Shown here: piece by piece, positions 1 through 64,000 of the stretch
Layout of the letters: each line of letters starts with the position of its first letter
Numbering within the stretch: position 1 is the stretch's first letter
Source: Trichosphaerium sp. ATCC 40318
Taxonomy: Eukaryota; Protista; Tubulinea
DNA length: 64,000 nucleotides
Assembly (NCBI GenBank): GCA_038496445.1
Contig: JALMLS010000216.1
Location: forward strand, 62,001-126,000
Reading direction: 5' to 3'
Notes under the pieces: model-generated
The model's database searches: none
What the model was told of the DNA's origin: nothing
The model's input: the letters and a program-made list of their open reading frames with translations, nothing else
Translations under genes and position numbers: made by a program

Positions 1-102
1 AGTGCCTAGGGTGCAACATTAACAACCAGAAAGAGTATCAAAGTCAGAATAAATACCAAATAAAACATACAAACTACATAATATGTACACAAAATGACCC
101 TT

Positions 103-1776
103 CTAGCGGCCACAACTTAATTGATTAAAAGTCCACCGTACCACTTCTATCATCACGTAAACCATTTCTTAATATAATAATCTTATGACCAAGTTCTTGA
201 GCCTTCTCATAAATCGTCCGTACGCAATCCTTACGCTTCAAAAAACCATAGAAAACTAACGTCTAAATCTCTTTTTAGTATCACAATCTTCATATCTACG
301 CACCTGGCCACTACGTAAAACTAGCTCTGCTGATTGTTTAAAAGTGCCTCCAAGTAAGAGAGTTTTATCAATCTTATTTATACTCAAAATATCCTTCAAT
401 TTAATTGCAGCATCAAAGCAAATGTAATTTGACGTTATGTGTAAATAACTCAACACAACTCCTTTCCAACATGTAAACGCTAGTATTAAATCAATAAAAA
501 ACGTGACATAATGTAAAGAGTTAGACCAAGTACATGTAACAATAAGTTCATCTTTTGGAAGTCCATACTTTGCATGTAGTCTCTAATCAAAATTGTTTGA
601 GATATAACTTATGACTAAACTACTTGTTCCAATACTTACGCTACTTGTTCGTCCTCTTGTTTGAGTTGATGTCGTATCAACCGCTTCTTCTTCTGCCTTT
701 TCATCATTTGCTTGTTGTAATCTCTCAATTTGACGTGCCAAGTTTCCTATTACTTCTTTTGACGCCTACAAACACTATTAAAACAACAGATATCTATTAA
801 CCTCTCTCTTTCATTTACTATATCGTACTGCGTATTTATCTTCAAGCTACAAATAATTAATACAAACTGTATGGATCAGAAACTTAATTTTCTGAAAAAT
901 GTCATTTTGTAGTTTTGACACATTGCAAGTGTCACAAGGAGTATTTTTTGGTTTACGTTGAAAATATGTGTTACCTCCTCTTTATTAGCCCTTAAATCCG
1001 CATTTGACATGTCAAGAGTAAATACTTCTTTTTTAAGCTTTTCTACACTCTGTTTAAGCTCCTCTGTCTTTTTTTGTTCTGCGTATAGATCTTCACCAAG
1101 TTCGGTTTTTTCTACTTTAAGCTTATCATTTTCACTTGAGAGTTTTGCCTTTTCTGCAGCGAATTGTTGTTGTAGAGCTTCCAATTTCTATCAAAAACGC
1201 GTTAGTGCTTTAATAATTGTCATAACGCGTACAGCTACTGTAGATTCGAATTGTTCGGCAACTTTGTTCATTATCACGTTGTCGTTTGGTTTTTCTTTAG
1301 CTGCTGGAACCGCGTCTTTACGCTCGGACTGATTTCCTTTCGGTGCTTGATCCAACTGCTGCCTTAATTTTGCGATAGTCTGTTTTTGCTCCTGCGATGT
1401 AGCAAATAATTGTTGGTACTCTGGCATTGAATATATGTCTACAGCTCCAGTTTTGTTGTCTACGGGTAATCATTAATTTCAGTTTGTTTTTTTGACGTTA
1501 TTGTTAGCGTACCTAACAAAACAGCTGAAAAAGCTTGTTTTTTCCAATTTGTGAGCTCTTTGCGTAGCGTTTCCAATTCTGCGGCGTGTTTTGCTTTTTG
1601 TCCAGCGAAACGCTTTTCATTCTCTTTTAGAACCTAACGGTATATTAACATCAAATAATAGGAGCTAAATAAGCACTTGCCTGTTTTAATGAGTCATTTT
1701 GCCTTTTAAACGCCTCTAGTTCCTCAGTTTTGGCACGCAGCTCGCTCGGATTATTACGTCCGCGTAGTAAATCCAT
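103..1776 (-). CDS. Coiled-coil protein with C-terminal GRAM domain (multi-exon; 3' end approximate)
   Basis: Starts MDLLRGRNNPSELRAK at 1776 and continues through heptad-rich exons (ORFs 1191-1427, 876-1184). The spliced C-terminus KYGLPKDELIVTSFTCWKGVVLSYLHITSNYICFDAAIKLKDILSINK fits the GRAM consensus. Confidence 0.7.
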
Positions 1777-1892
1777 TGATTGCTGTTTACATTGTATAAG
1801 AAGAAAGAAAAAAATTGATTTGTCAAATGTGTCATAATAAATGACTTAGGTGTCGTCAATAACGACTTCTTTTGCATTGAAGGGTGTATTTA

Positions 1893-2470
1893 TTAACATA
1901 TGAAAGGGCCTGGAGGTAGTGAGGCGCCTGCAACATTCCATAACCAACCATCAACTGTTCCAGCTGACACCTTTCAAAAAAATTTAGTAATGCTCCCTTG
2001 CGAATATCTACGCACGCGGTAATCTCCTGCTCCTTGTTTAGACGATTCCCATTTGCCGTTGATGAGATGGAAATATTCCCAATACACGCATGGCGTACCA
2101 GCACAAGAGCAAAAGCAATCATTTTCAGGACAGCCATACTCACCTAGCGATGATTATGCCGGTATGATGACCTAGAGGTACCTATTTTACATACAACGGG
2201 TCCAAGCTGCTGTTGGTCGATGGTGATGTTGCTACCTGTTGCTTTCAAAGCGTCTACGCCTAGAAAACGTTTGTTTGTGTTGTACAACGGTTTAGTACCA
2301 TTAATGACGCCATCCAGGGAGATACAATGCGGTTTAGCGCTGGTTGGACCTGCAATAACCACAACCATTGTGCCATTACCATCGTCGCGGTCCAATACAG
2401 TACCAACACATGTAGATAGAGCAATAACCGAAAAAAGACAAGCGAGTACTATAGTGGCACTTAGTGTCAT
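1893..2470 (-). CDS. Secreted cysteine-rich DUF4430-like (transcobalamin beta-domain-like) protein, about 4 exons
   Basis: Signal peptide MTLSATIVLACLFSVIALSTC. Spliced product ...INGVDALKATG...GPVVCKIGEYGCPENDCFCSCAGTPCVYWEYFHLINGKWESSKQGAGDYRVSAGTVDGWLWN..., with a YWxY..W..S..GA....V..G pattern typical of DUF4430-like beta-grasp domains. Confidence 0.6.
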
Positions 2471-3522
2471 TACTTTAAAGTGTTTCTTGTTAAGCTGTCA
2501 GCTTGTAACTCTCACGAACAAGTACGGTTTTTCCTGTCAAGTTCACCTCCATTTCGTGCCAAACTATGAATTGTCACTACAAGGACATAGCTGTGCATAT
2601 CAATTCATACAAGAAACCGTGAATACCCTTGTACCACGTGATTATATAGGCTAGTTTTAGAAGTATTATGTGACAGTTATGGAGCCACAGAAAGCTTGGT
2701 ACTCTTTGCTTTAATATCGAAATAATGTATTTTGGACAACTAACCTGTCCATTTTGGGTAAATAAGGTAATCTGATAGTTCCTTAATACAGGCTGTGACA
2801 ACACTCCAAAACTACATTTTGTTTCTATTCTATTCTCTACTGAATAAGTTCAAGGTATTTGCACGTGCTTTTTCAGTACCGACGCAACTTAGTCCAACGC
2901 AACTTTTGCATAGCACTAGAGTGTAAACCTGATAAGCTGAGTTCGTTACTTTTTTGGCAACGCACTATCCGTTATTTTGATCTTGATATTAGTAAGATTT
3001 TGACTTGCAATGACGACAAGTTGTTAGTTTTTGTTGTGGCAACTGCCAAGTTACAACCGAAGTGTATTCATTTCTGTCGTATGTACTAAACTATATTTGG
3101 AGGCTACAGGTTCTACATTTGCGCAAATCGCCTTAAAACTATCTAGTTCGCGGTAAGGATATGAAATTAACGAGCTTTGATACTTTTATAGTAAATGACA
3201 CCACTCTGGTGTTAATATCATTATTACCGCCATTTTTGCTATTTTTACGCCAAGAAAAAGCCCCAAGAACATTTTAAAGGCACAATAGTGTTATTTCCGT
3301 TGTAGGCTTTTTTTTTTCATCCCTTTCCCGGTTTAAATTTAAATTGAGCATTCTCATGCCAAGCATGTACTTGCGCTTTTTGTGCCACGACCAAACAATT
3401 TTCACACAATCGAGATGAAATTTACGTAGTTCACTTCTGATTATCGTCTAGGTCTTTTCTAGTCCAATACTTAGCGGTCTGTGGCTTTTACGCGGCTAGT
3501 AGGAATAGTTCGCCTAACAACA

Positions 3523-6297
3523 ATGTCACGTGGTCGCAGAGTAATAAAAATACGTAAAACTCGTAGAGTCCAAGCTAAGAGTACCAGTACACCTACAGGT
3601 ATCGCATCAAATTTGTGATGAAACTCTGATTATACTCATTGTGAATCAGAACTTTTTTTTTGGATTTTTATTCTCGTTTACGAATTGATTGATCAATCAA
3701 GATTTTCTTTATCATTCTACTATTTAACAACTAACGCAATATGGATGTACTACAGAAGTACCTTACTATAGATGAGGCTATGAAGTTGTCTCATGCTGAG
3801 CTTAAAAAGAACTGTATCGAAAGAGCTCTTTTTATTACTGGTAAAAAGTCGGTTTTGGCAGCACGTATAGTTGGTACGTCTTGTTTGAGTACATTAAACG
3901 TTTGATGAGTTATTAAGTTTAACTTATCTACCTAGAACACGACATCAATACAGGTCCTTTGGAAGACTTAGCGCATGCTCGTAGGACAATGGCTATCTCG
4001 AAGTCGAAATACGACGTACAGGCAGAAAAGCGCAAGTTGGCAGCTGCCAAGCGTACACGTGCTGTAGAAAAGAGCTCTAAAGGAGCTAAGCCAGAGGAAC
4101 CGGAACTCAAACGGCAAAAACTTGAGGAACGTTTCAATCAATTGGAACAAACCATGAAAGAGAAGCATGCTAGCTTAGAAAATAAGCTGGAAAACAAGTA
4201 TGGTCTATTGGAAGGCACGGTTCAGGCAATGGGATCACTCATACTTCTAATGCAACTTGAAATGTTGTCATCGCAGTATAGAGACTCCAAAATCTCTGCG
4301 TTGGTTGGTAAAGGTACGTTGTTATTGAGTAATCGTCATGCACCATTCTAATGAAATGTATTAGATTACTGGGTTACTTGTGATGATATTAGACGGAATA
4401 AAGAAACCGAATGTGTTCCGTATTTCTTTGATGAAGAAGAAGCTTCAAGATACGAAGGAAATTTGCTTATTCCTTATGAAGAGTATGAAGTAACTCCCGG
4501 GAAAAAACAACAACAGGAAAAGGTGTATACCAGGCAGCTTTTCAAGCAGTTTTGTGGTAAACAACAAGGTAGAAAGCGAGCTACTATCTTCGAACATCTG
4601 GCTCCTTTCAATACGCACGAAACTTGCGTAAAGCAAAGCGAAGACATTGGAGCAAGGAAATTCAAACCTGATATTTCCTTTGTTGATAAAAAAGCTCGTT
4701 TTGCTGATTTACACGTGTTGCACGTGGTCGTACCTTTGGAGATTAAAGGTTAGTTATGTTATTTTTGTTTCTCAACCTCTAACTCCGTTTATAGTCAAAA
4801 ACTTGGACTACAATACTCAAGGACAGACGTGGCATTATATACACCAGGTACACTATACTTAGGAGCCAATGATTCTATCATGGCTCTTTGATTCCATATT
4901 ATCTTTGGAAGCTTACTTTTTCGCTTTTTTTGTAGATTATGCTTAGACAAAAGTTACGAACTGTGTGCTATGGGGCCTTACTAAATAAAAAGGATGTAAT
5001 GTTCCTTAAAATGGAAATGCCACCTGATGGTCATAGTCCTCCAAAGTAAGTTGTTAATGAATTGCTTTCGTTTAGCTTCAAGCTCTTTCTTTTCGTGTAG
5101 TAGCCACCAATTATCTATTAGGTACTCTTATACGTTGAAGTACCCGTTGTACAAGATATCCAAGCAACGTCGTAAAGTGAAGGGAGATCAATACAAGGAC
5201 TATGCTTTGGACGTACCAGATTTTTATGGTCAAAAACTGCTCAGGCATTTTTTGTCCCAAACACCAGAGACATACGGATGGAAAGTCCCTCATTTTGATA
5301 TTAAAGGTAAAAGCTATACTCCACACACCGTCCTTGGCATGGGTGCTTCAAGGTATGGTTTTATTTGGAAGCTTCTCATACCCTCATACAACAGTTGTTT
5401 ATTTTTGTTATCATAGTATTGTTTATGGCATTAATCGGGTGACTAAGGAGAGTGGAAAGGAACTGATAGCAGTCAAACAACTTCTCAGCGATAGCGAAAC
5501 TTTTCGTGCTATGATGAAACGTGAGCAAACTGTACTATTAGAGCTTAATGAATGTGAATACATTCCCAATCAGGTACTTAGAAGAATGTTATGATTTACT
5601 TAAGAAAAATGTAGATCTATGCATCGTCTGATATGCACTTTTTTCTCAGTCCTGTGGCGTTTCCTCTTGACTCTGAGCAATATTTTAAAAACGTTACTTG
5701 GCTATTACAGGTAGTTGATGGCCTGAAATATGCACATGACCACAACATTGTTCACAGGTCCTCTTATTATTTTTTTTTAACTTGTAAGACTTATTATGTC
5801 ATAGGGATATCTGCCCGGGCAACCTGTTGATAACTGCCGCTCCGAATGAGAGAGCCATTATAATTGATTGGGGCATAAGTGTTGGTATTAACGAGAGCGC
5901 ACCAATGGAAGGAACCCTTGTATACGCACCTCTAGATTTAGTAGAACATTTCGACGGAAAACAAAATTACAAAGTCGGCCGTAGTTATGACTTGTTGTGC
6001 CTTGTTCAAGTAGTTCTTTACTACATAAGGTTTACTAAAGAAAAGAGAGCATATATGAGACAACTATACAACGATTGGGTTCGTAGAAGGGCAGGCAAGA
6101 AAGTTGCCAAATGGTCAAATGAAAGAGACATTCGTTTAGAGATGCTGAAGCAATGGCCTCTTCCGAATAGTAAGTGGAAGAAAATTATTGACGCTGCTTG
6201 CGATGCAGACTACGAAAGATTAAAAGAAAAGTTTGTAGATGCTCTTATGTCCAAGCAAGGAGTATATAAGAAAAAACCTTCTTTTACACTTGGATAA
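3523..6297 (+). CDS. SAP domain + coiled coil + PD-(D/E)xK nuclease-like domain + protein kinase (Crinkler/CR-effector-like)
   Basis: SAP-like LSHAELKKNCIERALFITGKKSVLAARI; REase motif KPDISF...VPLEIK. Kinase motifs LGMGASSIVY, AVKQ, HRDICPGNLLI and IIIDWG assemble across GT-AG introns. Confidence 0.75.
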
Positions 6298-6854
6298 ATC
6301 AATGCAACGGTGTTACATCATTGACCTTTTACGCAACTTAATTAATGTTGTGTACACCTGATAGTACTTTGATACTCATTATTAAGTGTCGAGCTTATAG
6401 TATGACACCCTTACCAACAGCAGACAAATTAATAGTGTGCACCAGCCAGTGCATGGACACCTTCAGCAGTTAGTCTATGAGGTATGACTATTTTGTGACG
6501 CCAGCAAGTAATTACAATTGGGCTATCTGTTAGAGTAACCCAAGCAAACTTCTGTAGTAAAGGCTTCGTAAAGTCTGGCTAGTTCAACTTCGTTTCTTAC
6601 CCTAATGCATACAGAATCCGACGTGCATCAAGACATATGTTAGGGCTGAATAGCGTAGCCGTGTATTTCATAATATGAACAAAAATTTCAAAGCCTACAA
6701 CTCAAATTTATCCTTAATATAGACTCTATTGAAAGCGATTGTAACTATTACTAAGTATGGAGTAGAATATAAGAATTTTCTTGTTTATACCAGCACGGTG
6801 ATGTAGCCGTGCTTTATTCTTGTTTTTGTACATGTATCGGAAATAAAATAAAAT

Positions 6855-9231
6855 TTAGTACGTTTCTGCCATTTCATGTGCTGATGCGAACGTCTTGATG
6901 TCCAACGACTCAGCACCAGTGAGTTTACTAACAATAGCAGCAGCTACAGTATCTATAGGGACACTATGAGATGGGGGTTTTTTGAAAGAAAAAAGAAGTC
7001 AAGTTGTCTTTTCAATATCACGTGATCGTACCTCCTAAAAAAGTAAATTAGAACGCAAGCTACAATAATGGGGGATTGTCCGTACCATAAACGTTTGTTG
7101 CAGTTCGAAGTCGATCCAAAAACCAATCGATACTTAAAAGTAAACCAATAGAATCGTCTACAGGCAAACCAACTGCTGTCAACACGATAACGATTGTAAC
7201 CAAGCCTTAATGCTTGTTAATTGAAGAAGGCTTTTCTGTAGTGACTTACCCGCTTCGGGTATCCCTGCAGCACCTATTGATGCTAAAGTAGACGTTAAGG
7301 CAATCACTAGTAACTGGACAGCATTCAATGGAACACCGACAATTTGGGCTATAAAAAAGTTAGCAGCCGTGTTAATCAACTGAGGTCACCTATAAATATT
7401 GCTGCGACTGCCTCATAAAGCGCAGTACCATCCATGGATATACTAATATACAACTTATTAATAACATACGACTTGATGTCATTCTCACGTGGCCCCAAGC
7501 GGTAGAACAAAACTATATATTCTCTTTGGTATTCCTTGAGTTTTAACACACTAAAAGTCATCTTTCAATACAAGCCGAGGTTTAACTGGTATGTGTCCGC
7601 ATAAGTATTTACTTACCTCTTCAGTAACAGGTAATGTTGCAGATGAACTAGCAATACCCAACGCAGTCAAAAGAGCAGGTGTCATAGCTACAAAAAGTTA
7701 CCAAAAAAATGCTTCTAATTGGTCTAAACACATACCAAAGAGATATTTGAGGGGATTCTTTCTTACGAATATGAGATATAATCCAGGTAATACAAATAAG
7801 AAATGAACTGCCAAACCAACAACCACAGTTGCAACGAACATACTTTTAAACAAGTTAATTGGTTGATAAATTGCTCTAAAACAGTGGAAAATTTACCCTA
7901 AAATATCACGTTATGTAACGACAACCGATAACAGCTTACCTAGTTGCGAAAGCAAAACCAGAAAGTTATCTGTACTGGCTAATTTACTTGTTATGAGCGA
8001 CATTATACCTAAAGGTACAAACCAGAGTACTAAAACAACATCAATATTATGCCAGTAAAAAAAACTAAAAAACTAGTTTCCGTACTCCAGTTTACTATTA
8101 CGTAGACAACAGCGCTGAGTCCTCTAAAAATACCAATTATAGGTCTTGCTTTTTTACCAATCGCTATGAGCGCTACAATAATAATAAGTTCATCCATAAA
8201 AAAACGTGATGATATTACCAAGAGCAAATACGATTGAAGCAGTAATTATTGCTAAAATGTTGAAATTAGCAGCTTCTTTAACGATATTCTCTGGTGTCAA
8301 ATCCTCTAGTATACTGAATATATTATACACTGTTGACTCTACTGTAGTTTGATTCGATATAGGCGGAAGCGTTACTACAAAATGGTTAAAGGCAAATAAA
8401 AATTATTTTATTAAAATTGCCTTCAGTGGGAGGTAAGGCATCCTTTCCAGCGTTTCCAGGTTGGAGTAGCGTAACCCACATGATACCTGAAACAACTACT
8501 TAGAAGATTGTAAGAACATGGCATTTTACCCATAGCAACTGCTATGACGGACGTAGAGATGTAGTAAACAACTGAATATAAACCAACTCTTCTATAAAAA
8601 CAATACTGTCAAAAAAAAAGTGGATAAAAAATATGCAAAGAACTCACCCTGCCGTTGATATATTACCACTTGTTACACCGTCGATAATAGTAACAGGAAT
8701 AAGGAGTAGAACAATGCCTTTTTTATATGTTGATAATTCATGCCGAAAACAGCAACGATAATTTTTTCTTTACTTACTTTTTAGCATACGTAGCAGTAGC
8801 TTGCCTGGGAATGCAAGAATCTCTATAACAAATTCACTTGGTTTGGCCTGAGCAACCTAGGTTAATCACTTTAGATATTTAACGTTTGGACAAAAAAAGA
8901 TATGTGTGTACACCAAAGCCAATGGCTATGCCCAAAATGATACCAGCGCACGTGAAGAAAAGTTGAAAAAAGTTAATTTTTTTTGCCAACTCCGAATGCA
9001 CGCAAGCACAGCAACGTTTGCGCTCACGTGCTAAACATAAAAATCAGTAAGATCTTTAACAGAATAATCCTCTTTTGAAAAAAAAAACCTGAGGATGCTT
9101 GTACCAGAATAACTACTTCTTTGTGAGCTTCCTGTTAATAAATAATCGCTTTCATCGGGTGTACGTTCCAGTTCGATACTTACACTATCTGGATAAGATC
9201 TTATAAGCTCTATGCTCTCACTTGATAGCAT
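6855..9231 (-). CDS. SLC1/DAACS dicarboxylate-amino acid:cation symporter (EAAT-like)
   Basis: Motifs [57 protein letters not shown] and [16 protein letters not shown]. Confidence 0.92.
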
Positions 9232-9355
9232 ACTACGCCTTGAGCAGATGGTTATGCTGTGAACCTTTGACTTATCGATGTAGTAACGAAGTTTGAGCAC
9301 AAGTTTCTCTTGAGCTTAACTGTGCGTTAAGTTTTGTTAAAATAATCTCCCACAC

Positions 9356-10017
9356 ATGTCGTATTCACTCATCCTCTTTGATGGAGGTTAGCATTATATT
9401 GTTTATAACGGTATTTAACGTTTATTTAGTCTGTAATTTGTGCCATGGCTTCGTACAGTTCGTAATTCCACGCGATCCTCAGCATAGATACAAATTTGCG
9501 TCCCTACAATCACCATTGGGTCTCATGACGTTAAAACGTCTTGGGTTAGAGTACGTCTCGCCCGTTAGTAGCCACTGATACAGTCCTAATACTATTATCA
9601 CAGAGATGATCTATCATCTATGGTATTGGTAGAACCTGATGACACGTTCTACACAAAGTACGTTACAAAAGCTCACTTTTTATTACTACGGGTTCTAACT
9701 AGCGAACAAGGTCATCTGCTGCACTTACGGTGTTATCTTCGCTTGGCTTTCCGTATTCGCTTACCTACCCATTCATATTTCTTCCTTGTACGTTTAATCG
9801 CCTCACCTACGCGCCAGCTGTCACTTACAATTGTTGTAACGTTGCATTCCCATTTCTGACATTCTGTGCAGCTTGCATTCGCGATATGGGATACAACATG
9901 GTGGCTAGCGTACGCTACACATTTTTTGGTAAAAAGGATACATGTGGGATACCTGAGCATTATGACGCCTCACGATTTGTGAGCGTAGAGAATTTAGAAA
10001 GTAAACGCCAATTGTAA
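9356..10017 (+). CDS. DCC1-like thiol-disulfide oxidoreductase (DUF393)
   Basis: Spliced N-terminus MSYSLILFDGVCNLCHGFVQFV (DxxCxxC), followed by FASLQS and IRDMGYNMVASVRYTFFGKKDTC. Confidence 0.9.
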
Positions 10018-10156
10018 GCGTAACCCACATAAACCGAGGTTGTACAAAGCAAATGTAGAAAAATGTAAAACAAAAAAAATTATTTTGCCAAAAAAGCCTG
10101 CAGCTATTTACTTTGACTGAACCTTTACACTTCGAGAATCAGACTACTTGTGGCTC

Positions 10157-13100
10157 ATGAGTAGTATATTCAGTCTGTTTAACAGAAAAAGTGTTGATGA
10201 AAAACCACCAACACCGCAGGAACCTCCAAAGCAAGATACAAATATGTCCAGCGGTGGAACTGGAGCAAACATAGGCACTATGGAACTAACAGAAGAGAGT
10301 GATGGGGATGATGAGCTGTTTATGGGCATGAACGTTATTCCAGAAGCAGATCAAGTAAATACTCGCATTGGAGAAGCTCAACAGAGTATTTACACTATTG
10401 ATCCAAACAACTTCGCCTCTACTGGATCAAACTATAGTACAGAAGCATCACAAGAGGTAATAAACATAATTGCATCGTTTTAAAGTTTATCCTGCATAGT
10501 TGCGAAACGAAGGTAGCACAGCATCAATTTACGACGAGCTAGACGACGAAGAAGATGTACGGAAGCTTTTTTGGGCAACGTCAGTTTAATTTTGCCAATG
10601 TAGGAATTTATTGAAGATTTCGACTCTGGTGGCGAAGAAATAGCGCTTCCTGAACCAAGTAAGCAGAAATAGGCAATTTGACGAAAGTTACAGAATTAAC
10701 ACGAATTAGCAAACGTTATAACACCTCCAATCGCTCACGTTGTAGAAGATGGTAAGAATAAGAAATAGAATTCAACGTTTTAACCACTTTTTTTTTTGAA
10801 AACAACTTTTTGACAACTTTGTACGTTGTTTCTCACCATTATAGTTGATTCTGGAGATGATGACGATTTTAGTGAATATATTGACGAAGGACAAGACGCT
10901 ATAGAGAGCCAAGAAACACAACAAACTAACACTCAAGAACAAATTGAACAAACTCGTGCTGTTGCAGCTGAAACAGCTAAAGTGGAAGAAGAACCCGTTG
11001 ATGATTTTGAAACTGAAGTACGAATAACCAAGCGCAGACGTCAACAAGCATTTCAGCTCTTGTAGCCCTTTTTTTTACTCGCTTGTGAAGATATTTGATG
11101 CACTTACTTATATTAGCAAGCAAAAGAGGTTGCAAGGCGTGTTGAAGAAGCTGAAGCGCCAGTAAGACAAGTTAGGACAAAGATCAAGGCTCTCAGAAAC
11201 CTCATACATGCGTCAGCAATGGAGACAACTCATAAATATGAAGATATGCTCGTGGTACGTTAAAGGCTTCTTTTTTTTTTTGGTTTTAAAGGGTTGCTGT
11301 ATTTTTTGATACTAGCTTCTTTTAAGCGCTCTTGTATGATGTGATCTGATTATATTCTTTTTGTAGTTGCAACAGAAGATACAAAAAATTGAAAAAGATC
11401 AAAGCGAAGCCATACAAAATGATAGTTTTGTTTTACACACAGAGCTTGAGAAGAAAAAGAGTGATCTTCATAAATCTTTGAATACTATACATGATGATAT
11501 TTCAAAGAGTGTTAAGAAATGTATCGGCCTACGTGAAGAACTCTCTCAGTGTTATAGTGAAGAGTTAGCTTATCACGACAGTTTCTTGCAAAAGTTAGAT
11601 GGTCTAGAGGTAAGTAAACATTTTTCAACAGGAATAAGAGTTCGGTGTGCTCATGCGTTTCTATTAGGGAGAGCAACTTGAAGTGCTCAACCAATTCAAA
11701 GCAAAACACAGTAAAATTCGCGATGAACAAGAGGAGGAGCTTAAAATTCTTAATGACGAAATTATGAAGGGTTCACGGTAAGGCCAACCACTTTCTCAAA
11801 CCAAAATGATCAGGAATTTTGACACATTTTAGACATTTGGAAATTGAGGAGACATACCTCGATAGCCGTAGAGAACAGGTTGAAGCTAACATTGACCAAC
11901 AAATAAAACCTTTTAAAACAAATAAAGAGAAACTAGAAGTAGAACGTGCAGATGTACAGGTATGTAGGAAAGAGGGTTTTTTGTAATTTGGCATTCCTAT
12001 TTTATTCTCATTTCACTTCACAGAAACAAATTGCAGACTTGATGGAAAAAGTTCGTGCATTAAAACGTGATGAACAAAGATTGAATAGGGAAGTAGTTAG
12101 TATTGAAACAGATATTCTGCAAACTCAGAAGAAGTTTGACAAGGAGCTTACAAGAATAAAAAATGAACAGAAAAAGCTTGACACAGAGAAATCGACATGG
12201 CAAGTCAAACAAGTACGTGCTGGTTTTTTGCTATCTTGTAATAGTTGTGTTGACTAATACTCTGTTTTATCAATAGGCTAAACTGAATGAAGCTCAAAAG
12301 CGTTATGATGATAAGAAATCACAGAATGATGCACAACAAGCACGATTGAATGAAATACTAGAAAAAATCCAATCATACATTAAAGTACGAGTTGCTTTGT
12401 CAGACGCCTCTTTTTTTACTCATATCCAACGCTTTAGGGTGCTTCCGCGCGACATGAAAGTGTTACAAAGATTAAAACATCAATCATTGACCGAGTCAAG
12501 ACACAAGTCGAGTCTAATGAGAAACTCATGAAACAAATTGAAGACATTAGAAGGTAAACATTTTTATTCTATACATTTATCCGCTTGCTTGCTATGTACT
12601 CTTCGCGCTTATCTTTTATTTTAGTATAAGACGACGTGTTGAAGAATTAGATAAAATGGTTATGGCAGTGAACAATAAGATAGTTTCAAAACAAACAGAA
12701 AAAGCCGACTTACATACACGGATTTTGGCTATTACTACCAAGCTTGTTCCTGATTTGGAAAAGCAAAAGACTGCTGCTGCAGATGCTAAAAATTACAGGC
12801 TTGCTGGGTTATTGAAGAAACAAGTACAAGGACTTACAGATGAGGTAGTGCAAAAGACAAAAGACCAAGAACAGGTATGCTTCAAAAAACGTTTTCAACT
12901 TTTGGCGCTTGCTAATTTTGATAGCTTGAGGAGACACTTGCGACTCTTCATAGTCAACTCAAGGATCATAATACAGAGCATGAAAAGGCTGAAGTTGAAT
13001 GTACAGAAACAGAACAACGCTATGGTAAGCTTCACTCCAACAAACAAAATATAAATCGATAGCTGCTAATCTAAGTTAGATGCCGAAATTTTACGCGACT

Positions 13101-13665
13101 TGAAAACCAAACTGAGAGTTCTCAAGGCAGACCTTTGCAATAATTTAACAGATGGACTTGTTGGTATTGCAGAAGATAACTTTTTAGACTATATCATAGG
13201 CCAAGCGCATATGCTACACATTTGCAATAAGCAAGCTATCAAAATTGATGATGAGTTTGAAGAAAAGCTAGATTTCTCGGCATTAAAATCAGAATACTTA
13301 CAACTCAACGATGTGGAGTTAAAGGACGGTATTACTGAGGATGATACTGATGAAAAACCTGAAGAAGAAGAAGAACCAGAAGAAGAGGAAGAAGTAGTAA
13401 AAGAAGTAAAACAAGACGAAGATAAGGCGTTAGCTGAAAAGAAAGCTAGAGTAGAACGTGTTCAAAAAGTACTTCAAGAAGAGATTGAAGGACTTCAAGC
13501 AAAGATATCAGAACATGTCGCCAAGGAGGAGTACGAAGAAGCAGGTACGCCCACTAACAACGTATTTTTATTATCGTCAGTTACTTACAAGAGGATATAG
13601 CTGATGCTGAAGATGAGTTAACAAGTAAACAAGAAAAACTTGCACAGTTGATGACATCAGTTTAA
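10157..13665 (+). CDS. Large acidic coiled-coil protein with UVR (UvrB/UvrC)-like motifs
   Basis: Chain of phase-compatible exons. UVR-like EKQKTAAADAKNYRLAGLLKKQV and QAKISEHVAKEEYEEA. Confidence 0.7.
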
Positions 13666-14065
13666 AAACGCTTACTTTGGCATCTGTGAAAAAACAAGAC
13701 ACCTTCTTCCATCACTGTAATTATAGTCACCTCACCCCTCTTTAATCTGGTGCTATCAGCTTGAAGTAGAAACGATGGAATTTTTGCTGTAAAAAAGTAT
13801 ATTCGCGTTCACTTCGTATAGTGTGTTTTATAAACATGTAAAGCTGTTGCAAAAAAATAACTCATAAAACTTGCGTTTGGTTTAAAGGTAGCTAGCTAGT
13901 ACAGCGAGAACGTAGTTATAAATATATGCAAAGGGGCTCACCTTTGTATGTCCTTTACACGTGAAGCCCAACGTGTCCTTTATTACTAGTAACCACGTGA
14001 TTTATTTTTGTTCTCATTTTTTTATGAAAGAGGCAACAAGTCACCATGTGAAGTAGCAATATTTA

Positions 14066-14509
14066 TTACCAGATTGGATTCAATACTTCCAATACATCGT
14101 ATTCCCAAGTTAAACGAATATAAGCCTTTTTAAGTCCTTTGGGTGTTATGAGAGTTCGAACTCTTTCTACTTTTACATAATACTTTTGTTCAAAAGCATT
14201 TTTTATCTGGTGTTTGTTCGCTCTTCTGTCTACTATAAATGTTGCTGTGTTTAAGTGTTCTACTTTGTTTAAGGCATGTTCAGTTGTCACAGGGTATCTC
14301 AACACATCTGCTATATGTAGCGTTGTTTTCTTAGGAATGGCTTTCTTTGGGTAAATTGGTTTGCGTTGGTGTCTTTGAGTTTTCTTGCGCTTGAACGACG
14401 GCTTTGAGAATCGGTTGAGTTGTTTTTTACAGTTTAAATTTTTCGTTTGTTGTTTCTTTGTATGTAGTGCTTTAGCAGCTGCTTCTTCCCTAGTTTGTTG
14501 TTCTGCCAT
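14066..14509 (-). CDS. RPL23A: 60S ribosomal protein L23a (uL23), divergent copy
   Basis: RYPVTTEHA, NTATFIVDRRANKHQIKNAF and VRTLITPKGLKKAYIRL, with a basic N-terminal extension. A 5'UTR intron acceptor (CTAAC...TGTAG) lies just upstream of the ATG. Confidence 0.93.
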   Translation of the reverse strand: MAEQQTREEAAAKALHTKKQQTKNLNCKKQLNRFSKPSFKRKKTQRHQRKPIYPKKAIPKKTTLHIADVLRYPVTTEHALNKVEHLNTATFIVDRRANKHQIKNAFEQKYYVKVERVRTLITPKGLKKAYIRLTWEYDVLEVLNPIW

Positions 14510-15148
14510 TACCAGAAGCTACATTAAATGCAGTGGTTAGTCAGCATCATCATTTGTTGAACGAAACACACGTAAACGTCAATAATGTTACGTTGAAAGT
14601 CTGGTCAAGTCTTGTCTTGTTTGTATCTGACTATTTTCTGATTACACTACCGTAAGTTTCGTGGCAGATGTCCAAAATCTCATGTAAAATCCTATGGATT
14701 ACCGGTCATTTGCCACGAAATTCACAACCATCCAGTTTGAAGATCCGGATCCATGAACGTAGGTAATGTGCGCACTCAGAAATCATGTCAGTCAACTGAC
14801 GGTTCATGAAACAATGTGGATCCTTTAAAGAATTTTGCAGAAGGCCAGGACCAGGACCTTACTTTAAACAAGACCAAGGAATCATTTGTTGAAATAAAGG
14901 AACGGGTTGATGCCTATGACTGACATACTAAAAGTGCCTAAAAGTGGATGTATGAGTGTCTAACTTGATTTGATCAGTTAAAGACGCCTTTATTCTGCTA
15001 GCATCTATGATACTAAAGGAGGAAAACACCTCATCAATTCTTCTACCAGACTCGTATTCTCTGTAACCAGAATAAACCTGGTTGAAAATATAATGATGTT
15101 TATTTTGTACATTCTCAACAGAAAAAGCCATGCAATTACAATGCTTTT

Positions 15149-17788
15149 TTAGTACTTTATTTTAAGCTTCTTTCTGATGCCTTGCCTATGAGTGTTCTGC
15201 TTACGCTTCTGTCCTGCACGGACATCATGAAAGTTGGCATACGATTTTGGCTACAAGTACACAGAGTGAGTTTTTTTGAAATCTTTGATTCAAAAAAGAA
15301 AAAAAAAGCAAGCGGATACGTACCTTATCTTTCTCTTCTCTACGCTTGATGAGCTCTTTCTCAATAGCCTTGATAAGAGTCCTTTGATTTTCAGGTTTAA
15401 CATACTCTTCTGTACTACTTGTAAAGTACGAAGCACCATCAGTTTGGACATCAACAACATATCCATGATCTTCTAAGAAACCTCTACGCTTCGCAGCATA
15501 ATTTACTTCCTCAGTCTCTGTTGAAACAAGGGAATAGAAGTGTGCTTCTTCTTTTCCTTCAAAAGGTCTTTGAATACGTCCTATACGTTGTCCTTCTTGC
15601 ATACGAGACCCGTCTGTCAAACCAAGTTGAATCACAACGTCAGCACTAGGTAAATCGATAGACTGATCTCCGACTTTACTAAGAAGGATGCGGTTTATGC
15701 TATCCACTCCGCTTGACCTTCTGAACCTGGACAAGATACGTGCACGCTCTTCCGTGGCTGTATTACCGTCTACCATGTCCCATTCTAAAACAGAAGTAAG
15801 AGGCAAATGATAGAAAAGCTTGGCGTACTAAGGAGATGAGAATACCAATGTAAACTGAAGATTGAGTCGCAAAATATGATAACTTTGCTACCAGCCTTTG
15901 CATGCTTTGTTACTAGCTCATACATAACGCGTGTTTTGTTAGGATTGCACATGTACAACAACCGACGTTCTTCCATAAAGTCAGAGCTATAACGAATCAG
16001 ATAAGCTAAAGTCCAACTTACATAAAAAAGGAAAAAAGTACATTTGATGTCTTTCTTTGAACTTAATTGCCATTGGAACACGGATCTCATGACAGCGAAC
16101 AGGAGCAATGTGTCCACGCATCCTAAAGATATTCGTTACAAGAACCGTACTTAAAAAGAAATTAAGGTAATCGTACTGTAGAGTGAAGATATCGAGCTCA
16201 TACAATGTTGGACCAACGAGATAAGGTAGTTCAGGGATTAGATTATCCTCACGAACCATCGTTGCAGTTAATCCGAGCTTAACATGACATTTTATTTGAT
16301 TTGTTACTTTCCTAGGGATTGTTAAAAGACTGTAAAATTAAATAAAAGAAAAAAGCGGTACCTGAAAATCTTTGCTGGTGCAAGATGCACTTCATCTAGT
16401 ACCATGATACCCCAGACACGTTCTTTACATTGTCTCATAGTCTGTAGAGAATCCTCTTTCCTGCCAGTTTGCGTGGAGAACATACTGTACGTTGTAACGA
16501 CGATGTTGGCACTAGATATGTCAGTTTAATGATCTTGATATTGACTTTGATAGCGTACTTGGCATCCCACTCTGCACGATGAAGCGAAGCAAATCGAGAT
16601 ATCTGCTTATCACGAACAGCAGCAAACTTTTTGAATTGCTCTTTCCACTGCGTCACTGCAAGAGCAGATTGACAAAACACAATAGCATTCAACTACAAGT
16701 AATGTTAGTTAGATGATTTTTACACTAAAAAGAAAAAGAAAAAAAAAAAAGAAAAACTATTCGTACCTTGCACAACGCAACGGCGTTTATACCGATTAAG
16801 GTCTTTCCAGCACCACAAGGTAGAACCAAGACACCAGAGTGCATCTTATAACCGTTCCAGAATAAACTGTGACTACTGTGGAGTTGGTAATCCCTCAACT
16901 TTATCTCAGGCCGGATGTTTATGCTACACAATAATAAATTAGTGTTGTGTATTGTAGCAGTTCCTTGTACTTTATCTTTGATGCTTCTGTATGGCTACCA
17001 AGTTCATATTCTTCTATTATAGGATACCCATTATGATAGCATATACGTTTGACGGATTCTGCTTGCTCAGGAGAGATTTCAAATCCGAAATATTCTCTTG
17101 AATCTAAATTGCTTTAGTTTTTGTTTTTTCAAAATCCAAAACGTACCGTCTCCGTAGTACTTGTTAACAACCCTATTAGGACAGTATCTATCCAAAGCAG
17201 GGATTGACTTTATTTTAACAATCAAGTCTTGATCTGGTGCTTGAACAAAGTACTTTGTGTCCCTATTGAGTAATAAAATGTTAAGAAAAACATTTTCATT
17301 TACTGACGTACCTCAACACTAATAGTAGCTCGTAGTATGTGTTTGTCGTGTATTTTCGTATGAGCCTGTGTAGTTTAACGGGCATTATCTCGTTTGATAG
17401 ATATCCTACTAGTCTGACAATCTCCTTGGCATTGTAACCTGAAAAAAGAAAAAGAATAAGCAAACGAATAACAAATTACAGGCACGTGAAGGAAAAAAAA
17501 AGAAGGATGTAGGTTGAGAATAAAAACACCGATATCTTGACACATACCTCTTGAATACGCCAAGAAAAGAGATAACGGTGTTATCTCATACAAGTAGTAT
17601 TTTGCATCTACGATCTTCTTAAATTCAGCAACACTGTCAAGCAACTCTTTTGCTAAAGCAATGCCACGTTCTCGTTGTAGAATAGGTAACTGTTTGACTA
17701 CAGGTAACAAAATTTCTACCATCTTATCTTCTGCTTCTCCATATACTAGAGGATGGCAATTAAAGTCTTCCATGATTTCTTCTTCAAG
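15149..17788 (-). CDS. ERCC3: XPB/ERCC3/Ssl2-family SF2 DNA translocase module
   Basis: XPB N-terminal domain (YEITPLSLFLAYSRG...LVLRDTKYFVQ), LRDYQ, Walker A LPCGAGKT, QWKEQF, Walker B LDEVH, LGLTATMVRED, LYMCNPNK, SKVGDQSIDLP and QRIGRIQR. Confidence 0.95.
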
Positions 17789-19878
17789 CTTTATTGAAAA
17801 AAACCAGATAAGCAAAACAGAAAACTATGCAAACTCTGTAGGTACCTCCATTTTGGCGCTTCCAGCTTTATTTGCAGAACCAACAGCCTTAGAGTTTCTA
17901 GCTTCAGGCTTACCACGTCTTCGTGATCGTGACTTAGTTGCTTGACGCCTAGGTGCTACAGTCTTGCGAACAGTTCGTTTATATTGTTTACCTATCGCTC
18001 TCATTACATTCTTTAAAAATATTGTAGTTGTGATACGTACCTCCTTTATCGAGGTTAGCCAAGTCGTCTAATCTATCTTTTAGAGGTTGTATGATGTTTT
18101 TTAGCTCTTTCAGAGATAGTTCTAGTAATTGAAGCTTCTCTCGATTATTAGTTCTTATCAGCTCACTGTCACAGCCCATTATATCACAATGGTACTTTCC
18201 AGTTGCTCTATTCTTAACACGCTCGAGTTGCAAGGTCCTGAAATGCTTCTTGCATGGAGTGCAGTAGAGTACTTGATCTCTAACCTGCTCTATTTCCTCT
18301 TCAAGGTTTTTTTCCATAGATAGGACACGGTAATTTACAGCGTCAACAAACTTGTCCAAGTCAATTGACCAAACATTAAACATTCTTCCATAGCCTTTTT
18401 TGGCTGTTGTCTTTTTAGGCTCGACAGCCGTTCTACATTTTCCTGTCAGCTCAAATACAATGATATTCTGTCGTTACGTACCTAGTAATCAACTTGTGGC
18501 CATTTAGGATATTCAAAGCCTTACTAACTTGTTTTGCTGGTAGTTGTAATTCGGCATATAAATCTTTTTCTCGAAATCTAATAACAAAAGCATGTTAGAG
18601 CAAATACCAATAACATTCAAACACGTGAAATAAAATTAAAGTAGAACACGTACAATTTCTTTTCAACGAACTTGTAAAGGGTAAGAATATAGCTATCTTC
18701 GCTATAGAACCACGTAGCAACAATAGCGAGGAGATCAACAACTTTTTCAAATTCAGTAGGATTTGCATCTCCATTGTGTAACACAATGTGCTTTTGTTTT
18801 TTGGCAGAGTCTTCTTCTGTAGATGGCAAGAAATCGAAGTTTGTATCAAGCTTTAACACGTGTTCTTCGCCACCTTGGCTTTGATGTTGCATACTGAATA
18901 GGATCAGTTTCAAAGTAAATTTTTTGTATGTTTAAAATCTTACCGGAGGTGAGCCGCGAGGGCTTGCAAGTCAGCATCAGCAGCAGAGGTCTTACGCTTG
19001 GTACTTCTTCGCCGCTTTGGAGCGTCTTGATATAACTCTGGTTGTACGTTGCAGTCGAGTTTCGATAGTTGGCGATTGTTATCTCTACACGCAATTAAAA
19101 ACCACCAAAAAAATAATGATTGATAAACTCGTACGCTAAGAATTGTCTCAGGTCAACGAAATCAACCTTGGCGACATTGTTCCATAATCTCTGTAGTGTC
19201 CTTGCTATCGGTACTAGAGTAATAGGTGGATTCACGTGATTTAACGACGGCCTCAAATACAAAAACTACACAACAACATTTTAGTAAGAATACGGCGGTG
19301 TACGGCTTGTACCAAGTTTTTGCTGACGCTGTGTTTGACTGTAAGTATTTTAAGGTCTTCGTGAAGCTCCTATAGCAATCTAATCAGTTCTCACTCGTCA
19401 CACGTTCGAAACGTCAAAAAAAAAAGCTTGGCCAACTGCGCAAAAAAAACCGGCAAGATAAAAATTGACTTCATTCGGTAGAAGCAAAAATATGGGTTAG
19501 AAGGCTTTGCTGAAAATTACTCATGTTCAAATTACTCATAGATTACTTCCGTACAGCTATAAAGTCGTCAATTCCATCGTACGCAGTGGTCGTTTCTTCA
19601 TCTACCTCCATTATCCTGTCTTTTTTCAAAATTTGCAGTATATCATCAGCGCTATCGATACGATACTTGTGTTTGTATTGAATATGCCCAGTATTGGGAT
19701 CATACTCCAACTGGCTGTTTGCTTTTAACAGTTCAAGGAGCGGTACGGTTATTATAATTCCGAGGCTCTGTTGAATTTCTGCCATTGTTAACCCGGCAGG
19801 GTTCTTTTTTAACGCTAGAACAACCTCAAAATGTTGCGTGCCCAGGTGGGGTTGTCCAGACCCTTCTGGAGCGGACAT
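15149..19878 (-). CDS. Predicted TFIIE-beta / TFIIE-alpha / XPB (ERCC3, Ssl2) triple fusion protein
   Basis: Every inter-domain junction is a canonical, phase-compatible intron: 19554-19370, 19312-19266, 19134-19085, 18943-18894, 18040-17992 and 17845-17789. There are no in-frame stops across these junctions after splicing. Confidence 0.75.
18041..18893 (-). CDS. GTF2E1: TFIIE alpha subunit module (Tfa1/GTF2E1-like): extended winged helix + Zn ribbon
   Basis: LLAIVATWFY...FREKDLYAELQLPAKQVSKALNILNGHKLI...WSIDLDKFVDAVNYRV...YCTPCKKHF...YHCDIMGCDSEL...IQPLKDRL. Confidence 0.87.
18940..19878 (-). CDS. GTF2E2: TFIIE beta subunit module (Tfa2/GTF2E2-like)
   Basis: Winged helices LLELLKANSQLEYDPNTGHIQYKHKYRIDSADDILQILKK, then spliced LQRLWNNVAKVDFVDLRQFL and a basic KRRRSTKRK tail. 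Confidence 0.85.
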
Positions 19879-20410
19879 GTTGCGTCACTTGGGTTAAATA
19901 CGTTATTTTGCGTTCAACAAGATAAAAAACCTTGCTGGACGACGTAAAAACCTCCTTAACACATTAAGTACTACCATACGCACGCTATCACGTAGCAGCT
20001 GTAGCTACTGGCTAGGCTTTTTTGAAATCGCTCTGAAAAATCTAAAAAGTTAGCTGTTAACGGCCTCTACATTACATTTTTACTCAACTATAAACACAAA
20101 ACGCGCATTCAAGCCAATCCCACTATGGAAGAACGAGTGTAGGTGATTGATTATTCTGTTGCAACTTTTGAACTCGTTTTCATTGAATATGGTCCAAGCT
20201 TCTAACTGTCAGGGCGCTAAATCATAATTATTTTGCAACCAAGCTGGTTTTAAAAATTTTATCTACCATTACATTTTAGGAAACATTTCTTCACGATTCT
20301 GGACTTGCTGTAGTAGCGTTATACAAACAAAGGTGTTGGCGTTTTCGTAAGGTGCACGGGTTGTGGCAAGGCGTAATCACGTGATTTCTCAAACCCACTT
20401 ACTGTACTCT

Positions 20411-20970
20411 TTATTTCTTTTTTGTCCATTTTCTGAAGGCGTTGTTGATGTTTATAATATCAGAGGCACTAATACTTGCTTCTTTGCCTAGTTTTTCACT
20501 TTCAAACGTCATTAGCTGTTTTAAAAACCCTCTATTGGGCTGAATACCCTTTCGCTTTGTTTTTACAGTTATGATAGCGTCTCTCAGCGACATGTCACTG
20601 CCGTGCATCAAATACGCAATTACCACCGCTGGAGACCTACTAACACCACCTGAAGGCGTCAGTATGATTTAAAGAGTTATTTATCGCTACCTGAGCAATG
20701 TACAAGCACTTTGTGCTTGCCTCTCTTCAGTTTGTCTAAAAAAGTAAAAATATCTTGTAGCAAGCTTAAAATATCCGCTTCTGCGTTGTCTGTTATATGA
20801 CATTGCTTGTACGTGAATTTACTAGGATATAAGCATTTGCCAGCCAAGTTTACAATGTGAGTAATTCCAAGTTGTTCTAACCCCTCTGACGCCTTTGCTG
20901 CGCGAACACTCCCAAGAAAAAGGAAGTTATCTATAATTTGAGTACAGTCTATGTTTTTACGCCGAGCCAT
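20411..20970 (-). CDS. Atypical dual-specificity protein phosphatase
   Basis: TQIIDNFLFLGS, GITHIVN, spliced VHCSGGVSRS, AYLM and IQPNRGFLKQL. Confidence 0.92.
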
Positions 20971-21093
20971 GTAGTGTACAGTAGTACGAGAGTACTTTAT
21001 AACGTCAGCTTTTGCTGTAATCGTCAATACAATTCAGTTCAGATAACAGTATCACGAAGAAAACAGTTTTTTTTTATTAAGTTTTCTTTCACA

Positions 21094-24000
21094 CTAGTTC
21101 TGTTATAACAAGATCATCATTACAAGATACAACAAGTGTAAAACTGGCTTCTTTTTTGGCATCAAAAGTACACGGTATTATAGCATAATTACCTGGAGCC
21201 AACTCAACTAGTTTTTTGCCTAGAAATTTGGTAAATTTTTTTCAAATGCCGTGGTTGTGACCAATTTGAAATAAAATACGAAAGGTTAGGATGACGTACA
21301 TTCGCGTGGATCACCAAACTTTCCTTTATCGACAACATTATTAGCTGTAACCTTTGCAAGGTGACCTTGAATAAAGAATTAGATCAAAGTTGAATCGTCT
21401 CCGTAAATTAGTCATGTATTGAAGGTACCTGTTGCATTTGGTCCTCGCTTGACCAAGTAAAATGAGATGGCATCAAAGTGTTCTCTCTCCTGCAAAAGAA
21501 GAACTTCGAGCTTCGTCTTCTTTGAGAGCTTGAACCCATACTGTGGATTCTTTTCGAATGTTGCATGATTACGACATCCTCCTGCGGTTACGCCTTTCCA
21601 AGAACCCTAAATATCCCGATCAATATAGGAAAAGAGCACGTACAAGTGATCAATGCCAAAAACTATAAAGCAATCATTGGTACCTCAAGAGTATATTTGT
21701 TCCAATCTTTTGAATCATCAATTAGCTCTACTTTGACTTCTGTATCTGAATAAACTGCCATAGAGAATGGGCGCTCTTCATTAGGGTCATAAGTACATGG
21801 CATAATCACATATGGTGTATCTGACGCCGGTAATTTCATCTCAACAGTAACTAAAAGAGCCAATCAATTAAAATGAACAAAGTTAATTTTGTACCTCTTT
21901 CACGTGTTAAAAATCTAGAACTCTTTACAATCTGAGAATCGTTCCATAGTATTCTATGTGCTATAAAAAACCATTAAGAAAGGCCTCGTAGAAATATTTG
22001 ATGTTCGTCTTAGTTCACGTACGTTTTGATTCTCTTGTTTTAAATACATAAAATCCAATACTGGACATTGCCTTACCAGCAATTTGTGTAAGTTGTAACA
22101 AGACATTTGCTGTCTTGGTGACATAAACAAATATTTGATGGTTCCAACGCCACGTGAGATAATTCATACAACCACCAGCGCTTTTATCTTTCCAACTCTG
22201 CTCTACCATCAATTCTTTTCCTAAAGGAAAAAAATAAGAAAAAGTCAAAAAGCGAGTTTCTTATTTTAAACATACCGGAGATGCTTCCAACTCCTGATAA
22301 TTTATCTCCCTTGAACTCATCTTCTTTATCGTCAAGTCCTTCATCTGCTTCTATACCAAGAGCAGCTTCCATAGCTACAATTATTTCAAACGTTTGCTTC
22401 TTTTCCGCCTACAACAAAAAAATCAAAACCCTTCTTTTTAACTCTGTAACAAGTTCAATAAAAATATGCGTACAGCCCAATCAGGTTCGCGTTTGGCAGC
22501 GCGTCTATTATCATATTGTATCTCTCTTAACTTTGTGACATTTTTAGATAGTTCTGCGTTATTGTTTCTTTTAGAGAACTCAGCAAGCCTAAAGTTGGGT
22601 TAATTTTAAAATTAAGATGTTTTCATCTACTAACCTATCTTTATCTTTTTTAAGTTGAATTATCTCCTCTCTTAACTTTTGAATCTCTTTTAGTTTTTCG
22701 CCTATTTCCTTTGTTGATTCAAGATTTTTGATCTTTTCTTCCAGTAGGAGCTTCTTTTGGTCTTCTGTCTTTTGTACTTGCTTCTTATACTTTTGTTTAT
22801 CCTATCATACTGCTAAGTACACTATAATAAAGAGTTTTAAAGTACTCACCGATATATAGTTAACCAAGACACCTTGTGAAATCCATTTTGATGTACCCTT
22901 TCCAATAATTCTACGATTACTCCAAATACTTAGCTCAAAGCGTGATGTGAACCCTGGTTCGTGTGTAGATGGAATAATACAGTAGAATCCAGGGTTAAGA
23001 TGCATGATTCCAATCGCTATTGATTATTAACATCACAATAATGGCAAAGAAAACTAAACAAGAAGTACCTTCATAAGGACCTTTAAACTCTGACGTAAAT
23101 AAAATGTCCTTCTGTCTGATACGATCTGGTGGTTGCTCACCTATACGCTCATTAATCAAGGGATCTTAACGAGTAAATAGAGCCACGTACCTTCTATTGT
23201 GGCAACATAAAATCCAACATTATTAAACTTCGTTTTTTTAGTTTGAGATAAAACCATTGTAACCTTATCAGTAATTTCTGCAACGTTAATAACATAACGA
23301 GGGTTTGATTTCCATGAGCGATTAGGTTTAGATCCTCCAGCACTATCTTTATTCCACCGACCCTACACAAAGACCTTTAAGAGACTGTAACAAGAGTGGT
23401 AAAAAAATGCCATGTTTTTGACACCGAAGCATTTCAAGAATCTTCGAATACGTACACCAACAGTCAAGTCATACCAATCCTCTTCTGGTGTAATCTCTTT
23501 TAATACACCTTTATCACAAGACAACTTAAAATCGCCGATAAAACCAGGTTCAAAGGTAGCAGGCATAACTAAAATATTGACTTAGAAAAAAAAGAATGGT
23601 TTGTTTGCATTCTCATTAGCGCTGCAAACTCGAAATCAGCACGTACTAATGAATGGTGAGTCAGTGCCTTCAAGCACAGCGTCGATGTACACTACAGTAG
23701 ATGAGCATACGCAATTTTAGGCCAATTTAAAAGCTTTTTTGTAGTAAAGCTCCAAAAACGACAATTTCGCCCTGAGCAAAAAACAAACTATAAAATGATA
23801 CGTTTTATGCGTCAGAGATTGTTTTGTTAAAAAAACTTACCAACGTTTGTTGTTTGAAACTTTGACTGTTCAACGATATGTTCAGCGTTAAGAATCTTAC
23901 GGCCAGTGCCTTAGTGAAGCTGTTAGCGTGAAGTGCAGTTTTACTTGTGAAAAAGAGAAAAGCACGCCTACCATCTTTGCGGAAAATGTACAAGCCTATG

Positions 24001-24296
24001 TTGTAGCCTTTATTGTCCAGTTGAGTGAGCGAAATGCGAACCTACACGCGAACATAGTCAGACGAAATAGAAACGACACATTGCAGTACTAACGTCGCCA
24101 GAAAACGATCGACGCAACTTCAGAAAGTATTGCGGGTTATAACGCCATGATGGATATTTATCACTTCCTCCTGCAGAACAATCCTCCCAGGATCCCTTAT
24201 ATGCGTAAATATACTTGATTTAACTGTTTTCTCAAAGATAAAATGTATTTAAAAAAAGACCATATTTAAAACACGTACTTTTACTTCCTTTGCCAT
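21094..24296 (-). CDS. Protein with four calpain domain-III (C2-like/CBSW) repeats and a central coiled coil; no protease domain
   Basis: Four W...SAGG...W..NPQY/F-type units, each ending in a Y.I.P.TF/Y motif (MPATFEPG, IIPSTHEPG, IMPCTYDP, IIPCTFD). Confidence 0.82.
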
Positions 24297-24514
24297 CTGC
24301 GTATCACAAAAGCGTAATTCTAGCGTTAATAAAGCGCTATATGTTAAGCTACGGCAATTAAGTACTTTTAAAGTTTTATTTTTGGACAATCTTTATTTTT
24401 ACAAAGCTGAGCTCTTGTAATCACAAACATACGCTCGTGATTTATGGCAACAATGGATAAGACACTTTGATAAGTCGGTTTGCTGAGTACTATGACATGT
24501 TGTTTAATTCATAT

Positions 24515-24925
24515 TTACTTGTTTTTAACGACTGCCTTGTGTGCGTTTGCTTCTGCTATGATCGTACTAAAGTCGTTCAAAACGGCGTGGTGCTTAAGCT
24601 CTGCAATTATACTCAAAAGTGACTCAGCTGCTACTACCTACGCGCGTGGTTAATGTTTCCGTAGATTGTTAACTGCTGGTTACCAATTCTGTGGAATAAA
24701 CGTCAATACTGTAGTTTTCCCTCGCATTACGCGTATTTTCATTGATCTACTTGCGTTAAACGTTTTATACAGCTTGTAAATTGTTTGTACCCTAGAACTT
24801 TGTAATATCTCGCTGTAGTGCGTCAACATGTCGCTTAGTAATTTTTCTACCTTTAAAGCATATTTTGTTCTGGTTTGTTGGAGTTGATTAATATACAGGT
24901 CGCCAGGCTCTGTCCCTCTATTCAT
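24515..24925 (-). CDS. MED22: Mediator subunit 22 (Srb6)
   Basis: LLSDMLTHYSEILQSSR and spliced VVAAESLLSIIAELKHHAVLNDF resemble the Med22 consensus VRAGESL.KLVSDLK...LNDF. Confidence 0.75.
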
Positions 24926-25065
24926 GTCGCAACAGATACTGCTATTACGTTGCTTTACTGAACGCCATGTACTATTCTTTAGCGCTTGAAAGATATTGAC
25001 ATTCCGAAGTACCAAGCAAAGCGAGCATAGAAAGCTATTGAGGCTACGTTACTTATACAGGCAGC

Positions 25066-26287
25066 ATGGCAGATATCGTAGTTAAATTGGGTACAGCTTC
25101 GCTGGCTATTAGCATTTCTTAATTTCAGTAAGGTGGCGCAGCTATCACAAAGAAAGATAGCTTTGAGACGCCTAATATGACAGCAATAAAATGGTAGCCA
25201 CTAAATAGTGTTATACATACGTACATAACAGACCGTTTAGCGCCGCTGAAATAATATCAAAGACTCTCAAAATAAGCCCTAAAACTAGGATAGTTGTAGT
25301 ACACGGTGCAGGAACGTCCAAACGAACAAATGTCACATTGCAATTTTGACATTTCAAAACAGGTTCTTTCGGACATCATCAAGCAAGGACGTATAATGTA
25401 CTTGGTGTGTATTCAAACAATCCTATTGACACCGTTTGAAAGGTTCATCTTGGAACGTCAAGTCAACCACAAGAATCCAAAGAACGACTCATTGCTGGAT
25501 TCACAGCAACACGTGAGTCAGTTATTAAGCTATCTGGACTTGTTGTATCAGAAATGATAAAGCTTGGTATGTGCTTAGATTTAAGTCATGTTCAGTAGTA
25601 TCTATGATTTTTGTAATCTATACAAGGTGTTCCAAGTGTTCAATGTTCTCCTTTTCCAACATGGAAGGCAAAGACTACTGAGAGTAGTTTAGAGGTATGT
25701 CATTATCATTAGTACTGGCGAGTAAAATTTTTTTACAAGGTAGTAAGCCACAATATTGAAGAGATTAGTAATGTACTTGATGCAGGCCTTGTTCCTATTA
25801 TGCATGGTGATTGTGTACTAGATAGTAATCAGTATTGTTGTATACTATCAGGAGATGATATTGTATATGTACAAAGCAAAAAAAACCCACGACATCTTGG
25901 TAATGTTTTATTGTAGGAATTGGCTAAAAATCTGAAACCAAAACGTGTTATTTTCCTATCAGACACAAAAGGCATTTATACTAAACCTCCAGACCTCCCA
26001 GATGCTACGTTATTATCTGTACTTAATGTATCAAAAGAAGGAAATGTAGAGCTTCCACAAACATCTAAAATGAATGTTGATGGTACAAGACTTAGTTCCT
26101 TCCTTTTTTCTAAGTTATTTACAATCTAGTCACTGGTGGTATACTTGGAAAGCTGAAGAGTGCTATAAAGATTGTAAAGTCTACACACATACCAGTCCAC
26201 TTTGCAAAATTAGATTTAACAAGTTTGGGTTTATTTACTGGGAAAGAAATTGTTGGGACTACAATGAAGTTTTGTGAAACACAATAA
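25066..26287 (+). CDS. Isopentenyl phosphate kinase (amino-acid kinase family)
   Basis: VVKLGGAAITKK, VVHGAGSFGHHQA, VPIMHGDCVLD, ILSGDD, VIFLSDTKGIY and DVTGGILGKL. Confidence 0.88.
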
Positions 26288-26481
26288 AAAAAAATACCCA
26301 ACCAGGCCCAAACACAACATCTTGAACAGTGCATACAAGCGACTTAAGTTTGTATCTGAAAAAATAACATGTAGATGAAGCGTATGGTTTATCCATGAGT
26401 CTTTCGAGTTATTGGTCAAATGAACGGAGCCTCAGCAGATTGTTGTAGCTAAACTTTTTTTACATTTTTTTTTACATAATA

Positions 26482-28251
26482 TTACATCACAGAACACTTC
26501 ACTGGTGCGTATGAACTATGACTATAACTGCTGTATTGAGCATATGGATATAATTTAGCACGAATTGCATTTCTTCTGTTATATTCAGTCTCTAGTGATG
26601 CAATGACATCATCAAACGTATCACTGATATTCTTTTTGGTTTGTTCTAGAACATCATTTTCCTCTTGAATTGGTCCTTTCATAACCAGTTGAGTCCATGC
26701 ACGATGATTTTCTGAAAATATGGCAATAGGGAGTATATATGCTATAAAAAAAGCAAGTATTCTTGTGATTACTATAATCAAGGATCCAAAAAGAAGTGTC
26801 AAATCACACCTGCAAAAAAAAACCATAAGAAATTTGTCTACAGCTAAACACCAAAAGAATTGCTGTTTTACGTGTTGTAGACCAACCCACTTTGACAAAG
26901 AAATAAGATACCAATACACTTTACTCAAGTGGTAGTAGTATACAGCATCTGTGTCCTTTTATATGGAAAGACAATACGTTAAGGTAGTAATCAACGTACC
27001 AAATTGTATTGTGTTTATACTCATAAGAACAATCAGCTATTGCATCAAAAAAAGGCGTTACAACAAGTGAATGTGGCATATCTAAAATAAGGAAGGCACA
27101 ATACAAAGTTGTCACACCATCTACCAAAATAAAAGCATTAGCAACAACAAACAAAAAAAAAAAAGGAAAAAAAAAAGAAAAGTGCTTCTTTTCTGTTTAG
27201 GCGGCTCAAACCCCTATTGTATTTCCCCAACACCACTGAAGCATGTACTATTAAATGATAGGTATTAAAATACATGTACTTCATAATGAAGGGATAGCAA
27301 GGTACGGCACAAACTGCTTAAACATTTGAAAAAAAAAAAAAAACGAACTAACAATCGCTCTCTCAGAGAAGAACCCAAACGATCAATTTTCTTGAAAAGA
27401 AACGATATACATAAAATAAATTGTGATACGTACAGAAGGAGTATAACATAATGTTAAAAAGTATGTAAGTTACAACACAAAGATAGAAAACATAATTCTG
27501 CAAACTAACAATCTTTTGATGGTGTCTACGCTGTTCCCTTGATAACAAACTATCTCTTTCTTTTCGCTTAACTGTCAGTTGGCTTTTAACTTGTTCAAGG
27601 CGTTTTAGAAAACGCTCCTTCTTTGTTTTCTTGTTGTTCCATCTACTCAAAAAGTAACCTAGTAGAAATGAGACTCTAGTGCACTGTAACGTGTACGACT
27701 CGGTTTGAAGTGAAAATCATTGCAAGTAAACGATAAATTACCTTTCCAACAACACGCTGTACTTGGCAATATAGGCATGCTACGCGAATCCTTCTGTAGT
27801 TTATACGCCTTTGATGACAAATCTTTCCAAATATGTTCATCACTGGACAGGTCGAAAAGGGATTTTGATACGCATGCCACCTACCCGCTGTTAAACAACG
27901 CTTAAATATTAGTACTGTACTGTATTGAAGTCCTCTATTGTTAAGAACTGAAAAATATTCATTATAACTTCATCTGAGAGCAATGAGAAGTTTCCTAGCG
28001 CGTTTTCGTGTACTATTGCTTCTGAATTCGGTTTAGTAGCTAATTATTGTTCTATTGGTACCTAGTGACTCTAGAGAGAGTACAAAATGGTTATGCGGTA
28101 TAATTTTACTCTCCGCATCAATTGTTGAGTCTTTGTGTTTGGGCTTTTTATGGCTCTTCCTTTCATTGCTTGATCTCTCGCCCTTACTACTGCTAGTACT
28201 TTTTCTACTACGGCGGTGCTCTTTACTACCTTTTGGAGCTTTATTGCCCAT
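26482..28251 (-). CDS. F-box protein with C-terminal transmembrane segments and possible N-myristoylation
   Basis: MGNKAPK start; F-box FSLLSDEVIMNIFQFL...VACVSKSLFDLSSDEHIWKDL; hydrophobic exons at 27363-27500, 26921-27154 and 26700-26810. Confidence 0.7.
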
Positions 28252-28459
28252 AATACCCAACTGCTTTTTTTATGTATATCAACCTTAACACGATTAAGCG
28301 AGTCAAGAATAAAAACAGACATATAATTAAAACTTGCTCTAATGCAAAGGCAACTACACAGGGCCTTATGAAGGTTTGCACGGACGGGTACAATTTAAAA
28401 CGGTGACAATAAAGAATTTCTAAAAGAAAGGGCAGTTTTTATTGATGTGCTTCTTCGCT

Positions 28460-31400
28460 TTATTTGAACTCAGCAATTTCGCCCTTGAGCATTTCAATAA
28501 ACTCAGGAACAGGCTTAGTTCCAACAACTACATAGAAAATGAGTAAACCAGTACAGACAATCAACGCATGCATAATTATGGAGTTACACCAAAAAAAACA
28601 AAAAATTACAATTCGTACCCTTTCCGTCACGTTGTCTTACATTAACGACTTGACCTTCAGCTTCCTTCTCGCCTATAACCAACATATAGTTGTATTGAGC
28701 ACGCTGTGCAAGAAGAACCTTCTTATTCAATTTCTTATCAGAGAAATCTTTATCAACGTGAAATCCTGCTCTAAACAATTGATCGTAAACCTATTCAAAA
28801 AAAATCGTCAGTAAACTCCTTCAACATTGCTTTCTTTTCATTACCTTTTGTGAATATTCAACTGATTTCTCAGAAATAGACATAACAACGATCTGACGAG
28901 GTGATAACCAAAGTGGCCATTTTCCAGCAACATGTTCAATCAAAATAGCAAAGAATCTCTCGAAAGAACCAAAGATAGCACGATGAATTATAACAGGCGT
29001 AGCTAAGCAACAAAATCAGTCAAACTGTTCAATAATCATAACAACATTTTCAACCGAAAAAAAAAAAAGAAAAAAGAATAAAAAAGAAAATAAAGTGTTT
29101 GTTACGCACCTTCAGAACCATCATCAGCAGCATACTTGAGCTTGAACCTTTGAGGCAATTGGAAATCAAGTTGGATAGTAGCACATTGGAATTCACGTTT
29201 GAGTGCATCCGTGATGTGTACATCAATCTTTGGTCCATAGAAAGCACCATCACCTGGGTTCAATTTCCAGTTACCTTCACCAAAGTGTCTGTTGAGTTCA
29301 ACTTCGAGAGACTAAAAAGAATATCAGCAAAAAAAATTCTTTGTTGACTTGTTATCGTCACTCTTACTTTTTCAGCTTTGTCCCATGTCTCTAGGTCACC
29401 GAGATACTTATCTGGTCGCGTAGAGAGCTCAAGTTTGAAATCAAAACCAAACACTTCGTATACACGCTTCAAGAAAGCGATAGCGCCACCAATTTCGTCT
29501 GGAATCTAAAAAATGGTTTAGAAGATGATAACTTTTAACTCATTGCAATGATAACCACAAACGTACCTGTTTAGCAGTACAAAATATGTGTGCGTCATCT
29601 TGACAGAATCTTCTGACACGCGTAAGACCGGTGAGGGCACCATGAAGTTCATTACGATGCAAAGGACCGAAATCAGCGAGACGGATAGGCAAGTCACGGT
29701 ATGAACGTTGCTCGTGTTTGAACATGCAACAGTGAGCTAATATTGTTAATTATCACTTTGTAAGATGTTCAATCATCCATACCAGGACAGTTCATTGGCT
29801 TCATGCCGAAAGTGTGAAAGTTCTTGACAACTTTTCCTTCTTCGTTCATTCTGGTTCCTTCAGATACATCAAAAGCAAACATATCATCGCGGTAGTTTTC
29901 CCAGTGACCGGAGGTCTTCCATAGATCAGCATTGTAAATCGTTGGGGTGATGACTTCAGTAAATCCGCGTTCTCTTGTCAAGAGTAAGTAACATAATTCA
30001 AAAGAAAAATACTTGTTTTTTCCATAACCGTATCGTGTGCATACCTGTACTCGTCTCTCATAAAAGCTTTCATGGTTTCAATAATTCTCGTTCCGTGAGG
30101 CAAGAAGAAAGCACTTCCAGGTGAGACAGCATCAAAGAAGAAGAGTTTTTGAGCCTTGAATATGTAAGTAAATAAAAAAATAAATTCAGAAAATTATTTC
30201 GAAAAATAATACTTACAACACCAATCTTTCTGTGATCACGCTTCTCAGCTTCCTTACGAATGTTTATCCATTCAGTGAGTTGCTTCTTAACAGGGAAGGA
30301 AATACCGTAAACACGTTGAAGAACATCATTTTCGGCGTTTCCAAGCCAGTAAGCGCTTGAGTTTTGGTAAATCTCCAAAGCCTTAATACGTCCAGTATTA
30401 GGGAGATGAGGTCCCTTACACAAATCGATAAGAGGTCCACATCTAAAGAAACAGATTAGTTAAAAAAAATAAATAAAAAAACCAAACAAGGAAAAAAACA
30501 CTCTGTCGCTACTGGCAAGCCACATAATAAGCTGTTTTAGTCAGGAATATTTTATACGAACCTGTAAGCAGTACAGGTTTCACCATCAGGTACTTTACGG
30601 TTGATTAAATCTGTTTTGTAAGGAGAGTACTAAATATTTGTAAAAATGAGTATTCGCGATAATTTGGCGTATTGCACGGGTACCTTAAACATCTCCAATG
30701 CTCTAGCCTTTGGTACTACTAAACGTTCATACTTTTGCTTCTCTTTAACAATAATTTGTACAATAGATTTGATCTCTTTAAAGTCTTCAGGCGAGACAGT
30801 CCTAAAGAGCGTTTAGACGAAACAATAAAAGATTTTCATCAAAAAAAATTTGCAATTAAATTGCTTAGTACGTACTCTCCTTCATTCAAACGCATATCAT
30901 AGTAAAAGCCACCATCCTCAGTTGCTGGACCAGTACATAGTTTTCCCTTTATGTTTACGTTAGAAGTGGAAGTACGAAATAATGCATTGTCTTTCTTTTC
31001 GTGATGACACCACAAAGGGAACGTAGAATGTGATTTTCTCTGTTGCCCGTAGTACAAATAAAAGAAATGATACGGTGAGCGTACACGATACTTAAGTTCC
31101 ATAGCTTGACCTAATACATGCGCGCTAGAGTGCCAAAATACGTGTTGGCCGTCTTTGTCAGAGAACTTCAATAGTTCAAGGTTAGAATCACCCTCAAATG
31201 GGCGAAGCATATCCCACATGGCTCCGTTAACCTAAGGGAGAGTTTAGGAGAGTTTGCGGTAGAAATATCTCAATACCTTTGCAGCTACGCAAGCGTTTGC
31301 TAGACCTTGAGAAATACCTTTGGCAATATCCATAGGCGTAGTTTTCCACGATAGAATCGTTTCACCCTGATTTTCACATTAAAACACACAGAAAAATCGA

Positions 31401-31672
31401 AACGCCATTTATTTCAACCTATAGACGACTACGTACCTCTTTTACGGCACCATCAGGTAAAGTAATTTTTATTGGTTTCGATTCTCCTTCTAGGCAACGT
31501 TAACGTCATTTCCAGCGCGTAGCCACTTACTTCCAATAATTTCATCTTGGTCGGCGGCAATTTTATCCCACTCGCTCATACGGTGCTTGATAAACTCTGG
31601 CCATTCGAAGTCCTTCGTACTTCTCTTTCTATTACCTCCCTTCTTTTTATTATTACTTTTAGGCTCTGCCAT
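28460..31672 (-). CDS. TARS: Threonyl-tRNA synthetase, cytosolic type
   Basis: TGS domain, [68 protein letters not shown] and [10 protein letters not shown]. Confidence 0.97.
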
Positions 31673-32568
31673 TGTGTTGGTTGACAAAAACTAAGACTTT
31701 TGAAGATTATTATTTTACGCGATTTTCGTTTTGTTGAGAAAATACTTAGAACACTTTCACTTACTCCTTTCAGTAGAAATTGCCCGAGGTATTTTCAAGT
31801 AACGTAACTGCTTGTAATTCTACATAGCTTCTATGGCCATACGGAAGTCACCCATACATTGACAACCAATACAACTTCATGTAGTTTACTTTTCGGTGAA
31901 CAGCTGTTTAACGTTGTGTCGCATACGCCAAAGCGTAACGGAGGAGTAATTAAACTTTTGTGTCTTTTTGGTAACGCGATTTCTATAACAAAACTCACGT
32001 GAAGCGTTATTGTGGCAGCCGTCCTACCATTGGAAGCAAGCTTCATACTTACCAGTTGATTTTCCCTAACGAAACGTCACTATCTTACCTCCTTTATCAT
32101 CCTTTTACCTTTTGATTGCCTGTGTTTGCTTCTACTAGGTAGCTCCCATAACGACCAGTCCTTGGTTTGTTGTTCGATGGATCTTGTACAGTCGATGGAG
32201 TTGACACAGATTATCAATAAACAAGTTAATGATAATTGTCATATTTTTGAGCTGTTTTTGTTCGTCACTGCAAGCGTTTAGTTTGTTGTTACAGCCAATA
32301 AAAGTTTTCTTCAACAATTCTGCTGCACACACCACATAAAATATGAGGCATTGAACTGGTTTAGGTTGGAGTAATGACGGATTATCATTAGTCTGTTTTA
32401 TCCATATTCCGGGTCAACTCGGAAGCGCTGGAGACTACATAAGTTTAACGTACTTCCAGGTTTCATTCATAAAGGCTGCACTACATATGGGCTCGGAATT
32501 AACTTGACTAAATGTGACAATAAACCAAGTGTATTAGCAGTTATAGTATAACCTGCAAAGGCTACTAG

Positions 32569-34708
32569 ATGCGACAATCGTTTGTATATGTAATATTCCT
32601 AATACTGGCTGTGGCAGCTTGTGTAAGAGCTCAGAAAAAAGAAATAAACATTGATCCTTCCGAATGGAGCAAAGAAACTATGGAATTATGGCAAAATAGA
32701 AACAACAAGGCAGGGATAAAGCCAGGTTAAACCAAAAAAAACAGTTTTTCGCGTACTTACAGGTTTCATAGAAGCCAAGTACACCAATGGTATTATAGCG
32801 AATACAGCGAATGCTCTTGCTGTTCATGTTGGCGAAACCGTACTCGAAAAAGGCGTACGGTTTTTTTCTCCTCAAATAGCCAATTTTTTTGAAAAGTTTT
32901 CCCTACTCAAAGAAAACTGCTAAGTCAAACTAGGGAAATGCGATGGATTCTGCTGTGGCCACTGCAATGTCATCAATTGTTTTAGCAACTGGAGAATGGA
33001 TATCATTCGCAGGTGTAGCGTCTATAGTATACTACGACAAGGTACATTCAAACGAACAACAGAAAACTCGAATTTATTCAAAAAACAGAAAGTCCTTTGC
33101 TCTTCGTTCCACCAATTCAAAAAAAAAGTTGTTTGCTATGTCCTTTCGTTTGATCTCAGCTGATATTCGTTTAAGGCTACTGATACAGTAGTAAACGTAA
33201 ATGCTCCATGGGGAACTGTTAAAGGAAATGACCCTAATCTTATTGAATTTGAGAGTAGTGGTCCTGAGTCTATTGGTGTTCACGGTTTCTTAAAAGGTAT
33301 TTTCGAAGCACACGAAAAATACGGATTAATTTCTTGGTCGTCACTTCTTCAACCTGCTATATACTTTGCTGATATTGGATTCAATACATTCTTCCAATTA
33401 AATTGCACCTATAGCCCTATACTCCATAACTCAACTTATGGTCAACAGCTCTGTGAACAGTTTGAAAGAAATGGAATAATCAAACAACCAGAAGTTGGCA
33501 CTTTATTGAAAAACATTGCAAAGAACGGCGCTGATGAGATGTACACAGGTGGTTGGGCAAAGGATTTTATATCATCATTTGAAGGAACTGCGTCTAATAT
33601 ATCCATGTCTGATTTATTAAATTACAAACCAATATGGCACGTGTATCCAAGAAATACTACTTTTGTCAATCACAATATTTTTACAACTAGTGAACCGTCC
33701 TATGGCGGAGCTCAGCTCATAGAGTCCTTGAACGTACTTTTAGAATCTGGTATTCAAAATGGTAGTGCATACCAAGATAACTCAACCGCATTGTCATATA
33801 TGATGATGATATACAGGTTTTCTCAAGCATCTTCTTGGCTCGGTCTTGGAAGATATAAATTACTTAAATTTCAACAACTTTTTAAAGAGATTTTCCCGAA
33901 TCCTGTCTACTTTGATGACTTGGAGGACTTCAACAATCTGAGATGTACTAAAGAACACGCGAAAAGAATATGGAATTCTATTACGACGAATATAACAAGT
34001 GTTAACCAACGTCTAGACGAGCTTTTAGTTCTTTCAAAACAAAAACAACTTTTTGATTCACACAGCGATGGAGTTGTGAGTATGGATGCTTATGGGAACA
34101 CAGCAGTCATAGCGCACACCATCAATAGTCTAGGGTACGGTACTGGTATATTTGTGCAAGGTGTCGCTCTATCAAACGCATCAGGTTCAGGTATTGCATT
34201 GCAATATTGGCGAAACTGGATCGGAAAAGGAAAATCGGCGCTAATTGGATCCGGTCTTCAAGTCGTATTTGCAAAGGAAATTGATTCTAAGTTGTCCAAT
34301 ATTGGTAATATGGGTTTTGTATCTATCGGAAAATCATTATCTCCGTATACTTTTCAGAGCATACCAGGTATTTTAGTTTGGAACCAATCTGCTTCCGAAC
34401 AAATAGATGGCCCAAACTTTCTTTGGGGTGACTTAGACGGTACTCCTGTTGTTGGTATTAATCTCGAATGCCCTAAACCAGTTACCTTCAAGTGTCAATT
34501 TTATCAGGCGATAACACAAGTATTCCCACGTGATACAAAAGAAAAATTAGAGCCATTCATTCAAAAATATGTACAAACATTTCCTAAAACGAACTATGGA
34601 ATTGGATTACCTGTAACAGCTTATATGAATAACAAAGATGGAATGATGTATGGCGGTGCTTCTCCTTTTGTAAATGGATGGTCAGGAGGTATAAACACGG
34701 AAAACTGA
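32569..34708 (+). CDS. Secreted gamma-glutamyltranspeptidase-family Ntn hydrolase (Ser at the nucleophile position)
   Basis: Signal peptide MRQSFVYVIFLILAVAACVRA; GNAMDSAVA, SIGVHGFLKG, YGLISWSSLLQPAI, DLLNY and HSDGVVSMDAYGNTAVIAHTIN. Confidence 0.85.
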
Positions 34709-35151
34709 AATACCACAATGACCTGCATAGCGAGTAAAGCAGTTCTAACTTTTTTTCAACTTCATGTGTTCATGTTCTTTTCGAACAAAACTAGCCCGGA
34801 ATGTCGATAACAGGATTAGCAATACTCTGGACAAACTCCTGTGATTATACGATTCTCGAATACATGTGATTTCAATTACGTGCTATGTGCGTGTGACACG
34901 TAGTGAGACAGGAGTATTCACCAGAAGTTTCCAACACCGAACCGGTATCCACTTCTTGTTTTGGGAAAGAAGTACCATTTCGGACCGTGTCACACCGTGC
35001 AAATTTAATAACGCACAGTCACGAGGAAATGAAGGTTTTTTTATGTCAGTGAGAACCTTTTAAATCTAGTTGTACAACATCGGTGCCAAAAACAGAACTG
35101 CCTTAACTAAAACGCGCTTAGTGTTTTCAAATAAGAAATCTTCTCCCAAAT

Positions 35152-36448
35152 ATGAAACTCGTTCTTGTTTTTCTTGTAGCTGTATTAGCTTGCGTTGTTG
35201 CCCAAGACAAATGCGATATCTGCAAACAAGTACGTTTAGGAATTACGGGCTTTTAGAAATTCTTCAGATCTAACTCCTTATACAGCTCGTTGGAGTTGTA
35301 GAAGGCTTAGTCGCACAAAATTCGTCGGAAACTGAGATCGTCAATACTCTAAAGAGCGTTTGCGGCTTTCTCCCTGGTGACTACTCCAAACAAGTTCGTA
35401 ACGATATATTTTGCGTTATTAGCTTACTTTATGCAGTGCAACGGCTTCGTAGAGGCCTACGCCGATAAAGTTATCGCTTTCATCCTAAAGAAAGAAAACC
35501 CAGAAAAGATTTGCGACCAGTTGACTCTATGCACAGCCGTAGCAAAATCCGAGGTAATTTTAACTTTTGTGAACTTTCCATGCAACATTCTTTCTTACCC
35601 TCTTTAAGATCGCTGTACAAGGAGGTGTCGAGTGCGAACTCTGCGATTTGGCTGTAAACGCCCTTGACGCATACGTTGCAAAAAACGTAAGCGTAGAGAA
35701 GATCCGCAAAGAACTTGGTGAACTCTGCAACGTTCTCCCTGGTACAGCAAAAACTTTCGTACGTACCAGACAAACAGAATAACATAAAAATGGGACAACT
35801 TGCGTTTCTTTCCAAATTAGCTTCCAGGTTAAAGAGCTAATATACAAGGTAGTGTACCGATTTCGACACAGAAGCAAACGTAAAGAGAGTTGTAGATTAC
35901 CTTGAAGCGAAAGTTAGCGCAAAGAAAATCTGCTCTATGCTTGTACGTAGCGTCTGTATTTCATGGTTTTATCCTTTCCTCGTGATTTCACGCAAGCCAG
36001 GACACTCCTGGAGCTGCCCGAAAGCATCGGGAATTTTTTTATTATTTATTATTTTGTAATGCCGTTACTCCTCCTTATGAACTTTGTAGCATTTGTGTGA
36101 TGCTTCATTCCAATTGACAATCACACCAAAATACACCACCGAACCAACATGCTCTTTGTGCAAACTTGTCGCTTCTTCCCTTGAAACTTGGTTGGCCTCT
36201 AACTCCACCATTGATACCGTCCATGAAGATATCGAGAAAGTATGTGCTGAACTCCCAGCTACTTTCAAAGAAGCTTGCCAAAACGTTGGTGTACCTTCAC
36301 ACATCCGTCAACTCGTCAAGTACGCGAAGATAACCAATATCCATGATTTTTTTTTCTTGGTTTTTTATTGTTGGCTTATTTGCCCTTTAGTTATGTTGAG
36401 TCAAACTACCCACCAGAGACAGCTTGCAAATACATTGAATTGTGTTAG
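35152..36448 (+). CDS. Prosaposin-like secreted protein with three saposin-B domains
   Basis: Signal peptide, then CDICKQ...PEKICDQLTLC, CELCDLAV...AKKICSML.C and CSLCKLV...PETACKYIELC. Confidence 0.92.
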
Positions 36449-36635
36449 ATAAAGACAATTAAATAAATAATCGACGCATGAAAATTGTTGCAATTTAGTT
36501 GTTTGAGCAAAATTGCCTTTAAAATTCTTGTGTTATTGCGTCAAAGTACCATCATATGTGGTTGGTTTTAACATGAGCGAAGTAGTATTTTGCTATTGAT
36601 TTTTGTCTTTACAATGTATTAAGTATCTTGTAAAC

Positions 36636-37925
36636 TCAGTTGTGTTTACGCAACAATGGTGGCTTTACTTCGAAGTGCCTGAATAGTTTATACACATGTA
36701 CTGTTTCTCCGTCAACAATTATGTCTTCTCCTTTTATCACGTGCTTCTCTTTCTATATGCCAGTATTAGTAAGTTAACTAATTAACATTAGAATGCGTAC
36801 AGTTTCTCTAAGTGTAACACTCGCAGTGCTATCCTTTGTGTCCCATTCAATATCATATTTATTATGAAGTAAAGCCATGTATGCTAGCCATTTAGCACAT
36901 TGCTCAGCTGTGAATACTATGACCTCTTTACTCTGGCATTCTAACAACAATAAGATCACCGAAACTTTGTCTATAGGTACCAGTCCAACTATTTACTGTG
37001 TAGCCTTGCTCAAGATGTTCGTCCGGAAAGTAAGCCCACGCTACCAAATCACTGAAGGGTCCCTCGGTGAATTGCGGGCGCACATCAACAGTCTTCCATT
37101 GAACTGCACTAGCTTTCACATCCTTTCAGATTGTCAAGGTATCAACCTTACTTTATTTGTGTACCTTTTTCTTTTTTGTTCGGCTTTCAAGTATTGTTGC
37201 TACATCACGTGCAGCGTGGTAGAACACAGATAAATTTAGCTATGTTAGTGTTAATACACAGAGCAATAAAGTACTTCAAATCGTACGCCATATGTGACGA
37301 CAACATCACAAACATCTGTCCAGGTAGCCGAAGAAAGGTTCGACTTAAAAAGCAAATTTTTACTACTGTATCGCACGTGACGACCATCTGCATACTCTTT
37401 TTCTATCATAGGTAAATCTACCTGCAATTTTTTAATAGATTAGTCTTAGAGCTGAAGGCACAACCCATCACTCACCAGGTTGCTTATCAAACCGTGATCT
37501 AAGTCTTCGTCTGCAAACACACAGAAATAAAACGCGTCAATCGCATTAATATCCTCCTTTGAGCGTGTCTTATCCCCTGTTGCAATTGTTGTAATTACTA
37601 AATGTAGAAAAGCGTAGATGTGCTATATGCAGCACCTAAGGTACTTACATATGCCTACGAAGACATTTGGACGAAAGTCTATAGCCTGTTCTCCAACTTC
37701 TAATGCCAAGCTGTGAGAACTCAGTCCGCGCTTTACTATGGCGTATTAGCGTATGTGAGCACTATAAGAATTGTGTACTGTAGAATGGTACTGCTTTTGC
37801 TTTATTCTTCACAGGAAGTACAGCAATTACCGTCTTCAGCTTTTCCGCCAATGCGTCAGCGCCGCTTGCTGCTATTTTATCAATTTCGTTGTGAAGAATT
37901 TCCGTTATGATTACGTACTTGACAT
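36636..37925 (-). CDS. Hypothetical multi-exon protein (5' end uncertain)
   Basis: Open exons bounded by GT/AG (36928-37119, 36800-36915, 37475-37600); no family recognised. Confidence 0.5.
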
Positions 37926-38034
37926 GACTACGCGGAAACTATCGTTGTAGTGTTGTGTAGGTTGAAACGAAAATTTCACCGTCGTGATTTCAATAAAAGT
38001 CTTTTTCAACCGTGAAAGTTTGAGAATAACCACG

Positions 38035-40996
38035 ATGAGAGCGCACGCTTTGATTTGCATTATTGCAATAGCCGTACTTTGTGCTGCTGCTGAACAAACA
38101 TCAAAACCTGATTTATTGCGCTACAAGCACTTTGATAAGAGAAACGTCGAAGGTACCTATAACCAAACAAACTTTTTAAATGTTACATGGAATTGTCGAA
38201 GTGTTCTTTTAGTATCGCGTGGCACTATAACGCCACTGCTTAGCTCAATTGCGATAATGACGTCGTTTAGTTTGCCCAAATAATTGTAATGGTCATGGTT
38301 CATGCACAAACGACGCGTGTGTATGCGCTACAGGCTGGACAGGTTTTGATTGTACTTATGGTAAGATTTATAACCAAAACCCCAAAAACGTCAAAGTCTA
38401 GCGTCATGGAGTAATTCTAATCTCTACTGTTTATTTCAACGTTCATTTTGTTTTAACTTGTCAACATAGCGATATCGGAAATAAGATCTGGTGTTAGTGC
38501 TGAAGGTACACGCAAAATACAAACGTAAGTGCTTACACCGAACAAGGAAACGTTAAAACTTTTGAATGGCATTACTATGAGATTACAAGCCCAACCGGTG
38601 ATCATCGTTTGGAAGCTGAAGTTCGTGAGACAAGCGCTGTAGCTAACGGCGATTGTGATTTGTTTATCAGACATGGTGAGTGCGAACTCTACAAAAACTC
38701 TTTTGTTTTACTTTTGCTAACCGTCTTTTAAAGGTGCCCTTCCTACAAGATCAGAGTTTGATTTCCGTCATGCCAATGAAGATAACGTAGCTACACTATC
38801 TGTACCTCATGCTAAGCCAGTACGTTTTTGATATTGGCTTTGTGTAAAGCTTGTATTATGGGTTTTAATTTGTTTACTCGTCAGGGTGTTTGGTATGCTG
38901 GTGTTCTAGGTTTTACCCACTGTGAGTACATTATTACTCTAACGATTGATGCCAGTACGTGACTTTATCCGTTTGGGGCGAAATTATAACTGCTTTGTTC
39001 TTTAGACAGCTGTCCTCATGGATGTAGTGGAAGCGGTGACTGCGTAGATGGTATTTATTTTTTTGTCCTCTTGGTTTTGTTCCGTTTAAGTACCCATTAT
39101 TTGTTATAGGAACATGTAGTTGCTATGTGGGACATACAGGAGAAGACTGCAGCACGCGTATGTTGATTTTTATTTGAAAAGAAAAAAAACATCAAGTCCT
39201 TTCAAAAACTAAGTAGAGCGTTTTAGTTGAGTCTGTACTTCACTTTGATGACCCTAAAATTGGCGAAAAAGTTGATCACGCAAAATGGAGATATTACCAA
39301 CTCGTTGTTGATAAAGGTACCTTACTGTCGGACAATTTTTTGGTTCATCCCACATTTTTTTGTATCTTGCCTTTATTATTAACAAATTGTTGTTTAAGAC
39401 TATGCTAATATTACCATTCAAATGAATGAAACATCTAAGGATACAGATTGCGATATCTTTATCAAAAAGGACAACAAAATGCCTACACAAACCAGCTGGT
39501 ATGTTGTTCTCTTGCATTCCAATTTTTGTTTTTTGAAGTAAAAATGTTCTTTTATTTACTGACTACTAGGGACTATGCTGATGCCTCTATACATAAAAAT
39601 ACTGGTATATCCGTAGTCCATATTACAGAACCTAAACAGACAACTTATATTATTGGTGTACACGGGTTCTCATCGAAGACTTGCACTTACAATATCTTTG
39701 CGCTTTCTGCAGGTAAAACTTTCTATTTAATTAATCACTGCTAACTTTTGTGTAGAACAAGACAGCGATGATTGCCCTAACAAGTGTTCTAAACATGGTC
39801 ATTGTAACAACGGCCAATGTGATTGTCCTGGATACACTGGAGACCGTTGCGAAGAACGTACGCACTAGATTTACACGTATTTTCTGTTTTGGTTGAAATG
39901 AGGTTAACAGATTTTTTTGCAGGTACTGCTGCTTTGAGTGATGCAGAGACTGTTACTGGTTATGTGGCTAACTTTGAATGGAATTACTATAAATATGAAT
40001 CAAACAGCAACAACGAGCTCTATATTGCAGTATCACAAGCGGCTAAGAACTCGGATTGTGATGTTTTCGTTAGAGCAGGACAAAAACCCGGCATGTACGT
40101 ATTAATGTCAATTTTTTTTATTGCTGGCGAGAAGTTTTTACTCACTTGGAATACCTTTAGGTTCAGTTATGATTACTCTGACCAAACCTGGAAGGAGCAA
40201 TTTAGCATTACAGTCCCAAATGCTGGCCACAAGACATACTATATTGGTATTGTAGATAGAGCAATATCTGGAGTTGCATGTGAATACACTCTTACAGCAT
40301 CCGAGAGCAGTATGTCTATTGATGTAACCTTAGAGATCAATACTGACCACTTCTTTTTATAGGTGCATGTCAAGGAGGTTGTGTACACGGGACTTGTGAC
40401 TCTGGAACTTGTTCATGTGCTGACGGTTGGAGTGGCACTACTTGCAGTGAAAGTACATTTATTTGTTCAACGTAATTTTACTGATAATACTTACGGTTTT
40501 TTTTCTTAGCGCAATCTTCTCTTGTTTCTAACGTAACAATAACTGGTTCTGTTGATATTGGACAATGGAAATATTATACTTTCTCTAGTACATCTAGCTC
40601 TGTATACTTCCATCTTTATGAAGTACGATGTTCTCTTTTTTCATGTTTTTTTTCGTTTTACTTGAGTGATACTTACTTTTGTTACTATTAGCCTACCACT
40701 GAGGGATATGTTTGGATATTCGTAAACGAACGTGATGATCCTGATTTGATGTACGTTTATCAGTGCACGGACACTGTTGCTCAACTGTTTTTCGTTTTTT
40801 CCTGATGTAAAAGTCTGACGATTTCGCAAGGTTGAATGTTGCATCAGCTGTTGAAACAAACAAGAAAATACATCGTGTACGTATTGATAATGATGCCAAT
40901 GAAGCAAAAGAATACCATGTCGGCGTATACGGATCACCTTTCCTTGAACACGGTCCTACACAATTCCAACTTGTTGCTTTCGCACCTGATTTCTAA
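38035..40996 (+). CDS. Secreted protein with alternating EGF-like and PPC (pre-peptidase C-terminal)-like domains
   Basis: Signal peptide; EGF units CPNNCNGHGSC, CPHGCSGSGDC, CPNKCSKHGHC and CQGGCVHGTC alternate with DCDLFI....P...YD...YYIGV PPC motifs. Confidence 0.85.
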
Positions 40997-41094
40997 CTGT
41001 AACAAAAAAACCAAAATAAAAATATCCATGATTCAAGAGCTTACCAATACAATTGTATTGATGCTTCAAACAAACCTTCCACAAACGAGCTACG

Positions 41095-41300
41095 CGAGAA
41101 AGGTAGAAAGGTGGTGACAAATCGCTCATTCAAAGCCGGTTTGACTTTCCCGTTGGCCGTCTCCACAGGCAACTCAAACGAGGTCAATTCGCAACGTGTA
41201 GGTACTGGTGCTCCAGTGTACCTCGCCATTTTGGAATATTTGACCGCCGAAGTTCTCGAACTGGTCTCGACAACAAGAAAGTTCGTATTGTGCCAAGACA
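41095..41300 (+). pseudogene. Histone H2A pseudogene fragment
   Basis: [10 protein letters not shown] / frameshift / [14 protein letters not shown] / frameshift / [23 protein letters not shown] / deletion / [10 protein letters not shown]. No ATG and the C-terminus is missing. Confidence 0.85.
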
Positions 41301-41769
41301 ATAAAGTGTTGAAAGGTGGCTCAAAAGTCAACGTGGTTAGAAAAATATTTAGATTTTAAAGACACAAGCGTGGTAACCGCTGCAACGCCTTAAACCACTC
41401 AAGCAAACCAGGGTTTAACCTACACGTGTTTATTGCCTTAAGAATTGAGTTCCCTCCTATAAATATGTCCACAGGCACGCCGTACAACGTAGTATTTAAA
41501 AACGAGCTTTGTAAGTCAAAATCCGTGGGTTTGCACTACTTTTCGGCAATAGGAGGCTGTGTATTTCTTCGAAATTGATCAGAGTCACGTTTCCAAAGAA
41601 CGATATCGACGAAACAAAACATGCCTAATGTCGCGAAATGTAGTGCAAACCCACGTGTGTACACAAGTATCACTAAACGGCTTAGTAAAGATCATTGACA
41701 TATTCAATACACGCTGGTAATTCTGAGCGTTAACATCTGCTTTTAGATCCTTCACCTTCAAAAATTTCA

Positions 41770-42687
41770 TTGTCTTCACGAACTCTCTGTTGTCTTGGGT
41801 ATATTAAACCTAAAATCAATATATTAGACATTCCATGTGATATTCAACGTTATTTATGTACCTTCACTGAAGAAACTTTTAAAAAGTTTCATATACTATC
41901 TAAAAGAGCTGCGATTAATACATGTTACAATGACAAGCTTGAAAAACATGGTACTTGGATGGAGTGGCACACTTCTGGCAAATTAAAAGCAAGATACTCC
42001 TGTATTAATAATGAAAAGAGTGGTAGATACAGACTGTGGTATGACAATGGACAACTACATATACAAAGTGTGTACGTTGATGGTAAAATAAGTGGAGAAC
42101 ACAATACTTGGAGTGAAGAAGGGCAATTGATATGCAAAGCTTTCTTCAAAGATGGTATATTAAATGGCGAGTACAAAGAGTGGCATGACAATGGACAACA
42201 AAAAATACAACTTTTGTATATTAATAATAAAAAGACTGGTGAGTATAATAGGTGGCACCCTAATGGTCAACTTAAGATACAATGCATGTATATTAATGGC
42301 AAACAGGACGGTGAAGCAACAGGCTGGTATAGTAATGGTCAAGTACGCTATCACTGCAACTATGTTAATGGTGTACTAAATGGTGAATACAAACTGTGGT
42401 ATGACAATGGACAAATCAAGGTACAGCAGTTATATCGAAAAGGCAAATTGAATGGTGAGAGTAGGCGCTGGTGTAACAATGGTCAAATTGAATCGCACAA
42501 TGAGTATATTGATGATAAAAAAGATGGAATGTCCAAGGAATGGTTTAGAAGCGGCCAGATTTATTCGCAATATTCATATGTCGCTGGCGTAAAGCATGGC
42601 GAGTCAAAAAAGTGGCATGAAAGTGGAGAACTATATAAACACTGTTGGTATGTTAAGGGAAAAAGAAATGGCAAGTATAAAGTCTGA
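41770..42687 (+). CDS. MORN-variant (YwqK-like) repeat protein with F-box-like N-terminus; true start uncertain
   Basis: About 10 repeats of Y.NG...G.YK.W..NGQ in one uninterrupted exon; N-terminal ILDIPCDIQRYLCTF. Confidence 0.85.
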   Translation: MSSRTLCCLGYIKPKINILDIPCDIQRYLCTFTEETFKKFHILSKRAAINTCYNDKLEKHGTWMEWHTSGKLKARYSCINNEKSGRYRLWYDNGQLHIQSVYVDGKISGEHNTWSEEGQLICKAFFKDGILNGEYKEWHDNGQQKIQLLYINNKKTGEYNRWHPNGQLKIQCMYINGKQDGEATGWYSNGQVRYHCNYVNGVLNGEYKLWYDNGQIKVQQLYRKGKLNGESRRWCNNGQIESHNEYIDDKKDGMSKEWFRSGQIYSQYSYVAGVKHGESKKWHESGELYKHCWYVKGKRNGKYKV

Positions 42688-43178
42688 TAAACAATATTAT
42701 TTGCTATTCATCCCAAGGGGCAAGATTGTAAGCTGTATCACCTATCAACACGTGTTTGCATTTACTGGAGAAATACTATGTACAATGTGCTTAGGCGCCT
42801 AAGTGTATACAACCAATAAGTAGCTGCTAAGGTTGAAGTGAGAACTGCATACATTTTGGCGGTTGGCTTTGAATGTACAATGTTTGAAAATAAATAGTAA
42901 GGATAAAAAGTCTGTTTTGCGTGTTAACTTGCTCTTGTATGAACTAAAAACAAACCTTTGCTGTTGAAGTGTTTACTCCTGCGTCACAGATAAGAGCACG
43001 ATTTTTTTAATCAACTCTTATTTAATCTGCTCAACAGACATCATACGCGTGTTGCTACATTTTTATGTGTATTCGAAAATGTCTTGACTGGGACATTGTT
43101 TCTGTTTGCAGTCTCTTATGCCTAAAAAAGCTATAAGTTCCGAAAACGAGCCTCGATTCCCTCAGGTTGTTTTTAGTG

Positions 43179-46100
43179 ATGAACACTCTATTGTTTCTAG
43201 CACTACTTTTGTGCTTTACATCCGTATACGGGCTAAGAAACATAACCGTTGGTAAAATTTGATGAAAATAGCCTGTTTGCTCTCGTACTGATTTATAGTA
43301 AGGTTTAACGATACCACAAGGCGGTGGACCATTTCAGAGTGTTGTTCCTGATATTGTGTACGTAATGTTTTAAACTTCATCTAACCTTCTAAAACAGAGA
43401 CGGACTGCGGTTTTTTGAAGATTTCATTGCGAATAAACAACCGATTCAACTCGAAAATGAAGCGGTCGGCATTCAGTTTAAAACATACGAAGACAACTAT
43501 AACGTATCTCGTATGATAGAACTGTACACAGGGATGGTAAATGATCCTTCTATATCTCTTATGCTTGCACCTTTTGGTTCAGCTGTAGGTAACGTCATCG
43601 CAACAGCGGTTACGGATCCAGCAAACCAATTCCTGCGTGCGCTTCTATTTTCACTCGTTTTAAAAAGGGAAACACATCGAAGTAACCCATAATTGTAGTA
43701 TCGTACTCTGCTGAGTCAGAGGATAGTATTGAGGGCACCAGATTGTATTTATCAAGCGCTCCACTATCTTCAGCAACTCACAAGTCTACACTACCTCTAC
43801 TACGCGTAGCAAACGTACAGACGATAACCCTAATTTATGACGTGCGTATTCTGGAATAGCCATTGTTTCTTAACATTCCGTTGTTAGCCAACACCTACAG
43901 CTGTATATGCTTCTCGTTGTACTCATCCTAACTTCCTCGACCAACTCAGACGCAATGGAATAACAGTCAAAGCAGAAATTCCACTATTCCAATTTCAACC
44001 ACTTGCAGGTATTCAGAATGTCTTATTCGTCGTTTTTGTTGCTTGTACTGATATTGCTATGGATAGGCTTCTTTGGTGCCCAGCGTAAAAATCCTTTTGT
44101 TGCAGAACCAACTGAGTATCCGGACAGTTTCAAACAAAACTTAACAAATGTTGCTGAAGAAATCATTAAAGCTGATTCAGATGCTGTCCTTTATTGTCAC
44201 GTTCTTGTACGTGGTGTCGGCTATGTTATGAAAGAACTAGAGGAACGAAATTATACACCAAAGTTTGTACAAGCTCCAGCAATGTACCAGAATGAACTTG
44301 AAGTTGAAGCACCTTTTTCAAAAATTTACTTACGATATTTGACGAGTAATATTGAGGTACAGTAAAACCGTGATCATTTTTGTAGCACAAAACATACAAG
44401 GAAAAAACCACTAATACGCTTTGCGCGGTTTTTAGTTTGAAGAAGGCGGAAGGGCTGATTTCCCACAGACGAAGTATTTTGGAAATATGACTTTTTTTAA
44501 TCAACAATTTGAGTCTTTTGTAGGTAGAGTACGTTCCTAACCCCGTCTCGAAGGTTTTATTTTACTAACGTAGAATGTGTTGTAGAAGATGAATTTCTAT
44601 TCGGTGAGGGTGAATATGGCTGGCTTACTTCTTAAAATCACAATAGAAAGCTTAGTCAAGCAATACGGATCACTACTTTCTGTACATATTTACCTGCTCT
44701 ACTAATGCTAATGATTACTCACAGCTCAACAATGATGGAGCTCTGGCTTTAGCAACAGAAAACACAACTTGTAGTTTACAAAACTCCGTAAGAACCATCT
44801 TGATGTGATTGCATGAGTCTAACTTTTGATCTTTTTTGACAGTTGCAATTTGAGGTGTATCGTACAATGCTTGGATTACGTGAAGATACAATGGTAGGGC
44901 AGTTTTCATGGGGAGGAACAGGACAACAACAACTAGAGCCTCTTGTAATACAAATGAATCAAATACTTTCAAACCGAGTACCAATGGCTCCTAAAGTCAT
45001 TCAAAAAACTAATTTAATTTACCCAATGCCAACATGGGAAGAACGCATTTTTGATCCTCAATTCGGTACGTTAGAAACACTTGGTTTTCCTTTCAGTAAC
45101 ACTAAGTGCATAGGGAACTGGAAGGAATATGTGATATGTATACTTTCAATACTACTAGTTGTATCAGTGATACCTTGGTTGGCATATGTTGCAATCTGCC
45201 ATGACAAGAAACACATCAAGGTATGCCAGAGGTTTAGTGCGAGACGCTGTTCAAAAGCTCATTTCTTAACGTAGACATCAGCTCCTGTTTTTCTTTGTCT
45301 TACGATTGTTGGTGCAATATTACTGTTCATTGCTCCATTTTCGTTATTACCAAATGTTGTATCGGATTTCACGTGTGTCTTTCGGTACTGGATCATTGAT
45401 CTTGGATTTGTTCTTCTCTTTGGGTACAAACTTTTTCAGAATCAACAGCTTGTTTAGCTGAAATACTGACATGCATCAAGGCCGTTGTTTGCCAAAACTT
45501 TACGAGTGGAGCGTCTATATAATATTAAAACAATAGAAATTGTTAAAATAAGTACGTCTCAACCTACTACATTTATCTGACATGGATTTTTTAAAGCAAA
45601 CTTGGAAGTATTTTTGTGGGTCGCTGGATTGTTTGCAGGTCACGTTCTTTGCCTTATTATTTTGGTACTCAATTAGTGTATAAGAATTATTCTAACTATT
45701 GCACAAGAGCGTAGTAGGTGATGTAGAACGGACACTTGTTGTATTGTCGTCTGTTCGTATAAACAATAATTATTACAGTTGCACACAAAACACTGCCGCC
45801 ACTGTTATTGGATTCTTCATTCTTGGATTTAATGTACGCTACCATTCGGTTTGTATTCCTACGTTTGTAGTAATATCTCATAGGTATTGCTTCTGCTGGT
45901 AGGAAGTATTATTGCATTTAGAATAAGGAAACTACCTATGAAGTTCTACAATGAATCACGTGTCATTTTCTTTGCTGTTTACAATGTATTATTCTTTGTG
46001 ATTTTAGAAGTAGCACTAGTGTTTTCAAATATTGATAGATTTACATCTTTTCTTCTATTGTCATTTTTCATGATGTTGGGTGCAGGTAACTTGGATAGTA

Positions 46101-46283
46101 ATTCAAAACATTCTCATTGTACAAGCATTACAACTAATTGTATACATAGCCATCACAGCGCATACACTGTGCTTTCACGTTCTTCACTTGTCCACTGTCA
46201 AGAACACAACAAGCTCCTTCGGTCGTAGTCGGGGTACTAATACTAATGGAAGTGCTACTACTATGCCTTCGACCACTATGTAA
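43179..46283 (+). CDS. Class C (GABA-B-like / Grl-like) GPCR with periplasmic-binding-protein ectodomain
   Basis: Signal peptide MNTLLFLALLLCF, LMLAPFGS, IYPMPTWEER, TSAPVFLCL, LGFVLLFGPLFAKTLRV and AFRIRKLPMKFYNESRVI. Confidence 0.9.
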
Positions 46284-46536
46284 TATGAGCATAGCAGAAC
46301 TAGTACACAAACCACGTGTGCTAAGTTCATTATTGCTGTACTGCACATGTAACAAAAGATAAGAATTCTTCCAAAACTCACTCCTGGTGTGTTTATTTGC
46401 ACGGTATTTACAAGCGATTGTAATCTATTTTCTGCATCTATAAATAAACGCAGTGAAAGCGAACTAGCAGTCTCCACAGAGCGGATCCTTGGCTATTGTA
46501 TTTACATAGTTTAAACGAAGTGTTGGTTTATGGTGT

Positions 46537-46833
46537 CTATTTAAGCGCTCGCCATTGGAACAAGCACTTCAAATCAATGTGACCAACCTTGTTACGCGGG
46601 TACATAGCTATTTTATCGCTATCTTCAAGCCGGGTAGTGTTATGAGCTTCTCCAGCGACAAGCGTACATCTAATACACTCTACCGCCGTTCTGTCGGCTT
46701 CACTGAGTTTTTGGTCTATCAGCAGCTGTTTTAGTTCGTGAACTGTCGAGTTTGCTTTAACGTCTAATTCGAAAGTAGCGTTTGTTATGTCAATCACTTT
46801 TATGTGTACAGTCGCGTTTGTTGCTTGTTCCAT
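46537..46833 (-). CDS. Small ubiquitin-like domain protein (intronless)
   Basis: IKVIDITNATFELDVKANSTVHELKQLL...LEDSDKIAMY beta-grasp pattern; no terminal GG. Confidence 0.65.
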   Translation of the reverse strand: MEQATNATVHIKVIDITNATFELDVKANSTVHELKQLLIDQKLSEADRTAVECIRCTLVAGEAHNTTRLEDSDKIAMYPRNKVGHIDLKCLFQWRALK

Positions 46834-47385
46834 TGATGCAGTTTAAACTTATTATCTGCCTGGTCAACGTCTTTTACAATTCAATGAATGTCGCTACAAT
46901 TGTAGTTACAGTGAAATGTATTCCCATCTCTTTGCAGTGTAACCACCGTCGTATTCATAATCTTGAAATAAGCAAAAATTGAACTAGATTGTGACCCTAA
47001 GTATGTTTTAACGAAGGTGAAAAGTATACGTAACCAAGACATAGATAGTGAGCAAGACAAAATATCTTGACTATCTCATTTTGAACATGCCATGAGTGTA
47101 CAAAGCAGAGGCGATTATAGAGAAGCATTTGTACCGTGGTTCATCTAAACATTAAGATAGCATTGTGGTTATGTGCCAGAAAAAGAAAGAAGCTCAAAAA
47201 CAACTACAGATTTTCACCTTTTTTATCGTAGAACTTAATTACAACTTGTAGATTAAATTAAATACAATAGCAGTCTGTCGCATCCCTTAGAGTTGCTACA
47301 GAGCCTAGTTATCAATTATAAGACATTTTAGTTTGAATTGTTTTAGGCTTAATTGTGTGCTTTCTTTTCGCCTCAAGCTAGCACC

Positions 47386-48979
47386 ATGATTGGTGGAAAG
47401 GAGATGACGGAACTTTGTGAGCATAAATCGCTCAAAAACACAACAGTAATTGGAAAACACGATAAAACGCTAATACTAACATGTAACGAGCAAGGTATGC
47501 ACGAATTACGACCAAACAAGTATTTTTACTTAAATGGGCTTGGAATAAACACTAACACTACAAGGAGTAACAAAATGGCCTCGAAAGAGGTTCCCAGACA
47601 TGCTAGTGGCGAATCTGTGTAAATTTGTTTCAACTATTAACTTATCAAAAAATGAGTTAGAACAGTTTCCTCCTTCCATCTGTCTCCTCACTAACTTGAC
47701 GAAACTTAATCTATCTGAAAATAAAATACAAGTACGTCATGGCTAAGAAAACATGTCACTCTCCCTTTTGGGATCTTATCACGTGTTTTGCCAATTACAT
47801 GTGATATCTTGATGTGTTTATTAACTGTGATTTTTAGACTTTACCTCTGGAATTGACGTCATTGTGCAAGTTGACGTTGTTGAATGTGTCTTGTAATGTG
47901 ATTGAAGAAGTACCTGATTATTTTAATCAATTTACAAAGCTTAAGACAGCACTATTATGTAACAATGTTATGCGTGCTATTCCATCAAGTGTTTGGAAGA
48001 GTAAAAACTTAAAAAAGTTTGATATATCAGTACGCTATTCAATACTAGATACTAATCTGCATACCTCACTAACCTACTAAAAGGGGAATTACCTCGAGCT
48101 AGAAACTATTCCTGAAAACATGTTTTATCGACTAGACAAGCTTTGCTATTTTTATAATGATCAATACACTCCACAAGAGATTATCCCAAACCTTTACTTA
48201 GGTACTAATTGTTGAAGTTCTTATAAAAATATAAACAACTAAAATTCGTTAGGATCTTATAAAAGTGCTATGGATGAGTTTGAGATGGTACGTATTTAGA
48301 ACCTTACCTATATGTGAGTTGTATGGCTTATTTTCTTAATTTCAGAAACGTTTGGGCATCACACATGTACTTACTGTAGGGAATGATCTTCCGCCACTTT
48401 TCAAAGGAAAATTCAAGTACAAACAAAAGAAATTTCTTTAGGCTTGTATAGTTAACTCACTTGGTGATTAGATACGAGGTTTTAGTCATTTTTGATAACC
48501 CTGCTGCTTCTCTTTCTAGTCACTTTAGCCGTTTCAACAAGGTAATATAAACGTACAAAGTTGTGTGGCTTCTAACCTGGCATTTTATCTAGTTTATCGA
48601 TAGTGGTATTGAAACTGGTGTTCTTGTACATTGTCTCGCTGGCGTATCGAGATCAGCCACAGTAGTTATGGCTTATTTGATATGTACGTTTTGTTTTTAT
48701 CTTCTTTCTTTCGGTGGCATGTGTTTGTTTACTGGATTCTATTTATAGCAAGACATGCGATGACATATGAAAAGGCTCATGAACATGTTATTGCCAAGAG
48801 ACCGTGTATTGAGCCAAATTGGGGGTACTTATTATACTTATAAAGGTAGCTTAGTTTCAACACTTATCCTTTACTCCAGATTCAAGCAACAATTAAAAAA
48901 ATACTCTAAGAGAAAACATGCTCCACCGTCATCTTTAAAAAAACTTAGAAAAAGCTTGAGCGGAGGTTTGAGGCTGTAA
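47386..48979 (+). CDS. Leucine-rich-repeat dual-specificity phosphatase
   Basis: LRRs (LNLSKNELEQFP, LNLSENKIQ, LNVSCNVIEEVP), then EIIPNLYLG, VHCLAGVSRS and IEPNWGF. Confidence 0.9.
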
Positions 48980-49258
48980 ATATTTGTAAATAAAGTACAC
49001 AAACAAAATTCGGATTATTGTGGTACAGTATTCTGTAGCTTAATGAGATTCAGGGCTACTTCGAACCTCTGTAGCATGATCCGCCTGGATTCATCAAGTG
49101 AGTCCACAATGATACCCTTACAATGGATAACAATAATTGATGCAAAAGTTCAAGGAGAAAGTGAAATTCACCGAACGAGGCAAAATGTGTTTGATAAGTC
49201 TAAGGAGAACTCAAAATAACGAGTACCATTTTATAGCGAGAAAGTAATTTATTACATA

Positions 49259-49547
49259 CCTCAATCGTAGGAAGGCACCACGCCAAGAAAAATTTGAACG
49301 ATCAAAACCACAGATTTTTTCTGTAATATTCTTGTTTTATATTTCTGAATACCTCAAAGATTACGTACCTGTTTCTGTGTCTTCTGTGATCATGTAGGCA
49401 GAGACACTACTTTAGAACAGCCTGTAATGCACATTGTTCGGGTGGCTAAAGTAAGATAACGCCGTTATGGGTTAATCTAGAACACAATTTTTGTCTCATT
49501 GGCACACGCGCTTGTCGCTAAGCCAAACCAAAAAACAAAGAAAACAA
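49259..49547. repeat. Dispersed repeat, copy 1 (inverted relative to 62603-62835)
   Basis: Near-identical reverse-complement match, e.g. GGTGGCTAAAGTAAGATAACGCCGTTATGGGTTAATCTAG; this copy carries an extra 59 nt. Confidence 0.92.
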
Positions 49548-49797
49548 TCACCCGAAACTATTATTCCTCACTCAACGTATAGTTCCTAATTTTACGCCAA
49601 TCAAACAAGTAAAGTATAGTATATATTCCTTAATTGAAGCCAAGGAAAATAAAAAAAATCGAATTTGTAGCAATATAACTAACTGTACTGCATGACCCAA
49701 AGTTCGTTTTCAAGATAAAACAATTAAGATAGTAAAGAAACATGAAACAAGTTGAACGATCACGTGATTTCTTTATAATAACGTACACAATATTAAT

Positions 49798-50819
49798 TTA
49801 GTACTTGTCTTTGTCAGTTTTTCTTCTCTTTTTTCTGGAAGAAGACGATCTATCACGTCTTGTATCATCCTCATGATCATCTTTATCCTTACGCTTACGT
49901 TTCTTGTGTTTCTTATGCTTCTTCTTATCCTTTTTCTTCTCTTTTGCAAGTAGTTTCTTATATAAATCAACTCTAAGCTCTCTGTAAGCAACAACAACGA
50001 TCACAAAACTAACACCAAAAAAAAACCAAAATTACCTCTTCTGCTTTTCATCTATTTGTGTATCTCTTCTTGGTTCCTCACGTCTTGCGTCTCGTATATA
50101 GTGTGCCATCGGGTCTTGGTTTGCCTACAACACAGAAACCTGTAGTTTCTCTAACCGAGTTTCGTGCAAACCTTTGTAAATTCATCCCACTTGTTTCCTT
50201 TTAAAAATAACGGGCATTTTCTACTATCCGATCTATGACCATATCCCTGTTTATGTATGCGTTAGAAAATGCGTGAGAATACGTTTATAAAGAAAGGCTG
50301 TTGTTCTTGTAGTCTTACCTTGCAACGCCAGCATTTTGTTGTTCTACCCATTTGACCGAGGGGAATAGCACCACCTGCTGCTGTTTGACGGCGTACAAAG
50401 TCACGTACGTCTTTATTCTCGGGTAGGTCTGGAATTCTGTCTTCTGGTTTCCTCTGATGTGCTGTGAGGCGATTTTGATGTAAACGGAGAATGTAAAACG
50501 CACTTCTTTTTCCTCATCGTCGCTATTCGGTTCTTTACCTAAAATCTTACTCTCCTCTGCACCTGGAGGCGGTTTGTACATAAAATCCAGCGATGCCTTC
50601 TTTTGTTCAGCAGCAGATTTACGAGCAGTGTACAAAGCCTCTTGTTCCTCTTTTTCTAACTGCTTCTTTCGTCTCAGACGCGCTAAAGCGCCAAGCTTGT
50701 CTCTCTGCTTTGCTTCAAAAACTTTGCTCCTATTAGCTTTATTTCCCGTCGCCCATGACTACAGAGTTGGTAAGGTAAATACAAAAGCAATATCCAACCT
50801 TTTTATTGATGAAGCTCAT
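49798..50819 (-). CDS. CIR1/RP9-like splicing-associated protein (Cir_N + CCHC knuckle + Lys-rich tail)
   Basis: MSFINKK.WATGNKANRSKVFEA, LDFMYKPPPG, KCWRCKGYGHRSDSRKCPLF, QDPMA and a KKHKK tail. Confidence 0.8.
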
Positions 50820-51008
50820 CGTAAGGGCGCTGTGAAGAAAGTGACAGTCAAAACTAGTCTGTGAATTGCCGGTCAAATAATTAGTTATTTCAGTGTGTAC
50901 GCGTACACAGTCGTTATTGCACGCTGGTTTCCGTACAAGCAACTAAGAATAGCAGCTCTTAAGTCCATATTTTTGCCTAATTTAGGTTTCGATGCATGAA
51001 ACGACATA

Positions 51009-51988
51009 GCAATACAAACAACACGATGCAAACTACTACTCAAAAATCAGTTAATCCGTTCCTCCAACCGCCAGCATTGACTCAAGGAATGCTACTGAAC
51101 ATTAACTCACCAACTGGTTCTCCGAGGGTTGGATTAGACAGTCCGTTGCGTGCAGGTAACTTGCCTTTCGTGTAGCGCCATATTTAACAAAAAACTCCAA
51201 AAAACACTCACTTACGCGCTCTAGACGGAAAACCAAAAGCTACTATTTACAAGTTCACTATCAAAGAGAAAGTGTTCTCAATGAGCAGATCATTTAGTAT
51301 CTACAACGCCGCAGGGACAAAAATATTCAAGTATAAAGGAAAAACAGGTTCAAACCTTAACTATACAATGTATGACGCAAAGGAAAAGGTTATATGTACT
51401 CTTGTTCAGAAGGTAAGGATTATTTTCGCAAAACGAAGATTCATTTTCATAAATTATAACTGGGATATCCAAAAAAAGCCTTTTTGGGCTGTACTTTACG
51501 TCACAGTTTTTTATCACGTCAAACATACCAAAATGTAAGCTAATGTGTATTTAGAGAGAAGGTATGGCGATAACTTATACAATCACAGTCAGAGGGAAAA
51601 AATACGCAACTATTAAACAAAAAATGTTTACATTGAAATCTAAAATTATTGTGAATTGTGAAGATGGAAGTGAGTTAAGATTTACAGGCGGTGGGTTCCT
51701 TCACCATTCTTACGGAATTGCAAAGTAAGCAGTTTTTTTTAATCTATTATTTATAAAATAGCATTTGACACTAATACTGCTCGCAGGAATGGAGAAAATG
51801 TTTGTCGAGTTATAAAAAAAGGAAAATTTGTCAGACGTGACCAATACCGTACGTAAAAATCCCCGCCTCAAAAGCATGTACACATACTTACTATAATTAT
51901 AGAAGTATATATGAATCCAACAGGCCATGATGAAGTCGCTGGGTTGTTGTCATGCCTAGTGTTGATAGACTCAACTCACAAAGAGTAA
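51009..51988 (+). CDS. LURP-one/tubby-C (scramblase-like) protein; start uncertain
   Basis: FTIKEKVFSMSRSFSIYN, YATIKQKMFTLKSK and YMNPTGHDEVAGLLSCLVLID. Confidence 0.72.
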
Positions 51989-52013
51989 AATGTAAAATAC
52001 ATTGTAAATAACT

Positions 52014-53032
52014 TTACATGGCTGTTCTACCACCATCAACGAGAATAGACTGTCCTGTCATGAAAGCGCTCTCGTCTGAAGCAAGAAATACTATTGGACC
52101 CCCCAGATCTACAGGAGTTGCAACTCTATTCAAAAAAGAAATCAACTTTTTTAGGTGTAAATATGTAAATAAAAACTAACAAAGTCGATTTCATACCGTT
52201 TTAAGAATTGAGTCTTACAAACATGTTCTAGTAATTCTTCTTTTCCCCACGTTGGATGTGCTTTCCACGTAGCAGGAGTTTCTATAGCACCAGGACATAG
52301 TGTATTCACTCTTATATTGTACTTGCCATAATCCTTCTCGTGTAAGAAAACAGAATGAAATGAGAAACTAAGTGAGATTACCATAGCCATACATCTTGTC
52401 ATGCCAAGTACTGCAGACTTTACAGTATTGTAGGGAATGAAATTATTTTGTCCTATGAAACTACTGATAGACCCCATGTTAATTATACTCCCTTGTAAGT
52501 TAACAAAGACAACGTAGTAATTTTTTTTAAGTTTACCTTTTTTTGCTTTTTTCATGTAAGGGAGCACAGCCTTTGCTGTGAATGCATAACCTTTGATACC
52601 CACTAAAAGACCAAGGTGTCAGCATGTTTAAAAAGTATTTTTATGATTGGCGGTACCAGCAAGAACTTTATCCCAGTCAGACTCAGACGCCTGCTCGACA
52701 TTGCCAAATATGAACAGTGTCGCGTTATTGATTAGAACGTCTATGCGATTGTACCGGGTGTAAATGTCATTCACCCACATCTGACTCAAACAATCAAGGG
52801 CTAATGGTCGAGTTCAACGCACCTGCACTTGTTTTTCATTTGACACGTCTACACGCGCGAAGACGGCTTTCCCACCGCTTGCTACTATCTTATCAACGCA
52901 TGCTTGTCCCGTCTCAGCGCAAATGTCTGATAGGCATACTATAGCTCCTTCTGAAGCACATTTGCGAGCCATTTCATACCCAATCGCGCCGCCACCACCT
53001 GTAAGGAGAATAACGAATCCATTCAACCGCAT
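52014..53032 (-). CDS. Short-chain dehydrogenase/reductase
   Basis: TGGGGAIG, DVLINNA, GSIINMGS, YNTVK, IRVNTLCPG and TGQSILVDGG. Confidence 0.95.
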
Positions 53033-53162
53033 GCTTTAAGCCAGAAGTAATTTAAAACAAATAAACTGACTAAAAGTGCTTAACCTTAGCCAGAATTTAT
53101 AAATTACCTTAGCGGAGGACGTGCACACTAGATTGCATACTGTGGGCTATTGTGTCCATTGG

Positions 53163-54000
53163 ATGGAAAAGTCTAATGCTGTAGATCAGGAGAATCATGT
53201 TGGAGTGGGTGATACATTAGCTAGTGTGCGTATTTAACCAACATAATACAAAATTAATGCGCCTTTAGATAGAAGTAGGTCTGCAATCGCTTAGACGCGA
53301 GTCTGGTCGTAATAAGCAGCTGTGGTAAGCCACAACGCTCTTTTATATATAAATTACTGTAAAACCTAACGGCTACCGCATTGCGGGAGCTCTGCTCCAT
53401 TTTATACGCCAGTAACGCACTACAATGTGTTTGTGAGACGTGGATAGCATACCTTCTAATTGAAGCCATAGGGCAAAGTACGAGTATCACGTTACTAGAG
53501 TTATCAACAGAGCACAGGAGGAAGCAAAAAAAACCAAGCAATTGCAAAGAATGTTACAAGCGATAGGAGAAAAGGTACAGTAGCATGATACAAGAACCGC
53601 GGAGCGTAAACAAATTTGGGAGGCGTCAAATTGCTTCTTTTTTTTTATTTGGTACAAACTAAAGTCCAAAACCAACATATACGCCTAGCGTAAAGAGTTT
53701 GATGAAGAAGTATCAGGGATAGAAGCCGATCGTGATATAAGGCTTGAGAATATCGCATTTGCTAAAAGGGAACGTGCCAATCTTCTAAGAGAAGTAAAGA
53801 TAAAGCGAGAGGAGTTATTAAAGGTGTTAGAGGAACGAGTACGGAAGAAATATTTGTTTTTTTGATTTTTTTTTTGTTTTTTTTTGCGTTACATTTATTT
53901 GTGCACTTTACAATGAACTAATGATATCAGAAGCAAGCGTATGGTAAGATTCAAAAGGAACAAGACCGCCAGCTGATGTTTGTATATTTTTCGCAGCTGA
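53163..54000 (+). CDS. Small coiled-coil hypothetical protein (ends approximate)
   Basis: Phase-compatible exons AQEEAKKTKQLQRMLQAIGEK|RKEFDEEV...VLEER|KQAYGKIQKEQ. Confidence 0.55.
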
Positions 54001-54271
54001 CGCTTTGCGTATTGACTGTTGCTATCGCTATCCCGCTCATATTTGAGTTGTAAATTACGTTTAGTGTAGGCGTTTTTGTAATTATACACATTGACAATAA
54101 TTTCAGCGTTTCGTTAGTTTTGTCAATTTCCACCTCGAGATTTTTCACTTTTTGGTCAATTGTTTGAAATCTGGTACATAACGAAGTAATCGTATACCGC
54201 TAGACTATTGTAGTGTGAAGTGTGCTCATGTCACTGGCATTTGTTCGTTTATCAAAAAGGGTGTAGTGAAA

Positions 54272-56219
54272 ATGCGCCACGCTGGTTTGATACGTAGTGG
54301 AAGCCAGCAAGTGAGACGTTATCACGCTCAGTAAGTAGTTCTAGTCACTTTCTCGTTTAAAACAACTCTAACTACTCCTAAGAAGCGTTGGCTGTGATGT
54401 CAACGTGTTTAGAGCGAAGTTTGATGAACTAGCTGCCGAATTACAGATAAAAGCGCTTGATGAGTGGTACAAGTTCGGATATAGAGATATAGTGAAACGT
54501 GGTGCAAGTGGCATTTTGTGCGTTTGAGTTTGTTCGTTATTTTCTTAACAATGCGTAGACGACGTTATGGTGAATCAATATCGTCTTGCCTTGGTCATTT
54601 ATACCCTGAGCATGACTGGGAGCTCTGGCAGTTTAAGTAAGAAGATGCATTACTTTGAAGAGATACTTACATTTTACTGTAGAGTTGTTCCAATGAAACA
54701 CTGGTTCTCTCATTCAAATCAAAGAGAAAAGCTTGACCAAACAGCGAAAGCATTGCGTGTGAAGAGCTTAGATGATTGGTACAGTGTGAGCACTAAAATG
54801 GCTATCCAGAATGGCGCATGGGGCGTTTTGTACGAAATTCAAACTTCAAGTGCTTATGTGCAAATAACATCGTTCAGGTCGAGCCACGGAGGTTCATTGG
54901 CTACCAGCCTTGCTTTTGTATATCCAAGCTTCGAATGGGAACAATACCGTTTCGTGTAAGTCCAAAACAAATACACGTGAGTAACACGTGATTAATTTTT
55001 TTCCGCTGTCCTGAACAGAAATGCTCCTCAACGCTACTGGAATAATATCGAAAATCAACGGAGTGCTTTGAATGCACTTGAAAAGGAATTAGACATAAAA
55101 ACTTTTGAAGGATGGTATAACGTACAAGCGAAGGATATTCCTTTATCTCTCTTTCGGTACGTGTATTTTTACTTTTTTTGGCTTGTGCTCGCTATCCTCG
55201 TAGTAGATATTAACGCGCTCATTGTAGATATTACGGATCTGTTTCAAAGCTTCTTGAAGCGCTTAGACCTACCATTTCTTGGGATACAAAGAGATTTGTT
55301 ACTAGGACACCAATAAACTTTTGGACTAGTGAAGAGAACCAAAAATCTTTTTTGAAAAGAGCACGAGATGCTTTGAGTATATCTAGTCCAGAACAATGGT
55401 GCGCATTTTTAAAAAAAAACCATCAAATACGTGGAGCAAGATGAGCTAAAGAAATTTATAGGTACAGAGTTTCTCAAACTCAATTGAAAGCTCTTGGTGG
55501 TCAAGGATTAAAGAAATACTGGCCTTATGCTCTCAAACTCGTAGATCCTCATTTCGTATGGGATTGGGGCCAGTTTGTACTTTGTGGTAAAGCATCTAAT
55601 CAAAGGTACAATAAAGTCAGCAACTCATTTTTAGTAACAATAACTATCTAGAATTTTGGTGTGTTGCATTCGGTCGTTGTTCACAGATTCTACTGTATTG
55701 GAAGAGCATGTAATAGACACTACAATTGCTAGTAGAAAGGGTTTGTATGTAGACGTGTATGTTCCTGAGTATAACCTCGCGTTTGAGTATCAAGGTACGC
55801 CAAAATGGCTCTTGTTTTTGTTGTTAGCTTATGTTCATCCAGGAGAACAACATTATCGTGATTTTATATTTAAAGGTCATTATACATCTCAGCAGTGTAT
55901 AAGAGACTCTGAGAAACTTCAGATCTGTAAAGAGTCGGGTATTTGCCTCATAGTTGTTCCATACTGGTGGGATGGAAACATAAATAGTTTGAAGGTTCTT
56001 TAGCATTTATTTTGTTCGGCAAACACTTTTGACTAATGCTGTCCGTATAGGCTACAATCAATACTTATCACCCTCACTTGAGATTCCCAATTCCTTATGA
56101 CGCATCAGCGCTATCAGAACAAGAAGACAATACAGAGAGCAACTGTACTGTTTAGCTGAGTTTGCTTCAACTTATTCTTTTATGTAGCAATAGGTTTAAT
56201 GGGTCCCGTGTCTTACTAA
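54272..56219 (+). CDS. Predicted mitochondrial protein with four Trp-rich helical repeats and a C-terminal PD-(D/E)xK (VSR/RAP-like) nuclease; 3' end approximate
   Basis: N-terminus MRHAGLIRSGSQQVRRYHA; repeats W....NQR..L..L...L.I...D.WY; VDVYVPEYNLAFEYQGEQHY...RDSEK...GICLIVVPYWW. Confidence 0.78.
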
Positions 56220-57104
56220 GATGAGAGATTATATCATGCTCAGTTATTGTCAATTTACTAGGGTGTGAGTTAAATAATCGAAATAGAACATTTGTGAGGG
56301 TGCGGTTTTTATTCTCTGTACTTTTTTTTACTGAAACAATACGTAGCCAGTCCCTTATATAAATGCGATTGCAGTATTTCGAAGATTGGAAAACAGCTAC
56401 TATTTGTAAAGGTTTGCTTCAATTTACAATTACATTGGTTTAATGACTCTCCGTAGCTCAAGACATATTGAGGATTAGTACCACTCAGTGAAATCACAGC
56501 GTTACTGGTTTTAGTTTCAAACACGTCACTAAAGTGAAAAACAGTCATCTGAAAGAAAAGACGCCTTTGTGATGTCTGCTAAGTTGACAAGCTACGAGTA
56601 CCGTGCTCATTTATGTCCGTATGCGCAGCAAGGAGAATGGCATGTGTATCACTAATGCTAATAAAAGTTCCGTCTGTATCAAATAGCTACAAGGGCTTGA
56701 CACGTTGATATCAACGTGACAGTGATTTTACCTATTACATCGCGGAGCCAAAAGCTTGTACAGAGCCCTTACTCGCTTACATTCGTTGTCCCACATTTTC
56801 GCGAACAGATGCGAACCAATACAAGACACGTGTAGGCAAAAACTAAAACTAGTATCAAATTAACCTCTTGAAAGCACGTGACAATGTTCTTGGAGCCAGA
56901 ATTGTATTAAAACATCTAGTTCTAAAAAGCGTTATATCATTTGCACGTGCTTGGGCTTATTTGCAGTACGGTTGATGACGTTTTATTTTTTTGATACAAC
57001 ATCTGTTTATTCGGTCGAGTATACTTTTACATAGATGTACTAGCAATTGTAGGTGATATTGAACGGTAATTCTGATTTTTATTGAAGCGGTTTATTGCTT
57101 ATCT

Positions 57105-57452
57105 CTACTTTTTACAAGCACTGACTTTCTTAGCTAGAAGGGTTTCCTTGTGCGTAGCAGGGGTGTATGGGGTGTTTTTAAAGCTAATCGTATCGCCGTT
57201 GTTCAAAACAGTCTCGCTTATACCTTTGGTAGCTGCAACGCCGTTGTAGAAAAACTCCCAGTACATGCCTTTGTTAGGAAGGTCAAAGACGCCGTTGATC
57301 ATGTTTACCATGTATCCAAGCTCGCTTCCAAAGTAGCTAACGCCAAATCTGAAACCTCCAGCGTAAGCACCTTCCATTGCTTGTTGCGCAGTCATTCCAC
57401 TCGCCCATTTGGCAGTATAGGTGTTCGAATCTACTATAACTTTGACAGACAT
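57105..57452 (-). CDS. DUF4430 (transcobalamin-like C-terminal) domain protein, intronless
   Basis: LGYMVNMING...YWEFFYNG....GISETVLNNGDTISF. Confidence 0.8.
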   Translation of the reverse strand: MSVKVIVDSNTYTAKWASGMTAQQAMEGAYAGGFRFGVSYFGSELGYMVNMINGVFDLPNKGMYWEFFYNGVAATKGISETVLNNGDTISFKNTPYTPATHKETLLAKKVSACKK

Positions 57453-57989
57453 GATGACAGTATTGTTTGTTATGTGTTGATAGTTGTTTGTGTGGGCGTT
57501 GTAGGTCAAGATTGGTCGATTGTTACTAATAAATAATCATTTACTTGGTTTCAATGAAAAAAATGCCATCTGGAAGGAGAATAGGAATTGAGGAAACTTT
57601 TAGGTTTACTATTGGTAGTACTTGCAAGTTATGTGTCGGTCTCTCTTGTAACTGTGTTAAAGCCAGTAATATTACCTGAACAATTTTCAGGTGCTATGTG
57701 AAAAACACGAGTGGTTCACGTGACCAATATTAATTTGAGCGTGTGACCACCTGAGGGAGCTGCTTGACCTTGTGTAACTTCTGGGGTGTAACGCTTTGCC
57801 TACAAACTGTTTTGTTTCATAACGAGAGTAGCACTTCGAAACGTTATCCGGGTCAACATCGAACCTTTTTGAACCTACAATGAGATTGTGCTGCTTGACC
57901 CTCTGTTCGACGCAAACGGCAACCTTTTGAAGGCACTTTGTACGTAATCGCACTCCAATACCTCAGTTGTTAAACTCTTACTTACTTTT

Positions 57990-59918
57990 TTATGATACAA
58001 GGAGTTCGAAGTATTGGTCTCGTGCTCCTTTTGAGCTCATAACTACAACAGAAGGTTTTTTTTATTGTTATGTATAATTTATAGCTTTCTGTATTTTACT
58101 TAACGCTCCAAGGGCTCCTAAAGGAATACCGATATTGTGTTCACCCTTTATAGAGCAATTCGCTGGGTTTATCCGAATAGCAGAGGCATGTTCTTTACTT
58201 TCATCAGTACACAATAAATCTACTTCCAGTCTAAGCGAATGTAGAGAAAGACCACATCCTAAAAAATATCGTTAGGGCGTTGCGCTAGTAACTCTAAAAC
58301 AAATAACTGGCGTGGAGGTAAAATTTTTGTTCATTGTAGTGAGTGAAGGAGGTACCAATATCGAAAACAGCGAGTTTGCTTCTTTTTATGTTTGAATTAT
58401 TTTTATCAGACTTTAACCCATAGAATGGTCCGTATACTCCTTTAAGCCATCTCTTAAACCTTTTCTTTTGTGCTTTACTTCTAGATGCAACCCATGTAAG
58501 ATTTGTATCCTAAAAATAGATCAGTGAACACGTGATTAATGACAAAAAAAAAAGATGAAAAAGTTCAGATTGAGCGTACGCCGAACATTGATACGTTTGG
58601 TCGTGCTATGCTGCCACATTCAGGACACATTGGTACATCTCCTTTTAGTTGTAAATCTTTATCACTTTTTGGAAAAGACGCGCTAGCAATGCGCCAAACA
58701 TGATGACATTGTTCATTGACACATTGTAAATGAAGTAAACATCCTAGGCACCCAGGTGAGCTAGAACAAGAACAAAAAAAACAAACTAAGCTCGTCTTTT
58801 TTTGTGAGAAAGTTGGCGCGTACCATGTGCTTCAAATACTTTTTCATCTGCGAAACCAGCTTTTTGAAATTGACTGTCTATGTTACTTGTAAAAACAAAA
58901 TAATTATCATTCTTAGACCGGCATATATCTAAAAAATCGATTGGTAAGATACAAACCAATTGACATCCAAAAAAAAAAAAGAACTAAACAACATTATTCA
59001 TACCACGCAAAATTCGGAATCCCTAAAGCTCTCGCATTAGTGCTTAAATTAAAATATTATTAATAATGACTTATACTCACATCATGAGGCTTTGCTGAAT
59101 GATATAGTTCTGCTCTATGTCCATAAAATCCCCAAGCAGCACGTGGTTTCTACCAGAATTAAAACTTTGTAACAGTCGATTTAAATTAAAATCTGTGTCA
59201 CGTGTGACACGCACATTTTCAAACCAGTCAGGATGAGACATCCCCTCCAGGCTAAGTCCAGCATCTTTCAATTTAGGGTATGCTGCGATGATAATAAGTT
59301 TTAAAGGAGGCAAGATTTGTCGCTCCTGTACAGGTACGTACCTCTCCAAAAGCCGTTTGGCCCTCTATAATCTGGTAGACCTGAATCTACACCAATACCT
59401 AACGGCGTTTGAGTTATGCTATAGGGAAGACGCCAGATAGATTTTGAAGAAACGTCAAGCGTACCTGCACCAGCAACAATCAAAATGGCATCGGCTTCTT
59501 GAACTATTTTGGCGGCAGATTTGATTTTGTCTTCTTCTGATAGAGTCGCTAAATTATTGCGTAAGTACTACTAACGCCAAATTATGCATTTATCAGTGCG
59601 TACTATCGCCTTTTGATAGCGTTGGAGATTGCACAAACCAAGATTAAAATCAGCAACGTTATAACAACTGGTAGTTGTACCACGTATTTACTACTTCGTT
59701 TTCTTCGTTCCCTAGCATGCTTGGGTCTGTTTTTAAAAATGTAAATAACTACAAGCCATAAAAACATGTATTGTACCTAGATTTGGTTTTATCTTATCGT
59801 GGTTAGACGACCATATGATCTTATGGGGTTGTAAATGAGATGTAAGCCATTCGACGTCTAGGAATTTATCTCTGTCTTCTTCAGCGAAGGGAAGGCACTC
59901 GTCATCGCTAGAATCCAT
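57990..59918 (-). CDS. Sirtuin (SIR2 family) of a bacterial-like subgroup
   Basis: GAGIGVDSGLPDYRGPNGFWRAYP, GFYGHR, VFTSNIDSQFQKAGF, EAHG, LQC..C...CPECG and ARPNVSMF. Confidence 0.92.
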
Positions 59919-60300
59919 TGTTGGACCTTTGTATTGTTATTTAACAGTTAAGTGACATGTCGCACTTGTGCGCTGCTTCTTATGTTCTACTTGCTCGCTT
60001 AGATCTCCACTAGGTGCTCTCTTCATTTTTAAGGTATATTTAACCAATGAAACACTTAACAAATACCGAATTGACGTTCATTTTTAATGCACTTAAACAA
60101 TATTCAATGAACAAAAGACAAACTGTGTTTTATGCGTTTCTTGCTGTCTTTAGGAGTTGTTTCTTGTAAGAGGTAGTATACACAATAAGTACAAGCTTAT
60201 TTATTGATTGGCACCTCTGTTGTGTTTGTGTCCATTAGATAGCAAAGGATACTTTTGCTGGTTTTTTTTCTTATTTTTTTCTACAACGAAATACAACGTG

Positions 60301-62393
60301 CTACCAAAAGTTGCACATTCCTCCTCGCTTTTCTAAAAGTATACTGTTTTCGAGTCTAACACCAACAAACTCTTTTTTAGCTCGAAGAGCTACAATGGTG
60401 CCACCAGTGGTGCATTCTAACAAAAGATAAGTAGCTAAACTACAAAACCTGTTAGTACGTACCTTCAATTTTGTCGTAGTATTTCTCAACCACATGATAA
60501 AGTTCTCTCTTAAAATAGTCATGTATAAGAATCACTGATTCAGGGTGAATATACGCAAGTGCAATACTACAACAGTAAGTAACGACATTGGCTATTTTAG
60601 GCATTTTTTGTCATCGTACAGAGCGCAAGAGATTCGAGCACGGCCATCAATAAACACTGTATCAAATTTTTTGACACCTAGTTTGTCTATTGTCTCTAAG
60701 TACGGAGTCCATTTACAATGATCTGCTGATGATGACACAAGTTCAAGTTTGTCCTCTAAACAAGGTCAAAACGTGAAGATTACTAGTTACATTGTCGTAC
60801 GTTCTGTAGCGTTTACTGGTACACAGTGTAGTTCTATTTTTTCATCTAGTTCAATTGCATTGATATAAGAACCAATTCTATTACACCACAGTAACTCATG
60901 TTCTATAGCATACGCTTTTTTACAGAGAGGAGCATAATGAAAAGTACTACCACCTGTTCCCCACTCCAAATATATTTTATCAGCTCCTAGAAGTATGAAA
61001 GATTAAAATCAGTAAAAACAAGTTTCACACTATACCCATATACTTTTTGGCGAACTCTTGTTCATCTTGTGACATGTCAGCAGGAGGATATTGGATTTTT
61101 GCTTGGTCTATTGAACTGGAAAAAACTTTGTATTTGTTGGATACATGAGGCACGTGAGGTTTGATCTTTGCCCAATAATCTATTAAGTCAACATCTGCTT
61201 TCTCTATTGTAGACCATGTCATCTTTTGGTTCATGAGTGGTCTAGGTGCCGCTTTTGCTATTTTTTTAAAAAACATCCCTTCAGGAAAGGTATCAAGGAA
61301 ATTGTCCAGAGCTTGCCAGAAATGTATACGGTGTAACTTTAGACGACCCTAAAATCTCAATAAGGTTGTTGAACACGTTAATTAAAAGACTCGTACGTCC
61401 AGTGTGAAAGGGTTATGAGGGTATAAAATGATGCTTGCTTTCTTTAGTTTTTTAAATTTTTCTTTGAAGTCATCTGCCATTTCTGAAGCCCTGTATAAAC
61501 TAGTTGCAATTTTTTGAGGTACATTAATATGATATACGCCAGAAGGGTTCGTTGGATCAAGCATAGATAAGCCTATATGCCACATTATATTTGTACAAGC
61601 AAAACAAAAAGCAAACCTTCAACTTTTATTGCTTCTTCTTGCTTTTTGTCCACCACTTTTCTCTTAGTCAGTATTCAGCGTTGAACTAAGTAACGATATT
61701 TTGACTAAAAAGACAAACCTTCTTCAAATACAGCGTCAATATTTTGTAGTATGACAGCCGCAAAGTCAATAAGACAACATCTATCATATAGAGCTAATCC
61801 AACTTTAAGGTATTTATGTTGAGCGTCCTGTTAGTTCTGTTAGTGTATAATCTTATTATGTCACTTACGTCCGAGTTTTTTCTATAAACAATCATGTCAT
61901 CGATAACATCACCAATCATATCTTGTTTAACCTAGCAACAATTTGTTGAGTTTTTTTTTTGAGATTGAAAAGAATTCTGTTTTTGGATCCGCACGTGGTT
62001 TAACAGCTCTGGGTCAATGAATAATACAGTATCGTGTATTGTTTTATGCTGTTTTAATGTATGAAACGTTACAAGAGACGTCACTAGTTGTTCTTTTGAC
62101 GCTATAGGAATATAAACAGCTTAAAACGCTTTAGTTGTCTTCATACCAGCGATTGAGGCGTAGCAATAGCTGTTTATCCCTCTTTGGTTTTGTACCCTAT
62201 CAATATCTTGCGTATCTCTCGCACATATAATATCTAAGCAACAGAATCAGATGAACCAACGTTAAATTAACCACGTGGGTTCTTTTCCGTTTCAGATTCT
62301 AACAAATACTTTATTATTAATGTGGGGCGTACAGACTAGCGTCCATACTGTCGAAACAGTTACAATTGGTAAGATGCATCGTTTAATCCACAT
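60301..62393 (-). CDS. Type II membrane protein: GT8-like domain + class I SAM-methyltransferase-like domain
   Basis: N-terminal anchor MWIKRCILPIVTVSTVWTLV; GT8-like LYDRCCLIDFAAVILQNIDAVF; methyltransferase-like YLEWGTGGST...YAIEH...FDTVFIDGRARISC. Confidence 0.72.
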
Positions 62394-62602
62394 GTGAGAC
62401 CTCAAAAAAAAGCAAGTACACTAAGTCAAAACATATCAATACTAGGTTATCCAGCTGTCGTTATAACTTCTCTACAAAGGGTTAAGTAGAGGCCCTAGAT
62501 ATCAAAGCCTACAAGTTTTCTTGTAGCGCCAGTATAAGTAAGTGTATTTGCATGAGAAAAACAAATATTGAGAGGTTCCCTTATGTACTCATTGTGATGC
62601 TT

Positions 62603-62835
62603 TTGTTTTCTTTGTTTTTTGGTTTGGCTTAGCGACAAGCGCATGTGCCAATGAGACAAAAGTTGTATTCTAGATTAACCCATAACGGCGTTATCTTACT
62701 TTAGCCACCCGAACAATGTGCATTACGTAATCTTTGAGGTATTCAGAAATAGAAAACAAGAATATTAAAGAAAACATCTGTGGTTTTGCTCGTTCAAATT
62801 TTTCTTGGCTTAGAGTGATGCCCCTACGATTGAGG
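62603..62835. repeat. Dispersed repeat, copy 2 (inverted relative to 49259-49547)
   Basis: Reverse-complement match to copy 1, lacking the 59-nt insert. Confidence 0.92.
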
Positions 62836-63028
62836 TTGTTGTAATCTGGGTGTTTTCCTTGAACTTTTAGCCTGGATTTCTTGGCTATCGTTTCCGTGGA
62901 GGTTTTGATACTGATTTATTCAAAAGCCTATGTACAACGACGAGTGGCTGTTTCAATTGTTAGTTTTACGAACGTTGACAACGCTGAGGATGGTCGTAAA
63001 TACCGGGTTTTTTGGATTCAAGAAAAAT

Positions 63029-64000
63029 TTATTGAGCTTTTCCTTTCCTCCGTCTACGTCTGCGATTTTTTGAAGGTTTAGATGCCTGTCTTGGGTTTCC
63101 TTGATCTTCTTTTGTTTCATCAGTTGTTCCTAAAGAATGGAAGTTCATCATTAACTCATCCAAATCATCATCTGCTCTGTTTTTCTTTGTACGACGAATA
63201 ATTGTTTCTCCTTGTTGTTTTCCTCTTCGTTTATTTTTCCCTCTTTTCGTCTGTTGTCTTGGTCCTGTTTTTACAACCATATCATCATCTTCTTTATTAG
63301 TATCAAGAGTATCCATTTTTTCAGCTAATACCTAAACAAAGATTAAATAAGGTTTTGCGTTTCTCAAAATATTCCTTGTTTTCTGGGGTTGTTAAACTGC
63401 AAAAAACTCGAGTAAAAATCTTGTTGATTGACACAAAAAGAATACTTAGGGTTTGTAGGAGCAAGTCCACAGTAACAGACATTGTACTTGCACTTGATTT
63501 GGGTTTTTTCAAAAAAAAGAAAGAGGATTTTAGATGAATTGTTTAGTCTCTTGGTGATACCTTTTCGCGCTTGTCTTCATCTTCATCTTCACATTTTTCT
63601 TTCCAATATCTCAGAAGATTTATCAAATGAGACATTGAGCAATGTGCAAAGTAGCTTCGTAGAGAAGGAATCTCTTTATTATAAAGCTTGAGTAAAATAG
63701 TTATATACTCACTCTTGTCAGTAAATCTATCCAGGAAAAACAGTTAGACAAACTTTGATTACTCTTAGATAATACCCTGATACTTGTCTTCTAGCCATTG
63801 ATTCGAAATCTGCAACATTACTATCTGGATTCAGCTAATGAGAAGAAAACAAGATTAGCAATTGATTTCAAAACTGAAGAACAATTGTTTGGTACCTTAT
63901 CGAGTGTATGTTTATAACATGTCTCAAGGCATTCTGTCAATGCATCAAGATGTCTCTTTACATTACCATAAATAGTGGCATGTTGTGGAAAGTACGTTAG
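63029..64000 (-). CDS. 3' part of a multi-exon gene running off the window; charged low-complexity C-terminus
   Basis: Last exon MDTLDTNKEDDD...RRRRRKGKAQ*; short upstream exons with GT/AG boundaries at 63540-63830. Confidence 0.55.

Follow-up and report, generated by a model that had tools for sequence, protein, structure and literature searches.

A predicted TFIIE-beta, TFIIE-alpha and XPB fusion gene in Trichosphaerium and related lobose amoebae

A single gene of 20 exons in Trichosphaerium sp. ATCC 40318 very probably encodes TFIIE-beta, TFIIE-alpha and XPB as one predicted polypeptide. The gene lies in a 64,000-nucleotide stretch of genomic DNA (the window; contig JALMLS010000216.1, positions 62,001 to 126,000), where it occupies positions 15149–19878 of the minus strand; all coordinates below are those of the window. 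Three introns at the module junctions and 16 other introns were mapped on the window, and the resulting gene model of 20 exons and 19 introns yields a single 1173-residue product. Translation starts at ATG 19878 and ends at TAA 15151–15149, and the joined frame of 3522 nt corresponds to 1173 codons plus the stop. No internal stop interrupts this frame, which bears out the phase-compatible, stop-free junctions proposed in an earlier sequence-only reading. The model is supported along almost its entire length by one BLAST HSP between residues 8–1172 of the window protein and residues 2–1213 of Vermamoeba P0151, and similar spans were obtained against P0282, P0288, P0289 and P0175. An RPL23a ORF was also present among the ORFs of the window.

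Domain content of the predicted polypeptide

The modules are arranged along the chain as TFIIE-beta, TFIIE-alpha, a basic linker and a complete XPB, which confirms the order and minus-strand orientation first read from the sequence; Pfam searches of single exons matched all three modules, TFIIE-alpha weakly. The TFIIE-beta module (residues 1–217; 18944–19878, minus strand) is encoded by exons 19878–19555, 19369–19313, 19265–19135 and 19084–18944. The first of these matches the TFIIE_beta winged-helix core, WH1 (PF02186), at 2.2e-09; its score of 37.9 bits exceeds the cut-off of 28.1. The region of WH2 and the basic C terminus is spread over three exons and aligns without gaps to relatives that match TFA2_Winged_2 (PF18121); among those relatives, P0288 passes the cut-off with 28.4 bits, and the others fall below it. 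A profile of the N-terminal part of the family matched yeast Tfa2 residues 140–319 at 1.7e-14. The beta module appears to be complete, from its paired winged helices to its basic C-terminal helices. In the gene model it is not a separate heterodimerizing polypeptide but is joined to alpha by a 38-residue acidic linker, and beta and alpha are likewise continuous in the genomic ORFs and mRNAs of relatives.

This acidic linker and TFIIE-alpha together span residues 218–460 (18041–18893, minus strand; exons 18893–18654, 18577–18482 and 18432–18041). The alpha module consists of an extended winged helix, a C4 zinc ribbon and one further helix. The TFIIE_alpha model (PF02002) matched two window exons only weakly (0.04 and 0.008, below the Pfam cut-off), so identification of this module rests on alignment with relatives: the family profile matched residues 16–199 of human TFIIE-alpha (2e-27), and it matched yeast Tfa1 as well (1e-22). 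The same profile reached only 0.27 against archaeal TFE and gave no match to Pol III subunits. All four zinc-ribbon cysteines are retained in the window protein and in all 26 family members compared, the sample used for every motif count given here.

A basic, low-complexity linker exon follows (residues 461–509; 17846–17991, minus strand; GKQYKRTVRK...SAKME). The tether between alpha and XPB is poorly conserved and ranges from 47 to 265 residues in relatives; that of the window protein is basic and about 65 residues long. The folded acidic C-terminal domain of TFIIE-alpha is absent from the fused protein. Both linkers contain only short acidic and hydrophobic stretches, such as MELEEEIMEDF ahead of XPB and, in the beta-alpha linker, LDTNFDFLPSTEED.

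The XPB/Ssl2 module (residues 510–1173; 15149–17788, minus strand) contains the N-terminal domain, two RecA lobes and a C-terminal extension. Its first six exons are 17788–17548, 17438–17312, 17262–17147, 17103–16971, 16923–16767 and 16692–16559, and its last six are 16511–16362, 16311–16177, 16122–16042, 15986–15829, 15784–15324 and 15250–15149, the final pair separated by the last intron of the gene (15323–15251, minus strand). Single exons matched ResIII (3.8e-05) and ERCC3_RAD25_C (4.4e-38), and PF13625 is present in relatives. The window XPB and the XPB part of Rhizamoeba P0003 share 49% identity over 629 residues, and the P0003 part itself matches yeast Ssl2 (4e-114) and human XPB (1e-106). 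GAGKT (Walker A), DEVH, RED and QEGQRIGR (motif VI) are all intact in the window. All 26 members share DEVH, RED and motif VI, and Walker A reads GAGKT in 25 and GGGKT in one. The motif check and the Pfam matches agree with the original description of an XPB with its N-terminal domain and these four motifs.

A fusion family in lobose amoebae

Sequence comparison places the fused protein in a conserved family, as yet without a name, whose members come from lobose amoebae (Tubulinea) and related environmental lineages. The best matches to the XPB exon used as query among 1.84 billion protein representatives are proteins of 996–1341 residues with XPB at the C-terminal end; these long matches carry TFIIE_alpha, and some also carry TFIIE_beta or TFA2_Winged_2. 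The search for the same architecture in related protists, recommended when the fusion was first proposed, recovered full-length ORFs with the same module order in Trinity mRNA assemblies of Vermamoeba (1213 aa), Amoeba proteus (1178 aa), Nolandella (1169 aa) and Arcella (1102 and 1145 aa). In three other genomes (L001, L003 and L004), the beta C terminus, alpha and XPB form an uninterrupted genomic ORF. These single mRNAs and uninterrupted ORFs, together with the end-to-end collinearity of the window model, support the original proposal of one gene and one polypeptide. Homologues were recovered with the XPB region of P0003; the TFIIE half of P0151 or an alignment as query found only Vermamoeba-like proteins among the matches listed. 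A protein atlas search returned only generic XPB clusters.

The sequence-only reading had also suggested that the fusion has no described equivalent. No description of the beta-alpha-XPB architecture was found in the literature, in keeping with that suggestion, but the architecture itself was already present, unrecognized, in public sequence databases. XP_049848955.1 ("uncharacterized protein LOC126316966", filed under Schistocerca gregaria) has the same module order and motifs and a similar length, and the EukProt entries EP00029_Vermamoeba_vermiformis_P003137, EP01126_Amoeba_proteus_P042283 and EP01128_Nolandella_sp_AFSM9_P006453 are also alike. The database proteins are 36–49% identical to the window protein, and their genes have few introns or none (one in Vermamoeba) compared with 19 here. 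The fused proteins are labeled "uncharacterized protein", "ERCC-3", "DNA 3'-5' helicase" or TFIIE alpha subunit, and none is named as a fusion; the fused architecture explains the misnaming as ERCC-3, as TFIIE alpha subunit or as uncharacterized.

We see even chances that Tubulinea have no TFIIE and no XPB other than the fused gene, in which case TFIIE would be a permanent, covalent subunit of TFIIH and the fusion a shared derived character of a large amoebozoan clade. Alternatively, it could be an extra, specialized paralogue that sits beside separate TFIIE and XPB genes and serves only some promoters or acts outside the TFIIH core, as the sequence-only reading had suggested; we regard this as possible rather than probable. 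In an XPB tree, the fused proteins group together with 100% support at the end of a long stem (1.14 changes per site). They stand apart from the canonical XPBs sampled, all from outside Amoebozoa, and are only 33–40% identical to canonical XPBs, a separation that favors a paralogue; the tree does not fix where the fused clade attaches. The paralogue reading also draws on the two fused copies in Arcella, which indicate that the fusion family does duplicate, and specialized XPB paralogues have a precedent in kinetoplastids. Against it, the simplest origin of a 1:1:1 fusion between partners of one complex is that the only copies were fused, and divergence within the fused clade (45–59% in XPB between orders of Tubulinea) is not obviously faster than that of canonical XPB. 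None of these amoebae contributed a canonical XPB or a stand-alone TFIIE to the sequences recovered here. If the fused gene is indeed the sole copy, promoter opening and, necessarily, nucleotide excision repair would use a TFIIH that always drags TFIIE along; were separate copies absent, how excision repair tolerates a TFIIE-bearing TFIIH would become a question.

Junction introns and continuity of the reading frame

The three junction introns were recovered exactly where they had first been placed. Junction intron 1, between beta and alpha (18943–18894, minus strand), is a 50-nt phase 2 intron (GTAAGA...ACTGAT...TTCAG), and its retention would lead immediately to a TAA. Junction intron 2, between alpha and the linker exon (18040–17992, minus strand), is a 49-nt phase 1 intron (GTACGT...TAG) whose donor outscores those of the other two. 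Junction intron 3, between the linker and XPB (17845–17789, minus strand), is a 57-nt phase 0 intron (GTACCT...AATAAAG) that holds an in-frame TAG and an AATAAA and ends in an unusual AAG acceptor. Position weight matrices (PWMs) were trained on the 16 non-junction introns, and the junction introns scored at the 97.6th–99.9th percentile among the 874 background GT-AG pairs of the locus. They resemble the other 16 introns in length and signals, and a CTGAT branch site is present in one. An alignment with 12 relatives accommodates all 19 exon joints without gaps, and homology crosses both the beta/alpha and the alpha/XPB junctions; at junction 3, the joined residues SAKME/LEEEIMEDFNCHP line up with LAKMEEEVLEPYNARP in P0005/P0152. 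A start of XPB at ATG 18004, inside junction intron 2, was considered and rejected because alpha runs on into the linker in relatives.

Separate or truncated products may nevertheless arise from the locus, given the TAA in the junction 1 donor, the ATG that opens alpha, and the AAG and AATAAA of junction intron 3. Regulated retention of the junction introns could act as a splice-controlled switch between the fusion and shorter products, namely beta by itself, beta-alpha, or alpha-XPB and XPB initiated at internal ATGs. We consider such a switch unlikely. Each junction intron, if retained, terminates the protein at a module boundary, and shorter ORFs occur among the Trinity isoforms of Amoeba proteus (975 and 536 aa), Nolandella (562 aa) and Arcella (about 590 aa), but isoforms of this kind come routinely from unspliced or partial assemblies, 16 of the 19 introns share the property of giving a stop when retained, and the methionine at the start of alpha is not conserved, being leucine or another residue in relatives.

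It is very improbable that the locus instead consists of three packed genes or cistrons, with the 50- to 57-nt introns as intergenic or intercistronic spacers, beta ending at TAA 18942–18940, alpha running from ATG 18892 to TAG 17827–17825, and XPB starting at ATG 17773. The signals that suggest this layout are a stop exactly at the junction 1 donor (CGG/TAA) with an ATG one base past the acceptor, and the in-frame TAG and AATAAA of junction intron 3 with an ATG five codons past its acceptor. This pattern is not special, however, since most introns stop the frame when retained and another internal exon also begins with Met. In relatives, unbroken genomic ORFs and single mRNAs run past the corresponding positions, and homology covers the 15 nt ahead of ATG 17773, with LEEEI aligned to EE-EV and EED-EI. 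The junction introns also have normal donors and lengths, and true intergenic distances here are larger, with neighboring genes more than 500 nt from the fused gene. The operon or three-cistron reading was therefore rejected: homologues are continuous across the junctions, and the spacers behave as ordinary introns.

Predicted role and comparison with known systems

Textbooks treat TFIIE and the XPB subunit of TFIIH as separate factors, which are recruited in order in the standard account of Pol II initiation. The fused protein is predicted to act in the same process, and its XPB half may or may not be built into the TFIIH core through p52/Tfb2 and p8/Tfb5. By analogy with ordinary TFIIE, the TFIIE half would sit on the Pol II clamp and at the upstream edge of the bubble. 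The tethered XPB half would then engage downstream DNA and open the promoter by pumping this DNA into the cleft, and the covalent tether could replace or reinforce the non-covalent link by which the TFIIE-alpha tail normally recruits TFIIH. If this is the function, stepwise recruitment of TFIIE and then TFIIH would be dispensable in at least one eukaryotic lineage.

A natural fusion conserved over a long time implies that the three chains are workable at a fixed 1:1:1 stoichiometry, when the beta C terminus is joined to the alpha N terminus and the helix after the alpha zinc ribbon to the XPB N terminus, and that a tether of only about 47 residues suffices. The protein would offer biochemistry and cryo-EM a ready-made, single-chain module predicted to open promoters, and the fusion is a possible phylogenetic marker of lobose amoebae.

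In domain composition, the fused protein resembles standard TFIIE and XPB: beta has WH1 and a predicted WH2 and basic C terminus, alpha has the extended winged helix and C4 zinc ribbon, and XPB has the N-terminal domain, RED motif and helicase motifs I–VI. It differs in being one polypeptide instead of three chains, in lacking the long N-terminal region of standard TFIIE-beta, and in its alpha module, which ends one helix past the zinc ribbon and has the 47- to 265-residue tether in place of the acidic C-terminal domain. In the standard system, TFIIE contacts and stimulates lobe 2 of XPB (PMC13024598), and the acidic tail of TFIIE-alpha binds the p62 PH domain to recruit TFIIH (PMC2275666). 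Pol III RPC62/RPC39 and archaeal TFE-alpha/beta likewise provide initiation modules, built of winged helices and zinc ribbons, that hold the clamp and open bubble (PMC4495717), but none of these is fused to a translocase, unlike the protein described here. The TFIIH of Trypanosoma brucei has stably bound subunits TSP1 and TSP2 that are interpreted as TFIIE and interact with XPB (PMC5829719). Those subunits are extremely divergent and held non-covalently, whereas the modules of the fused protein are recognizable with ordinary HMMs and joined by a peptide bond; the permanent association of TFIIE with TFIIH in T. brucei is nevertheless what a covalent fusion would achieve.

A stop-free TFIIE-XPB gene model in the window

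A spliced frame of 3522 nt (1173 codons, 20 exons, 19 introns) without internal stops runs on the minus strand from a start ATG at 19878 to a stop TAA at 15151–15149; all splice sites were placed by hand. The exon opened by this ATG encodes a match to the TFIIE-beta core domain (PF02186, 2.2e-09, exceeding Pfam's cut-off), and later exons contain, in order, weak Pfam matches to TFIIE-alpha, then a ResIII match and then a strong ERCC3_RAD25_C match (4.4e-38). The sequence-only reading had proposed a minus-strand fusion of TFIIE-beta, TFIIE-alpha and XPB in this order, and the Pfam matches and stop-free frame bear this out. Its three junction introns (18943–18894 between beta and alpha, 18040–17992 between alpha and a basic linker exon, and 17845–17789 between linker and XPB) were recovered exactly, and the XPB motifs GAGKT, DEVH, RED and QEGQRIGR are all found in the window.

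The donor consensus of the fused gene is unusual, in that 14 of the 19 introns start with GTAC (chiefly GTACG) and not with GTAAG or GTATG. Intron lengths are mostly 43–57 nt, and a YTRAY branch site lies 9–18 nt before the acceptor in approximately half. Both neighbors are on the same strand: a two-exon dual-specificity phosphatase gene upstream (20411–21027, PF00782) and a single-exon RPL23a gene downstream (14066–14509, PF00276, 1.7e-14).

The fused family in lobose amoebae

A search of 1.84 billion representative proteins with the C-terminal XPB exon (15321–15827, minus strand) gave as its best matches not ordinary XPBs of 700–850 residues but proteins of 996–1341 residues with XPB at the C-terminal end. 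Of the eight long matches scanned first, five had a Pfam TFIIE_alpha hit ahead of the XPB domains, and some relatives had TFA2_Winged_2 or TFIIE_beta still further upstream. The named amoebal members come from de novo mRNA assemblies of Vermamoeba vermiformis (1213 aa; TFIIE_beta 12–63, TFA2_Winged_2 69–124, TFIIE_alpha 264–366, Helicase_C_3, ResIII and ERCC3_RAD25_C, in order), Amoeba proteus (1178 aa), Nolandella sp. (1169 aa), Arcella intermedia (two copies, 1102 and 1145 aa), Rhizamoeba saxonica (996 aa, 5′ end short) and Difflugia compressa (a 624 aa piece only). In a Vermamoeba-like NCBI assembly, an uninterrupted genomic frame of 1131 codons covers the second winged helix of beta, all of alpha and XPB to its C terminus, with the WH1 exon alone set apart by one intron; two further genomic contigs hold uninterrupted ORFs of the same kind (1170 and 1062 residues). 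The fusion is independent of any splice prediction because these genomic ORFs carry the C-terminal part of beta, alpha and XPB.

The same architecture, sought in related protists as the sequence-only reading had suggested, is found in lobose amoeba mRNAs and genomic ORFs. The same reading knew of no described equivalent, and the literature agrees: a full-text search, including Amoebozoa, Tubulinea and protists, gave no paper describing a TFIIE-XPB fused protein, and a 2026 XPB review does not mention one. The proteins themselves are public under the names "uncharacterized," "ERCC-3," "DNA 3'-5' helicase" and "TFIIE alpha subunit." One, XP_049848955.1, is a 1227-residue RefSeq model ("uncharacterized protein LOC126316966") filed under Schistocerca gregaria; its 342,834-nt contig (GCA_023897955.2) is probably from a locust-associated amoeba or other protist, not the insect.

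The spliced model aligned with the Vermamoeba protein P0151 in one BLAST segment (residues 8–1172 versus 2–1213, 39% identity), and similarly with Arcella, Amoeba, Nolandella and several environmental proteins. All 19 exon joints fit the family alignment with no gaps created. At the beta/alpha joint, LQALAAHLR/M is followed by HVLK and KKQKHIVLHNGDANPTEF, equivalent to SHVLK and KKKKQYMYHNIEANPEQF of Vermamoeba, and the linker/XPB joint SAKME/LEEEIMEDFNCHP corresponds to LAKMEEEVLEPYNARP in the family members P0005/P0152. Judged by its sequence, the predicted window gene is a full-length member of the fused family. Its protein is 42–49% identical to fused-clade XPBs and 33–40% identical to canonical XPBs.

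When a tree was built from the helicase region, the fused proteins grouped with four shorter rows in a single clade (100% support, long stem of 1.14 changes per site), separate from every canonical XPB sampled, those of Monocercomonoides, Blastocystis and Guillardia among them. Two of the shorter rows proved to be incomplete ORFs from fused genes, and the other two probably are as well. Trinity isoforms with shorter ORFs occur in three species (P0176 and P0281 from Amoeba proteus, P0009 from Nolandella, and P0284 and P0287 from Arcella): alpha-XPB whose first 59 residues differ, XPB alone from an internal Met, or just the N-terminal half. Such isoforms resemble assemblies that are partial or incompletely spliced; retained introns, partial transcripts or genuine shorter products could each account for them.

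Arcella intermedia has two distinct fused genes (proteins P0285/P0178 and P0289/P0174); therefore, the fused family duplicates as a whole unit. An extra paralogue, present besides ordinary separate XPB and TFIIE genes, is a tentative possibility that the long stem of the fused XPB clade and the two Arcella copies would fit, but 1:1:1 stoichiometry and parsimony fit replacement of the separate genes, and we put even chances on the fused gene being the sole TFIIE and XPB copy in these amoebae.

One gene or three cistrons

The locus was first read as three tightly packed cistrons for beta, alpha and XPB, a reading that was then rejected. The beta frame (AAHLR) runs into CGG/TAA, with the stop codon inside the proposed GTAAGA donor; the alpha ATG is one base past the acceptor of the first junction intron; the linker exon frame, read onward, terminates at MEVPTEFA-TAG; and the third junction intron holds AATAAA, with the XPB ATG five codons past its acceptor. 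However, this stop-then-ATG coincidence is weak evidence because retention introduces a stop at 16 of the 19 introns and one further internal exon also starts with Met. Relatives do not conserve the Met that opens alpha, and the LEEEI codons at the linker/XPB joint precede ATG 17773 and would therefore be untranslated under a three-gene model. Intergenic gaps at the locus are long, approximately 530 nt to the phosphatase gene and 640 nt to the RPL23a gene, compared with junction introns of 49–57 nt (modal intron length approximately 47–55 nt). With scoring matrices derived from the 16 remaining introns of the fused gene, the junction introns had donor scores of 4.7–12.0 (other introns, 4.3–12.1) and acceptor scores of 1.4–4.9 (other introns, −0.5 to 9.3), placing them at the 97.6th–99.9th percentile among 874 background GT-AG pairs. 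The packed-cistron reading was overruled by the architecture of the amoebal relatives, which carry the same modules in single mRNAs and uninterrupted genomic ORFs, with homology running over both module junctions.

An ATG at 18004, within the second junction intron, opens a 59-codon ORF (MRAIGKQYKR..., 17825–18004, minus strand) in the linker exon frame. An XPB with a basic N-terminal extension from this ATG is conceivable in principle and has no support among relatives.

Module identity and comparison with known initiation factors

A profile built from 12 family members, using their N-terminal halves, matched human TFIIE-alpha residues 16–199 (E = 2e-27), yeast Tfa1 (1e-22) and yeast Tfa2 residues 140–319 (1.7e-14); no Pol III subunit was among its matches, and archaeal TFE appeared at 0.27 only. 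The XPB half of the Rhizamoeba protein P0003 matched yeast Ssl2 (4e-114) and human XPB (1e-106). All 26 family members retain the four cysteines of the zinc ribbon as well as DEVH, RED and motif VI; the Walker A motif reads GAGKT in 25 of them and GGGKT in the remaining one. Across these members, the beta-to-alpha linker (27–91 residues) and the alpha-to-XPB tether (47–265 residues) are poorly conserved. The former is strongly acidic in most, and an acidic, hydrophobic stretch sits directly ahead of the XPB N-terminal domain in many. Immediately before the alpha winged helix, most members keep a clade-specific motif, KKxxYxYHNxxANPEEF, preceded by an acidic stretch; in the window it reads KKQKHIVLHNGDANPTEF (model residues 218–255, approximately 18893–18780).

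Structures of pre-initiation complexes show TFIIE seated on the Pol II clamp above the upstream edge of the bubble, with its alpha subunit extending to TFIIH. The fusion order fits this geometry: the C terminus of beta leads into the N terminus of alpha, and the helix after the alpha zinc ribbon leads into the N terminus of XPB. Unlike ordinary TFIIE-alpha, the amoebal protein is without the folded acidic domain and has a flexible tether instead. On these two grounds, we propose that the fused chain would bring XPB to downstream DNA along with TFIIE, making recruitment intramolecular. The TFIIE "E-bridge" helix contacts XPB lobe 2, consistent with ATPase stimulation (PMC13024598), and the acidic tail of TFIIE-alpha (F387 and V390) binds the p62 PH domain (PMC2275666). 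The short acidic and hydrophobic linker stretches could perhaps still bind p62, in which case the XPB half might be built into the TFIIH core. Both the parts and their partnership are already known, but the literature searched does not describe them joined covalently in a three-in-one architecture or conserved in that form. In trypanosome TFIIH, two stably bound proteins, interpreted as TFIIE, interact with XPB (PMC5829719), which provides a functional precedent for the amoebal TFIIE-XPB fusion.

Follow-up and report, generated by a model that had tools for sequence, protein, structure and literature searches.

On the minus strand of a 64,000-nt stretch of genomic DNA from Trichosphaerium sp. 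ATCC 40318 (hereinafter designated the window), a TFIIE-beta module, a TFIIE-alpha module and an XPB-type module follow one another, and between the first two lies a short segment that opens with an in-frame stop codon and is followed almost at once by an ATG. The arrangement raises the question of whether this segment is an intron within one gene, a spacer between two genes, or an intron whose retention could release free TFIIE-beta. From comparative sequence analysis, we consider it probable that 18943-18894 is an ordinary intron within a single, conserved gene for a beta-alpha-XPB fusion. The features on which the argument draws are as follows; the paralog is the second copy of the gene in the same genome (locus L003).

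18944-19878, minus strand: TFIIE-beta module, with its ATG at 19878, a Pfam TFIIE_beta match (E 2e-9) and exon lengths identical in the paralog
19878-19555, 19369-19313, 19265-19135 and 19084-18944, minus strand: beta exons 1-4, separated by introns of 185, 47 and 50 nt
18944-19084, minus strand: last TFIIE-beta exon (141 nt), encoding ...DNNRQLSKLDCNVQPELYQDAPKRRRSTKRKTSAADADLQALAAHL and the first two bases of an Arg codon
18894-18943, minus strand: junction intron (50 nt, phase 2, donor GTAAGA, acceptor TTCAG), with a branch-like motif CTGAT whose A lies 10 nt from the 3' end
18940-18942, minus strand: TAA that is in frame upon retention, at donor positions +2 to +4 (TAG in the paralog)
18890-18892, minus strand: ATG, the first full codon past the acceptor, a predicted internal and unconserved Met of the fusion
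18654-18893, minus strand: first TFIIE-alpha exon (240 nt), encoding MQHQSQGGEEHVLKLD...HNGDANPTEFEKVVDLL...
18577-18482 and 18432-18041, minus strand: alpha exons 2 and 3, which flank intron 18481-18433 and encode the winged helix and the zinc ribbon
17992-18040, minus strand: alpha-linker intron (49 nt, phase 1, GTACGT..GATAG), kept in position in the paralog (L003 3778-3825)
17846-17991, minus strand: 146-nt exon encoding the basic alpha-XPB linker, in frame in both copies
17789-17845, minus strand: intron before the XPB module (57 nt, phase 0, GTACCT..AAAG)
15330-17788, minus strand: XPB-type module as mapped, down to 15330, with ten further introns mapped to 15785 and their positions kept in the paralog

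Direct reading and string search place the end of beta exon 4 (...GCT CAC CTC CG) at 18944. The 50-nt junction intron that follows (GTAAGATTTTAAACATACAAAAAATTTACTTTGAAACTGATCCTATTCAG) runs from GTAAGA to ...AACTGATCCTATTCAG and leads into T ATG CAA CAT CAA. Left unspliced, the sequence reads CGG TAA in frame, with the TAA at 18942-18940; spliced, it reads CG/T ATG CAA CAT CAA, again in frame, with the ATG at 18892-18890, one base past the acceptor and 47 nt from the TAA. An Arg is retained at the junction codon in either case (CGG or CGT), and the splice product reads ...AAHL-R-MQHQSQGG..., while retention of the junction intron is predicted to yield a free beta protein of 218 aa. The original prediction had named this very stop and ATG, CGG TAA unspliced versus CGT ATG spliced on the minus strand, and its reading was exact. 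It had also proposed that retaining intron 18040-17992 leads to a stop at 17988 and gives TFIIE without XPB, and upon retention the sequence does read ...GAT AGG TAA, with the stop at 17990-17988.

The identity of the three modules was examined by database searches with single exons. Beta exon 1 matches PF02186 (TFIIE_beta) with 38 bits (E 2e-9; cut-off 28.1). Alpha exons 2 and 3 match positions 29-57 and 70-102 of the TFIIE_alpha profile weakly (Pfam, E 0.017-0.043), and the alpha module gives phmmer E values of 1.8e-17 to 1.5e-10 against proteins that themselves score above the PF02002 cut-off. The XPB module contains PF16203 matches (at C13:77333-78012) and is 34-60% identical, exon by exon, to a fusion protein of Rhizamoeba saxonica (local tblastn). 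Six-frame searches of the genome with PF02002 and PF13625 gave no match because these domains are split by introns. That the locus encodes one beta-alpha-XPB chain is supported by the in-frame GT-AG joins, from which we infer the single chain.

The 70.3-Mb genome (642 contigs) contains exactly two TFIIE_beta loci and two alpha-like loci, all of them within fused genes. The paralog, on contig C66, has the complete beta-alpha-XPB arrangement and the same 18 intron positions as the window copy, and its flanks show no synteny with the window. Exons of the two copies are equal in length or differ by 3 nt, whereas intron lengths vary freely (185 versus 145, 50 versus 38 and 57 versus 44 nt in window and paralog, respectively). 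The last beta exon has the same length in both copies (L003 2751-2891) with 67% amino-acid identity, and each of the four indels in the linker exon spans a multiple of 3 nt, at a dN/dS of 0.5. Across the beta, alpha and XPB N-terminal exons dN/dS is 0.10-0.25 (0.12 in alpha exon 1), while dS exceeds 1 and synonymous sites are saturated, which indicates that the copies are old and that both are under purifying selection.

The junction intron itself is present in the paralog (L003 2892-2929, 38 nt) at the same phase and codon position, between flanking exons of 141 and 240 nt, and the sequence there reads CTT CG/GTAGGT...CTAAG...TTCAG/A GGG GGA CTT CAA AGC. Its interior is only 54% identical to that of the window intron and differs by a 12-nt indel, the lowest identity among the eight beta, alpha and linker introns compared. 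Given the low dN/dS and a dS that exceeds 1, selection has preserved the frame together with the GT and AG while the interior drifted. The ATG past the acceptor is absent from the paralog, where GGG stands in its place and alpha starts R/GGLQSQGGEE, and alpha exons 1 and 2 of this copy contain no ATG in frame. Similarly, the window's possible XPB start, I-M-E-D-F, corresponds to I-V-E-Y-F in the paralog, the ATG being replaced by GTT. With no ATG at the starts of these modules, the alpha and XPB parts of the paralog are translatable only via splicing to beta.

Some other introns of the two copies show peculiarities of their own. The paralog's homologue of window intron 16361-16312 (L003 5361-5412) seems to begin with GC (GCATGT..TATAG), and may be a GC-AG intron or reflect a mapped boundary that is slightly off. 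The first beta intron is long in both copies (window 19370-19554, 185 nt; L003 2319-2463, 145 nt) compared with about 50 nt elsewhere, and it holds a patch of inter-copy similarity, near ...TTTTCAGC.A..CTT.T.ACC..., that has no open coding frame and might serve as an alternative acceptor or belong to an embedded element. There is no need to postulate a hidden micro-exon within this 185-nt intron, as the second winged helix is read without a break across the join of exons 1 and 2.

When alpha exon 3 was used as a phmmer query against 1.84 billion representative sequences, 26 proteins were retrieved, and the best long matches (726-1227 aa, E down to 1.8e-17) bear both TFIIE_alpha and XPB domains. 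Identity of alpha exon 3 to the fusion proteins is only 27-39%, and the nearest fusion homologues are amoebozoan. A 1213-aa Trinity ORF from Vermamoeba vermiformis (EP00029_P003137, P0029) carries TFIIE_beta, TFA2_Winged_2, TFIIE_alpha and XPB domains, and a 996-aa Trinity ORF from Rhizamoeba saxonica (EP01130_P017819, P0002) carries the beta C-terminus, alpha and XPB. Both of these amoeba transcriptome ORFs run uninterrupted across the beta-alpha boundary. Together with the metagenome/Logan sequences P0001, P0006, P0009 and P0010, these amoebal fusions have the same module order as the window: a basic C-terminal stretch of beta and an LxALA motif run straight into the alpha N-terminus (HN..ANPEEF), and a basic or Ser-rich linker then leads to XPB.

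The genomic copies of the relatives differ from the window in that the boundary is a continuous ORF where the window has an intron. This holds for the genomic contigs of all six relatives (L004, L005, L006, L007, L009 and L011), in each of which the beta C-terminus continues into the alpha N-terminus without a break; in L004, aa 111-1227 lie in one exon. L009 and L011 lack an intron at the site used in the window but have one some 30 residues to the 3' side, directly preceding the HN..ANPEEW motif. In protein alignments the last beta exon of the window aligns with the beta C-terminal part of the relatives' fusion proteins and alpha exon 1 with their alpha N-terminal part, and the two exon ends abut on uninterrupted relative sequence. 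Between the LxALA motif region and HVLK, the window has 10 residues and P0006 has 13. No aligned relative has a Met at the site of the window's ATG, which is occupied by L, F or other residues. Taken together with the paralog and the selection on both copies, this shows the fusion to be old, hard-wired and earlier than the window's lineage, whereas the junction intron is specific to that lineage.

The L004 sequence (NCBI GCA_023897955.2, contig JAKZLS010000286.1) is a 1227-aa fusion; its record assigns it, as an uncharacterized protein, to the locust Schistocerca gregaria. The locus lies on a 343-kb contig, has a GC content of 57% and contains one intron only. Given the amoebozoan relatives, the contig may derive from an associated protist rather than from the insect.

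We compared the junction intron with the other introns of both copies (n = 34), most of which are 40-77 nt long, apart from three longer ones (109, 145 and 185 nt). The junction intron shows features of a spliceosomal GT-AG intron, namely its ends, the frame, the local length and branch motif, and a kept position with a diverged interior. It shares with the ordinary U2-type GT-AG introns of the gene the GT..AG ends, the GTA donor, the length and a CTRAY-like branch 10-11 nt from the 3' end; several of the other introns likewise have the branch A 10 nt from that end. It differs from the ordinary introns of the gene in sitting exactly on a module boundary and, in both copies, in having A or G instead of C at +4 and CAG instead of TAG at the acceptor. 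A C at +4 is found in 25 of the other 34 introns and a TAG acceptor in 32, whereas both junction introns combine A or G at +4 with CAG. In a crude window-wide set of 51 filtered candidates, to be taken as a rough guide since the ORF-pair intron finder is too noisy for a clean consensus, about 29% have A or G at +4 and about 18% have CAG. The junction-intron splice scores of 9.3-9.4 bits rank fifth to sixth lowest of 36 in a leave-one-out scoring, which puts them in the lowest quarter, though not outside the range spanned by the other introns.

Neither the stop nor the ATG is as distinctive as it seems at first. A phase-2 donor that begins GTAA or GTAG creates an in-frame stop automatically; two of the 18 other phase-2 introns of the two copies have a stop at the donor as well, and 23 of the 34 other introns, if retained, would end translation within the intron itself. 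Nor is the ATG unique as the first full codon past an acceptor: intron 16176-16123 is followed by one in both copies, as is the second beta intron of the paralog. At the former, a phase-2 intron of the XPB module (window 16123-16176, L003 5548-5594), the sequence continues G/ATG in both copies, within Q-M-R-G-H; an ATG one base past the acceptor is thus not rare in this gene. The donor stop and the ATG past the acceptor therefore look like coincidences rather than a switch.

In our preferred reading, the U2-type GT-AG intron 18943-18894 would be removed from the pre-mRNA of one gene, whose product would carry TFIIE-beta, TFIIE-alpha and an XPB-type translocase in one chain. The in-frame TAA would then be a by-product of the phase-2 GTAAG donor, and the ATG at 18892-18890 an internal, unconserved Met codon. 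The intron was probably inserted into an already continuous coding sequence, in an ancestor of the two copies in this genome. We infer that splicing is efficient and constitutive in this organism, although the scores of 9.3-9.4 bits make some retention plausible, and the GTA[A/G]G...TTCAG signals and in-frame stop shared by both copies could reflect a constraint beyond plain splicing.

Because a stop and an ATG are both present in the window copy, beta and alpha might instead be separate adjacent genes, beta ending with TAA at 18940, alpha starting with ATG at 18892, and 47 nt of unspliced spacer lying between them. The original prediction had kept such a spacer in play on the ground that tandem genes in the window can be about 120 nt apart, and a pair of this kind is indeed found, with about 121 nt between a stop near 21092 and the ATG at 20970. 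A gap of 47 nt, by comparison, would be too short to accommodate a 3' end and a promoter in a 70-Mb genome; the supposed spacer has full intron signals at a typical length of 50 nt; all relatives encode one chain; and the paralog lacks the ATG yet retains the same architecture under purifying selection. Two genes 47 nt apart are contradicted for the paralog, which has no such ATG, and unparsimonious for the window copy, and we hold this arrangement to be highly improbable. A trans-splicing or operon reading has no support. There is only a slim chance that the segment is a fossil, that is, a remnant of a former beta-alpha intergenic spacer that became an intron when the genes fused, which would be compatible with constitutive splicing today. 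Its position at the module boundary, its initial stop in both copies and the ATG after it in one of them would fit such an origin. Nevertheless, all six relatives with genomic sequence lack an intron at this site, and their boundary is continuous coding sequence of similar length (10 versus 13 residues), so that the intron appears to be an insertion into coding sequence that replaces no linker. This disfavours the fossil-spacer origin that had been suggested.

It had further been suggested that one locus could make free beta, beta-alpha and the full-length protein through a regulated splice switch, in which partial retention of the junction intron would yield free TFIIE-beta and retention of 18040-17992 would yield beta-alpha without XPB. 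We regard such a switch as unlikely. Retention does bring an immediate stop in both copies (TAA and TAG), no stand-alone beta or alpha gene is present in the genome, and the junction introns of both copies share the atypical GTA[A/G]G..TTCAG signals and lower-quartile splice scores, with A or G at +4 being found in about 15% of the gene's other donors and about 30% of the crude window-wide set. The two copies share ancestry, however, and their shared signal type does not amount to two independent observations, while an early stop upon retention is generic for the gene (23 of 34 other introns). Transcripts with a stop upstream of 14 exon junctions, as here, are normally destabilised by nonsense-mediated decay, which counts against a switch. 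Inter-copy comparison of the intron revealed no conserved regulatory sequence (54% identity with a 12-nt indel), and no conserved downstream start for a separate alpha product was found in the paralog, which has GGG, or in the relatives, which have no Met. The likeness to regulated intron retention and detained introns lies in truncation at a domain boundary; it does not extend to a conserved intronic sequence, a downstream start, or an intron at the site in relatives. With the ATG and the intron interior unconserved, and with six relatives that have no intron at the site and whose conserved function thus needs no switch, the proposal of three products from one locus is not borne out. A narrower version, in which the junction intron is a conserved, tunable retention point whose donor stop and minority GTA[A/G]G...TTCAG signals have outlasted synonymous saturation, with some transcripts giving free TFIIE-beta, is in our estimate rather improbable. 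If a retention switch did exist, free TFIIE-beta could arise in this organism by no other route. Overall, what stands of the original prediction is that the 50-nt segment is an intron linking beta to alpha in frame, the neighbouring introns linking alpha to XPB; the splice switch is not supported and the fossil spacer is disfavoured.

With the ordinary-intron reading preferred, the value of the junction lies in the evidence it provides that beta-alpha-XPB really is one gene, since a paralog without a start codon and the uninterrupted ORF of the relatives together rule out an annotation artefact. The fusion draws on the same domain families as canonical TFIIE (human GTF2E1/GTF2E2, yeast Tfa1/Tfa2) and the TFIIH subunit XPB/Ssl2. 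It differs from those separate TFIIE subunits and XPB/Ssl2 in that the three modules lie in one gene, with a stand-alone XPB gene encoded in addition. The literature searched yielded no description of a natural TFIIE-XPB fusion. A single-chain TFIIE and XPB-type motor beside a separate canonical XPB would constitute a natural experiment in tethering promoter-opening factors.

The stand-alone gene is a third XPB-type locus, G000:C227:12128-12768 (L008 about 4100-7135, minus strand), which has the best PF16203 score in the genome and XPB N-terminal (Helicase_C_3) exons of its own. No TFIIE match was present in the few ORFs scanned upstream of it. This gene probably encodes the canonical XPB of TFIIH, and the fused motors would then be additional paralogues.

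Two further loci on the minus strand of the window are of note. At 20970-21094, an upstream gene (...ITELV, stop) is followed after only about 121 nt by a dual-specificity-phosphatase-like gene with its ATG, which implies that intergenic spacers in this genome can be very short. At 14066-14509 lies an intron-less gene for a 147-aa ribosomal protein uL23, whose best database matches are only about 46% identical, indicating that no close relative of the organism is represented in the protein collection.
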